A stretch of 63,610 nt of DNA, filler included, from Reticulomyxa filosa (Eukaryota; Protista; Foraminifera), in the NCBI GenBank assembly GCA_000512085.1. It is 8 parts of 8 records of this genome, joined end to end, with 100 filler letters (N's around TTAATTAATTAA, not from the genome) between each part and the next. Parts side by side here need not be neighbours in the genome. Positions count along the whole stretch, not along the records: positions 1 to 21,641 come from ASPP01010108.1; 7 more parts are not named here. One strand, given 5' to 3'. Shown in pieces: positions 1 to 63,610 of the stretch. The first letter of the stretch is position 1. The number at the start of each line of letters is the position of its first letter. The notes under the pieces are model-generated. The model saw only the letters and a program-made list of their open reading frames with translations, made no database searches and was not told the origin of the DNA. The position numbers and the translations under genes were made by a program.

Positions 1-630
1 TAAAATTTTTGTTAGAAACACAAAAAGTACATATTTTAGGTTTGGCTAATTTTCTTTTGTATCAACTGTACCACTTTTCAATGCAAACATATTGCTTTTG
101 TTCGGTTGAATACTGGACATTTGCTCGACTGCTTATGGCTTGCGCAGTTGCTTAGTCATGTCATCGTGACAGCATTTACTGTGTTGTGCTACTATTGCAG
201 ACAAACAGTGCCGATTGTCTAAGGACAGCATGTACATATTATACTATAAGATATTACATTGTCAATTCTGGATGGCCATTGATGGGTTAGCAGACTATAC
301 TATCACACTTGAATTAATCTGAAACAACTAGTCTTGCTCGAAAGAATTATGAAACGAAAAGTGTGTTAGCCTCTCGTTCACTTAAACTAATGTTATTGAA
401 AGTATGTTGCTGTTCAGTAATATGACTCAAATTGTTTAAATTTACACTAACGATTTCGTCAACATCATGTAGATAATGTTGTGGCTTCCACGGGGCTGTT
501 CTCATGATGGTTGCTCCAGTTTGCGACAGGTGACGACGGCACTGGAAAAATATATGGTGAGTGTATTTGTGTCATAATAAGGCTGTCGGTTGGTATGTGT
601 GAATGTGCATTTCTGGAGATTCACTTACAT

Positions 631-839
631 CATAAAATTACACATTATATATGATTTATTTTCTTCATGAAAACAACATTCACGCATATTTTTTTTTTGA
701 AAGATACCCATGAATCTTGTAGTAATAAAAAATTAAATTAAAAATCATATTTAAACCTGCAAGATTCGTTGATATCTCTAAAAAAAATGTTGTTTTTTCA
801 TGAAGAAAACCAATCATATGTATAATGTGTCATTTTATG
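631..839. mobile_element. Fold-back (MITE-like) element, ~210-bp imperfect palindrome
   Basis: Left arm 631-722 (cataaaattacacattatatatgatttattttcttcatgaaaacaacatt...tgaatcttgtag) aligns with the reverse complement of 757-839 (cataaaatgacacattatacatatgattggttttcttcatgaaaaaacaacatt...cgaatcttgcag). The AT-rich loop is ~35 nt. No clear TSD. Confidence 0.6.
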
Positions 840-1020
840 TTTCAATTTTCTTGCATACTGTATAAGCATTTAAATTTCATTTTTTTCTTATGTGCATTAT
901 ACGTTGACTGTAACCTCTCGTGGTGGCTGCCTATCGTTCATGCTTCGAAGTCGCTCCACACGTACGATAGCTTTAGTTAGTTTTTGTATAATTATTTTGT
1001 GTTATCGTTTTCTGCAATAG

Positions 1021-1587
1021 AATATAGCCGTCGTGACAGGTAGCAACTTGGATGTTACACTTTTACTGATGTTCTTTTTTTTCGCTTCCTTTTGCTTGTT
1101 TTTTTTCTTGATAACTCTTATCATCGTCTGGATAAAGAATGTTCATCCAAGGCCACAAGAGCGTAAGCGAGCAAGAAAAAAGCAAGAGAAAGTCCGAAAA
1201 ATCAAAAAAAGCGACGTCACAGACAAAGTCAGAGAAAAAGAAAAACGATGAAGTAAAGATATAAAACGAAGAGAATGAACAGTGCAAAGCAAAATTCGAA
1301 GTCGAAGTTGAAGTAGAATGAATAAGCATTCAGAAAAAGATGAAGACATAGAGAATAATAATCACAAGGATGACGGACAAGATGTAAAGACAAGCCAGGA
1401 CTTTGGAAAGTTTGATCCTCACTGAAGAAGAAGCAAAGCTTGCACATGGACTATGCGTGCATACAGGTGGGTTCCAAACCACTAAAGGACAACCAGGTGA
1501 TGAATCGAGTTCCATGATTGCAACGAGACTCAAAATCCGGACAGCATAGACAATATGAATCGCAGAGGTGTTCAACATGCCCTTAGT
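1021..1587 (+). pseudogene. Degenerate exon of a single-pass membrane protein (TM helix followed by charged tail)
   Basis: After an AG at ~1020 there is a hydrophobic helix (LLLMFFFFASFCLFFFLITLIIVW) and a K/R/E-rich tail. The charged coding-like sequence continues past 1251 in other frames with stops. Confidence 0.3.
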
Positions 1588-2364
1588 GCAATATTACCAG
1601 CCCCAGCCTACTACAACTTTTGCTTTGTCGTGTCATGCTTCCTTTTAATTTTACAACATGGTGGCAACTATAAGAAATACAATTCATTTTAAAAAAATTG
1701 CACTGATCGAATCAAAATCCAGTCTATCAATCTGAAAACAAAAAAAGATATTAAATGCTTTTTGTCATTTGAATGGGCGCTATTTTTTTCCAATGAGCAG
1801 CTTTAATTTCAATGCATTCGTTAAAATTTTTTTGTTTTTGAAATAGTATTCAAAAAATTCTTAATAAAATTTGAAAATACTTTTAAAAAAGTTGACAAAC
1901 AGCTGCCAACTTTTTTCCAAAAATTTACAAAAAGCAAAAGAAATTTTCGGATGTCAAATTTATCCATATGTTTCTTCGTGTCGTTTGATTTGCAATGTTG
2001 ATTGCTTGTAAATAAGAATTAATAAATAGAATGGTATTGAATTACTAAAACAAAATAGGTTGCGTGAAGGAAATGATTTTGTCAGTATTGGTATGACAGT
2101 ATCAGTAACGAAAGTTTATATGTTTTCCATCTGAAACATGCAAATTTTGTTTGTTACAGGTGACCGATGTAAAAGTGCAAATGATAAGTAAGTAAATAAT
2201 CAATATTTGTGTAAAGTTCAGCCAATATTTCATTTCAACAAGGTTGATGCCTTAAAGCATCATAAATTTTGAGCATTACAATTTAACAAACATAACAAAT
2301 TGTTCGATATAGTTCCTTGTGGCACATTTTATGAAAGAAAGCACACTAAAGTAAAAATATTCCT

Positions 2365-4860
2365 TCACATTTTCCGAATTCTCTTTGGTGGAGACTCAAT
2401 ATATTTGTTCCTTGTGTTCATCTCAATGTTGGCAGTATCACCAAATACAATAATATCTTTGCTCGCAGTATACTCATCCTCGTTTACGTTATATTGGGTA
2501 TTTTGCATTGCTGTGAAAGTTCGCTTTTTTCCAACCATTTCATAGCCGCATGTACAAGTATTGTTCGAGTGATCGTTTTTGACACAGACGGAACTCTTGT
2601 TCGTTCGAGATTTCAATGTATGAGAGATAAGATGTGGGTTAAATTTATTGTTGTTTAGATGAAAATCAAATATGTGTGTGTTCTCTTTGATACTCTGATC
2701 TTCGAATGACGGGTTGAATCTATTGGTTTGCATTGAGCCAAGGGTGCTTACTGAAGCTTGTGCGACTGGCTGTTCATTCTTGAAATCGGTTTCTTGTTGT
2801 AGACATTTGGTCAAAATATTATCCAAAATATTAATGTAAAGTTCATACAATGGTAAATCGAAGTAAGACAGTTCGTTAATGAGCTTCAGCATGCAAGTAA
2901 ATTCCATCGGCATGTTCTTGCACAATTCTTGCACGGTTATCATATTTTTATGCATGCCTATGCTCTTGTTTCTCTCCTTTCCCTATATTGAATGACAAAG
3001 AAATCATTAATTTTTTAAAACACATAATTACTTCTTTGCGACTGTAAGAAAATAAAGAAATGAGAGCAAAACACAACAGTGTAGATATCAGCCCATGGAA
3101 GGGTCCCATCGTGCAAATATAGCAACACATACATCAATGATAACAGATCATCTCTTCGTGATAACGATGCTATTGTTTTTTTTTACAGAGAGGCAAAATA
3201 AAAGTTAAGGTTCCGGTACCCTTCTGCGTTTATGTTTTTTGCGATGCAAACAATTGAATACTCTCAAGTTACATACCACATTTTCGATGTGCACGTTTAG
3301 AACAATAGCGTGGAGTTCCAACAACATCACTGTCAATTGATGTGGAGCGCGAATATGGTCTATGCAAACCATCTGCAGTCATAAACGATTCCGACAGTCC
3401 AAAGTCGATCAAATAAACTGCACATCCTTCTTTCATCAACGACTCTAAGTTGCACCCATATCTTAACATTATATTGCGTGGAGCAATATCTTTGTTATCA
3501 CAAACAATACAGAAAAAAGTCATTCACTGCACCAGAATATAAAGAGATTTCCTTTTTTTTTTTGGTTTGTTTAAAAGTTTAAATGAACACTTTTTTTTTT
3601 GTGAGCATGGCTCCAGTGCATGCTCTCCTCAAAAACCTTTCTTGAAAAAGAACATTCAGCAAAAAAAGGTAACTCCTTTTTTTCGATAGAACCACTACCC
3701 TATACGCACTTAGACAATTGAAGCAAAAGCATACCTCTGTGCAAAGCACCGATTTTGTGTATTTGCTGCAAACATTGAATCATATACTTTCCAATGGCAC
3801 AAACATATTTCAATTTCATTCCATTTGGATATTGTTTATCCTTGACACTTTCTAGGCATTCCCCAAGTTTTTCCATAAACTGTTATACCAAGAAAATACA
3901 CTGGATGTGAATAAACAAAAACAGAAACAGAATACAGTGCATTAAAAAAAACATAAAAACAAAAGGATCATAGCATACCATAATATGATGCCATTTTTCG
4001 TTAATTTGAGCTTGCGCAATTTCAAATACTTTGGGAAATTTACGAGACTTCAAGGCGTTCAATTTTTGATACATTGTAAATTCTTTCACCAATTGCTTTG
4101 TCTCTGAACATTCCTATGTAAAACAACGCGTAATTTGTTGAATTGGCTCTGTCACGTCATTAATGAATTGTTGTTATTGTGTGTTGTTTGTGTTTGTTTG
4201 TTGGTCTTGGAAGAGAAAAAAAAGTGGTTGTTGTTGATCGTTTTCGTGTCAACGTGTTTCAAGCTCAACCAATCAAAAACAGAAAAAATATCACTTTGCT
4301 GAGAGCAACGCATGTGTGTTGCTAGCATATTACACTTAACAATTTTGCAAGCAACACGCACATTCGATCTAGGAAAGTTGTGCGCAACCGCTGTATTTTT
4401 TTTTCCCCCAAATCAAACATCACTTATTATGTAACAGCAAACAACAGTTGCTTATTCGACCACATACCGTCGTAAACCATGCCGAAAGCTCTATTTTCAA
4501 TAACACAATGAAGAAACAACATCACAGGAGATGTTTCAAAAAACAAAAAAAAAGGGGGGAAAAAACGTCTTTTCAGAAAAATGATATCCTCATTTCAGAT
4601 GTCAAGACAAAAAAAATTATAAGATTTTCTTTTGTTGCACATTTTTTCAATTACTCCAACTCTTTTGCATTTTTAACACATAAAACATACCCTTCTCCAA
4701 TCACATTGCCAATCGCATAGGAGTGTCCGTTTTGAGTTACGACGCGCTTGTGCGTTAGTATTTCCAGTCGTGGTTTTTTTTTCCGCTCACAGTTATTGAA
4801 TTTTGATCGTGGAATAAAATTTGTTTGTTTGTTGTCAACCACTTCACTAGCAGTAGAGGT
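2365..4860 (-). CDS. Casein kinase 1 superfamily (CK1/TTBK/VRK-like) protein kinase, multi-exon; 5' end uncertain
   Basis: Spliced motifs in order: IGEG|AFGMVY, RVACKIV, MEKLGECL, HR|DIAPRN, VYLIDFGLS, VGTPRYCSKRAH, SRRDDLLSLMY, GTLPW, PMEF. GTxRY, SRRDD and LPW are CK1 hallmarks. GT-AG introns were identified. Confidence 0.85.
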
Positions 4861-5423
4861 TGTTGGTGATTTTGAATCTATCGTTTTTTTGTGTTACATT
4901 CTATCCTAAAATAGATACCAAAAAAATCCAATACTATCAACTAACTTGATAACATATGGAGCATGATCTTTTCAAGAGATAAATTTGGGCAGTGAATTAA
5001 ATTTTGTTTGTGTGTCTCGAAACTGGAAGAGAGCGAGAGTTTTTTCCTAACAAGCCCACAACATAAAGAATGGATTTTCTTTTTGTTAAAAAAGATTATC
5101 AGACATTCTTTTTTTTCACTGAATTCACCATTTGCTGAAGGATTCTGCTAAATTAATCACTTTTTACATTTTCTTCAAAAAACAACTAATTTCTATTTGT
5201 GACCTACAAAAGTATATTCAACTTAAAGAATTTGAAATTAAAAGAAAATAACATGACAATTGCCCAACAAATTCGAATACTGAAATCTGTCATTGTGTAA
5301 AACACGGTGTTAAAGAGGCAACAGTAAACAGTAAAAAACACTGATAGATAAAAAATGTTACCATTTGTTCTCGTCATTTGCTAGACAAAATTTGAAAAGC
5401 AAATATAAAATAAAAATAAAGAA

Positions 5424-7691
5424 ATGGCAGTTGAGCCGAAAAAGATTGTGAAAGTAGAACATTCAGATATTGTGTTTGTTTGGGTAGTGCTGTCGTTCCA
5501 CATACTTGCAGGAATAGTATCTTTACTATGGACAATAAGATATATGCGAAGAACAAAAAGTGAGAGAGGAAAAATGAAAACTGGGAATTCCAAAGCGAAT
5601 GAGTTTTTAATCCGTCGGCGTCCACGCATAGTGATAGTATTTTTGTGGTTTTGTTGGTCGCACGTGTTAATATTTCGCCCTTTGCAAATTTTTTTTCAAT
5701 ACACAGACAATGAATCCAGTGTATACCGTTCATTTTTATGGGGCTTTTCTGCATTTGGTCTCGCCTACACTTTTGTCTTAAGGTTTTGCAAAAAAAAAAT
5801 TTTAATGTATATAATTTACGTACATTCAATGCATGACCAACAAACAAACAAATATGAAAATGAGAAAACCTGTAGAACTTGGATGTTGTATTTCGACCAA
5901 CGCCTGCAATACGCACAGCGCAGTTTAGGTTGGAAAAAAGAGTTGGTTAGCGACGCAGAAAATAACTGGTTTATAAAAAATCGCAACACTTTTGGCAAAC
6001 CAATTTGGTTGATTTTATATTTCTTCACTCCCCTTTGGTTAATTTCCACTGTTCTTGTTACGTTAAGCAAGTTTTTCGTTTTTTTTTTTTTTTTTGAAGA
6101 GGGGGCAAAAAAAAAAATACCTTCACATGATACGTATACACATGACTTGACTGAACCGAATGGGGATGATGGTAAAATTTTAGGGCGACACCTTCCTTTG
6201 GTAACTCGACGACAAATTTTGCAGTAGATTCAGCGTGCTTGCTTGTGCCAGTACTGCTAACGTTGATAATATGGAGTCAAATACCAAAATGGAACGATCG
6301 ATTTTTAATAAAAATGGAGATTAAATACTCTATGTATGTAGCCTTTGCTGGACTGGTGGTTTATGCTGCTGTCATTTATTTCATTCCCTCGGCCAGTCGG
6401 GCGCTGTTTTTGACCTTTCTTTTTTCCGCTGTGGTTTTTATTGGTGCTATGATTTCATCCGCGTATATCCTGTATTTATCAGGTTTGCTTGTTTTTATAT
6501 TTATTTATTCGAGATAAATGTATGTTATTGTCAATCTTAGACCAAGAAACTCAAGAAACGGAGCTGGATCCAACCGAAGATGAATTTGTTGATCTTGTAG
6601 AATTATTGCGAACCAGTGCAACATGTCACAAAAAAAAAAACATGCTTCCAAAAAAAAAACTTTCTCCTCGCCTTCTTTTTAATATGCTTTTTGTATTGTG
6701 ATAAAACATAGTGGAGATGTTCATGGATCATTTACAAAAAGAGTTTTCCACAGGTAACTTTTGTTGTTGTTGTTGTTTTTTCAATGGGCTTTTTTTGTGA
6801 TCAAATTGAACAGAAAACTTGCTATTTTTGATTGAATTCATGGAATATAAAAAAAGTTTTGTGAAAAAGTTGAGTTCTCTCTCTTTTTTGAATCTTGTCA
6901 TTATTGTTGCGTGTAATTTGTTTGTACTTGGTTGTGCACGATCGAAGTGGTGAGGAAATACAAGGATTTTCAGTAGATTTGGCAGATGAATTGTCTGCAG
7001 AACTGCTTCGTGGAATTGATGATCCTTTAGACAAAGCGAAACATATTTGGGACAAATACTTTGCGCAAGTATGTGATATGCAGTTGCTTTGTTACTGTTT
7101 CGTTGATCATCATAAACACATATTTCAACTTGGTTTGCTTTGTGTTCATCTATGGACTCAAGACTGCACCTTTGTCATTAAATGTTTCTCATGGAGTACG
7201 TAAACGTCTAAAAACTTACTTTGAACTCGGTTTTTTACAAGACACTCCAATGATTAGAAGCGCGTTACCGTGCGTGTTTGATGAAGCTGGGCAAGGAATA
7301 TTATCACTGCTGCAGGATTCCTATACCAGATTTGTTGCAACTCCAGTTGATCTTTTTTTTTTGTCCATATTGACGGCTGGATTCCGACAAAATTCAGAGG
7401 GCAAACAAGAAATTAGAAAATAGTTTGAACAGAAAAGTAGCTCCAGTCTTCAATGTGTATGCTTGATAGGAATATTTGGATGTACGTCGTATATTACAAA
7501 AAATGAAAAATAAAACGCCTAGTTTTTATGACAAATTAAAAATGAGTCGTTCAAGTCTGGAGAGATCATCGATATTAGGATCTCGGCGTTCAAATTCAAA
7601 ATTGAACATTTTGGAAATGTTTCAAGGATCCAAAGAAAACCAAAACAATATCGTATCACAAGATTCCACTAACACTCCCACAGAAAATTAA
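5424..7691 (+). CDS. 7TM-RGS protein (seven TM helices followed by a regulator of G-protein signalling domain), multi-exon
   Basis: Seven hydrophobic segments lie in 5424-6481. The spliced RGS box follows: LEMFMDHLQKEFST|ENLLFLIEFMEYKK...KAKHIWDKYF...APLSLNVSHGVRKRL...VFDEAGQGILSLLQDSYTRF. Confidence 0.85.
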
Positions 7692-8323
7692 GAGACACAT
7701 TCTTCACTCAAATTTAACATTCACAAAATTGAAAATATTGTTAAAAGCAGTCAAAAATTGAACAGTCTGCTGGTCTTCGTTGTTTTGTTGTTCATTTTTG
7801 TTGGAGGAGATGAACCAAAAATTGTGAAATTCTACTCCACATATATGCCAGTTTTGGTTTTTTCAAACATTTCACTGGGTGAGGATTGTTTGAATTTGAA
7901 TGTTACTTTGCAACAAAATTTCAAGGGATGTCATAAGTATTTTTCTTTCGTTTTTCATTGCCCTGACAAAATACAATTACCAATGTACTCTCGAGATTAT
8001 TCACCAAATTGTAAACTGAACCTTTTAGAAATTTTTGCAAAATGCTTTCTTTAAGAACTACCAAAAAATCATTCAAATATTTATTATGATTTATTCCGTG
8101 TACACAATTTTTTGATATTTATTGTAACGACTGTTAATACTTCTCAGATTGAAATTTAGTTTTGGCTGAACATCAAAAAAAAAATTATTTGAAGTAATTT
8201 TTTCAGAGGCAGTTCAATCGAGAAGAATATTTGGAACACAGAACGTTTGTTTGCCATCTTATTCGAATAATTTTCTGTACATTCTCAGAACTACCAAAAT
8301 TGGAAAAATGATACAAGCCTCTT

Positions 8324-11300
8324 TTATATGTTTGATCCTACGCGTATTAATGTGTTTCCAGTTTTGCTTTTTGTCGTTTTGTAAGTAGATATAGTATCAC
8401 CAGTTGAAATAGTGCTTCCAGCCATGCCAGAACCGCTGCTAGACATTTGAGATTGCTCTGAAGGTGATGCGACCTTTTTAACTTCTTCAGAGTGGAACCA
8501 TATCATGTAGTACTTTCGCCAAAATAGAAATGCCAACACAGCCTCTAATGCGATCCAAGAAGCAATTCCTCCGAGCACCTGTTTTGCTTCAGGTGGGACA
8601 GATGTAATGACACTAACTGGAACCATAAACAACATTATCAAAGCTAACGTGTAAATAGAAGCTCCCAGCCAAAATGATTCATTAAAGTTTTTGGGAACAT
8701 CTTTTACACCAATGGCCAATCGAACAAGCCATAAAAGGATACCAAGACCACATACCAAACTTACAGTCAAAAAGATATTGTCTAAAGAACAATATTCTTT
8801 GTTGTTGCCATTCGATTCGACCTCCCATTTTGTCCACTTTGTTTGAACCAAGGTCCATGCCAACAAATATGCAAAAACGATTACCGAAGGAGTGACAATG
8901 AAAAACAAAGCCAATCTCGTTGTAGTGAAATTGAATCGTTGAAGAGATTTTCTTGCAGTGTAGAAAATCATATAAATTCTCCAAGTTTTGCCGGTGATAG
9001 GTGCCATAATATAGACAAAGGAGAAATGTAACAACCATGCCAACAATTGACAAGGAACTTTCTGTGGCATAAACGGGAATAAAATAATGGATATACCGAG
9101 CAACAAACATCCTAGCAATATAACGGCCAAAAATGCTGGAGTGGCTCCACGTATAATCGGCGATTGAAGGTAATACCACATGAGGACCGCAGTAATCAAC
9201 ACAGAAACAATTCCAAGAACACCAAATGTGGTATTAATGCCAACGGTCCATGACTGTGGTGCATAAATGCCATTAGAAAATTGTAAAGTGAGAGTTTTGT
9301 TCAATGAATAAGGGGAAGTGAAGACAAGCATTTGCAAATTAAGCTGGACTTTTTTATGCCGGAAACTTTCGCCAGGGACAATAACAAAATCCAATGAGGC
9401 AGTTCCTTGGGAAAAGGTATTTTCATATTTGCCCACCAATTCAACATCTGCATTTAAAATAGATGCAGACAGTACTGTGGTTTGTTCTGTTTGAGTGACA
9501 ATTTGCCCATAAGCATCCAACAAAGTGCCTTGAATTTTGACGTGGCTTTTTTGATTGAAAGTGCTGTGAATATTGGTGCCATAATCCAATTTCAATTTTT
9601 GCGGTCCAGTGCCAGTGTTACTGCCAGATGAAGCAGCATTGTTGGAATATTTGCAATTGGCGTCGTTTGCCCCACAAAGCTTGCAAGCACTGTCATCATT
9701 AACAAATATTGCCCCACCACTGAAAGTCGCGGTATTTCCATTAAAATTTACGCCTTGAAAAGTAAAAGATGGACAAACATCCAGCCAAACACCACCCCCG
9801 TTGTCGGCAGTATTCTGTACAAAGGAGGTATTGGAAAGCTGAATCAAAGGAATATCGCAGCCCAAACCTCCGCCGTTGGTAGCAGTATTTTTAAAAAAAT
9901 TGGAGGCATAATCCGTAATCCAGCCATCAGTAACGTGGACACCTCCTCCTTCCATTTTGGCATTGTTGAATTTGAGTTGATTGGACACCATGCTGATGCT
10001 CCCCAATTGGATATCCAAAGCACCACCATTTACATAGGCCATATTTTTCGAAAACACATTGTTAGACAGGACAGCCAAAGGATTATCACCCCAGACAAAA
10101 AAGAAGAAGGAGCCGAGGAAGTGACGGCAACAGCACCACCACTGTCTGCTATATTGTCATGTATGGAGGAATTGGTAAGCGTGACATTCAGTCCCCACAT
10201 TGCTGCATGCGTGATATGAATCGCTCCGGCCAAAGTCACGGCTGTATTTTCCATAATGGTGCATGCATCCAATGTAATATTACCTCCAGTTATCGTCACA
10301 GCTCCACCTGAGCTACCCGCTACATTGTCCCGGAATGTGATTTTGTGCAAGTGATGAGAGCCACTGGAAATGTCAAGAATTGCGCCTCCTCCCGTCTGCG
10401 AGGCCGTGTTTTCCGAAATCGTGCTATTTCGCATTTCAAATTGACATCCATGGATGTATAGTCCTCCTCCCTGTTGGGCGCTGTTCTGTGTTATATGCGA
10501 CGCGAAAATATGGTTTTGATGCGACTTGCAAACGAAGCTGCCATCGCCGTCATACAAACATCCGCCATCAGACTTTGCCACGTTCGAGCGACAAGTGGTA
10601 TTTATGATATCGTAGTTTCCTTCGGCAATGTAGACGGCGCCGCCTTGCGACGAGGCAAAGTTCTTTTCAAACACGCAATCCCACAAGGATAAGCGTGAGG
10701 AGGGAGAATAATAGCCAATGGCGCCGCCTTGATCCGCCGAGTTGCTGGTAAAAGTGCAGCGACTAAACGTCAAATTCCCAGAGTTGTGAAAAACAGCCCC
10801 TCCCAATTTATCTCCAGTGTTATGTGTAAACACACAATCTTCGACGAAGATAAAATCATCCATTGTGGAGCTCATAGCAGATCCACCAAAAGGTCTAATT
10901 TCAATCATAATAAATCAACGAATGAATATATGGAAAAAAAAAAAAAAAACTCGTATATACACATACATATATGTGTGTATACGTATATATATATATATAA
11001 TAATTACCCGTGGTTATTAATGAATGTGGATTGACTAATAGTAGCATTCGCTGCACTGATGTGAAGACCAACGCCAAAACTGATGGCGGTGTCGGCGATG
11101 CGATTTGTTTTTAAGCAAAGCGTTTTGGACGGTGACGACGCCGGTGGTGACCAGATAGAAGGCTCCAAAGTCGATTCCGAAGGTGTCGACGGCGGTGCTG
11201 TCGTAAATAAAAGCAAAGTCGATGCCAGCGGCGAATATGCAGCCTCCAGGGCCCATGGTGAGATTACACGTCAATGCAGAGATGGTCATGACCTCAACGT

Positions 11301-13878
11301 TAAGGATATATGCACAAGGCGCAATCACAGACGTGGAATTTTGGCATATGAGATTGCTCAACGTGGTCGACCCCGCGAGATTGTTCAAAGTGATATCCCC
11401 TTGGATAGTCTGCGAAGCGATACAACCACTTTGGCCGCCAAAAGTGTTGGTACACGTCAAATTGGTGGTTGACAAAGAAGTGACAAACAAGGAAAGCACG
11501 CAGCCAGACGTATAGCCATTCATATAATCGCAAACGACATTTCGCAGACGCGCGGTGCCGCCGCGATATAAATGGAGTGGAGCATACGAAAATTCGGATA
11601 TGGAAGAGGAAGTGGCGACAAGGCCATTGATTTGTGCAAGTTTGAAGAACATAAGCTTTGCACAAGAAGTGCTGTTGCCAAAGGCGTCGTCGCACGTGAT
11701 ATTGTTAAGTGTGACGGTGTTAATGACATAAGAGAAGAAGCAGCCCGAATAAACAGGAGAAGAGGTTGATTCGCATCGCAAATCGGTGATTGTGATTAAG
11801 GAAATGAGCAAAGGAAAGGATGTCGTAAACACGCACGCGCCAAGATCCCCGACGGAATTGGAGCACAAGACACGTGAAATGCTGATGGAAGTCACGGTGT
11901 CGACATAGATACATCCCGACTGTCCGCTGATCGAATCAACGCAATGCACATTATCGGTTAGCAGTTGCACGCCATTGTTGACGACAATGGGAGAATTGGA
12001 CATGTGCACGTCGAAAAACACGACCTTGTCGATGGCCATCGCTCCAAAGTTTTGGACAAACAGCGCGGCAGCGGCGACAGAGTCAACGATGTCCCATTGA
12101 TTCACCACAATCGAGGCGGCATTGATTAAGCAAAACACAGACTCGGTGCAATTGCCAATGGCAACAGGAGAGAGGAAGAACGAATCGACTTCGATATTGG
12201 ACAGCTGTATGGCCCAAGGACTGTTTGTCGGCACCGGATCGCCTTGCAAAATGAGGAATGGATTACCTGCATTGCGAATGATAATGTGATCCAATATCAA
12301 CACATTACTTCGTCCGACGGTAGATACGATATACAAAGGATGCGTCGTGATCGAACGTGCATCAAAGTCGATATATTGTAAAATAATGGTCAAATTGATT
12401 TCCGAAACGGAGAAGGAGGACAGATCGGCCGATACAATTTCGCCGTAGGTCGACGACACGGTCTGATGATCCAACATGACAATGATCAGATCTTTGAGTT
12501 CGATAAAAATATCCATGCTTTTGTCCACAACGTCGAGCTGCACCAACACGCTGGCGTTACCAAAGATGGTACACGTTGGATTGATACACCCCAATTGGAC
12601 ATGGGCGTCACGACCTACAAACCAATGATATCGCTGATTCGACATATCCCAGTTCGTCGTGAAATTGATATACATGTGATCATTCTTTGTTGACAGCCAA
12701 ATGGCTTTTTCGATGGCATCTTCCAAGCTTGTCGTTTGATATGCCACAGACGCCAAGCTGCCATTATTCATGCCAACGACAGTGCTATTGTACACCAAGA
12801 TGGTATCGACCGAGGTCATGTCGAATACCAATTGCCGCCATTGCACGGAGGACATATCCAGATACTGCATATGTCGTGACTGGTGGTCATTATTCGAGGT
12901 GCCTCCAATGAGCCACAACACATTCTTGCGAGCAATACCTGCAAATTGTGCCAAAGGCTCGTTCAGACGTGGTCCAAATCCGAGCACGATTTTGCTGTTC
13001 AAATCCAACACCTCACTGTTTATCACGCTGATACCACACTTCTGATCGCTTGTCGCTTGCAAACATCCGCCGACGACAAGCACGCGTTTCGATTCATCCG
13101 AATCCTGTAATACAAATGCGCCACTGGCCATTCGCGCAATTGCCAAATCTCCTCTTTCTTCCAATGTCTTGTTCACATATGATATCGACCATATCGTCGA
13201 AAGTGGCTCTCCTGTCACATAGTTTTGTCCTCCAAATAGCCACAGCTCCTCTGTCATCTCTGCCCATACACACGACCCGTAATATGCATATGATATGCCG
13301 TCTGTTTCGTTTGTTATGTTCGTCCACTTTTCCGTCGTCACGTCATATTCCAAACTTTGGGAATAGTAATCACCATTGCTTCCTTTGTCGCCAAGAATAT
13401 TCACAAAGATTCTTGTCTTTTCGTCCGAACATATCGTCACTCCGACTATATCCACGTTTGCCATTCCTGCTTCTTTCTTTTGCTTTGTCTTTGTTGTCAG
13501 GTTAAATATTTCCCATGTCAGATTTCTCATATTACTTCCCACGCTCAGATAATATATACTGTCCTCAATCACTGCATTCTTGTGCTCCAGCAGCGTGTAC
13601 TGCGACTCGTTCGCTGGACTACCTTGCACTACTGTCGTCTGTCCGCTTTTACCTGCTGACACTGTTGTTATGTCCAGCTCCACGTAGTATGTATTTGCAC
13701 TTCCACTTTGTCCTGATTCTCCACCTATCGCCACTATTTTTTCCGTCAAAGAGTTGTAACCGACCATTGCTCCATACAATGTCCAGGGTAAATCAGCGGT
13801 GGTCAAAGAGAATTTATTGACATGATCTTCACAAAAGACCACACTCACCAACGCGATTATCAACACCAGCAGAAACAT
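8324..13878 (-). CDS. Giant class C-type GPCR: signal peptide, Kelch propeller, beta-helix (Pmp-like) ectodomain, 7tm_3 domain; one intron and two apparent single-base frameshifts
   Basis: Signal peptide MFLLVLIIALVSVVFC. Kelch GG motifs: IVAIGG, LWLFGG, VLVVGG, LWLIGG. Repeats of FxxNxA..GGA(I/V). Class C 7TM motifs: PIIRGATPAFL, KTWRIYMIF, DVPKNFNESFWLG. Intron 11007-10895 (GT..AG) joins NNHG|PFGG. Frame changes at ~11105 and ~10090 fall in homopolymers. Confidence 0.85.
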
Positions 13879-14225
13879 TTTTTCCTTTTTTTTTACTTAT
13901 TTATTTTCAAGGAATTTTGGGTCCCCTATTCTTCAAACTGTTTGTTCTGCCGAAAAACTGTACGTGGTGCCAGTATGTTCTGAACTTTTTCTTTGTCATG
14001 CGTTCATGCTATGAAAAGGTACAGATCAAAAAAAAGTCGGAGTGAAAAAACCGCAATAGAAGACGGTTGATGGAGGGGATAAAAGGAGCAAAGAAGTTTG
14101 GAAGAATACGCAGAAAAAGTTGACAAGAGACCAAAAACTGCTTCAAAAAGACAGGCTTTTTAAATATTTTCCGTGAAGCTTCCTATAAAAATCAAAAAAA
14201 TTATTGAAAACATTGGCAGATCAAA

Positions 14226-15014
14226 TCAAAGAAACAATGGCTGCTTGAAAATATCTTCAATGATACACAAAAACATGTTTGCAGTAGACAAAGCAACAAC
14301 AGTTTGAATATTGTCAAATTTTTGTGCCTTCAAAATATCGTTCCGCAATTGTGCAAGTTCCCTGCCAAAAATTCTCAAATCGCTGATCCAATCGGATAAG
14401 AAAGGCTGCTCAACAAGTAACAAAATTGCATAGAGCCAAGCACACGTGTAAGAAGAAAGTTTTTGTTCAGAAATATCAGAAGAGCACTCTTGCATCAAAG
14501 CTGTAGAGATATGTATTAATGTGACAGTATCCAGCTTCAATACAATGGACAGCTTGGGCAAGACTTTTTGTGACTCAATTAATTCCAGCCATTGGTCTTG
14601 CTTTGTTTTTTTATTGTTATCTTTCAATTCATCGAATGGCATATCTTTCCATTTGTTCAACGACCCCTTGTTTTTTAGGTACAACAATTGTTCTCTCAAT
14701 CCTTTAAAATGAACAACAAATTTGGCCTTCCATTCTAAACTTATTGTACCGTTCACTGAGGCGTTTTCATACGCTGGTGCAACACTTTTTGGCTTTGATG
14801 CCACTGCGATGGTTGTAGGTGCACGAATTATATCGGGCAATGCTTTTGCCTCTTTTCGCACACGTGCTAAGTACTCTTGAGCATTTGTTGCTGGCTGGTT
14901 CATGTCTACATTTGAGAGATCTACGGTTTCATCCACTGGTAAGGCTTGTGGCATCAAGCTATTGCTTGAATCAGCGTCATCACCACTATCTTCAGCTGTG
15001 GTTTGAATATCCAT
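14226..15014 (-). CDS. GEMIN2: Gem-associated protein 2 (SMN-interacting protein SIP1)
   Basis: PATNAQEYLARVRKEA, WLYAILLLVEQP...ISDLR and ANMFLCIIEDIFKQ match Gemin2 motifs. Likely ATG at 15014 within ORF 14226..15068. Confidence 0.85.
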   Translation of the reverse strand: MDIQTTAEDSGDDADSSNSLMPQALPVDETVDLSNVDMNQPATNAQEYLARVRKEAKALPDIIRAPTTIAVASKPKSVAPAYENASVNGTISLEWKAKFVVHFKGLREQLLYLKNKGSLNKWKDMPFDELKDNNKKTKQDQWLELIESQKVLPKLSIVLKLDTVTLIHISTALMQECSSDISEQKLSSYTCAWLYAILLLVEQPFLSDWISDLRIFGRELAQLRNDILKAQKFDNIQTVVALSTANMFLCIIEDIFKQPLFL

Positions 15015-15544
15015 AATCGATAAATTTGAAATTTTTTTTTTTCCTTCCCTTATGGGTCTAGCAATCACTAAGATTTTTTAATAGATTGATCAAATTAATA
15101 TTGTACTTTATTAATTTTTGCAATTTTTTTTTGTAAGCTACTTTTGTAGTGTTTAGTTTTTTTTAATTTTTAAAAGGTTTTTGCTATTTGTTTTATTTTT
15201 TGTTGTTAGAATGTATCAGCTTACCATGAAAACTTTGATGTGCTTTTTTTAAGTGTTATTGACGTTTTGAATTTTTATAATTTTTGGCAATTGCATTTTT
15301 GTGTTAATGAATTTTTTAATTTGAATGTGCTTTGTCTATTACTATTTTATTTTTTATTACTTTGATTTTATATTTTTTTATTCTTTTAAAAAAATCAAAC
15401 TTTAAATATTTTCTTAACTACAATTACTAACGTAAAAATAAGTGAAAAAAGAAAAAAAGAAAAATTGAACGTAAAAATAATTCAAATTTCATAAAATAAA
15501 CTAACAAAAATTTTAAAACAAAAAAACTGAATTTGTACTAATGT

Positions 15545-15720
15545 TATAGAAAATAATTAAAAATTTGTATTGACAAAAAATTGTAGAAAAACGCATTTTG
15601 AAACACTTGAAGACTCGTATATTTTAAAAAGATTTTGCAAAAATGTTGATTTTTGACTTAGAAAATGATTCATAAAGTGCCATTTTAGTGTGTAATTACT
15701 TTTGTCACTACATGTATTAC
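15545..15720 (+). repeat. Dispersed AT-rich repeat, copy A
   Basis: Shares acaaaaaattgtagaaaa...aaaagattttg(c/a)aaaaatgttgatttttgacttagaaaat...ttcataa(a/g)gtg(c/t)cattttagtgt with 51247-51435. Confidence 0.75.
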
Positions 15721-16333
15721 AACGCAATCGAATTTGAGAAGTGAAATATCAATTCATTGCGTATTTGGATGCGGCTACAAACTGATGTACGCTATATACA
15801 TATCACATTGTAGATATTGGCTAAATACATTAAATTACTCTGAATTGAATAATATTTATGAAAAAAACAATTATGAAAATCTTTTGATTTGCTTTTTCTA
15901 ATTTAATAGATATATCAAATCATCTTCGCTTGTTATATTTTCAAACGTATAATCTGCAACTAAATAAGTTTACTTACTAGTTGTACTTCTTGTATCGAGT
16001 ACAGTGCATTCATAACTGAAAATAATCCTTCTATAATTTTTCATCAACAATTACTTGCATTTAGCTTAGTTTTATCTGAGCGAAGGTTTGATGATTACTT
16101 ATTTTTAACAATAGTGCATGTGTTAAGACTTTTATTTCGCTAGCCTAAGTAAGCCTATTTTGTTAAGAGGATCTCATCAAATGATGAAAAGGATTCGGTA
16201 AGAGTCTTTATTTTGCTTTTTTTCCTTTTCTTTTTTCTTGTTTTGTAAATTTAAAGAAGCGGAATATTATAGATCCAGACAATTTTGAAAGAATGTTGGA
16301 CAAACATAAGCAAGAAAAAAGCAAATTTTGACA

Positions 16334-18071
16334 TTATTGTATATCGGAGACATATTGAATTCCCTCATATTGTGCAATAACCCACGATATTTTTTTAATT
16401 TGTTCTTCAGTCATAACAGAAGGATAAAATGGCTCACTTTTGGTATCTTGCAAAATTTTGTCAATTTTTTCTTTGTGAGTTTCCCACTCGAAATGTTGAT
16501 CATCCCAGCCAATGGACTTGACTATCTTATCCAACATGTCGACACCTCCGTTGCAGATATCAGTATCATATCTAACCAAACAAGAGAAGCTGCTTTTTGC
16601 GACATCGCTTCGATTATCTTTTCCTTCCTTGTCGTTATGTTTTTCCGTTTCGAAAGATAGTCGCTTGTGCTTTCCGTTCAAAAAGAACATGGCATAAATC
16701 AAATTGGACAAAACCTCGCACGCAACATCAACAATGTAATCCTGAGAAAAGTTGTCCAAATAGATGCTCCGACTATGAAATTCGCTGTGGTTATTGGCAC
16801 ATTCTTGCAAAGCAGTAAAGTACATGGACGGGTCGCAATAATAGCGATACATATCATCCACTCCAAACAAGCTCAAAAAATAAGGGATTGCTTTGTCATG
16901 AAACTTGTTTATTACACACTGCACCGACTTCCATAGCGATTGATATACAAATAAGTGTTTCACACCAGGCAGGGACGGCTTTAAAAACTCATTCCAAAAG
17001 TATATGTCATGACAACGCATGCGCCAAATCAAGTAAGGTCTTTTTTCATATTTGCATTGATTCAACTCATTATACGTCCACAAAAAGTATTGATGCAATA
17101 ATAATAATAATTTGCGTTTCATTTGTTTTAATTCATCATTTTTTTCCAAACGCTTCAACTAGTTAAAAAGGGTTCACACATGAAAAAAAATCTTTTGCAC
17201 AACAGAAAGTGAACTTTGAACAAAAAGCTACCTGGACAATGTAGAACTGTAAAGCAGCCCAAGGCGAGTGATTAGAAATGAATTGAATCGACTTGCTCGA
17301 AAACTGAAACATGTGGCCCAGATAATCACTGACACCACCCATGAAAGGATCGCTGTCAAATAAAAGCAAGACTTTTTCAAATACTGGCTTCGATGACTTG
17401 GCCGTGTGATCACTGTCGGCAGTGCACTTGCTAACAATTGCTGGCCACAAATCGGCGGACACGCGATAGATAGTTGTTTCCTTTTGTTGAAATTTCTGCT
17501 GAAACAATGCCATTGTGTAATTATATTTACACTCTTTCAATTGATCATTCCATTGCTTTTTGTCACATTCCAACAGATAAATGGACAAATCGTTTGGGTC
17601 AATGCAATAGCCCATTAACACTTTTCCCTCTTTTTTGATTCGCTTTTCGTATCTCTCTATAAACTCTTCTTTCGACACTACTTCGCAAGGACGGCTCAAA
17701 TTCGGTATGTCTAGGTCTTGCGGTAATGCAAATGAAAACTCTCCGCAACTTGACTTTGGCTCATTGCTTGATTGGATTATCGATCTTAATTTCTCAATCC
17801 AACCCAAATTCGTTCGCCGTTTTACCTTGTAGATTGATATTCCTTCACTTGTCTTCTCATTTGTTTTGCCATCCTTTTGAACAAAATTGTAACGTACTGC
17901 CAATGACTTGTTGCGGTGTATCCCAACCAACACAACTATCAAAAATGTCGAGAGCAACGCGCCAAAGATTGGCCAAGAGAACCGCGAGATTAAGATATAC
18001 AGAAACAATGCCTCCAACATCAATAAAGGCAAGTGACGATATATTGAGATTTGTTTCAATGTGCATACCAT
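16334..18071 (-). CDS. N-terminally anchored protein with a divergent sulfotransferase-like fold, two exons
   Basis: ORFs 17163..18071 and 16334..17158 join in frame via VQ|gtagct...aactag|LKRL. N-terminal TM helices. GYCID, PGVKHLFVYQS and LVRYD resemble sulfotransferase-family segments, but no RxGST motif is present. Confidence 0.5.
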
Positions 18072-18477
18072 TTTGGCACTTAAATATTATGTTTTTTTGT
18101 AATGTTTTTTTTTGTAAAAGGAAAAGGCTTTTCCAGTGGCATTTTTGCTAAGTTGAAATGATTTATGTTAACAAGTCAAAAATTGTCAATTTCACTCATA
18201 TCTGGATTGCTTCAGTGCGGAAGAGCAATTACTGAAAAAAAGAAGCTCACAAACATCAATGCATTGTAATTGCGGACGTTTGCTGTTGTCAAAAGATAAC
18301 GTCAAATATTCTCACAAATTCTCAAGAACATCAACCTCGCTGCTTTGTCCTGTTTCATTTCAGAATATTCAATCCTCAAATTGGCAATACTATCAATTCC
18401 AGTTGTAAAATTACTTGGATAGTTTTTCGAAGTGGATTTGAGGAAAATTCCACATATATAATTTAGCCTTGTTTGTG

Positions 18478-20425
18478 ATGAATCCAGCACTAGAATTGAC
18501 ATGGGATATGTTTGTTCACAGCCCCTCTAGACGAGATGGCATATCTATGCGCTTGGAAAAGTATTACAGGGCTGCGGGCTGTGAGTTTATTGGTGCCTTG
18601 TCTAGCCGACTGGGCAACAAAATGTTAGTTGTGTGTTATCGTTGAAAGTTTTTTAACTCACTTGATGACGAATTGTGAAACCAGGCAAACAACAAAAAAC
18701 GTTTTTGTGGTTTTGCAGACAAGGCAGAATTGTATGTCATGCATGTGCGTTGTATCATCAGTTTTATATGAGAAGATCTTTTGCAAATTTTGATCGATGG
18801 GAAGTCGCAGTAGCTGCATTGAGCATCGCGACAAAGAACAAAGGTAATTCATACAGTTTACAAGAATTGATTAAAGAATCGCTAAAACTGTGGCGTGAAA
18901 AAAATGGACTCATGAAAGAAGACGCACTTTTTGCAGATGTATTGTTGTGTATTTGTGTTTGATACAAAATGCAACTATTTTAAACAACACATATATATAT
19001 ACTATGTATGTATATGTATATACACATTTCCACAATCATAGCGCATAAAATATTGGCAATCAGTGATATTTGGCTTGGAATTAGAAATCCTAGTCACGCT
19101 AGGGGGTGAGCTGGGCGTATTTTCGGCTTACGCACATTTGAATGGAATTACAGAGTTAATCAGAGATGGTGTGTGCACGAGATCCTTCTTTTTGTTTCAT
19201 CTCTTTTTTTCTTTTCTTTATCTCTTCTCCCTCTCTCCCTCCCCCCCCCTCTCCCCCCTTTGTTTCTATGGTGTGCTATATAAATGTATACGTGTATGTA
19301 ATGTGTGCATAGTCAATGACAAGCCTTTAAAGCCGGATGTGGAAAAAGATGTATTAAAAAAAATTTTATTGCTACTGAAGTATTCATACCGTTCGGTCGT
19401 GGTGTTGTTTTATCCAGCTGCATGGGTTGCCGCGGCTGCGTTGTATTGGGTGGTGGAGCGTGAAAATACCGATAATGACAACAGCAACAAGATCCAAGCT
19501 GACATAGCGCGTCCATTGCGACTGCATAAGGATTGGCTCAAAAGCAAGTTGTTTTGGGGGGCGGGCCGTCTAGATATGACCGTTATCCAATATCTGGTTA
19601 ACGAGTTCGAGTTGTGTATCTCCGCGGAAGAAAGTGGCGGTATTGCTCCTCCCAATTCGCTCTTCGCTTTGTTCCAGCCAAACCGATCACGTCATCCATG
19701 TTCCAATGCTTCCTCTGCAGCGAACAAAAAATCACTATCGGATATTCTAAAAGGTGAAACTGTTGTGTCCCCGAATACTCCAGCAACAAACGCGGCTATG
19801 AAATTTCTCTCAGCTCGTCGAGATGCTAACCCTATGTGGACACACGAATCCACAAAGATGTGCGACGAATCGAAGAAAGAGAAAGAAGGCAATGCGGTCC
19901 ATCATAACAATGCCAAACATTGCGCTGATTCGAGTACCTGTGATAGGCAGTCGAGTGGCGAAAATCTTGAACGCGTCGATGCTACGACTTTGACAAATTT
20001 GGAGACATTGAATGACGCTAATAATAGACTGCATCCCAAACATAAAGTGGTACAGAGGGTGTGTATCATTTGTGTGATCTTTTTTTAAAAAAATTTTCCC
20101 TTAAAAAACCACTTCTTGAATAACTTTTTTTTCTTTCTTCTCCCCTCTTCCTCTTGCTCCTATCTAACAATTTTTTTTTTTGGGTGCTTAGACAAGTGAT
20201 CACCCTCGTAAGCGTAAATTGCTTGACGTCCAAAATGAACATGAACACGAACATGTGATGGACACGGAAAGCAAAGGATCACTGAAAGAAGTGTTTCTTC
20301 CTCCTTTGAAGAAAACAAAGAAATCAATCCCTTCCGCCCCCCAAGATAATGTGACAATTCATAGCATTCACAACCTTGACAATACCAACGTTTGTTTAGC
20401 TTGGCTTGAGACTGTCTCTTTTTGA
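18478..20425 (+). CDS. Transcriptional cyclin (cyclin T/K family), multi-exon; ends approximate
   Basis: SPSRRDGISMRLEKYYRAAGCEFI, ACALYHQFYMRRSF, VAVAALSIATK, LELEILVTLG and YPAAWVAAAALYW match the two cyclin boxes of cyclin T/K. Low-complexity C-terminal tail. Confidence 0.8.
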
Positions 20426-20770
20426 TCTTTGCAATGTAGCCTACTTGGTTTTTGTCACATTATCCGTGCCCCCCTTTTTTTTATTTATTTTTTTATTGCT
20501 GTAACGTTAAACTTCGCAACAAAAAATCGTTTCTATCAATCAGCGTTCTCCACCACTTTGTACAAAGTATGCATTTGAAAGCCAATTAAATAAGTAATTT
20601 CAGATATTTGTTACAAGCAAACAGCACAAATTTCGACAATAAAAGTTTTGATACTCTTTTATTTAACACCCGCAGGGAGACAAAAACGTGTTCAAAAAGG
20701 AAACGCAACAGAAGGAGCAGTAAAAAAAACTACAGTAAAAGGAAAGAGAACTCAAAAACTTAGGAATAAA

Positions 20771-21641
20771 ATGGGAAATTGTTGTAAAACAGTCCCAGAA
20801 GATTTAGTAGATTTTTTGAGATGTACACCTTTTTTCAAGATAGATGAAGCTTTGTTAGAAGATCTGGGAAGAAGTTTTGAAAGACAGTATTTTCCGGCAA
20901 ATAAAGAATTATGGACGGAAGGAATGGAAGATATAAAATTTACGATAATAGCATCAGGAGAAGTGAGATTAGTACATAAATTGGAGAATAAGCGTTCAAT
21001 AATAATACAAAAAGAGAAAGGTCAATGTATAGGATATGAAGCATTAAATAATAAATTTTTAAAAGTAAATTATTCAGCAACAGCAATAGTAGATACATAT
21101 TGTTATCAACTTGAATTTGATGCATTATCACGTTTTTGGAGATCACATTCATTAGCTCAAGAAATATTTCGTAAATGTCATGTAATACCATTAGATTCAT
21201 ATTTACGTAAAATGAATATATTTAAAAGTTTAAATGATGAACAATCAGTATTATTAGCAAATATGTTTAAATGGAAAATATTAAAACAAGGAGAAACATT
21301 ATTTGAAGAAGGAGAATATGGTAATACATTATATTTAGTAGCAATAGGATGTGTACAAGTAATGGCTAAAGTAACAAAAGAAAATGAAGATGCAGAAATG
21401 GTAGCATTTGAATTAGAGAAAGCAAATTCAACAACTAATGAAAATGAAAATGAAAATGAAAATAAGAATGAGAATGGTGGAGATGAAATTCTTACTACAC
21501 AAATAGCAGGAGTAGGAGTTAAAATAAAGCAATCAACAGATATTACAGATATAAGACAACGTAATAATACAGAAACAACAAATACAAATGAAATAAATAT
21601 GAATAAGCAATTATCAACAACAACAACAACAACAACAACAA
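20771..21641 (+). CDS. Cyclic-nucleotide-binding domain protein with dual-acylation N-terminus; 3' truncated at linker
   Basis: Starts MGNCCK. CNB1: FLRCTPFF...LWTEG...IIASGEV. CNB2: LRKMNIFKSL...GETLFEEGEYGNTLYLVAIGCVQV. Confidence 0.75.
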
Positions 21642-21741
21642 NNNNNNNNNNNNNNNNNNNNNNNNNNNNNNNNNNNNNNNNNNNNTTAATTAATTAANNN
21701 NNNNNNNNNNNNNNNNNNNNNNNNNNNNNNNNNNNNNNNNN
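21642..21741. other. Artificial contig linker (N-run, TTAATTAATTAA, N-run)
   Basis: Exactly 100 nt with a six-frame stop core. Identical linkers recur at six other sites. Confidence 0.97.
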
Positions 21742-22737
21742 GTAATTCATTGTTTTCATTTTTTTTTTGTTTTAACAATTTCATATTTTTTTCCGATTTA
21801 TAGCATGTTGCATTATCTTGTTGAAAATCCAATTCTCTTTATTTTCTAAGCAGTAATTGACTCTCTTTAAATTTCGTTATATATATATCAGTATTTACTC
21901 CACCTTCCACTTTACAATCGTAATCTATTCATAATGCTCCAAAACATGTACAGACTAAAATGCTTCCACCACCAAATTTTGTTCTTTTTGTTATGGAATT
22001 TTCATCAAATGGTTGTCAATCAATATTTCGGCAACAAAATAATCAAAATGACAAAAATCAATATCGAACACCTAAAAAAAAAAAAAGGTAAATCTTAAAA
22101 ATGTTTAAAAAAAGATTGGCAAATTTCATGACTACGAGAAAAATACGATTGTCAATAACAATTGTTTTTCAACAATTTCAACTCAGGAAAATTCTTCAAG
22201 AAACGTTTGAACAAGTTTAACAAACTGAAATGATGATCTTGACTTTTCAAAATGAACTTCAAATCTCGATAGATGTCGAAGCAAGTAACTAACTCAAACG
22301 CAAATTTTCTTCAAAATAAAACTTTCTCTGATAGGTTGAAAACGATTATCAACTTGGCTATATTTTTTAACTTGTATTCTGAACTAAATTCATTTCGTAT
22401 TACACTTGGTCTAAATCAATATTACAATATGTTTATAGGTTCTTATGGATCCTTTTCTCACAGTCGATTGTAAAGCTAAAAACAGTAAAATGAGAAAAAG
22501 CTTATAGTGAAGATGACTGTGTTATCAGTTCATTTGATTTTTATCTAAAAAATAAACTAAAAAGAACATTATAATTTCTTCATTGGTTTGCAAAAGTTGA
22601 TCGTCTCTTACAGCCAAAAAACACTTTTGAAACAAGAAATGAAGATCATGACGTTTTCCTGACAACAAAAAATAACGTCATTCTATAGTATTTGAATTTT
22701 CACGCGATATTATTCAATATTTTCATTTCTGTTCCTG

Positions 22738-25273
22738 TTATGTTGTTTTTTTTGTTATACTGACTAAAAAGAACGAAACATCAGAGACCGATAAAAACAA
22801 CCAAACTTTATCGATATTTTCCAATGTCAGTTGGACATTACATACTTTTTGATCATGCTCACCAAAATTTTGTTTAAAAATCATTATTGCATTTTCATAA
22901 TATTCCTTTGCTTTACTTTTATCTCCTTTTGTGACATGGATATCTCCTAAAAGAACATAGGATTCAGCAATATGTGGATGATTAAAATCTAATTTCTTCG
23001 ATCGCAATTCCAACGCTTTTTCGGCAAATCTGACAGCTTTGTCCAATTCGGTATTTTTAAATGCACTCGCCAAATAATGTAAAGACCAACCAATAGAAGG
23101 ATGATCATTATCAAGATTTTTCACTCGTATTTTGAATGACTTTTCAAAGTATGCAATGGCATTTTCATAAGTCTCATCCTTTTTCAATATCAATCCCAGC
23201 ACATCAAACAAATTTGCAATGTGCAACTCAAAATTATCGCTTGAGTCTTTTATCAAAATGTCTAAAGCTTTGCCAGCATACTCTTTGGCTTTATCCGTTT
23301 GCGCTTTCCCTTTTATCCACACGAGTCCCAATTCATTGTATGACATTGCAACGAATACATTCTTTTCACCAAATTTCTTTAACCGAATTTGCAATGCTAT
23401 TTCATGGCATTCAATCGATTTGTCATATTCTCCTTTTTCAAAATGTACCCTCCCCAAATTGCTGAACGATGTTGCGCAAGAAGGGTGATCTCTACCCAAT
23501 TTATCCAAGAAAATGTGCAATGCTTTATTGTGATAATCAGCAGCTTCAACATATTCTCCTCTTCCATAACAAATCCTTCCCAGATGGTTGTAACTTGTAG
23601 CAATATGTGTTTGGTTTTCATTTGCATTGCCCAAACAAATGCTCAATGCCTTTGCATGATATTCAAATGCTTTTTCATATTCCGCTTTGGCGTAATAATC
23701 TCTTCCCAAATTATCAAAAGAAATAGCAACATTAATGTGGTCATTCCCTAATTTTTTGGATCTTATTTGCAATGCTTTCATATGATATATAATTGCTTTA
23801 CCGTATTCCCCTATACCTTCGTAAGCAAATCCCAATTCGTTGCACGATGCAGCGACGTCGATGTGATCATCACCTAACTTATCTAACCTTATTTTTAACG
23901 CTTTTTTATGAAAGCGAATTGCTTTGTTGCACTCACCTTTACTTAAATACGCATTGCCCAATCCATTGTATGATATGGCAACATTAATGTGATCCAATCC
24001 CAATTTTGCTAAACTGATTTTCAATGCTCTTTCATTGCATTCAATTGCTTTGTCATATTCTCCTTTGCTTACGTATACATTTCCCAAACCATTGTATGAC
24101 GTGGCCACATCAATGTGCCTTGCTCCCAATTGTTTCAATCTTATTTTCAATGATTTTTCATGACATTCAATTGCTTTTGTATATTCCCCTTTGTTTTTAC
24201 ATGAGTTTCCCAAGTTGTTGTACAATGTACTAATGTCAATATGATCTGGCTCCAATTTATTTAATTTGATTTCCAATGCCTTTTCATAATACCCCATTGC
24301 CCTGTCATTTGCACCTTTTCCATAATAAGCATTTCCCAACCAGATAAGAGCATCCGCAGTATCAATGTGAAATTCACCCAGAGTTTGCAATAGAACACAG
24401 TGTGCATTTTGGAACAATCGAATTGCCTCGTCAAAATTGGATTTGTTATACAGAGTGACTCCAGACTTTATTGTATCCATGGGCCAACAATCAGTGCAAC
24501 TAAGCTGTTTAAAAGTATAACGGATAATCGATTGCTTAGTATGAATAAGCTGTTGGGTAATGTGACAATCCCCAATTCCATTAATCGTGCAATCAATTAC
24601 ATAAACATATCCATCGATTGTTATATTGTCAAATATTACGCTTTTTGAATGAAATAAATATACTGTGTATGGCGATACCACTATTTTCTTTTTCATATAT
24701 TGAGTTGAATTAATCATCATTGTGAAAGGGACGTCTTGCCAAAATCGCCGGTCATTTGATTTTGCCACTGCATCAAGATTGACTGTTACAACGACAATTC
24801 CTTTTTGCTTCTTTTCAATCATTGCTTTGATCATATTGTAAGCTATCTTATTTGCTTCGTTCCATTCCTTGTTTTGTTTAAGCTCAACATCCTCATTTTT
24901 GTTGTTAACTTCTAGTTTTTCATCATCTTGTTTCTGCTCTGGATACTTTGTCTCTTCTTTGTCATTTTCTGACATTTGCATTTCCAATTTTGTTTTTTTT
25001 AAACAAATAAAAAAATAATAAAACAAAACTGTCAAGGAAATCAACGCAAAGACAAACAGGATCGGCTTTAAAGGCAATTTCAACTTTTTCGTTATTGTCG
25101 ATATGTTGACCATTTATATTTGTAATTTTAAAATACAATGAGAAAGTTTTGGGTTTGGCTTGGTTGTTATTAATTATCTCTCTTACTTTGTCTTCCAAAA
25201 GTTGAAGCGACAATGATGTGAGTGTCAATTCGTACGATTTTTTTTCAATGAAAACTGAGGCGTGAAACGACAT
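22738..25273 (-). CDS. TPR-repeat protein (42-aa kinesin-light-chain/nephrocystin-3-type repeats), two exons
   Basis: About 12 tandem 42-aa units such as DVATSYNGLGNVYVSKGEYDKAIECNERALKISLAKLGLDHI. The N-terminal exon (MSFHASVFIE...) lies in ORF 24962..25288. Confidence 0.88.
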
Positions 25274-28067
25274 TCTTGCCAAATCCAAAGCTCTTACAAA
25301 AACGCTTCAAATAATACTCCAGAATCTTTCCACTCTGTTTTCCTCGGCCCCTTTTTCTACCTCATCTTCTTACATGAAATTTTTGTTTATTGCATTTCTG
25401 TGCCTCCAGCAAAGAATAAATGTGCATCAAGAAGTGCAATGAATTTGTGCAGATCATGAAAAATCATAGAATTGAACAATAATCTAATTATGTATTCAAA
25501 AAAGGTTAGTGGCATGTTAACATCCTACCTCTTTCCTTCCCGGCATTTTCCAATCTTAAAGTTAGGCAATAGAATATTATCATTCCAAAATCCATCTTCT
25601 CATTTTCAAACGATTTTCTTTAATGCAAAAAATTCCTTAAACTTTTTAAATTAGTAAAGACTTAATTTGTTTAATATGCCGTACATTTACGTACACAAAT
25701 AAAACTATTTGAATAGTTTGTATTTATTAATTCTTGTATTTATCTTTAAGAAAAGACAACAACATGCATATTGCAAAATCTTATTACTTTATATTACCTT
25801 GTTTGGTTGGTTTTTGGAGTGTAAAAAAGACGCAACAATAGGGGTAACTATATATGAGGAAGGAAACTAATGTACTGAGTGTTACTGTAAAAAAAAACTA
25901 ATGTACGTTACAGGAAAAAAGACCGTGTGTCAAAAAAGACAAGTTTTACAATTTTGACAAAGAGGAAGGCCTGAAGCTCCTATAAAATATAAATGAGATA
26001 ATTATACCACCGTTATCGTCAGAAGTTCAACGGCGTGACAAGCCTGTTCCAGTCGTTGAAAAGGGACATTGAGCCTTCAATAAAGTGATTTTGAAGTGAT
26101 ATTCACAATACTACATGTAACAAAAAAAAAGTCAAAATTATTTTCAATTGATTATTTGTTATTTTTTACCTACATTTCAACACTGCTTTTTAATTAAAAT
26201 AATTTTGTTAACTGTCGGAATTGCACATCTCTTTGATGGGTACATGCTTTTCAAAAAATTTTGGAAAATCTGTCTACTCTTTTGCAAAAAAAAGGACAAC
26301 TTTAGTTTTTTACCTGTGTAGGGCCGGCCCCTGGTTGGGACGTTCCAAGAAATCTTTAAACCCTTTTTCACTTAGCGTTTTTTCCACGGTACAAATCTTT
26401 CCAATTGTCTGGTTTACTTATTTCTTCATTCAAGTACTTTTGCTTTGATTAAATTTTGCTCTAAAGGACAAAACACTCTCGTATTACACTTTCATTTTCT
26501 ACGTCTGTATTTTGAGATTGTCAATTGGATTTAATCTCTGTGGATAATCTCTGACAAAATTATTTAAAATGGTATGTTATTTTGTTTTTGAGCTGCATGG
26601 GAAAAAAGCGATGAAACGGAGTCTCTAAAAAATATATGTATGCACAGGCCAAATACTTTGTGATTGCGTCCCACAGGGATGCAAAGATGATATTTAAAGC
26701 GACTGACCTTGAAGAAAAAGGGAGAATGTCAGAGGCATCAAAGAAGACCAATTGGCAAGAGTTGTTGTGCACAATCTCTTTTTTATTACTAACAAAAATT
26801 AATAAAAACTTTTGTCATGCAGGTGGCATGAATCATAGCATCAAACTAATAAGCGAAAATAATCAGTTTCCATTGAAAATGGTCCATTACGTAATTCTTT
26901 TACTTGAATAATTTTATATGCAAACATTTATTTATTTCGCAGCATCAAAAGAAATCTTTGTTCTTGTTTTTCTTTATTTTTCAATTTTTGTGGACTATAC
27001 AGTAGTTTGCAAAAAAGACCGTACACCAAAAAAAAATGGTGCTTTTTTAGTATTTGACTTGTATGTCTTTATTGAAAAGAGCTAAAGTAAAAATAATTTT
27101 ATAATACATAGAACAAATTACATACTATATTTCTTCTATGTTATACTATCTTATCTCTTGCATTTATTTGAAAGGCTATACATTCAATTTTTTATCTGGC
27201 TTTTAAGTATGCCTTTTTCTCCAGGCAGTAAACACTGTGTCATGCAATGAAGAGAATTACAAACATTGAAAGAACCTTCGAATTGGATTTTAGTTCATTG
27301 TTTCAAAAGAAAATACAAAATAAACTACCACAATGATCAAAATTTTTATCAATTAACTTTTATAATTCATTTTTAATAAACAATAACACAATAACGAAAA
27401 TCTTTCTATTTTTTTTAGCGTATCTGAATAGTTTAAAAATCTGACTTATTAGATCATTATAAAGAAATCAATCAATTATTTTTGTTAATTGTATATGATA
27501 TAAAATAAAAATTTTGTCAAGTATTTTGAACAGTCAACAAATAAAAAAGCAATGTTAGACCAGAAACCGGAAACAGCAATCATTTTTTATTAGTTTGATT
27601 GTGATTTCATCTTTAAACAAATAATTTTGATTTATAATACATTTAAACACACGTTTGTAGTTTGAAAAAAAGTTTTCATCAAAGGAGAAAACTGGTCATG
27701 AATTCATCCGAAACATTTTCTAATTGCTGCATAGCAAAATATTTTGAACCTTATACTTAAAATAATAACTTTGGCTCGATATTCCAGCTATTAAGTGCAT
27801 TCAATTGAGATGGAATTATCTTAATGTGATCAACAATACATAAGTGGACATCATCAAAGTCAATTTTGAAAGTGAAGAGTCAACTCGGTGATTAAGAGTG
27901 TAAATAAAAAAACTGACATTCCATCAAAAAAAAATTATCATCTTCAGTTGAAAGTTACTTTTAAATTGGAGTTGCATCTATATCACTTTCATTTAATTTT
28001 TCTTTTAAAAAAAGACTAAAAAAGCTCATATTCACTCAAAATCAAATCAGCCAACAAAATTTCTTCA

Positions 28068-29320
28068 CTATCCCCAAATACGAATCAAACCCATAAATGA
28101 ACCGTAACACAAATTAATACCACAGCCAATATCATCATTAATTTTTCTTCTTTTTTCATTCTTTTTTAATTGTAAAAACTTCAAACACATTATTCCTATA
28201 TCTTCATTATATCCTTTGATCATATACAATTCATTCTTATTTGATCGAACATCCCAAAATCGAATTGTATTATCAATTGATCCAGAACATATCACATTTG
28301 AATTACCAATACTATACTTTATTACAAATGGTGAATATTCAACAGCATTCACCCTATGGGTATGTCCATTGAACACTTGAATCTGTTCACCAGATCGAAT
28401 ATCCCACATACAAACACTTTTATCATCTGATCCAGATAATATTGTATTCACTAATTCATTTGATCCATATTTTACACTATTCACAAAACCTTCATGTCCT
28501 TTGAAGACATTGAATTGTTTAGTTGTTTCAATATCCCATATTCGAATGGTTTCATCATATGACCCAGAGCAAATTGTATATCCATTTCCACCAATCACAC
28601 CAATATTGTTCATTTTATTATTATTATTGCTTTGTAATGGTGAAATATCAACACAACAAACAGTTCTTTCATGTCCATTGAAAGCATGTAATGATTTTGA
28701 TGTTTCGACATCCCATAAACAAATTGTTTTGTCCAATGATCCAGAACACAAATATCTACCACCATTAAATGGTGAAAATTCAATACCACAAACACTATCA
28801 GCATGCTCATTTAATATTTCCAATTGTTTGTTATGTTTAAAATCCCAAAAACGAATTGTATTATCATCTGATGAAGAACAAATGACACTTTGACGATTAT
28901 TATGATAATAATATGATGAAAATTTCACACATCTCACAGAATCTAAATGTCCATCAAATGATTGAATTTGTTTGTTGTTATCAACATCACATACACGAAC
29001 TGTTTTATCACGTGATCCAGAACAAATGAATTGACAATTATCAAATGTTGAATAATCAATACTATACACAATCTTTGTATGTCCAGTAAATGTATTGATT
29101 AATTTGGATGATGAACTAAATGTGTCAAACATGAAGAAAGTAGATGCCTATGTCAAATAACATTTGAATATTTTGATTAGTATTTAAAAAAAAGAAAGGA
29201 CAAATGAACTAACATAATCGACAACGAGTTTATCAAAATCTTCGATCCACCCTAATTGAATGTTTAATGTTCGAATCCAATGATGAATAATGCTTTGGAC
29301 CTCTTTTTCTTTCGACTATT
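28068..29320 (-). CDS. WD40-repeat protein of a lineage-expanded family
   Basis: Repeated GH...(I)CSGSxDxTIRxWD units in ORF 28068..29132. Short upstream exon IIHHWIRTLNIQLGWIEDFDKLVVDY at ~29213-29310. Ends IRIWG. Confidence 0.9.
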
Positions 29321-29352
29321 TCAATGATAAAGCAAAAAAAGAAAAAGAAGAA

Positions 29353-29452
29353 NNNNNNNNNNNNNNNNNNNNNNNNNNNNNNNNNNNNNNNNNNNNTTAA
29401 TTAATTAANNNNNNNNNNNNNNNNNNNNNNNNNNNNNNNNNNNNNNNNNNNN
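29353..29452. other. Artificial contig linker
   Basis: 100-nt N/TTAATTAATTAA/N spacer. Confidence 0.97.
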
Positions 29453-29998
29453 CCCCCCTTTTTTTTTTTTTTTTTTTTTTTTTTGCCTGTTGTATGTTTT
29501 TTCAGGTTCACCATAAAACATTAAATGTTTGCCTTGATAGAGGGGATCACTTGGCTTTGTTGGTGTAAAACTAGACGGGTCCCTCGGCAAAAATTTGAGA
29601 CCGTATTTGGTGGTCAATTCCAAGTCTTTTATTATCTGCGGCCGCAATAACCCTGCCAAGTATGACGCTCTTGAAAATTTATATCCGGGCCCGTACAGCT
29701 CCTCTGTCACCGCCGCACCTCCTATTATGTCGCGGCGCTCCAATACGAGCACGTCCAATCCTTTCTTCGCCAAATAACATGCCGACACCAAGCCGTTGTG
29801 CCCTCCTCCGATTATTATCACGTCTCGGGTTTGCTTGCTCGGAGGCGAAAATTGCCCCGGGCTGGGGTTGTACTTCGGCGAGGACGGTCCACTTAGTAAT
29901 CTCTTTGGCGATGATAATGGAGATTTGGGCGCATATTTCGAAAATGGGGTACAGATTTGTGATTGCAATAATGACCAATGTTTTGCCATTGAACACAT
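29453..29998 (-). CDS. PYROXD2: Pyridine nucleotide-disulfide oxidoreductase domain 2 / phytoene-dehydrogenase-like FAD oxidoreductase, 5' part only
   Basis: [68 protein letters not shown]. The Ser/Pro/basic N-terminal extension is compatible with an organellar presequence. Confidence 0.8.
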
Positions 29999-30263
29999 CT
30001 TTTTTTTTCTCCTCCCTATTACGAAGAAGGGATTGAGACCCCCTTTCGTTCCGATTTGTGTTTAATGAAAGGAAAAAAAATTGCCAAGTTGATAAACACT
30101 AAAAAAAAGGGCGTTGTTAGACTTTGGACATTAAATAAGAAGGGAATATTTTTAGCCTTGTGAGAAGAAACGAATAATAATGAAGAAAAAACAAAAGTTT
30201 TTTTTTTGTAAGTTGTTCTTGTCCTTATGCAATGAATGAAAAGTTGCAAAAACGCAAAATATA

Positions 30264-31790
30264 TCAAATGACTTCAAATTGATAGTTGAACCATGCAAGC
30301 AGAGTTTGGTTTAAATGATACTTCAAATAACGTAAATCCCGAGCGGTGAACTCGCTCGTTCGGTATTCGCGATTGCTGTACGTATGCAGTGCTTCGGTGC
30401 GATTTCTGGAGTCCCCATGCTGTTTAGTTGGAAGTTCAATGACCTGACGAGCACTGATTTTCTTCAATCTCCCGCCCACACAATATTCACAAAACAGTTT
30501 CAAAATGCTGTTAGGTTGGAACAATAGGTCTTCAAATCGAATAATGACCACTGGGAACGCTTCATACACTTGTCTATCGAAATAAGCCGAGTACCTTTTG
30601 CAAATACGTATACACATGAGATTGATATAACAACAACAAAAAAAAAAAAAAAAAGGGAAGGTTAGGGCTACGTAAATAGTGATCCCCTCCCCTTCTTCTT
30701 CATACACACACACACACACAAATTCATATATGTACATATATATGTACAAACACTCTGACCATGCATTCCATAAATGTGCCAAGGAAGGATAGACAGTTTG
30801 ATGCCAAAGCAGGATGGATTTGTGAATGTGTTTGGGACAGTGTCGTGAATACCATTGGGACTGATTGGAGAACTGAATGTAATAACGAGCTTTGCAAGTG
30901 GACTTGATCCACGTGAGTGGGTCTTTGATGATGACAACGGCGAGCATAGGAAAGCGCAGCTTCCACGTCCAAGGCAGGCTTTGAATGATCGATGCATTAA
31001 CGAGCGAGTGTTTCAGCCATGGCACCTGATGCAATGTCTGCCGATATCCCCAGGTGAGATAGCCCATGCAGTTGCGGTTCATTAAGCGGTACAGTGCATT
31101 CGTGCCTGTGTTGTACATGCCTGCAATCGCAATATACTGATACGCCACGTGCTGCGGCAATGCAAAGGCATGGGCGTCAATCACTCGGAACAATGCGTTG
31201 TACTCATTGTCAAACACGCGGTCATTCTTCAGCTCCGGTCGTATGTATCCCACTCGCTTTGCGGAAGGTACCATCCTGTGATTGAAACAACTCTCGAAAT
31301 AGTGACTCATGTATAAATTATGACCATACGGATACCGCTTTGAAACACGCTTTGCATGTGGCTTTATTGTAATGTTCACCTTTGATAATAATGATACAAT
31401 CTCATTATTACCGTTTTGTACACTTGTCTTGTTATATGGCAGGTTTCTACTTTCCATTATAGCCGCTTCGTAACTTAAGTACTTTCGGATGGATCGAAAG
31501 TAACTGCTGTTATATACACTTGGCAACACCACCAATTGTGGGTCGCCATTGGACACCAGTGAGTCCACTATTTCAAACGCCCTTTTCCATGAACTTCCAA
31601 TCGACTCGTTTTGATATAACAAATAATTACCCTTATCTTCTTGCACTTGAGCTACGTAATAACTTCGTAGACTTCCCTCATGACGCATTATTAAGAGCCC
31701 CACACAACCCATTATAAAAAATATTAACATCATAACAAAGATTTCCACCGGATGGCAGAAATACCATTTCCTTTTTAGCCAGCGCAACAT
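30264..31790 (-). CDS. Type II membrane sulfotransferase-like protein (one in-frame intron, ~30594-30758)
   Basis: N-terminal TM helix; IAGMYNTGTN (5'-PSB-like), VPWLKH, IIKDPLTW..S (3'-PB-like) and IIRFEDLL. The CA/TA-repeat segment is bounded by GT..AG. Confidence 0.7.
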   Translation of the reverse strand: MLRWLKRKWYFCHPVEIFVMMLIFFIMGCVGLLIMRHEGSLRSYYVAQVQEDKGNYLLYQNESIGSSWKRAFEIVDSLVSNGDPQLVVLPSVYNSSYFRSIRKYLSYEAAIMESRNLPYNKTSVQNGNNEIVSLLSKVNITIKPHAKRVSKRYPYGHNLYMSHYFESCFNHRMVPSAKRVGYIRPELKNDRVFDNEYNALFRVIDAHAFALPQHVAYQYIAIAGMYNTGTNALYRLMNRNCMGYLTWGYRQTLHQVPWLKHSLVNASIIQSLPWTWKLRFPMLAVVIIKDPLTWIKSTCKARYYIQFSNQSQWYSRHCPKHIHKSILLWHQTVYPSLAHLWNAWSECLYIYMYIYEFVCVCVYEEEGEGITIYVALTFPFFFFFCCCYINLMCIRICKRYSAYFDRQVYEAFPVVIIRFEDLLFQPNSILKLFCEYCVGGRLKKISARQVIELPTKQHGDSRNRTEALHTYSNREYRTSEFTARDLRYLKYHLNQTLLAWFNYQFEVI

Positions 31791-32134
31791 TATTTATCTA
31801 TACTCAAGACGTCTTGTGGATTGATAGACACATAGATTCCTTGTTTAATTATATTGAGTGTGCCCTTGTTTTTTTTTTCTTGTTTCTTTGTTCCTCATGC
31901 ACTAAACGCTCTTTCACACACAAAAGAATGAAGGATTTTTTGAACTCAATTCTTTTTTTTTATGTGAGGATATTTCTTTATCCAATTCGCAAAAAAAAAG
32001 CCTGGAAAATGAAAGCACGGCTTATTCTATGGTTATATTCCTCTTCAAAAACTATCAATGCTCTTGGCTGCTCATTTGAGAGGAAAGGAGCAAGGTGGAA
32101 CTTTAAAAAAGAAAGTTAATTTGAATCAAAGAAC

Positions 32135-34836
32135 ATGCTCACGTATTTTTTATGGGTATATTTCATGGTTGACTTTGCGGTGGCATTGACTTCACAACAA
32201 CGGCAATTTGCTCAAAGCGTGGTAAGGGAAATGTTTGACCATGCGTATCGCAATTGTAGGTAAAACCCTTTTTTTTAAAGTTCACTTATGTGTAGTTAGT
32301 CCCCTTCAAAAAAAAAAAAGGAGGGAAATGGAAAAGGGGGGGGGGGAGAAAATTGTATAATCCTTGCAGAATAAGAAAAATAAATGAATGAAGATAAAAA
32401 AAAAAAACACGTGCGACATGAACGTTGGGTGAATTGAAACAGATAAAACCCATGCATTCCCACACGACGAACTGTTGCCGTTGTCATGTCAAGGACACGA
32501 CACATTGGGAGGATATGCATTGACTTTAATTGACAGCCTAGACACATTGCCCCTCATGGGATATTTTCAAGAATTCCGAAATGTATAAATACATTTATTT
32601 GCATTTGTGTATACGTTTTTTTAAAAAAAAAAATTGTTATTGGGTGTTTGTTGCAATCGCATATTCGCGCATGTGAATACAAATATAATGTTTGTAAAAA
32701 AAAAAAAAAATGAAAGACAGTAAATTGGATAAGCAGACATTGGACAGCAGATATTGACAAGAATGTATCTGTGTTCGAAACGAACATTCGAATATTGGGA
32801 GGGCTATTGGCGGGCCACATCCTTGCCACGGATGCCGATATATGGTACAACGACGACAGCAACACCTTTTGTCACCGTTGTACACCGCAAAGCATGTTCG
32901 ACTGTCTCTACAACAATCAGTTGCTAGTGCTATCCATCGATTTGGGCAATCGTTTGCTTCGTGCATTCGACACACCTACTGGTCTCCCTTATGGTAATGC
33001 TGTCATCACGTTGTAATCCACTATTTGTTGTTACATATATACTATATATATGTATATATATATATATATACATGTATATATGTACTGATGAATGATGTAT
33101 ACATTATTATTGTTATTGTTGAATACTTATTATTAGGAGAGATGCATGTACACTCTTGCATGCTTACATGTACCCTTTTTTTTTTGGGGGGGGGAGTAAA
33201 GGAACGGTCAATTTGCGATATGGAATACCGCCGAATGAAACGCCGATAGTGTGCACGGCATGTGCGGGCACGTATTTGTTGGAGTTTGGCGTGCTGTCGG
33301 TGTATGCGGATGATAGTCGGTTTTTACAAAGCGGCGAAATTGGCAGCGGTGTCGTTGTACGAGCGTCGTTACGTGATTTACCCAGCGACAATGGCGACAG
33401 AGACGACAACAACAACGACGACAACAACGACGACAACAGGGATGACCACAACGGTGACCAAGAACAAAGACAAAACCAACGACGAAACCAACGACGATGA
33501 CAAGTCAGCAAATGACAAGCCGGTAAACGACAATGTGGGATGTTCGCTGCTGGGGTCGCATTTAAGTGCAGAGACGGGACAATGGATCTATGCCAACAGT
33601 GGCATCGGCAATTACATTGACAGTTATTTGGAGTATTTGATCAAAGGATACGTGTTGTTTAATGACATGGAATTGTTACTAATGTTTGAAGACTTGTTTT
33701 ATGTTGAGTTGACATTCGACATTTATATACATATAATATATGCGTATTTTGTTTTTTTTTTTTTTTTTTTTTTTTTTGTGATTTGAATTAAATCAAAAGA
33801 TAAATTGCATTTTATGTATTTGGAGTAGAGCGCATGGAGGACAATGTCATATCCACACGGACAAGAATGGTGGACTAGCGTCCAACTCATCAACGGAAAA
33901 ATGGAGACTCCTTATGTACACGACACGTTTATAAATTTTTGGCCTGGCCTGCTGGCGATGCTTGGCGAGTTTCGCATCTTTGACGGGTTGGTACACAACA
34001 TTGCTCAGCACATTTGGAAAGAAAACAATTACTTTATATGCGAATCGTTCAATTGGCAAACTGGCCATTGCGTGGACAATCGCGAGCAATACCCATTGCG
34101 TCCAGAGTGGATCGAAAGTTTGTACTACTTGTCACAAACCAATAACAGACAAGAGGAACATGATTGGCTGATTGACATGGCCTGGCAAATGCTTTTGTCC
34201 ATCAACAACACTTGTCGTGTTCAATGTGGCTTTGCTACTGTTGCTAACATACATAATCATTTCGACTTGAAAGATCAAATGGATTCTTTTTTTTTAGCGG
34301 AAACACTCAAATATTTTTATCTCCTCTTTTCTTCTTCTTCTTCTTGGTTTCATGTCGAGAGAAATTGGCTGTTTTCCACCGAAGGACATATGTTTGATTT
34401 GAATGCAATTCATAAAATCATTCAACAAAATAAACATTTCACGAATTTGACAAATTGGAATTATTTGCAGTTATTGAACATTCAACCCCTTAACACTGTC
34501 GCCAGTACGCTTCCTGGCTGGGATGAGTATTGCCATGTCATTACTCACTCCAACATTCTTAAAACTCTCAAAAAACCTGTCGATTTGTCTAACAGAGATA
34601 AAGATTTGCTCAGTCGATCCGCTTCCACTTTTCGGTCGTGGAGGAGCGATCAATCCAATTCTTGGATGGACATTGGGTGGATGAAATTAGGAGAAGGGGT
34701 GCTTTGGCAGTGTGGCAACTTTGAACACAAACATTGGTTTACTGGAAAACTTGTTGATTTTGCCATTTGCGACGCAAGAGGTCTTCGTATGTGTTGGGAA
34801 CATAGAAGGATTGACTCTCGGTATTGCTATGTGTAA
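32135..34836 (+). CDS. GH47 alpha-1,2-mannosidase, EDEM-like, multi-exon; frameshift at ~33325; 3' end uncertain
   Basis: Signal peptide; [102 protein letters not shown]. Confidence 0.9.
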
Positions 34837-35586
34837 TTTTCCAAAGGTGGAGACTAACTTTTTTTTTTTTTTTTTGTATCCAAAGCCACAGACCCCTCCC
34901 TTCCGTGGAAAATTTTGTTGTGTTATGAAAGATTGTCCATTCCCTTATTCCTCTATTGTTCATGATTTTAATACATTTTTTTAAACGATGTGCTCGGAAA
35001 AACATACTGAAATTATGAATTATGCTTATGCTCCTAACACAAACAACAAAAATGCTGCACTTTATCTTATTTTTCAATAATTTTAACTCAACGCATGTGA
35101 AAATGTTTTTTTTTGTTGTTCTACAGTGAGAATAAAACATAGGGCATTAACAAAATATATATGTTTTTTCCTTCAAAGTTTTAAATTGAGAAAATGAAGG
35201 AAAAAGAACCAAAAGAAAAAAAGTACTTTTTGTGACACCCCCCCTCCCTTTAATTTCGCATATATTTTTTTTTTGTTCCAACACGTGCACAAGTTTTTCT
35301 TTACATTCAAAATGTAAGATTTTCAAATGTTTATTTAACAAACTCAAACTCGATATCCAATCGTGGGAATTAGTCTCACCCATTCTTCTCCTTCTCTTCT
35401 GCTGTGAAGAAAGTACAACATTAAAAAAAAGAAAAATTAACACTACTAGCAGAGAATGGTTATGTAGCAAAAAGAAGAGAAATGAAGAAAAGGAGAAGAG
35501 AAGAAAGCAAAACAAAACAAAACAAGACAAAACAAAATACAAGAAATACAAGGCAAGCACAAAAGCAAAAGAAAGAAAAAAAGGAG

Positions 35587-36201
35587 TCAAGGTGCCCTTT
35601 CTTCGGCTTGACATTGGAGTTCAACTTCACGAACAGTTTGTTCACGAAGAGTAGTATTGAAATTGGAATTGGAATTTGAAATAATATTAAAGTAGTTATT
35701 ATGATTGGGGTCATGTTCGTGTTCATGGTCGTGATCATGATCATGGTCGTGATCATTATCATTATTGTGATTATCATCTACATGTTCACGTCCAGATTCC
35801 TTAATGATGTCAAGAGGCTTGACAGAGACATTGACAGTGCTACAAAACGTCAAAAGCCGATCACAGCATCGACACAAGTGCGTATACCAAAAGTGATATG
35901 CTTTGAACATGAGGAGGAGGCAAAGACAGCTAATGACGATATCGATGACAAGCCCAATGGTCCAAAGGAATTCGGAGTACAAGAGCAGCGAGATGAAAGT
36001 GACGGCGACCATGACAAAGGTGAGAACAGTGACTTTGATGGAGAGTCTATAATATTGCGAAGTTCTGCGTATCTCCCTCAATTGTTTTTGAAGCGTTTTT
36101 TTATTTGCCACGACTTGTTCCGTCGACATGCGACGACGCATCGAGGAGCTTCTGCGTTTCGATTGGTGTTGTGGTGGTGATTGTGGCTGCGGTAATTGCA
36201 G

Positions 36202-36245
<44 letters not shown>

Positions 36246-37212
36246 CATCAGGAGAAGACGAATTACTATTAGATTTGATGTTACTATATTTCGGAATATC
36301 TATTGTTCTTCGCGTGCCAAGGGTGACAGGAAAAGCAATTGTATTATTATTATTATCATTATTATCATTATCATTATCATTGTTATTATTATTATTATCA
36401 TTATTATTATTGTTATTACCATTATTATTATTATTATTATTATTATTAATAGAAATTGCTGTTGTTGTCATTGTTGGACCGCTGACACTGACATCTTCGG
36501 TGGCCATGTGGTCGTCGATAACGTTTTGCTGCTGCTGCCTACCCAAAATTAACAACGGCTTTGTGAAGAGCAACAACAAGATGATGTTCATGGCAAAGTC
36601 CGATGCTGCCACGGCAATGGAACCCCACGACGGAAACGAAATCTGACATACGTAACCCCCGTTGCTGGCGATGCTCCTCAACCCCTTTTGCACCGTCACC
36701 AAATCCAACATCGTCGCGGCGATCACTATTCCGATATTCCATAAGTGCAGCATCATAATCACAATTGGCTTGTAGGCGTACATGCTGCTCTTATATGACG
36801 ACTGCAGTCGTATCGTCAGGCATGCGTAAATACAGAATTTGTGATAGATAAATAATATCGCTCCTGCTGCCGTCTGCGTTTTGCACGAGTGACGCTTGAA
36901 TTGGTGGTACGTCACCACACTCGCCACAACGTATCCAATTCCACACAGTATTGACAGAAGCGTCAATATATGAACCATATCACTAAATTTTATCTCGGTC
37001 AGACATTTGCACGGTGCTTGTGCAAACGGTGATTGCAGCAACTGCCGACTTCTCGTGGATACTCTCCTTCTTTCATTCTCCTCATTCCATTTCTCCTTTT
37101 TTATTACTGTTAGATGCATCACTAAAAATAATAACAGGAAGAACACACACACCCAATACACGATAAACATGATATTCTGTCCTTCTTCGTTGTTTCCATT
37201 TAGTCGGATCAT
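35587..37212 (-). CDS. Orphan seven-transmembrane GPCR-like protein with poly-N/poly-Q loop and His/Asp-repeat tail
   Basis: Intronless 541-aa ORF with seven hydrophobic helices. Cys residues before TM3 (HSCK) and in ECL2 (YVCQ). Long low-complexity loop between TM5 and TM6. Confidence 0.7.
36200..36450. repeat. Coding microsatellites (TTG)n and (ATT/ATC)n
   Basis: Directly visible. They encode poly-Q and poly-N(D) on the minus strand. Confidence 0.95.
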
Positions 37213-37521
37213 TTTTTTATTTTTTTTTTTTCGAACAAGGTGAGGAACACAGTCTACGGTTTTTTAATTTTTCCAATTTTTGCTTGTTTAAGTGTAGGAA
37301 ATAAAGAAACTTTGCGAAATTTCTTGACGTTAGCAGCAGAGCAAATTAGTTGCTCAAATAAAACTACACCAAAGTTAACGCAAATCAATTTGATTAGTTG
37401 CTTTCTTTTAGAGAAAGCAGCCTGAAAAAACTTTTTTGCGGACATAAGTATCTTCTTCACCAAGAAGTGGAAGAGGGAAAAAAAAGGGGACTACTATCCC
37501 ATCTCCATAGGGCGCAGAAGA

Positions 37522-38705
37522 ATGCGTTTAGCACTGGGGTTGTTATGTTATATTGCAGCGACCCACAATTTTGTCTTGTCATTAGGTATTTTTTTTTTTT
37601 TTTGACATGAAAAATAAATCTGAACAAGCGTCTTTTTTTTTTTTTTTTTTTTTCTGGAATCCCGTATATGTTATGTACAGACATAAACACATTGGCGGAC
37701 ATTACAAAAATGAATAGAGCAGAGGCTATGTGAAGAGCAAGTGAAATACATATCATTCTCGCCCAGCACAAGGACATGGAAAAACGATTGGAAGATATGG
37801 GACGAGAAGTGTGGCGTGACAGCGCAATTCGAAACAAGTAATGGCGACATAAGAGTGACGGACGCGCGATGGAATAGGTTATTATGGTCAGCGCGATCAA
37901 AGCACGCACTCGCATATGAAAACACCCGCGCGCCATATCGCATGTCGCTCCAAGTATTATATCATCACCAGCAGCAGCAGCAGCAGCAGCAAAAGCAGAA
38001 GTACAATGAGCGCGAAGACAAAAGTGATAAGAAAACCACGTATACACTTTGGATAGTGGATAATGACGAGGTAGCGGTAATTGCATTAGCGCTACGTACC
38101 AATGATGACGACGACTACGACTACGACGAAGTAACAGAAAATTGTGTGGAGAGCGAACAGCAGTTGCAAGTCGAAGAGACAGGCGAGTTGAGGTTGGAAG
38201 ACAAGTGTCGACGATACGTATCGATGTCCATTGCCACAGGTTGGCTCGGCCTAAGAGCGCGTCAAATGCTCGCATCGCCGTCGGACCCGACATCGTCACC
38301 TTCATTCCATCAGTCATCTCCGCCTACTCATTTGCCGACCCTCTCTCCAATCACACCTTCGTCGACACGATCACCCACCGTCCTTCCAACGCGATATCCA
38401 AGTAAATTTCCAAGTAAATTTCCAAGTAAATTTCCAACTCAATTTCCAACTCGATTTCCAAGCCAATTCCCAACACAATATCCGACCGTATCTCCTGTTG
38501 GACAACTCACTACGTATCCTACTCGTCAGCCTACGCAATATCCAACGGCATTGCCGACAGTTGCTCCGACTTGGCCTCCGACGCAATCTCCTACAGCATA
38601 TCCCACGTCATTTCCAACCAAACAACCCAGTCGTCATCCGACCTATCTTTCAACTCATTTTCCAACACAAGCTCCGTCCAAGACTCCCAGTATTGCGCCC
38701 ACCAA
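37522..38705 (+). CDS. Secreted or surface protein with PT-repeat (PTxxPT/PSxxPS) stalk; 3' truncated
   Basis: Exon 1 MRLALGLLCYIAATHNFVLSL (signal peptide) splices G|gt...aatag|AG into the frame of ORF 37741. Tandem PSKF/PTQF/PTQY tetrapeptides at 38390-38705. Confidence 0.7.
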
Positions 38706-38805
38706 NNNNNNNNNNNNNNNNNNNNNNNNNNNNNNNNNNNNNNNNNNNNTTAATTAATTAANNNNNNNNNNNNNNNNNNNNNNNNNNNNNNNNNNNNNNN
38801 NNNNN
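38706..38805. other. Artificial contig linker
   Basis: 100-nt N/TTAATTAATTAA/N spacer. Confidence 0.97.
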
Positions 38806-38996
38806 AAAAAGGGGGGAAAGGAGGAGAAAAGGGGGGAAAGGAGGAGAAAAAAGGAGGATGAAGAGAGGGGGAGGGAACATAGTTATGCATATAAGATTCT
38901 GATAATACATGTTATAAATAGTATTAAAAAGAAAGCCTTTCAAATTTTTTCTATCTTTTTTTCCTGCTTGTTTTATCACACACACACACACAAGTT

Positions 38997-39145
38997 AACC
39001 TGATTACTTGTTTCTTGCTTACTTGATTGCTTATAACACTTTTGTCAAGCGACTGACACAAGTACACATCACCAGCGAACAACCTCAGATCACCACTTTC
39101 TTTTACTACTTCTTTTGCCCTTGCTTCAAATGGCAGACTTTCCTC
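38997..39145 (-). CDS. Probable internal exon of an unidentified, truncated gene
   Basis: Protein-like segment EESLPFEARAKEVVKESGDLRLFAGDVYLCQSLDK flanked by AG and GT and by microsatellite-rich intron-like DNA. Confidence 0.3.
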
Positions 39146-40554
39146 TTTTTTTTTTTTTTTTTTTAAACACGTACACAAATAATCTTTTTTTTTTGTTTGT
39201 TTGATTTGTTGTATACAAAAAAAAAAAATCACAAAAAATTATTAGTTGGATAAGTTGTTAAATTTTGAATCATCAAAAAAAAAAAGATGAATTTTGTTAT
39301 TTTTTTTTCCTATTTGCACTTTATTTTCTCTTGTCTTTTATTGCGTAACACTTTTCTAAGAAGACAAAAGGGGGGGGAAGGAGGCGAAGGGAAGAGAGTT
39401 GCTGCACTTGTGTATACGTGCGATTATTTTTTTCCCATGCATGGCTATCCAATTTTTGAGTCGCTCAAAAAAAATTTTTTATGCTCCTATCTTTCAAATT
39501 ATTGCAATATACCTATTTCAGGATAGGGGTGCATTCGTAAGTCTGCTTCAGTTTTGACGAAAACTTGTCGAAAACAACAGAATGAGGTCATTTTTGTTTC
39601 TCTCTTACAAGCAGCTTTTTGTTATTGTTGTTTTTTTTTCTCCTCTCTTTTGCCAACATTCACGTTCGGACTAACAAAGCAAATCCGTGCAATTCTTGAC
39701 AAAACTTTGAATTGAGTTTAAGGGAGTGAAAGAAAAAAAAAGCTTTCTTGGTGAGCCTAAACAGATCACTAAAGCTCGAGAATGTTTTACGTATCAGAAA
39801 AATGCTTTTCATTTAGTCTACGTTCTTTTTCTCCTCTCAAGTCAATGTTGTATTTCCAATGATCGCAAATGGGATCAACATTTGGAATCGAAAAATGCAA
39901 ACACATGAAAAAGAGCACATCCATTTTTTTGGTCTTTTTTGAGAAAACACAACAAAAAAAAATAGTCAATTGAAAACAAGTTTAATCCGCAAAACAAAAA
40001 TGACGTGGTCAAATTTTAGGTTGTATACAAAAGTGTCAAAAAAAAACCTTTTTTTAAATATTAGCAGCAAAATTGTTTTAGTTGAACTGAAAAGATATCT
40101 GCATTCTGCACATAATTTGATGTTACCTCAAATTAAGCTCTTTGTTTTATTCCTGCATTTCTTTGTCCAATAAAACATGATGCTACTGTAATCTCAAGGT
40201 TAATCAATAATTTTTTAAATTCTTAGTGCTTTTTTGCTACCGTTTGTTACGTTGAAAGTAAGTATTTTTACTAATACAGCCCCGTTTTAAAAGATTTTTC
40301 AAGTTTTTCTTTAGTATTGCAAAAGCTGTCGAGGAAAAAATTATTGATATTATGGTTGTAGAGGTCGTTAACACACGCATTTGCTTTTCTTAACCAAGTA
40401 ACAGTTTTATTATGTTTTGACACAGCTCCCAATTTTTTGACAAACAAATTTCTCAGAATATGCTGTACACCAAATCTCTCCCAGTTTCAAAAAAAAAAAG
40501 CAATAATATAAAAAAAGCTTCTTTAAAGAAAACAACTAACATCTTTTTTTTAAA

Positions 40555-40654
40555 NNNNNNNNNNNNNNNNNNNNNNNNNNNNNNNNNNNNNNNNNNNNTT
40601 AATTAATTAANNNNNNNNNNNNNNNNNNNNNNNNNNNNNNNNNNNNNNNNNNNN
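40555..40654. other. Artificial contig linker
   Basis: 100-nt N/TTAATTAATTAA/N spacer. Confidence 0.97.
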
Positions 40655-41891
40655 CTTACTTCTTGTTCTCTTACTTCTTCTTCTTCTTCTTCTTTCTCTT
40701 TGTCTTTCTCTTTCATCTCCTTCTTCTTCGTGCTTTCCACCATCTCGCATCTCTACGTCCTCCTTTTTTTCTTTCTCTTCCTCTCGTTTTCTTCCGTCGG
40801 CAACAACATCGACGTCGATATCGACGTCGACGTCCATATCGTTATATTTCTCCCCATCGCAGAGCTGGAACAGCTCGTTTCGAATGTGTTCGCTGCACCA
40901 ATTGATAAACAGTTTGTAGTATTCATTGGCCTTGTAAGCTAAGCCGGCACTAAAAAAGGATAGGTACGTGGGACAAGTTCATCCTTTTCCAATACTCTTC
41001 CAACAAAAGCATGAGTTCTTGAGCTCTTCCCAATGCAAACACAGGGATCAATACTTTACCTTTGTTGCTAATCACACACTCATAAATCTTCGTCAGCAAA
41101 TTTCGCTCGCGCACTTGACGAGACTCGCGAATCATCGTCGCGTACGTTGACTCTGTGATTAGCAAATCGCATTGCAAGTTGCTCGGCACTTTGGCACTTC
41201 CTAAATGTCTGTCGCTTGTCATATTGTAATCTCCGGTATACAGCACACTAACGTTGTCGTAATGAGGCATACGTATATAAAACATCACTGCACCCAATAC
41301 GTGTCCTGCGTAGTAACACTCAATTATCATTTCGTCTTTTGTATTTGCAAACAGAGTCACTCGTTCTTCTAATGACACTCCTTGCACTTTTTTCATGCAC
41401 GATTCAATGTCCTCAATCGTGTATTCCATGGCTCCTCTCCTTGCATCTGTCTCTGTCGTGCCCAACGACATCTTTGTTGTCAGATTTCCTTTGTTTGCAA
41501 TTAAACAGTAATCTTGCAATAGCAATGGGGACACATATTTGGTTGGGTGCGATGCCAGGATTGGGTTACTGTAGTTTAAGTGCTCGGTAAAATATGGCAG
41601 TGCTCCAATGTGATCCAGGTGGAAGTGACTGATACATACCACGTCCACTATTTCGTTCATGCTTTTTGCTTGCTTATTTATCTGTGCCAACATGTCGAAA
41701 TCAGGAAACTTTTTCTCGTCCGTTCGGCCCATATGCACTCCACAATCAAACATCACCGTTTTTCTTTCACAAAATTGTACTACAATACAACTCCTTCCCA
41801 CTTCATGTCCTGCTCCGAGTACCATCACTTTCAATTGTTTCGTTTTCGCTCCTTCTTTGTTAATTAACAATGGAATACTCTTTGATGTCAT
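40655..41891 (-). CDS. INTS11: Integrator complex subunit 11 (CPSF3-like beta-CASP endonuclease); frameshift at ~40952; 3' truncated
   Basis: LGAGHEVGRSC, FDCGVHMG, ISHFHLDHIGALPY, YYAGHVLGA, YTGDYNMTSDRHLG, ITESTYATMIR, GKVLIPVFALGRAQEL. Continues in a shifted frame as SAGLAYKANEYYKLFINW. ESTYAT and YYKLFIxW favour INTS11 over CPSF73. Confidence 0.88.
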
Positions 41892-42328
41892 CTTGTTTTT
41901 TTTATCGATAAATTTTGTCCAATGTGGGAAAACTAGGGACAAAACTTCACACTTTCGAAACTGCTCGACTAAGAGTCTGAAATAGTAAACTGTTGCAGTT
42001 CAACTAATCTTGTATCATGTAGAAATATCCTTGTATTTTTATTTTTTTATTTTTTCACAAGTAACAATTTTAGACATATAGGTTTATAATGTTTCTACAA
42101 CATACTTTCTACATATGAACGCTTGTAAAAATTTATGAATTCTCATCAATTGTAAATTAGTATTACTCCATGCGGAAATCAATAGCTTAAGTTTAGAGGT
42201 GGTTGCCAAAAAAAAAAGGTTGATATGAGTTGTGTACAACTGTTTTTGCTTCTAAGCCAGTCTTTGTGAATTTTTTATTTGCTTTAAAAAAAGCTGTGGT
42301 TTAGTCTTTCCATATTAATAATTGATTA

Positions 42329-43416
42329 ATGACTTCATCCACTGTCTCTTCAACGCCGAAAGGCTTGAATATATTTGTTACTGGAGCCACTGGCAGAACA
42401 GGAAAATATGTCGTGTCGACCCTTCTCGAGCGAGACAATGTGTCGCAGATAACAGTTTGTGTTCGCAACAAAGAAAAATTTGAAAAAGAGTTTCCAAATT
42501 TGAAAAGCAACCCCAGAGTGGTCCCTTTCTACATCGACTTGAGCAATACAGCAACATACCCTGTATCATTAAGCAATTTCGACGCAGTTATTTTCACGCA
42601 CAGTGGTTCGAAATTCAATGGCCCAATCCGCATGTTGCGCATAATCTTAGGTCTTTTCTGGGCAGAGCATCCGTATTATACTGAGTATATATGCATGGAA
42701 GAGTTTGTAAAAATCGCAGAAACATCAAATTCCAAGGTCAAATTTGTGGTGTGTTCGGCTGTGGGATTGTTCAATCCATGGATGTTGTCTACATTACTGC
42801 TGAACTTGTTGCTAAGTGGCACTATAAAATACAAGTATTTGGGCACTCAGTGGATACGTAATTCCAATTTGAATTACACAATAATTCTTCCTCCAGGTTT
42901 ATAAAATGCAAACCAAAATGGGAAGAGGAGTAATTTTTTTTTTTTTTTTTTCTTTTCCAATGAACACTACGTATACATACCTATACATCACAACAATACG
43001 GCTCATTTAGACTGGGAGACAAAGAAGATCCTAACAAGACAGTGGTGTTCAACCAAAGATGGAAAGCTCGTGACTTACCTTTTGGGAGAATAACGTGCCC
43101 ACGCGAAACAGTTGCAAAATTGTTGTGTGAAGCGGCGTGTGACGGTAACAAGGGCAAACGAAGTACTCTCAATGTGTGGTCGGAAGAGTACGAGGAGTCA
43201 AAGAGCAACAAAGGAGAGCCAATTGATCTCAATTGGACTAATGTGAGATCCGACAATGATAATGATAAACTTAGATTCGCAAATGTAAATTTTGATACTA
43301 CTTATTATACATTCATTGGGTTAAGCTTGGCTGCTACTGTTGTAGCTACCAAATGGTTGTTCCCTCGCCAATGGGAAACCCTTGGAAATTCCACCAAAAA
43401 GTTGTGGCGTTCCTAA
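42329..43416 (+). CDS. Atypical SDR / NAD(P)-binding Rossmann protein with C-terminal hydrophobic tail, two exons
   Basis: IFVTGATGRTGKYVV; IRNSNLNYTIILPPG; GRITCPRETVA; C-terminal TM-like YTFIGLSLAATVVATKW. Confidence 0.75.
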
Positions 43417-43917
43417 GAGGGCAAATTTTTTTTATTTCGGACGGATCGGTCTGTTCTGGTTTGTTTTACGTTTCTTTTTGGTAATGATGGTCCCTTTTGA
43501 TTTGCAAGCAAGTGCAATGAGGTCTTCATCATTGATAAAAATATATTTTTATGCACCATTACAAATGGCACAATTTACCTCTTTTTAAGAACAATTTTTG
43601 AAAAAATTTCTCTTATTAATAGACCTGTCGCCATATTTTTTGATCAAAGAAATTTCAAGCACGAAGTGCATCTTAATTTTCAGGATATTTCTTATTGTGT
43701 ACGACACACAGAAAATTATTGAAATTTTCTTGTCACATATGCGAATATTTTTAAAATGGACGATTTACTTAGATTTAATTTTACTGTAAAGCTTGATTTG
43801 GTTAAATTTAAGAGCGTATTCCAATAATTATATACAAAGTCTATTGTAGTAATTTAAAAGGGATAAAACACTTTTTGGAAAGATTCAATTTTTTTTTTTG
43901 CATTATCAAGCCATAAA

Positions 43918-45119
43918 ATGCGCTCTTCAGATCCTTTTAGCTTTTTAGCAAAACCAGTTCCTTCTAACTCCTCTTCAGTTCAAAAAGAAGTGAAAAAAAA
44001 ACTAAAAATTAAAAGACCTTTCCAAGAAATGGAGCAAAGTGATACGTTTGTGAATATAAAAAATCCCGTCTCGCAAGCAACGACAATGCAGCCTCCAACA
44101 AAAAAAAATGAAAGCGATAAGAAATATCTTTTAATGGAACCATCTACAATAGCAAACAGAGCAACAAGTTCCGCAATGGTTACAAAGACAAGTCAATCGA
44201 ATGAAAAGATAAATCAGACAAGCAAAGCGAATACGCAAAAATATCCAAACGACGGTGGATTGTCGGATGAGCAATACCAAGCGATTTTGGAAGCAAGAAA
44301 ATTCGAAACACCTCAAATGATTGAAAAATATGTTTTAGAAAGGCGGAAAAACTATCCAACGCAACACTATGTTGAAAAAAAAAAGCAATTGATTGAAACA
44401 AAGAAAAAAGCGTGGCCAAGTTCTAACGATTTCGGAGCAAATACAACACCATACACAAACCACGTTAGTTTAGCACAGACCAATAAATCAACACCACAAA
44501 CACAACAAGAAGCATCGATACTCAGTTGGGAAGTAAAGGGAGGGATCTTTCATCATCGATACGCACATGCACGCATGCGTGGTTTGTATTTTTGTGTTTT
44601 ATGTGAAACAGTGGCAATGGCCAAACCCCATCTATATTTCGCTTTTTGAAGCCACCAAAGTATCGAACCGATTTGACACGGGAATTATTGAGCAAAGAAT
44701 TGAATGAAGAATATTCGGCTGTTTTGCAGTGCTTTCGATATTTTGTGCAGACGGATTTTTTAAACATGCCTTCTGCTCTTGATTTGCAATTAAAAAAAAC
44801 TGCGGACACACACGATGAAACTTCATTCGCACACCCCATTTTACCACAAAACACTCATGCGCCAGATATCAATCCGATACTACCTCCAATTGGACAAGAG
44901 TATCAAGGCGTGTTTGATGATGCTTGTGATGAGTTTGATGAAAATTTTGAAAGAGAGTTGGACCTTCAAGACAATATGCCTCGCAAACACATGCAATCTT
45001 TTGTTGGCTTGGGGGATGATGTAGATCATAATAGTGATGAAGTTGATGCGGAAGCTGCAAGGCAAACAGATGAAGAAGACAATAATGAGATAGACAATGT
45101 GGCAGAAGACGATCAGTAA
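43918..45119 (+). CDS. NUFIP1: NUFIP1/Rsa1-like box C/D snoRNP assembly factor, two exons
   Basis: PEP-like motif ETPQMIEKYVLERRKNYPT and C-terminal LLSKELNEEYSAVLQCFRYFVQTDF. Confidence 0.7.
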
Positions 45120-45451
45120 TAAGTTCAAATTTACAAATCGAGATATGCCGAAAACCTGTTATCATACTTTTCGTTAACCGACATATCATAAGTAAGAAAA
45201 ACCACTTTACTCGTCTATGTTTTCTTACTATCTATCCGACATTTTAGTTCATGCTCTTGCTTCTCATGAAATTTGTTATTAGTGTCTATTATTGTCATTA
45301 AACTTTGTAATGCATTATACCATTATTGAAACTTGAATGCCACTTATTTATTCAAGGTTAAATCAAATCAATTTTGTCTTTTTTCCTCAACGAAATAAGA
45401 CATAAACATTAAAACAATATCAAAGCGCATTTACAAATTATTCTAAATTGA

Positions 45452-47346
45452 ATAAAGTAAATTGCAAAAAAACTAGTATACTTAAATATCATCTTATGAA
45501 GAGAATCGATCTGAATGAAAAATAAACATTTAAACTTAATTTTGTTAATTAAAAAATTTTATATTTGTTAAAGACATCGTTTTTTCATATGATTTTTCAA
45601 AATTTCGCATAGTGCATATAAATCAAACATGTATTGCAAATATGAAATTTTTAAATATTGTTGTTCCCATTTTAGAAATCTTCAAGACTATCACAACAAA
45701 GTGTGTCAAGTTTTTTATTTTTTTTTATAAAGTTAATAAAATTTTTTTTAATTAATGGCGATGGTGGAACTCGAACCAACATATCCGCTACATTATAGGA
45801 AGTTGTTGTATTGCACGACCGCCCACATTGCTGTTATTGCTACCATCAACATAAACGATCGTGTTCCAGTGAGCAGGCAAGAATGTATATGACCATGATA
45901 CTTAGTTCCATATACACTCAAGACGCACCCCAACACATTGGCCAGCCCAGAAACCCTTTTGATGTTGCGCCATCATCATAAACTCCAAAGATGATTGGAC
46001 CTAATACAGTCAAGTCACTACAAATTCAGCTGTCTTCACGCATTAAGCTGTAGGACAAGCCTTTATCACGCATGGCTGAACGCTTATGTAACTGATGATC
46101 TCCCTTTGGGTTAAACCTCATCAACAAACTACCTCTTACTTACTTGCTTTCTTTACTTTCTTTTGTCCTTTGATTTATTCTTTAATTTACTTTTGTTTAC
46201 TGAAAGTCAATCTCATTTCGAATAACAATCTTTCGTATTACATTTAGTGAAGTTCTTCACCGTAGACTCACCACAAAGCTACTGCCACTTCATTGTTAGA
46301 CTTCATTTATTTTCCCACTACTTATTATTTTCCAATGAATGATTTATTGACAACAAAGAACACATTTAAATAATTTTTTATATGAACACACAAATATAGT
46401 CCGAATCCGCAATAATGTTTTTGTAGTTAAACAAAGATTGGTGGAACAAAACTTTTTTTGGTCAGAATTAGAACATCACTATTGAATGTCCAGATTATAC
46501 ACTCCAATCAAAGATAATTCTTTTTTTTTATAAATATTGCTCATTGAACAATGAACAACTTTTTGACTTGTTGTTCTTCAGCTCAAGTCCGAAGTAGCAA
46601 AGTCAAAAAGATTAAAATAAGCAAACAAATTTACTTTTACTTTCTTTATTATCGGGTGAATAAAGAAAGGATTTGAGAAAACATGAAGAAGATACAAACA
46701 GCAACAACAAAAAAGGGTTCACTTAGAACTTTGCTAGAAACGTTATTTTTTTTGTAATTTTTTGAATTTGTAACTTTTGCACTAAAAGCCAATTTCTTTT
46801 AGTAAAAAAATGTTATTGATTATACCATCTAGAAATTATTGAATAAAACTTTATTGAAGTTGCTCAAACTATTTTTTCACAACGATAATTTATTTGAATG
46901 TCCTTTTTAATTTAATAGTAATGTGTTATTAATGTTATTTGCTAATATTGACTTTGGAACAAATATGAACTTGATAATTGATTTCAATTTGATGTAGTCT
47001 CAATTGCTAGCATGACCCTCAGAATCTCAATGACTATATCAAGACGAATCGACTCCACATAGAGTCATAAAGAAAAATTTGAAAAGAAATTCAAATCAAA
47101 TAAATTACTCAATCATTTTGAAAAAATTGACGTGGTTGAAAAACAGTTTAATGCTGTCTCAAGAACAAAAAGTTGTCATATTTGAATGATCACGTCATTT
47201 TACACAAAAAAATTTTAATATTCAAAAATACAGATTTGATATTTTTTTAATTAAAAAATTAAGTTTGCATGTTTATTTTTATGTAAAAAATCGATTCTCT
47301 TCATAAGGTGCCATTAGTTATACTAGTTTTTTGCAATCTACTGTAT
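45452..47346. mobile_element. Putative non-autonomous element bounded by inverted copies (>=110 bp) of a repeat family
   Basis: 45452-45570 (attgcaaaaaaactagtata...cttatgaagagaatcgat...aaaaataaacat..aaacttaatttt) is the reverse complement, with mismatches, of 47230-47346. No intact ORF inside. Confidence 0.45.
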
Positions 47347-47675
47347 AATATATTTTGAAAATACTTAAAGTGGCAAGGTGAAAATAATCGCTCAAGTGAC
47401 AAATTCCTTTTAAATCCAAGAATGATCAAAATAGATAAGCAGAAATTTGCATTGAAAACAAGAATTCATAAAAAATCTCTTTATGCATTGAACGTTTTGA
47501 TTGAAAAAGACAATTTATGTCACAACACAAAAACAAAAGAGTTTAATGTCAGTTGTATCAACATCACACCCCCTTTACTATAGGCAAAAAAAAACAAAAC
47601 AAAATATACAGCTCAAAGGTTACACAAAGGGCGCGGAAGAAAGTCAGAATATATCAATGTAACATGTTTTTTTTT

Positions 47676-49470
47676 TTACAGTTTTGCATTTTTCACCCGA
47701 ACAACAGGTTTTCCAAAGAGCACTACTTGTTCGTCGACAGGAAGTGCCTTGACACCAACAATTTCCAATTTTCTGGGTTTAATATGATCAAACCAGCTGT
47801 TATCTTCACTGGAAATGATTCGACTCAATTCCATTTTTTCTTGCTCCAATTCTTGGAACAAGCGTTTTTTAATAGATAAATAATGATCGGTTGTAACGAA
47901 GCGAGGGTAGACATTAGATGTAACCAAATGCCAAATTTCAGCCCAAGCCCCGTCAAAGATATGATACAATCGGAATAGATGTTCAGTGCTTTGATTGACC
48001 CCGCTTTTTTCATCATCAGCGCCATTGATAGCACCTTGCATCATTTCTACCGTCCCTCCGTTTTTTTTGTTTGCAGCTGCCTTTAAGTTCGTGGATGAGC
48101 CCATATTTGAAGGCATAGGCAAATTTTGTTGGTGAAAAAAGAAATGTAAGTTGCTGCGATTTTTACACTAATATTAATTTCCATTTCCGAGCCTTCAACA
48201 ACGAATCGCTGAACAAATCCAAACGCATACGATTAAGTATGTATATGGAATGTGTGTTATGTTTTTTTGTCGTTTTTTTTTTTTTTTTTGTTATACAAAA
48301 GTCTCAAACATGGTAGAGATTTTTGGCCATATCATACAATGTCGTTTTGACCCTTTTTTTTTTTTTTTTGTTTTGTGTTGTCTTCTGCATCATCTTCATC
48401 TTCCTCCTCGTCCTCGTTGACGTCATCATCCATGTTGTGAGACGAATTGTGCAAATTTAAGGCACTGTTGTAATTTATGTCACTTTTGGTAAAGGCGCTT
48501 TTGTCTTGGTTGTTATCACTCTGTTTATTAGCCTCTTTTTTATCTTTTTTCTTTTTGTCGTCGTCTTTGTTGACATTCCGATTCATTCGAAATGTCAAAA
48601 TTGCCAAGGAATTATTTGGACTCCAAACTATGTCCGAGGTTACCTGTGAGGTTTGATCTTCATCTTCCTCCCCCCACGCCATTGTTGTAAACCTTCGTTC
48701 ATCTTCGCCTTCATAAGTTGCCATGTTTGAATCCGTACTGTCTTCTCTGTCGTTTTCATGTCCGGCCTTCTTTTTTGCTTTCATGCTGATCCTTCCAACC
48801 AAATCTAAGTGATTTTTACTTTTTCATTGATCAAACAACACAAGATAAAAAATAAATAAATAAAAAAAAAAGGAGGTATAATTAGTTACTAAACAAAATA
48901 ATTCCATAACAAATGTAACCAACAAAAAATATAAATAAAGTGTAACTCAAATCGGTTGGATTTGTTCACATATTGTTTCTCTGTTCGAAATAGGAAAATA
49001 TATTTGAAATGACACACTTGCTCAATAAAAAAGAGATTTTCGACGTTGATTTCGTCAACGCAGTGTTGAACAAACGCAGCATATCCAATTCGATTGGATA
49101 ATATGTATGCGAGTGGAACATGTTGAACGGAGCTTTCTCCGTTGTTGTTGACTTTACTTCCTTGACTACTTAGCATTGCCAGTTCTTCCATCGAAGGAAG
49201 TTTTATAGCTTTATCAAAGGGGATCACATGAAGTACCCATGATGTGCACAATAACTTTGCGCATATTTTTTTTGTGTTTAATGTTACAATCACATCCAAT
49301 ACGTTTCATTTCATCCAAAAAAAAAAAGACAAACAACGTACACATAAACCTCAACTGATGTGCTTAAAAATATTCCCCAATCCAGCACAATTTTGATAAG
49401 GAAGACTGTTTCAATACTATAACCAGACTCAACCATTGATGTTATAACCGCATCAGTAATTAGCAGTGCT
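47676..49470 (-). CDS. Second TM-RGS protein (probably 7TM-RGS) with large insertions in the RGS domain; 5' truncated
   Basis: Last TM segments (VFLIKIVLDWGIFL, LLCTSWVL), then LAYILSNRIGYAAFVQHCVDEINVENLFFIEQV, FVQRFVVEGSEMEINISVKNR and IFDGAWAEIWHLVTSNVYPRF. Confidence 0.8.
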
Positions 49471-49508
<38 letters not shown>

Positions 49509-49608
49509 NNNNNNNNNNNNNNNNNNNNNNNNNNNNNNNNNNNNNNNNNNNNTTAATTAATTAANNNNNNNNNNNNNNNNNNNNNNNNNNNNNNNNNNNN
49601 NNNNNNNN
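49509..49608. other. Artificial contig linker
   Basis: 100-nt N/TTAATTAATTAA/N spacer. Confidence 0.97.
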
Positions 49609-51146
49609 TCCTTTTTTAGCTGGTAACATTATGATTACCCCTTTGTAAAATGCAACATATCATTTGAGTTTTTTGGAAGATAATGCTATACAATCATCAA
49701 AACATTCTGCATTACAACAAAAATTTCATTTTATCATATGAATGCAGTAAATAAAATGACCTTTATGTTTCCGTATTTTTTTGTTTCATTTGTTGAAGCA
49801 CCACATAATCACATAAACTTATTGAATGAAAAATCTTTTGTTTGTAAAATCATTTCAACATATCTTTGAATTTCATTAAGAATGTTATCTATTTATCAAA
49901 TTTCAAGCTATTAATAGTCAACAAAACAAAATTAGCTAGCTTTTGATTCAATGAACATAAGTTATTGCTATTTTATTGATACATCACTGTTTCTTTGCAC
50001 AATAATAACGATTTTTGTTTTTTTCTAGATACTCAAGTTTTTGGTTTTCATATTCGTGGCGAGGACAAGATGTTGTCTAATTAATGATATTTGATAAATT
50101 CAATTGTTTTATTATATTTTTTTTTATTTGTGCACGCCTGTGCATTTCAGCATTTTTTATCATAAACATTTTAATTGTAAATGTTGTACTTTATAAAGAA
50201 AAAGAAATTTTCGTTAATTCTCAATGAATTGGTATTCTTTTGATTTTCATTTGCTATTTTCTACCACAAAGTTGGATTTTTTCATGACAATTACATTATC
50301 CCAATCTTTGCAAATTAAAATTGATAATGCAAATTTAAAAATTGCCATATTTAATTTGGGAAGTGCAAACAAAAAAAATTTAAATTGGTAATTTAAAAAT
50401 TTTTAACGTGTTTTTTGCTACTATGCTAAAGCGCAATGCCTAAAAAACAAAACAACGAAAAATCTTTCTATATAGGAATGGTGTTGTCCACTTGTCACGC
50501 CAAGATTGTAAAAATCCAACTTACACAAAAGACAAAAAAAGTTTCTTCTACAAAAAAGTGAATTTAGGAAAACAAACTCTTATTCAGGAGAGGGAAACCA
50601 CAAAACAGCCCCTTTTTCCCGCAACTGATATTGAAAATTCAGGCTTATTTGTGTACATCTTAACAATTAGTAAAAATAATTTTTTAAGCAAATCTATTTT
50701 CTTGTCGCCATGAAAAAGAAACAACTACCTCATTACAAACTGATATCCAATTTTGACACTCTTGCTGCTATTGGCACTACACACTGACTGAGCAACTCAA
50801 AAACAGTGTTTTTAAAGTTCTTTTTATACTATGCAAAAAAAACAGTATATATCTTTCTCATCAAGCAATGTTCTTTTCGAAATATTTTCAACACAATTTT
50901 TTTTAAAAAAGGAAAACGTCAGCAAAAAAAATAAAATATGAACAAGTTATCATTTTGTCTGTAAGAACATGTTCTTGCTTTTATTCTTGTATTGATTGCA
51001 AATATATAATTGTGCAAAGTGATTCGATAATCAACAAATTCTCAAATCATTACTCATCAAGTCGTACAAAACCTCCAAAAGAAAAGGGTTATCTAGCATC
51101 TCAAAAAAAAAAATTCATCTAACATGTCTACTCAAGTCAACAACTA

Positions 51147-51246
51147 NNNNNNNNNNNNNNNNNNNNNNNNNNNNNNNNNNNNNNNNNNNNTTAATTAATT
51201 AANNNNNNNNNNNNNNNNNNNNNNNNNNNNNNNNNNNNNNNNNNNN
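51147..51246. other. Artificial contig linker
   Basis: 100-nt N/TTAATTAATTAA/N spacer. Confidence 0.97.
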
Positions 51247-51435
51247 AAAATGATAAAAATGTTTGTAATTTACAAAAAATTGTAGAAAAATAAAATACAT
51301 TTTGAAATAATTGAAGATTCATATTTTTTTTAAACAAAAAAAGATTTTGAAAAAATGTTGATTTTTGACTTAGAAAATCGATCATCTTCATAAGGTGTCA
51401 TTTTAGTGTCAGTACTTTTATCTTTACATGTATAT
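51247..51435 (+). repeat. Dispersed AT-rich repeat, copy B (at contig end)
   Basis: Aligns by eye with 15545-15720. The core aaaatcgatcatcttcataaggtgtcatt also matches 47286-47315. Confidence 0.75.
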
Positions 51436-52917
51436 GAATAATTTGTATCTATATTTATTGACATGTATAATAATAATTACATGCTTGTGATAATATAATA
51501 TATAAAAAAAAAAGTGAATATAGTGTGTAAAGACATAAAGTAGTCAGCATTTTATAAAATATTGACAAACAAATAGAAAAAGTAATGTGAATTATAAAAT
51601 ATATTATATACATAAATTTGCAACAAAAAAGAAAACAATTGTTATGTTGATCTAGTTTGTGATTGCATTGCGTTTGATCGGATTGTGTTAGTTTAGTTTT
51701 TGCGACTACTTGCAATTTCGAAAAAATACAAAAAATATCTATTCTTTTAGTACAGAAAAACACGTACAATGCATACATTGAAAAAAATGAGAAAATGTAT
51801 TATAAACGCTATGAATGCTGTGTTCTCTGTTGTTTGTGTCTGTTTATTAATACCAAGCTCTTATTCCATTCCAACACAGATGGATCTTTCTTTTACAAAA
51901 AAGTATTGACTTAGTTCGAATTGAATGCAGCGATTAAGCTTTTGTTTTTCTTGTTTACGGGGAAAAAACTCCCTTTTTGTGGTATCCTTATAAAAGGTCA
52001 GTCTATTTTAACATTGTACTATTTCAGAAAAAAATGTAAACTTTAGGCATCAATATTCTGGAAATAATACAAAACAATGAGAATAAAGTAAGCAAATGAA
52101 CAAAGAAAATATTTTTAAAAAATCAATTGTCTCTATAACGTACTTACCAAAAAAATTATATCCTTCAAAAAGAAGCTTTCATGTATGGATAATGTAATTG
52201 AACCATTGCCGTTCTTTTTCCCATTAGAAAACAAAATTCAAAAACACAGGTGTACTCTAAGAAAACAAAAAAGCTTTCTAGGAAAAACTTAAAAAACAAA
52301 AGGGATCTATTGTACTTATTTCTGTGTTTCGAAGTATATTTCAACAGTTTGTAGCCTTTAAGCTTGTAGTCAAAAAATGCAAATCCATTTATTTGACTAC
52401 GCATCCTCCAACCCTCTCTTGGCAGTACCCAAAACATTACCCCACAACGCGCAAGTAACACCGCATACATTTTTTGTGTTGTTACAATTGATTGTGTTGG
52501 CTTTTTCAGGGGAATGACTAAATTTGGTTGCATCTTAAGATAACAACAAATGAATGGCAAAAACATAAATATGTTAATGGATGATTTAGCAGCAAAAAAG
52601 TGGTGATACACTAGAAAAATTGGAAAGTACTGACATCAGAAAAGATAATCAAAAAAGGGTTGGTTGTGCAATACAATCAAAACGTGCACCTGATAATGGT
52701 TTGCTTTTTCCATTATTTATTTCTCATTGCTTGTGTGTTTTTTCTTTTTTACAAAAAAATCGCCATTTTTTTGTGTTCAACATCATGCCGCCCGACATAT
52801 ATCAGCGTTTCTGATACCTAAAAAAAAGAGGGAAAAGACTAAAAAAAATTGGATACCTCTGAATTGTTTGAAAAGTATGGACTTTTTTATGTTTGAAAAG
52901 CCAGCGTGTACTCGATA

Positions 52918-55169
52918 ATGCCTCGCGGTATCGGATACACACGTTCTGACGACATGAGTGCTTATCACAAAGGAGAAGAAAGACTGGAAAAGTTTAAACA
53001 CATGTTGCGAGATATTCGGTCCCAAAAACGCAAACGTTCGTTCAGAGATGTAATGTCTAGTTCTATGGATCCCAATGAAGAAAGCCACAGAAATACCAAG
53101 AGGATGAAAATCTGTCCCAATGAAATGGCAGCTGACAAAAGTGGTACGTAGCTTTTTTGTCGGTGTCTATGAACACAAACAAAAAAGATAACAAACATTT
53201 GAGTTGTTTCTTTACATTTTTTGCTACGTATACTGTTATACAAGTATCAAGGTTGGATGTGTGATTGTGATGTAATAGAAACATCACAAGACTCTCCACG
53301 CCATTTTGGAGAAGTGCCTAGCCGCGCAACGCTGTCACGCAAAGTGACAGATGGTGGCGCTCAGGATGATCTGCTGCAAACACTACAAAAAGTGAGAAGC
53401 AGAAGTTCCAGTTTTAGAGACAGGACAAATCATTACATTACTTTGGAAGGGCCCGCACACATACAAACAAATTCGAAACTCAGTTTTGCTTAAAAAAAAT
53501 TGAGGTTACTCTTCAAAAAAAATTACATTAAATAAGGGGTTACTTTTTTTGAGTGGTTATGATGTGAAACAGTGAAAAGATTATCGAGCAAAACATCTAT
53601 CCCGATATTGCTGTCCAACGATTTGGCAGGGCCATCTGTAGCAAAAAAGGGCCACTTGCACCTATCAGGAACAAAGTCGGACGAAACAAAGAATCAAGGA
53701 ACGGACGATAAAGGAGTTGCACAAAAAAAGAACGAAAGCAAAGGGATAAATAATGCAGACAAAAAAGACGAACACATAGAGAAGTACTTGATCACACCAG
53801 CAGCAAAGGGGAGTACGTCGAAGCCAAGTAACAAGGCACAAAATGTCCCAGAAATGTTGATACCTTTGCAACTTCATGCCTTGACGAAAAAATTCTTTTG
53901 CTTGGAATCTAGCTTAGCCACATGTCAAGCGCGAAACCATTTCTTCGTACCGTTTCAAGAACTTAAGGAATGTATTGAGCGCGTCTGCAAAAGCACATTT
54001 ACTACATGTGATTTACGGCAGATACTTTATTTAGTTCCTGACTTTTATGATGTGGCATGGAAGTCTATTTGGGTCGAAAGTTTTGTTACACGTATAAAGA
54101 CAAATAAAATAAACAAATATGTATACGTATATATGTGCGTAAAAATGTTGTTGACTTGTCTATTATCGCTTGTTGGTGACTGTGGAAGGTACAAACTCGA
54201 AACAAATAAAATTAATTGTTGTCGTTAGGAATGAAGATGATACTGATAAATCACACGATTCACAAAAGCAAGAATGTCTGTCATTTGCAAAGCTGGAGCA
54301 AAGACGCAACATTTTTCGAAGGAGGTTGATTTGTTTTGTGCGAGACAAGCACCAGGTAGTTTAATTTTTTTTAGAAGCCTTTTTAATTTTAGTTAGCAAA
54401 ACAGAAGTTTTTTTAATCTCTTAGAAATGGTTAAAAGATCAAGACTTGGTACAATTTGATCCATTCGAGCGACGGGAGTGGCATAAAAGATTCGACTTGG
54501 AGGGTATCTCCTTTCTTCCGTATGGGAGCATCCCACCCAAGCCAGTAAGGATTTTACACTCACTATCTTTTTTTTTTGGAGACAAAAGAAAAAAATACTT
54601 AAGACAGTGTGTATCTTATATGTTGACAGAGTGAACAAATAGACAAGCCACTGGATAAGACTAAAGATGCAACGTTATGCAAACCCAAAGTGCCTGTCTT
54701 AGTTCCGTTGAAGTTCGATCCCAACCGCCGTCAGCCTGTAACACGAACAAATGAGAAATTGCATCCAACTGAAACGTGTCTAAGTAACATTCATACTGTC
54801 CTAAAAGCGAACCAAAGTATGACAACAAATGTCACAAACGACAAAGTATTGGAGACCCATGAATTACAAAAAGAAAGTGCAAGATGGGAAAGCTTACTTT
54901 ATTTGGTGGGCCTGATCCGTGGGATTTATTTGTCTGAAAAGAAAGTATCGATGCCTTACGAACAACTGGTGGAAAAATTGTGCAAAAAACGCAAAGATCA
55001 ATATCTCACAACAAGTTATGAGATGGATCAACAGTTAAAACTTTTAGAAAGTTTAGTTTGCAAATTTTTAACTATCAAATCTGGCAAAACTTTAAAAATT
55101 GCCAAAATTGACTTGAAAGTTGATGTTTGTCACGTTAAAAATGAAATATTGTCTCATCTCCAACTTTGA
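52918..55169 (+). CDS. CDT1: DNA replication licensing factor Cdt1, multi-exon
   Basis: Middle winged helix KFFCLESSL...PFQELKECIERVCKSTFTTCDLRQILYLVPDFY; LEQRRNIFRRRL; WHKRFDLE; C-terminal LIRGIYLSEKKVSMPYEQLVEKL...EMDQQLKLL. Confidence 0.8.
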
Positions 55170-55727
55170 ATGGCATGCAAAAAAAAAAGAAGTAATAAAT
55201 GTAATTGTGATCTTCATGTTTGATTCTTTTTTCTACACATTATTTTATTTAATAATAATTTCCTTAATCTAATAAATTACAACTTAAAAGCAAACAAACA
55301 TTCGCATAACATTACAATTCAGTGTACATAATCAGTAATTTTGATTTCATTTGAACAATAGGATTGTGTTTCTTTAAGATTGACAATATTATATGCATAT
55401 GATCTTCTTAAAACAACAAAATATTAAACAAGACAATCCCCAAAGCACGATATTCCACATCATTGCCCACCAGAAATTCAAATTTTTTGTGAATTTTGCT
55501 AATATTTACTCTATATCTACAGTTTCCAAGAAATATTTGCACATAATTGGGATTATTACAAATAATGGAGTTAATTTAGTTAAATACTTTTAGTTCTAGC
55601 TCAAAAAAACTCTAGTACTTAATTTAAAAAGTTCATAAATCCCAACGTGTCCTTTCATCCACAAGTTTTTGTGTCGAAATTAGACAACTCAGTTTTCAAA
55701 TACCCCAAAAATCAAGACGTTGATAGG

Positions 55728-57480
55728 ATGAGTTTTTGGTATTTTTAATTTATTTATCGTAAGTGAAAACCTGTTCTTAAAACTTGCGTACACACAAAAA
55801 AGGCAGAATTTATTTTCGAGTGACAAGCACAATGAAAACGATGCAGAAGTAAAACATCCCGAGCTGATGGTTGACGACGTGGGTGCTCAAGTGGACGATT
55901 TGAAACAAATCAACGATCGTTTCAAATGCATAATGGAGCACAACTTTGGACGAGACGACACTTCTCAGCTGCTTCAAAATCGACTCGACGAAGAGCAGAG
56001 AAATCACCAAGAAGAGATAGACCAGCTGAAAAAAGCATTTCAACAAAAAGAAACAGTACATTTGACTGAAAACGCCAATTTAAAGCAACAAATTAGTGAC
56101 TTGAAAAAGTTATTTTTTTTGTTAATTTAAAAAAGTCCGCTAAGGGTAAAACTCAATTTCAAACAAAACAAAAATTGGTTTGGAATGATTGATTTGTTTG
56201 GTGCTATACTACTGACAGACAAGCAAAAGAATTAAATGAACAAAAAGAACAATCAGAATTCCAAAATGACAAAATACGAGACCAGCTTAAAGAAACAGAG
56301 CAACAATTAGATCTTGTTCAAAGGGATGCTGATAAGGTGAGTTGAACAAACATAGAAGAGAGATTAATTATTTTAGAAATAAAAGAAATACCGGCTTTTG
56401 TCCAAACTTTTTGATTGGATCAGTTTTTTAAAATTTTTTTGGTGTATTTTTGACCGTTCTCATTTCCTCTTCTTTTCTTTAAAAAATACGTGCTTCGGAC
56501 TTTTTGAAAGAAAAAAAAGCTAATTTTGCTTGGGTGGCAGAGAAGATAAGATGGAGGGAATTGTTTGTAAATGAAAAACAGTGCATTGGACAACTCGAGA
56601 CGGAACAAATTGCGTTGAAAAAACAACTGAAAGCTCTTCAAGATGAAAATGACGCGCTCTTGCAACGACACTTTACATCTCCGGACAAAGAGACGGCACA
56701 ACATCTATTGAAAGAGCAGTTTTCTGAAGAACTTGCAAAGGTATGAATGAAACACCGTAGTGCGAACACGAGAGAGCTTAGTCAACCTTGTGTGTGTTGT
56801 AATGTTGGGAAAAAAAAAAGATACATCAAGAAACAAAAGAACAATACGATGATCTTCGTCAACAACATGCGGCAAAGTTGGAAAATGAGTGCAAAGAAAA
56901 ACTGAAAAAAGTAGAAAATAAAATGTCGGAATTGGCTGATAGATTAGCGGAAAAAGAAAAGGAATACCTTGAATTGAACACAGAAAAAGATAAACTTGCA
57001 AATGAACGCCTGAAATATTTGACAGAAATGGTAGACGCAAAAAAGGAAAAAGATGACATAATGCGTCTGATGACCCAAGAAATGGACAAAAAGTCGAAGC
57101 AAATTGATGAGTTACAAAACGAAGTTAAGAAATTGAACGATCTCAACAATCGTGTCACCGCATATTGCGACCATCTTGAAGATAGAAATCTTCCTCTGCA
57201 TGACGAAATCAAAGTTAAAACTTTTTTTGCTTGTATGTTTATATATATCCTGTTTGATATTGAATACTTTGTAAGGACAAACCAGAGCATATTTCTCATC
57301 TTTTTGTGTGTGTAATGTCTTTGTTAGAAATTGGGAATGATTTGTCAATATCTCGAGGACCTTGCTGAAAGTGATGATCTCACTATTCCGCCAACCAAAC
57401 GAAGAAGACTCGAGCAAAAAACGACCGATGGAGATATGTTTAGAACACCAAGAGTACCGCTCAAACCAACTCCAATGTAA
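55728..57480 (+). CDS. Long coiled-coil protein with C-terminal basic NLS-like motif, multi-exon
   Basis: Heptad-rich E/K/Q/L exons (55805-56110, 56218-56336, 56540-56740, 56830-57213). The last exon ends PPTKRRRLEQKTTDGDMFRTPRVPLKPTPM*. Confidence 0.65.
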
Positions 57481-57990
57481 ATTTTTTCACCTTTTTCGTG
57501 TTCATGATAATCTCTTTGCTATTCACAAAACAAACACTTCCCTTTGGGTATGAGGATAGATAATTGGTGCAATTTGCAAAAGGCTATCATTTATCTTTTT
57601 TTTTTTGTAAGTTGGATTTTTTATTGCAAAATTTTATGCATCACTTTTTTTTTGGATGATTTTGTTTTCCGTTTAAGGCTTTGGATGTACGCGGGCCTGT
57701 CTTTAAATAGATTGGTACTTTCGAGTTTTTTAACGGATTTTTGACATTGTTTTTATTTTGAAGGATTAAAGCAATTTTTATTTCGCTAAAACAAAGATAA
57801 GAGATGTTTTTTGTTGTGGAGGACAATATCAATGATTTACTGGGAGAAAAAATATGAAGTTAAATAAACAACCAACAAAATAAACGAAATACAATCAACA
57901 ACTTGAAAGAAACATTTTTGTGTAGAGGAATGATCCCTCTCTCTGTATTAAATAAGAAGCAAGGGAAACACTTGGCCACGTAAGAAAGGA

Positions 57991-58999
57991 TTAAAAATTA
58001 GCAGTTTTATCAAAATTTTTTTCAGCAATACTTTTGCTGGCATCATTGGCAGCTGGATTCAGCTGTTTGACAATGAATGGATGATTAGGAATTTGAGACA
58101 ATTCCATGCGCTGGGATGGGTCTTTGACGAGTAGTCTCAACATCAAGTCTCTGGCCAAAGGCGATACATGAGGTGGAAATCGAAACTCCAACTTTTTGAT
58201 ACGCTGCAAAGTTTTTGTCTGGTTGCCAGTCTCAAAAGGGGGATTTCCACACACAAACTCATACAACAATACGCCCAAGGCCCACACGTCCACTGACGGA
58301 TCATGTTTTTTCTTTTCGACCATCTCTGGAGGCAAATAGTCGAGGGTACCACACCTTCAAATTCCCACCCACCCCATCTCACCTCTTCGAGTCAGTCCTT
58401 TTTGCACTTTCTTTCTCCAAATTTTTTTGGGTTTTTTTTGAGAGGAGAAAAAGAAAGAGATGTTTTCCTAACATAGTAGTTCTCCTTGAATCGGGTGCGT
58501 GAACACTCCAGCCGAAATCAGCCAATTTGATATTGTCTTTGTGATCGAGCAACAAATTTTCGGGTTTGATGTCTCTGTGGATGACATGTTTTTTGTGACA
58601 GTAGTGCAAAGCGCTTGCCAAGCTACTGATATATCTGGCGCTTCGCCGCTCGTCAAACTTTTCTGCTGCACGCAAGTGATTAAATACTTCTCCTCCTGCG
58701 CAAAACTCCAGCATCAAGTACACTTTTTCTTGGTCGTAAAAATATCCGTACAACCGTATAACGTTTGGATGGCGTAAGTTGGCCAATATTTCAATTTCTC
58801 TACGCAACTGATGCTCAACGTTGTGTTTTATCAGTGACTGCTTCCACAGCACTTTTAACGCCACGACAAATTGCTTTTTCTTTTCCCTTACCAAATACAC
58901 TTTCCCAAATTTTCCTCGTCCCAATCTTTTCCCTATCTCAAAATCTTTTAAGCACCATTCTCTTTGTTTTCCTGAAGAGGGACTTCCGGCAAATGCCAT
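57991..58999 (-). CDS. Aurora kinase, two exons
   Basis: [44 protein letters not shown], spliced RRTTM|[19 protein letters not shown]. Confidence 0.95.
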
Positions 59000-59551
59000 A
59001 TTTTCGGTTCACAAGCTGTTGAATGTTTGGGGAGACCCCTTCCGCTTTGAAAACCAGTTTTTAGCTTACAAAAGAACGTCAGAAACATATGCCCGTTGGC
59101 TTATTCGGTATTTTTTGAGAATTTAAGATAATAAAATGTTTTTAATTGCAGCAATTAGCATCAACTATTAACATCTTCATGTTAACTGACTAATCATGGA
59201 ATATAAAAAAAAATGATCCAAAACCTATCTTATCCAAAGCTATGTTACTAGCTAAAAGTAGGTCAGCCATTTTTGGGATCACCAACCGCTGACTTTATTA
59301 AGTGTTTTTTATTTATTCAATCCGCACGGAGTTTGTTGTCACTTTCTAATTATACTTTGTAATAGGTAAAGTAACTTAATTGGATTTGTATTGACTGCTT
59401 TTTAAAAAATGTTGTTATCTAAATCACCTAACCGTTAATTTTGCTTACTCCAAAATGCTAAATTTTGATGATAAGAAGTAAAGATGAATTTAATCTCAAC
59501 ATTTTTTTAAAAAAGGGCTTTTAATCATAAACCAAACAAAATAGCGCATTT

Positions 59552-61066
59552 TCAGTGCTGCAGTTTTTTCAAAAAGCTATCAATTGGAGGAAATATGGAT
59601 TGTTCCGACCACCTCCATAATTCTTGATACAGCCAACATTCACACAAAGCGTCCAGCGCTCCATACTTTAATTGTGAACTACGCAGTGGTCGTAAGCTCC
59701 AATTGCTCAATTGTTCGTCTTTGTCGAGTTTCCTATCCAAAACCCAGCTCACTAACTTGGCCAGACCACCTTCACGAAATTTTTTCTGCGGTGGGCCCCT
59801 TGTTTGTTTGTGAATCATCCTATACACGGAAAAAAAAACTCACTCCATATTTTTGTTTCGAATACACTATGTTTGAAAATCAGTTATCAAACATAAAAAA
59901 AACAAAAAAACAGACTTTTGCAGAAATTCATCGTTTTGAATAAAATGAAGACAATCAGCAAGTTCCAAATAAGGTGTGATAGAATGAAAAGCTTGTAAAT
60001 GGGGCATTTGATTTTTCAAGGCACGCAAATCACCAGAGAAAGACATGCCGATTTTGATGGCTTTGGATTTTGCGAATATAAAGCAAAGCAAGGCATCAAA
60101 TTCGTGAAGCAACAGGTCGTCGACATATATAGCTTGCAGATCAAATATACAGGACAACTCGCACGTGCTTATTTGCAAGGTCTGACAATGCAAAGGAGTA
60201 TTGGGTAATGTCAAATTTGTTGCCACCATTTCTGCATCCAAACCATACAACGATATATTCCTACGACGTAAAAGTTTCTGTGTCCAAATCAGATCAGCAG
60301 TGCACGTATACAAATAAATAAGTATACGTATGTATACATAGAAATCCTACTCGAATGTATGGATTGTTTGTGGACAGTATTTGCAAAACTTTGGCTTCGA
60401 GAAGTGTATCGTGATTATCGACCCACAGGATGTCTTTGTCATCAATGTCCAACACCTTTGAGTAATTATAAAACGGAGAATGGGACATATTGTCGAGAAG
60501 TGGAGAAGTGGTGTTGGCACTGATTACACCTTGCTTCACATTCGCATCTGATCTGCTTTGAACGATCCCCGATTCTTGCCCATCACGGTCTGGATCTTGT
60601 TTGGGATTTAGAGTCAGCTTTTTTGTCTCTTTTTCCCGACTGTTCAATGGATCCACTCTATTGTTTTTATATGTATATGCCTATAAGTTTTTTTTTTTTT
60701 GTTGTCCTTGTCATCAAAAAAACTCCTTGAAAAACAAACGAATAAAAAAAAAAAAAAAAAAAAGTAAAAATGAAATAATAAAAATGTATCAAAATGGCAA
60801 TGAAATATATGTTTTGTAATTGGAAAGCAGACATTTGATATGAATATTTGTTGACTATTTTTTTTCCAAAAGAGTCCACATGTGTTACTATACGTAAAAC
60901 AGTTTGGAATTGTTCAACGGGAACTAAAAACTCCCCATTGCTCTTTTGCGTGTAATATTGTCTGGAACGATGCATTTGATGCAGTCTTTGTTGTGCTTGC
61001 ACATACATTGGACCAATTTTTTGATTTTCTTGTAAATCTTTTTTTTTTTTTTTTTTTTTTTTTTGG
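59552..61066 (-). CDS. DEDDy 3'-5' exonuclease, EXD3/Mut-7-like, multi-exon; 5' truncated
   Basis: ExoI GLDAE, LQIST, IKIGMSFSGDL (ExoII), GLAKLV...LDKDEQLSNWSLRPLRSSQLKYGALDA (ExoIII). Confidence 0.8.
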
Positions 61067-61166
61067 NNNNNNNNNNNNNNNNNNNNNNNNNNNNNNNNNN
61101 NNNNNNNNNNTTAATTAATTAANNNNNNNNNNNNNNNNNNNNNNNNNNNNNNNNNNNNNNNNNNNN
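61067..61166. other. Artificial contig linker
   Basis: 100-nt N/TTAATTAATTAA/N spacer. Confidence 0.97.
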
Positions 61167-61796
61167 TTATGGGATGTTGAAACATTAAAATCATTACATG
61201 TTTTCAATGGGCATACAGATGGTGTTTGGTGTGTTGATATTTCACAATTGCAAGGTAATAATAACAATGATAATAATAAAATGAATAATATTGGTGTGAT
61301 TGGTGGAAATGGATATACAATTTGTTCTGGGTCATTGGATAAAACCATTCGTATATGGGATATTGAAACAACCAAACAATTGAATATATTCAATGGACAT
61401 TATTATTTTGTTTATAGTGTAAAATATGGATCAAATGAATTATTAAGCACAATATTATCTGGATCATTTGATAAAAGTGTTCGTTTGTGGGATATTCGAT
61501 CTGGTCAACAGATTCAAATTTTCAACGGCCATAAATATTATGTGTATGCTGTTGAATATTCACCATTTATGATAAAGAATAGTAGCGGCAATTCAAATGT
61601 GATATGTTCTGGATCATGGGATAATACAATTCGTTTTTGAGATATTCGATTAAATAAAAATGAATTGTATATTATCAAAGGAGACGAGAGAGAAGATGAT
61701 GGAATATTTTGTCTTAAATTTGTTGGATCGAAGACAAAGAATGATTTGAATTTGTGTTATGGTTCACGCAAAGGTCCCATTCGTATTTGGGGATAA
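61167..61796 (+). pseudogene. WD40-repeat paralog of the 28068 gene with a premature TGA at 61638-61640; 5' truncated
   Basis: Closely similar to 28068-28720 (NNIGVIGGNGYTICSGS, VKYGSNEL). IRF-TGA-DIR occurs where the paralog has IRFWDVR. The frame continues to IRIWG* at 61796. Confidence 0.7.
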
Positions 61797-62883
61797 TTTA
61801 CTTTTTTGTCGAATAAGAAATTGTTTTGTTTGAAAATTTTGATTAAAAGAAAAGTAAGTTGATATTAAATTTGATTGAATGCAAGTATTGAAAAGTGTGT
61901 TTAATCTTACTTTATTGTTTAAAAAATTCGAAAAGCTACGTTCAATTTTTTAAGAATTCAAAAGCATAACAAATGAAAATTCAAATAGCAAAATAAATTG
62001 CAAGATATTTCAAGTATTGTGCTTTCTTCATTGCAAATCACTACTAATTTTTTAGATTGTTTTTTTATGTCTATTCGCTATTGTTTTTTACAGTATCGAA
62101 AATATTTATGTATCTTCATCTACAAGTCTTTGCAAATTAACCTTTCTCCTGAAACGTATGTACCATTTGATGTGCCTGATGGGGTATGCAGATTGAAGCA
62201 TGGACAATAACGAGCAAGATTAAGCTTTTTGAAAATGCTTCGTTATTTGTAATTGGACGATCTAGCACAACGCGAATACTGCGGACTTATCTATTCGGCG
62301 GCCATGTGGCTTGGTCAGTAGATATTGAGCCGCTTTGGGGATGTATGACATTCCCCTCTCCCCACTCTATTATTGGTCTGTAGCTGGCTTAGCATCCATA
62401 TGATGTGCAAGTACACATATTATACTGTGGCTTGCGATATTTAATCGTGGTCAATTGTGATTGTCCTCTGAATCAACGGTCGTCGGGTTGCAAAAGATTC
62501 CCTGTATTTGTTATTTCTGAATTTCTTTAATCATTTTATTTTTTTTAAAATTGATTTTGTTTGTAGTTTAATTGAATAAATTTATTTTTAATTGAAATAT
62601 AATATAATTAAAAATGATATTTAATTTGTCCAGCATCTTTCTCTTTACACAAAATTTCACAAGTGATCCATTTCAAAATAAGCTCAACCTTGGCAGATGG
62701 CAGATAATAAATAATCTATCATAAATTTTGTCTTTTGAATACTGTAAATACAACTTGACACTCCATTTTTTTTTTGCCAAATGCAAATCCTTCACCACAT
62801 GTAATCTTTTCCTTTCTCCGAGATTTTCATGCTCGTACTAAATCATCGCATTTCATTTGTCCAATTGCGAAATAAATTCCACC

Positions 62884-62888
<5 letters not shown>

Positions 62889-62931
<43 letters not shown>

Positions 62932-62932
62932 G
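62889..62932. repeat. (ATT)n microsatellite
   Basis: Directly visible. Confidence 0.95.
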
Positions 62933-63610
62933 GAGCATTTGTTTCTCCAAAACGAATGAAATACACACATAAGCTCCAGTTGCGAAAGTATGCGTATACG
63001 TTATCATTATATCAAAATTACTATTTACAAATCGTACGTATAATTGTATTGCAAACTGCATGTATACTTTATTACACAATCAAAGATCAATCATAAATTA
63101 TAAAATCTGAACTTAAATCATTGAGCAATATTGTATGCCTTTTTTTTTTGGTAATATTCCATAAGTTATATAATAATGCTCTCTTTGCATTTGTTTCCAT
63201 GTTTACATTGAAGATATTTTATATTTACTGGTTCACTCAAAATGTTTTGTATGTGTTGTGCTTTTCTTGCAGTTGGAATTGTTATTTGCCAATTTTCATC
63301 TACTGTGTGTAATATCATAGCATCCATAATAGCCTAAGAGTTGAAGACTTTGTAACTTTCTCTGTGGCAGATAGGAGACTTTAGTAAAGAAAGCATATCT
63401 TGGAAAAAAAAATGATGATAATTTGATTTAGATCAAATTAAAAAGCAGATCAACTGTTTTGACGATTTCGTTTCTGAATCCAGAGTTCAAGCTTATGGTC
63501 AAAACGGAACAAGTTGTTGATGATGTTTGTGTTTTTTTTTTTACCCCTCCGAAAAAGATAAAAGAAATATTGCTTTTAATATAATAATATCTTTGTTACT
63601 TAGACTTATA

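Follow-up and report, generated by a model that had tools for sequence, protein, structure and literature searches.

The animal G protein-coupled receptors of class C (mGluR, GABA-B and CaSR) have a Venus-flytrap ectodomain, and the understanding of class C receptors rests almost wholly on flytrap closure in these animal proteins. The flytrap, together with the cysteine-rich NCD3G domain, is the mark of the mGluR/CaSR/T1R subgroup rather than of the class C family as a whole. Beta-helices of the Pmp type are adhesins in Chlamydia. That non-metazoan class C receptors carry varied, lineage-specific ectodomains is an already published theme (PMC3971589, PMC12716839).

The receptor gene described here is located on contig ASPP01010108.1 of the draft genome of Reticulomyxa filosa, an amoeboid foraminiferan. 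Positions are those of the window, the whole stretch of 63,610 nucleotides that was analysed. The best explanation of the locus, with a probability of about 0.6, is a two-exon gene that encodes a class C receptor of ~1,810 residues with a non-canonical ectodomain and a presumed sensor role. The breaks in its reading frame would then be homopolymer errors, and the deposited annotation would have split the gene wrongly.

Gene structure and the deposited models

13878-8324, minus strand: whole gene, exons 13878-11008 and 10894-8324, ~1,810 codons summed, frame broken twice in the assembly
13878-11035, minus strand: ORF A, 947 aa
10908-10030, minus strand: ORF B, 292 aa
10078-8324, minus strand: ORF C, 584 aa
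11112-11104, minus strand: frame break 1, an A5-C-A3 run that has one extra base when read against the paralogs
11105-11008, minus strand: last part of exon 1, read in the shifted frame, NRIADTAISFGVGLHISAANATISQSTFINNHG; the homologous paralog sequence is AINYGVGAHMEGVYAQISRCVFTNNHG (tblastn E 2e-4)
11007-10895, minus strand: predicted intron, 113 nt, GT...AG, phase 2, containing a microsatellite of the (TA)n type and a stretch of poly-T
10102-10097, minus strand: frame break 2, a T6 run that lacks one base when read against the paralogs

The three minus-strand ORFs are present at the coordinates given in the first-pass annotation. Its proposal that they form one gene with one intron, two one-base frame breaks and a product of ~1,810 aa agrees with the paralog loci. 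The position and phase of the intron are common to the receptor gene and to two of these loci, L001 and L003, the latter of which starts within the conserved intron. L001 has the same gene order (RFI_25487 followed by RFI_25488) and its intron interrupts the same codon. The splice sites of the receptor gene are intact at the sequence level. In three of three loci (the receptor gene, L001 and L003), the conserved residues PFGG lie before the first Met that exon 2 encodes. Hydropathy places a signal peptide in exon 1 only, yet exon 2 codes for ~550 extracellular residues. Sequence words from the gene, when searched against sequencing runs, matched only two synthetic-metagenome runs, with a share of 0.05. 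Because the intron is shared, the paralogs are unbroken at the frame-break sites and L001 is broken elsewhere (the comparison being with two paralog loci of the same assembly), the two adjacent gene models are most likely one two-exon gene, joined by a predicted splice.

The deposited annotation contains two models, a 'hypothetical protein' of 947 aa and an 'adhesin-like protein' of 847 aa, and, as had been suspected, this division hides the architecture. The 847-aa model places a 41-nt 'intron' over one of the frame breaks, includes 21 out-of-frame residues and skips conserved ones. This 41-nt intron is an artefact. A B56 gene nearby is also cut at an intron in the same annotation.

Taken literally, the deposited models would represent a secreted Kelch/beta-helix protein of 947 aa beside a Pmp-repeat class C receptor of 847 aa. 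Besides the existence of the models, this reading has in its favor that ORF A is closed by a stop of its own at 11035 and that ORF B contains an ATG at 10908. It is nevertheless highly improbable. ORF A ends in 23 residues of out-of-frame junk, whereas the sequence read in the shifted frame keeps its homology to the paralog as far as the GT donor, and the ATG at 10908 falls within the conserved intron. The conserved PFGG precedes the first Met of L003, the exon 2 product would have no signal peptide, and L001 keeps the same order and junction. The 847-aa model is burdened by the out-of-frame residues and by the conserved ones lost to its 41-nt intron, and the treatment of the B56 gene also counts against the split.

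Origin of the frame breaks

The breaks had been placed at ~11105 and ~10090. Both were found, but in the runs at 11112-11104 and 10102-10097. In a local tblastn alignment, residues 1-254 of the intact paralog P0003 match 10854-10093 and residues 252-797 match 10102-8468, so that the two matches abut in different frames. A similar alignment of L001 exon 1 to the receptor gene switches frame between 11149 and 11105. At the site of the first break an ORF of L001 (389-3187) runs on without interruption, and at the second both P0003 and L001 are unbroken. L001 has three apparent breaks of its own, at homopolymer sites that are intact in the receptor gene; two of the three are runs of only 2-3 bases. 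All breaks involve a single base in or beside a homopolymer. Every GT-AG alternative to the two breaks would remove residues conserved in the paralogs. No in-frame nonsense codon was found in ~13 kb of paralog coding sequence, and no copy has a substitution-type stop. The pN/pS ratio is well below 1 in every part of the gene, and dN/dS is 0.11-0.31, with dS saturated. The R. filosa assembly consists of 50,809 contigs with an N50 of 3.6 kb (PMC10245619), and there is a published report of truncated gene models in it (PMC5784254). As judged from these sequence comparisons, both frame breaks are probably assembly errors and not real mutations.

The same breaks could have a different origin, in which the architecture is real but this copy, and L001 likewise, was recently inactivated by genuine frameshifts, leaving RFI_11702 or unseen copies as the working genes. 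With two breaks in 5.5 kb, and apparently three in L001, the density is high, which fits decaying paralogs. Redundancy exists because R. filosa has at least three paralogs, and the low pN/pS mirrors old divergence, with which recent decay is still compatible. We consider such a pseudogene rather unlikely, given the lack of substitution-type stop codons in all copies, the apparent confinement of the breaks to single bases at homopolymers, the intact splice sites and the known poor quality of the draft assembly (PMC10245619, PMC5784254).

The predicted protein

13878-13816, minus strand: start codon and predicted signal peptide, MFLLVLIIALVSVVFC followed by EDH (hydropathy)
13815-12829, minus strand: predicted Kelch-type beta-propeller, ORF A aa ~22-350 (Pfam Kelch families; ESM Atlas model)
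12591-11107, minus strand: exon 1 part of the predicted rod, Cys-pair repeats (Atlas model; Pfam silent)
10893-9644, minus strand: exon 2 part of the rod, 14 canonical Chlam_PMP repeats (Pfam; motif count; AlphaFold)
9601-9269, minus strand: predicted membrane-proximal beta-sandwich of ~110 residues, ORF C aa ~160-270 (AlphaFold pLDDT mostly >90)
9253-8468, minus strand: class C 7TM domain (7tm_3) with an ECL2 beta-hairpin, ORF C aa 276-537 (Pfam; mGlu2; Foldseek; Atlas)
8467-8324, minus strand: Ser/Thr-rich tail, predicted to be disordered and cytoplasmic, and stop codon (pLDDT <50, aa 540-584)

Models and fold searches support the order of domains proposed earlier, namely a signal peptide, Kelch propeller, beta-helix, beta-rich linker, class C 7TM and Ser-rich tail. 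The ectodomain would thus carry the propeller at its tip, followed by the rod and a compact beta-sandwich that sits directly on TM1. The signal peptide is the sole strongly hydrophobic stretch at the N terminus of exon 1; two later, marginal hydrophobic matches (aa 679-700 and 851-869) fall within the stretch predicted to be beta-helix. An N-terminal Kelch domain was recovered by Pfam on ORF A with scores that are borderline but above threshold (Kelch_4, 21.9 against a cut-off of 21.6; Kelch_1, 20.9 against 20.1). PF24681 matched ORF A with E 3.5e-10 and 40 bits, under its cut-off of 50, and a PDB profile search with the Kelch part gave no match. The nearest relatives of the ESM Atlas model (whole-protein pLDDT 0.69) are ten Kelch families, with TM scores of 0.65-0.72 over 281-325 aligned residues. 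AlphaFold modeled ORF C well (pLDDT 87.4; beta-helix, beta-sandwich and 7TM), but exon 1 poorly (mean pLDDT 47.7, and ~30 in the Kelch part).

According to models and fold searches, the rod is a right-handed beta-helix of ~930 residues to which both exons contribute. It would have roughly 35 turns and a length on the order of 15-17 nm. The Pmp-like FxxN...GGA repeats noted in the first pass do occur in exon 2, where a motif count gave 9 + 5 copies of FxxN...GGA(I/L/V) with a period of ~26 aa, but the exon 1 part of the rod (aa ~430-924) is devoid of them: it has no Pfam match (aa 400-924 searched), and BLASTP finds no resemblance between it and the Pmp part. Chlam_PMP scores 65.7 bits on ORF B (threshold 20.6), with a weak second match on ORF C, where AlphaFold predicts a beta-helix at aa 8-145 with pLDDT >90. 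The exon 1 part contains a ladder of eight Cys pairs (aa 646-880), spaced by 9-11, mostly 10, residues and repeating every 26-27 aa with one gap. The nearest structures to its Atlas model are the Chlam_PMP, Beta_helix and NosD helices (TM 0.61-0.75), and the AlphaFold pLDDT for aa 500-920 is mostly 55-85, falling to ~31-44 near aa 701-710 and 731-760. This part is called a Cys-ladder variant of the beta-helix, an assignment made from structure prediction only.

The segment before the membrane, described earlier as a short beta-rich linker, is indeed beta-rich, but it is predicted by AlphaFold to be a proper sandwich. It ends ~6 residues ahead of TM1, and its sequence is shared with the Pigoraptor protein P0151.

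The 7tm_3 profile matches ORF C with 116.6 bits (cut-off 33.5; E 2e-33), covering profile positions 12-249 of 251, and mGlu2 matches in sequence across the whole 7TM (E 1.3e-14). The best 50 Foldseek matches to the 7TM model are all class C structures, and 4or2_A superimposes with an rmsd of 2.4 Å over 262 columns. The expected motifs KTWRIY (aa 364-369) and PKNFNES (aa 462-468) are both found in ORF C, and their KTxRI and FNE residues align with those of mGlu2. In an alignment of 31 sequences, C343 (TM3) and C430 (ECL2) are invariant, and K364 (KTWRI), N466/E467 (FNES) and K522 are conserved in at least 90% of the rows. We take K364 and E467 to be equivalent to the K3.50/E6.35 lock of class C receptors. 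TM7 reads FWRKYY, in which the Lys (the nearly invariant K522) and Tyr of the xPKxY motif are kept and the Pro is replaced. On the Pfam score, the predicted fold and the TM3-ECL2 Cys, Lys and Glu residues, the protein is a member of the class C (glutamate) GPCR family. No piece has a Pfam match to the Venus flytrap (ANF_receptor) or NCD3G at E<=0.1, in line with the earlier claim that the flytrap ectodomain is missing.

A single gene might instead encode an adhesin, in which the rod and propeller attach to substrate or prey and the 7TM chiefly holds the protein in the membrane, signaling through G proteins little or not at all. The adhesin function of Pmp-type helices in Chlamydia, the depositor's automatic name 'adhesin-like protein' and the WRKYY of TM7 in place of the usual PKxY all favor this possibility. 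We find it quite unlikely, because the signaling-face residues K364, E467 and FNES are nearly invariant across distant relatives, and the 7TM is the best-conserved part among the paralogs (63% identity, pN 0.24); one helix would do for anchoring.

In the receptor reading that we prefer, the signal would start where the propeller or rod meets a ligand or a surface, and the stiff rod and beta-sandwich would pass it on to the 7TM bundle, which retains class C signaling residues and would signal via heterotrimeric G proteins. We therefore propose a contact or particle sensor of the cell surface or reticulopodia. The first pass had suggested a contact, substrate or prey-surface sensor, a role that is hypothetical.

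Relatives and comparison with known receptors

The module consisting of the Pmp helix, beta-sandwich and 7tm_3 has 50-60% identity within R. filosa (RFI_25487/25488 and RFI_11702) and 24-31% to other members, which are P0011, P0015 and P0009 of Bolivina argentea, P0029 and P0151 of Pigoraptor, and the metagenome proteins P0031 and P0068. Elsewhere it occurs in a single ORF, as in the transcript-derived Bolivina argentea proteins, in Pigoraptor and in a complete 2,338-aa ORF from a transcriptome. The Chlam_PMP beta-helix joined to 7tm_3 is therefore a recurrent protist receptor architecture, and its presentation as a unique chimera was overstated. The search for the whole architecture returned the beta-helix with 7tm_3 in Bolivina, Pigoraptor and metagenomes, but the Kelch cap, like the exon 1 Cys-ladder helix, was found only in two R. 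filosa loci. Relatives have other tips, such as a Kringle in P0018.

A wider reading, which is tentative and somewhat doubtful, is that these proteins represent a class of 'solenoid' class C receptors that is ancient, undescribed and widespread among protists, with members in Foraminifera, Filasterea and uncultured protists. Since the rod and sandwich would occupy the place of the flytrap and cysteine-rich domain, activation might occur by lever action, force or lateral re-packing of the rods at surface contact, rather than by the closing of a clamshell. The lectin-like Kelch tip would be an addition made in R. filosa, for recognition of particles or prey on its reticulopodia.

In the R. filosa protein, a conserved class C signaling core would lie under a stiff solenoid of 15-17 nm, and there are relatives among foraminifera and in one close relative of animals. 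Provided that the family is functional, an ectodomain of a very different kind can drive the class C 7TM core, and the family members are candidates for surface, prey or particle sensing by giant amoeboid cells. Domain-architecture surveys of the deposited R. filosa proteome will miss or misreport such receptors, because the annotation cuts genes at introns and bridges frame breaks with false mini-introns.

The metazoan class C receptors (mGluR, CaSR, GABA-B and T1R) have a homologous 7TM (rmsd 2.4 Å to that of mGlu1), the same TM3-ECL2 cysteines, KTxRI and FNE motifs and ECL2 hairpin, and likewise keep a large ectodomain near TM1. The R. filosa protein differs in having a Kelch propeller, beta-helix and beta-sandwich without flytrap or NCD3G, and WRKYY in TM7. 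Chlamydial Pmp and other Chlam_PMP surface proteins share the FxxN and GGA(I/L/V) repeats and the geometry of an extracellular rod, but the R. filosa protein is eukaryotic, 7TM-anchored and Kelch-capped. Pfam found no autotransporter domain, and hence no such beta-barrel, on the receptor pieces; the C terminus is 7tm_3 and the gene has a spliceosomal intron. Adhesion GPCRs (class B2) are similar in concept, with a very long adhesion-type ectodomain on a 7TM and possible mechanical activation, but their 7TM belongs to 7tm_2 and not 7tm_3, and neither 7tm_2 nor GAIN/GPS was matched by Pfam on the receptor pieces. GPR158 and GPR179 (mGlyR), to our knowledge restricted to metazoans, are among the fold and sequence matches of the receptor 7TM. 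Their ectodomain consists of Cache and EGF-like domains (PMC12716839) and has no solenoid rod like that of the R. filosa protein, but as a class C 7TM under a non-flytrap ectodomain they set a precedent for replacement of the clamshell.

The deposited annotation and the reading frame

Reticulomyxa filosa is a freshwater naked foraminiferan (Rhizaria). The product of ORF A (947 aa) is encoded on contig ASPP01010108.1 of assembly GCA_000512085.1. The gene to which it probably belongs encodes a class C GPCR whose ectodomain takes the form of a solenoid. As the first-pass annotation had expected of any split annotation, deposition as two adjoining genes (947 aa and 847 aa) hides the receptor architecture. 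The three minus-strand open reading frames that it described are present in the window, and so is its intron, which is 113 nt long, runs from GT to AG and is in phase 2. The codons of the pieces total about 1,810. All searches were made with single exons and frame pieces.

Features of the locus (window positions)
13878-11035, minus: ORF A; deposited gene 1, hypothetical protein, 947 aa
13878-11008, minus: exon 1
11112-11104, minus: break 1
11007-10895, minus: intron
10908-10030, minus: ORF B
10908-8324, minus: deposited gene 2, 'adhesin-like protein', 847 aa
10894-8324, minus: exon 2
10102-10097, minus: break 2
10078-8324, minus: ORF C, 584 aa

The final 23 residues of ORF A are junk (KSHRRHRHQFWRWSSHQCSECYY). 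The frame adjoining its end reads NRIADTAISFGVGLHISAANATISQSTFINNH up to the intron donor, and the frame of ORF C is open 5' of its first start codon, reading FFVWGDNPLAVLSNNVFSKN. Local tblastn was run against the window regions beside 10949-11011, the low-complexity intron. Exon 1 of the paralog locus L001 aligned over residues 3-867 to 13875-11149 and, in a shifted frame, over residues 884-914 to 11105-11013 (E 2e-4). P0003, the product of the second paralog locus, L003, aligned over residues 1-254 to 10854-10093 and over residues 252-797 to 10102-8468 in another frame. The switch against L001 locates break 1 in the A5-C-A3 run at 11112-11104, with one base surplus, and the switch against P0003 locates break 2 at 10102-10097, in a T6 run that is one base short. 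When all frame-restoring removals were enumerated, every GT-AG mini-intron that could stand in place of a break was found to remove residues conserved in the paralogs. The deposited 847-aa model spans break 2 by the sole 41-nt GT-AG choice, 10033-9993, and thus contains 21 out-of-frame residues (LSGVIILWLSCLTMCFRKIWP) and omits conserved ones.

The draft is very fragmented (101.9 Mb in 50,809 contigs, N50 3,609 bp; PMC10245619, Table 1), and truncated R. filosa gene models have already been rejoined by other authors (PMC5784254). On the L001 contig two deposited models (L001:9739-12966, minus strand) share one PP2A B56 regulatory-subunit domain, the upstream ORF covering Pfam profile positions 2-131 and the downstream ORF those from 131-233 onward; the GAG|GTAAGT donor at the model junction points to one gene that the annotation cut at an intron. 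Elsewhere on the window contig, two minus-strand ORFs (16334-18071; 274 and 302 aa), with 4 nt between them, are deposited as a single 537-aa model with an intron of ~73 nt. The G+C content of 15001-16000, between a SIP1-like gene and the next model, is 0.22, compared to 0.33-0.48 in the rest of the contig. Short tandem repeats lie near the contig end, (AATGAA)x6.7 at 21437-21476 and (CAA)x9 at 21615-21641, and the contig terminates within the latter array.

Paralogs, the intron and the frame breaks

At the level of sequence comparison, L001 and L003 settle the gene structure. L001 (ASPP01021912.1) carries RFI_25487 (921 aa, 36% identity to ORF A) and after it, in the same orientation, RFI_25488 (593 aa, 7tm_3). 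Its first ORF is open through the position of window break 1 and ends in ...AINYGVGAHMEGVYAQISRCVFTNNHG directly at a GT. After the low-complexity intron the frame restarts with PFGGAAVSSSMQESILLEDCSF, the counterpart of PFGGSAMSSTMDDFIFVEDCVF in the window, and it is open through the position of break 2 (SSADPSYFEWQTHPMLLISSSELVNN). The contig of L003 (ASPP01008539.1, RFI_11702) starts inside the same intron, past which a single unbroken ORF of 837 aa corresponds to ORF B plus ORF C. In all three paralogs a long poly-T accompanies a (TA)n/(CA)n microsatellite within the intron (window 10895-11007; L001:3169-3267; L003:1-107); because the L003 contig starts inside the intron, this repeat probably caused the assembly to break off there. 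Another piece of a class C receptor from R. filosa, P0013 (ETO31328.1), occupies a 1,573-bp contig and bears the deposited name 'metabotropic glutamate receptor 2 3, partial'; its identity to ORF C across the 7TM is 32%.

Four observations argue for one spliced gene of two exons, of which we infer the splice itself. Homology in the shifted frame reaches the donor; the conserved intron includes the ATG with which the 847-aa model starts; conserved PFGG residues precede the first Met in L003; and a signal peptide is lacking from the product of exon 2, though ~550 of its residues must be extracellular, N-glycosylation sequons among them. Exon 1 begins with a typical signal peptide. A sequencing-run search found no RNA runs, its only hits being two synthetic-metagenome runs, at 5% of words.

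The window breaks are errors of the assembly, and not real mutations, with a probability of about two in three. All five breaks in the window copy and L001 are single bases in or beside homopolymers, and their positions differ between the two copies. No nonsense substitution was found across ~13 kb of family coding sequence. The pN/pS ratio of every part is well under 1, dN/dS is 0.11-0.31 with dS saturated, and the draft is of poor quality. That the breaks are real and the gene a pseudogene is rather unlikely on these grounds, although the density of breaks is high, two of the L001 sites are runs of only 2-3 bases and recent decay is compatible with a low pN/pS. L001 has three apparent one-base frame faults (L001:3160-4215), at all of which the window is intact.

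Frame faults in L001
Donor cacGGtaca: GG, compared to GGG in the window
Near 3745-3760: one-base fault
Near 4206-4213: A8 run

Domain structure of the receptor

Pfam found Kelch families on ORF A, where a propeller had been predicted, with Kelch_4 and Kelch_1 slightly above their cut-offs and PF24681 below its own (E 3.5e-10). At TM 0.65-0.72, Kelch propellers are the nearest folds to the ESM Atlas model of ORF A residues 22-400. The Kelch region matched nothing in a profile search of the PDB. The AlphaFold model of ORF A, based on a two-sequence alignment, is poor (mean pLDDT 47.7), and Foldseek found no match to it at E<=0.001.

The proposed Pmp-type (Chlam_PMP) repeats are borne out in exon 2, where ORF B matches Chlam_PMP (65.7 bits) and 14 canonical repeats occur, but not in exon 1, residues 400-924 of which have no Pfam match. 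This part of exon 1 contains eight Cys pairs with a spacing of 9-11 residues (mostly 10) and a period of 26-27 residues. The ESM Atlas model of the exon-1 rod, a predicted right-handed β-helix, is closest to the Chlam_PMP, Beta_helix and NosD helices (TM 0.61-0.75). BLASTP between the exon-1 and exon-2 helices was not significant.

ORF C contains the expected 7tm_3 domain (Pfam, 116.6 bits, E 2e-33). Its AlphaFold model, calculated from an alignment of 31 sequences, has a mean pLDDT of 87.4 and a pTM of 0.70.

Parts of the ORF C AlphaFold model
aa 8-145: β-helix turns
aa ~160-270: β-sandwich
aa 276-537: seven helices, with a β-hairpin in ECL2
C-terminal to the 7TM: disordered Ser/Thr-rich tail

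The best 50 Foldseek matches of this model are all class C receptors (mGlu, GABA-B, GPR158, CaSR and GPR156), and it superimposes on the 7TM of mGlu1 with an rmsd of 2.4 Å over 262 columns. The ESM Atlas search agrees, and a PDB sequence search aligned residues 275-552 to mGlu2 (E 1.3e-14). Among the 31 aligned relatives C343 (TM3) and C430 (ECL2) are invariant, and K364 (KTWRI), N466/E467 (FNES) and K522 are nearly so. We take K364/E467 to be the class C ionic lock K3.50/E6.35. The TM7 motif is WRKYY in place of PKxY. Pfam confirmed that the Venus-flytrap is missing, both ANF_receptor and NCD3G being absent, and found neither GAIN nor autotransporter domains on the ORFs. Taken together, the propeller-rod-sandwich-7TM architecture is supported.

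About six residues separate the end of the sandwich from TM1, and the solenoid of the rod is unbroken, so the ectodomain would probably act on the 7TM bundle as a rigid lever. The 7TM, or a 7TM dimer, might be shifted to its active state by binding to, or mechanical load on, the propeller or rod; this state could then couple to G proteins, resulting in contact sensing. A two-copy complex prediction for ORF C residues 150-545 scored 0.04 and carries no weight either way. The rival view is that the protein is mainly adhesive and the 7TM its anchor; however, the residues of the signalling face are conserved and the 7TM is 63% identical among paralogs, and this conservation favours a signalling role over an adhesive one.

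Relatives in other protists

ORF C was the query of an exhaustive HMMER search, which gave 5,572 matching proteins at E<=0.001; at least 17 representatives align across helix, sandwich and 7TM.

Relatives of ORF C
Bolivina argentea (Foraminifera): 864-1,512 aa, transcript-derived
P0018: complete 2,338-aa transcriptome ORF with N-terminal Kringle, Chlam_PMP (87.7 bits) and 7tm_3
Metagenome relatives: up to 2,128 aa
P0029, Pigoraptor (Filasterea): Chlam_PMP 51.5 bits, 7tm_3 179 bits
P0151, Pigoraptor: sandwich and 7TM in common with ORF C (BLASTP 9e-22)

These relatives indicate that the helix-sandwich-7tm_3 module is recurrent, and in transcripts it forms a single ORF. The Pigoraptor proteins (P. 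chileana and P. vietnamica, EukProt; 1,300-1,651 aa) have Pmp-type repeats, the same sandwich and a strong 7tm_3. Filastereans are close relatives of animals, and P0029 and P0151 place the module beyond Rhizaria. Searches with ORF A, and with a profile of ORF A and its paralog (length window, 8000 candidates), had only ORF A itself and RFI_25487 among the matches listed; the lack of a Kelch cap outside R. filosa among these matches is a weak negative. BLASTP of ORF A against the Bolivina protein P0011 was not significant.

A literature search found no paper with both Pfam names, Chlam_PMP and 7tm_3, and a survey of dictyostelid GPCRs includes 'PbH1 parallel beta-helix repeats' among its figure domains (PMC10445921). 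As far as searched, the wider protist family of β-helix class C receptors was previously undescribed. According to the main texts of two studies, one of which sampled Pigoraptor (PMC12716839), the ANF+NCD3G module originated in metazoans and non-metazoan glutamate-family receptors have diverse lineage-specific ectodomains; Kelch or Pmp/β-helix ectodomains are not mentioned in these main texts (PMC3971589; PMC12716839). P0018 and the window gene share the same rod-receptor design, but P0018 carries another tip, a Kringle.
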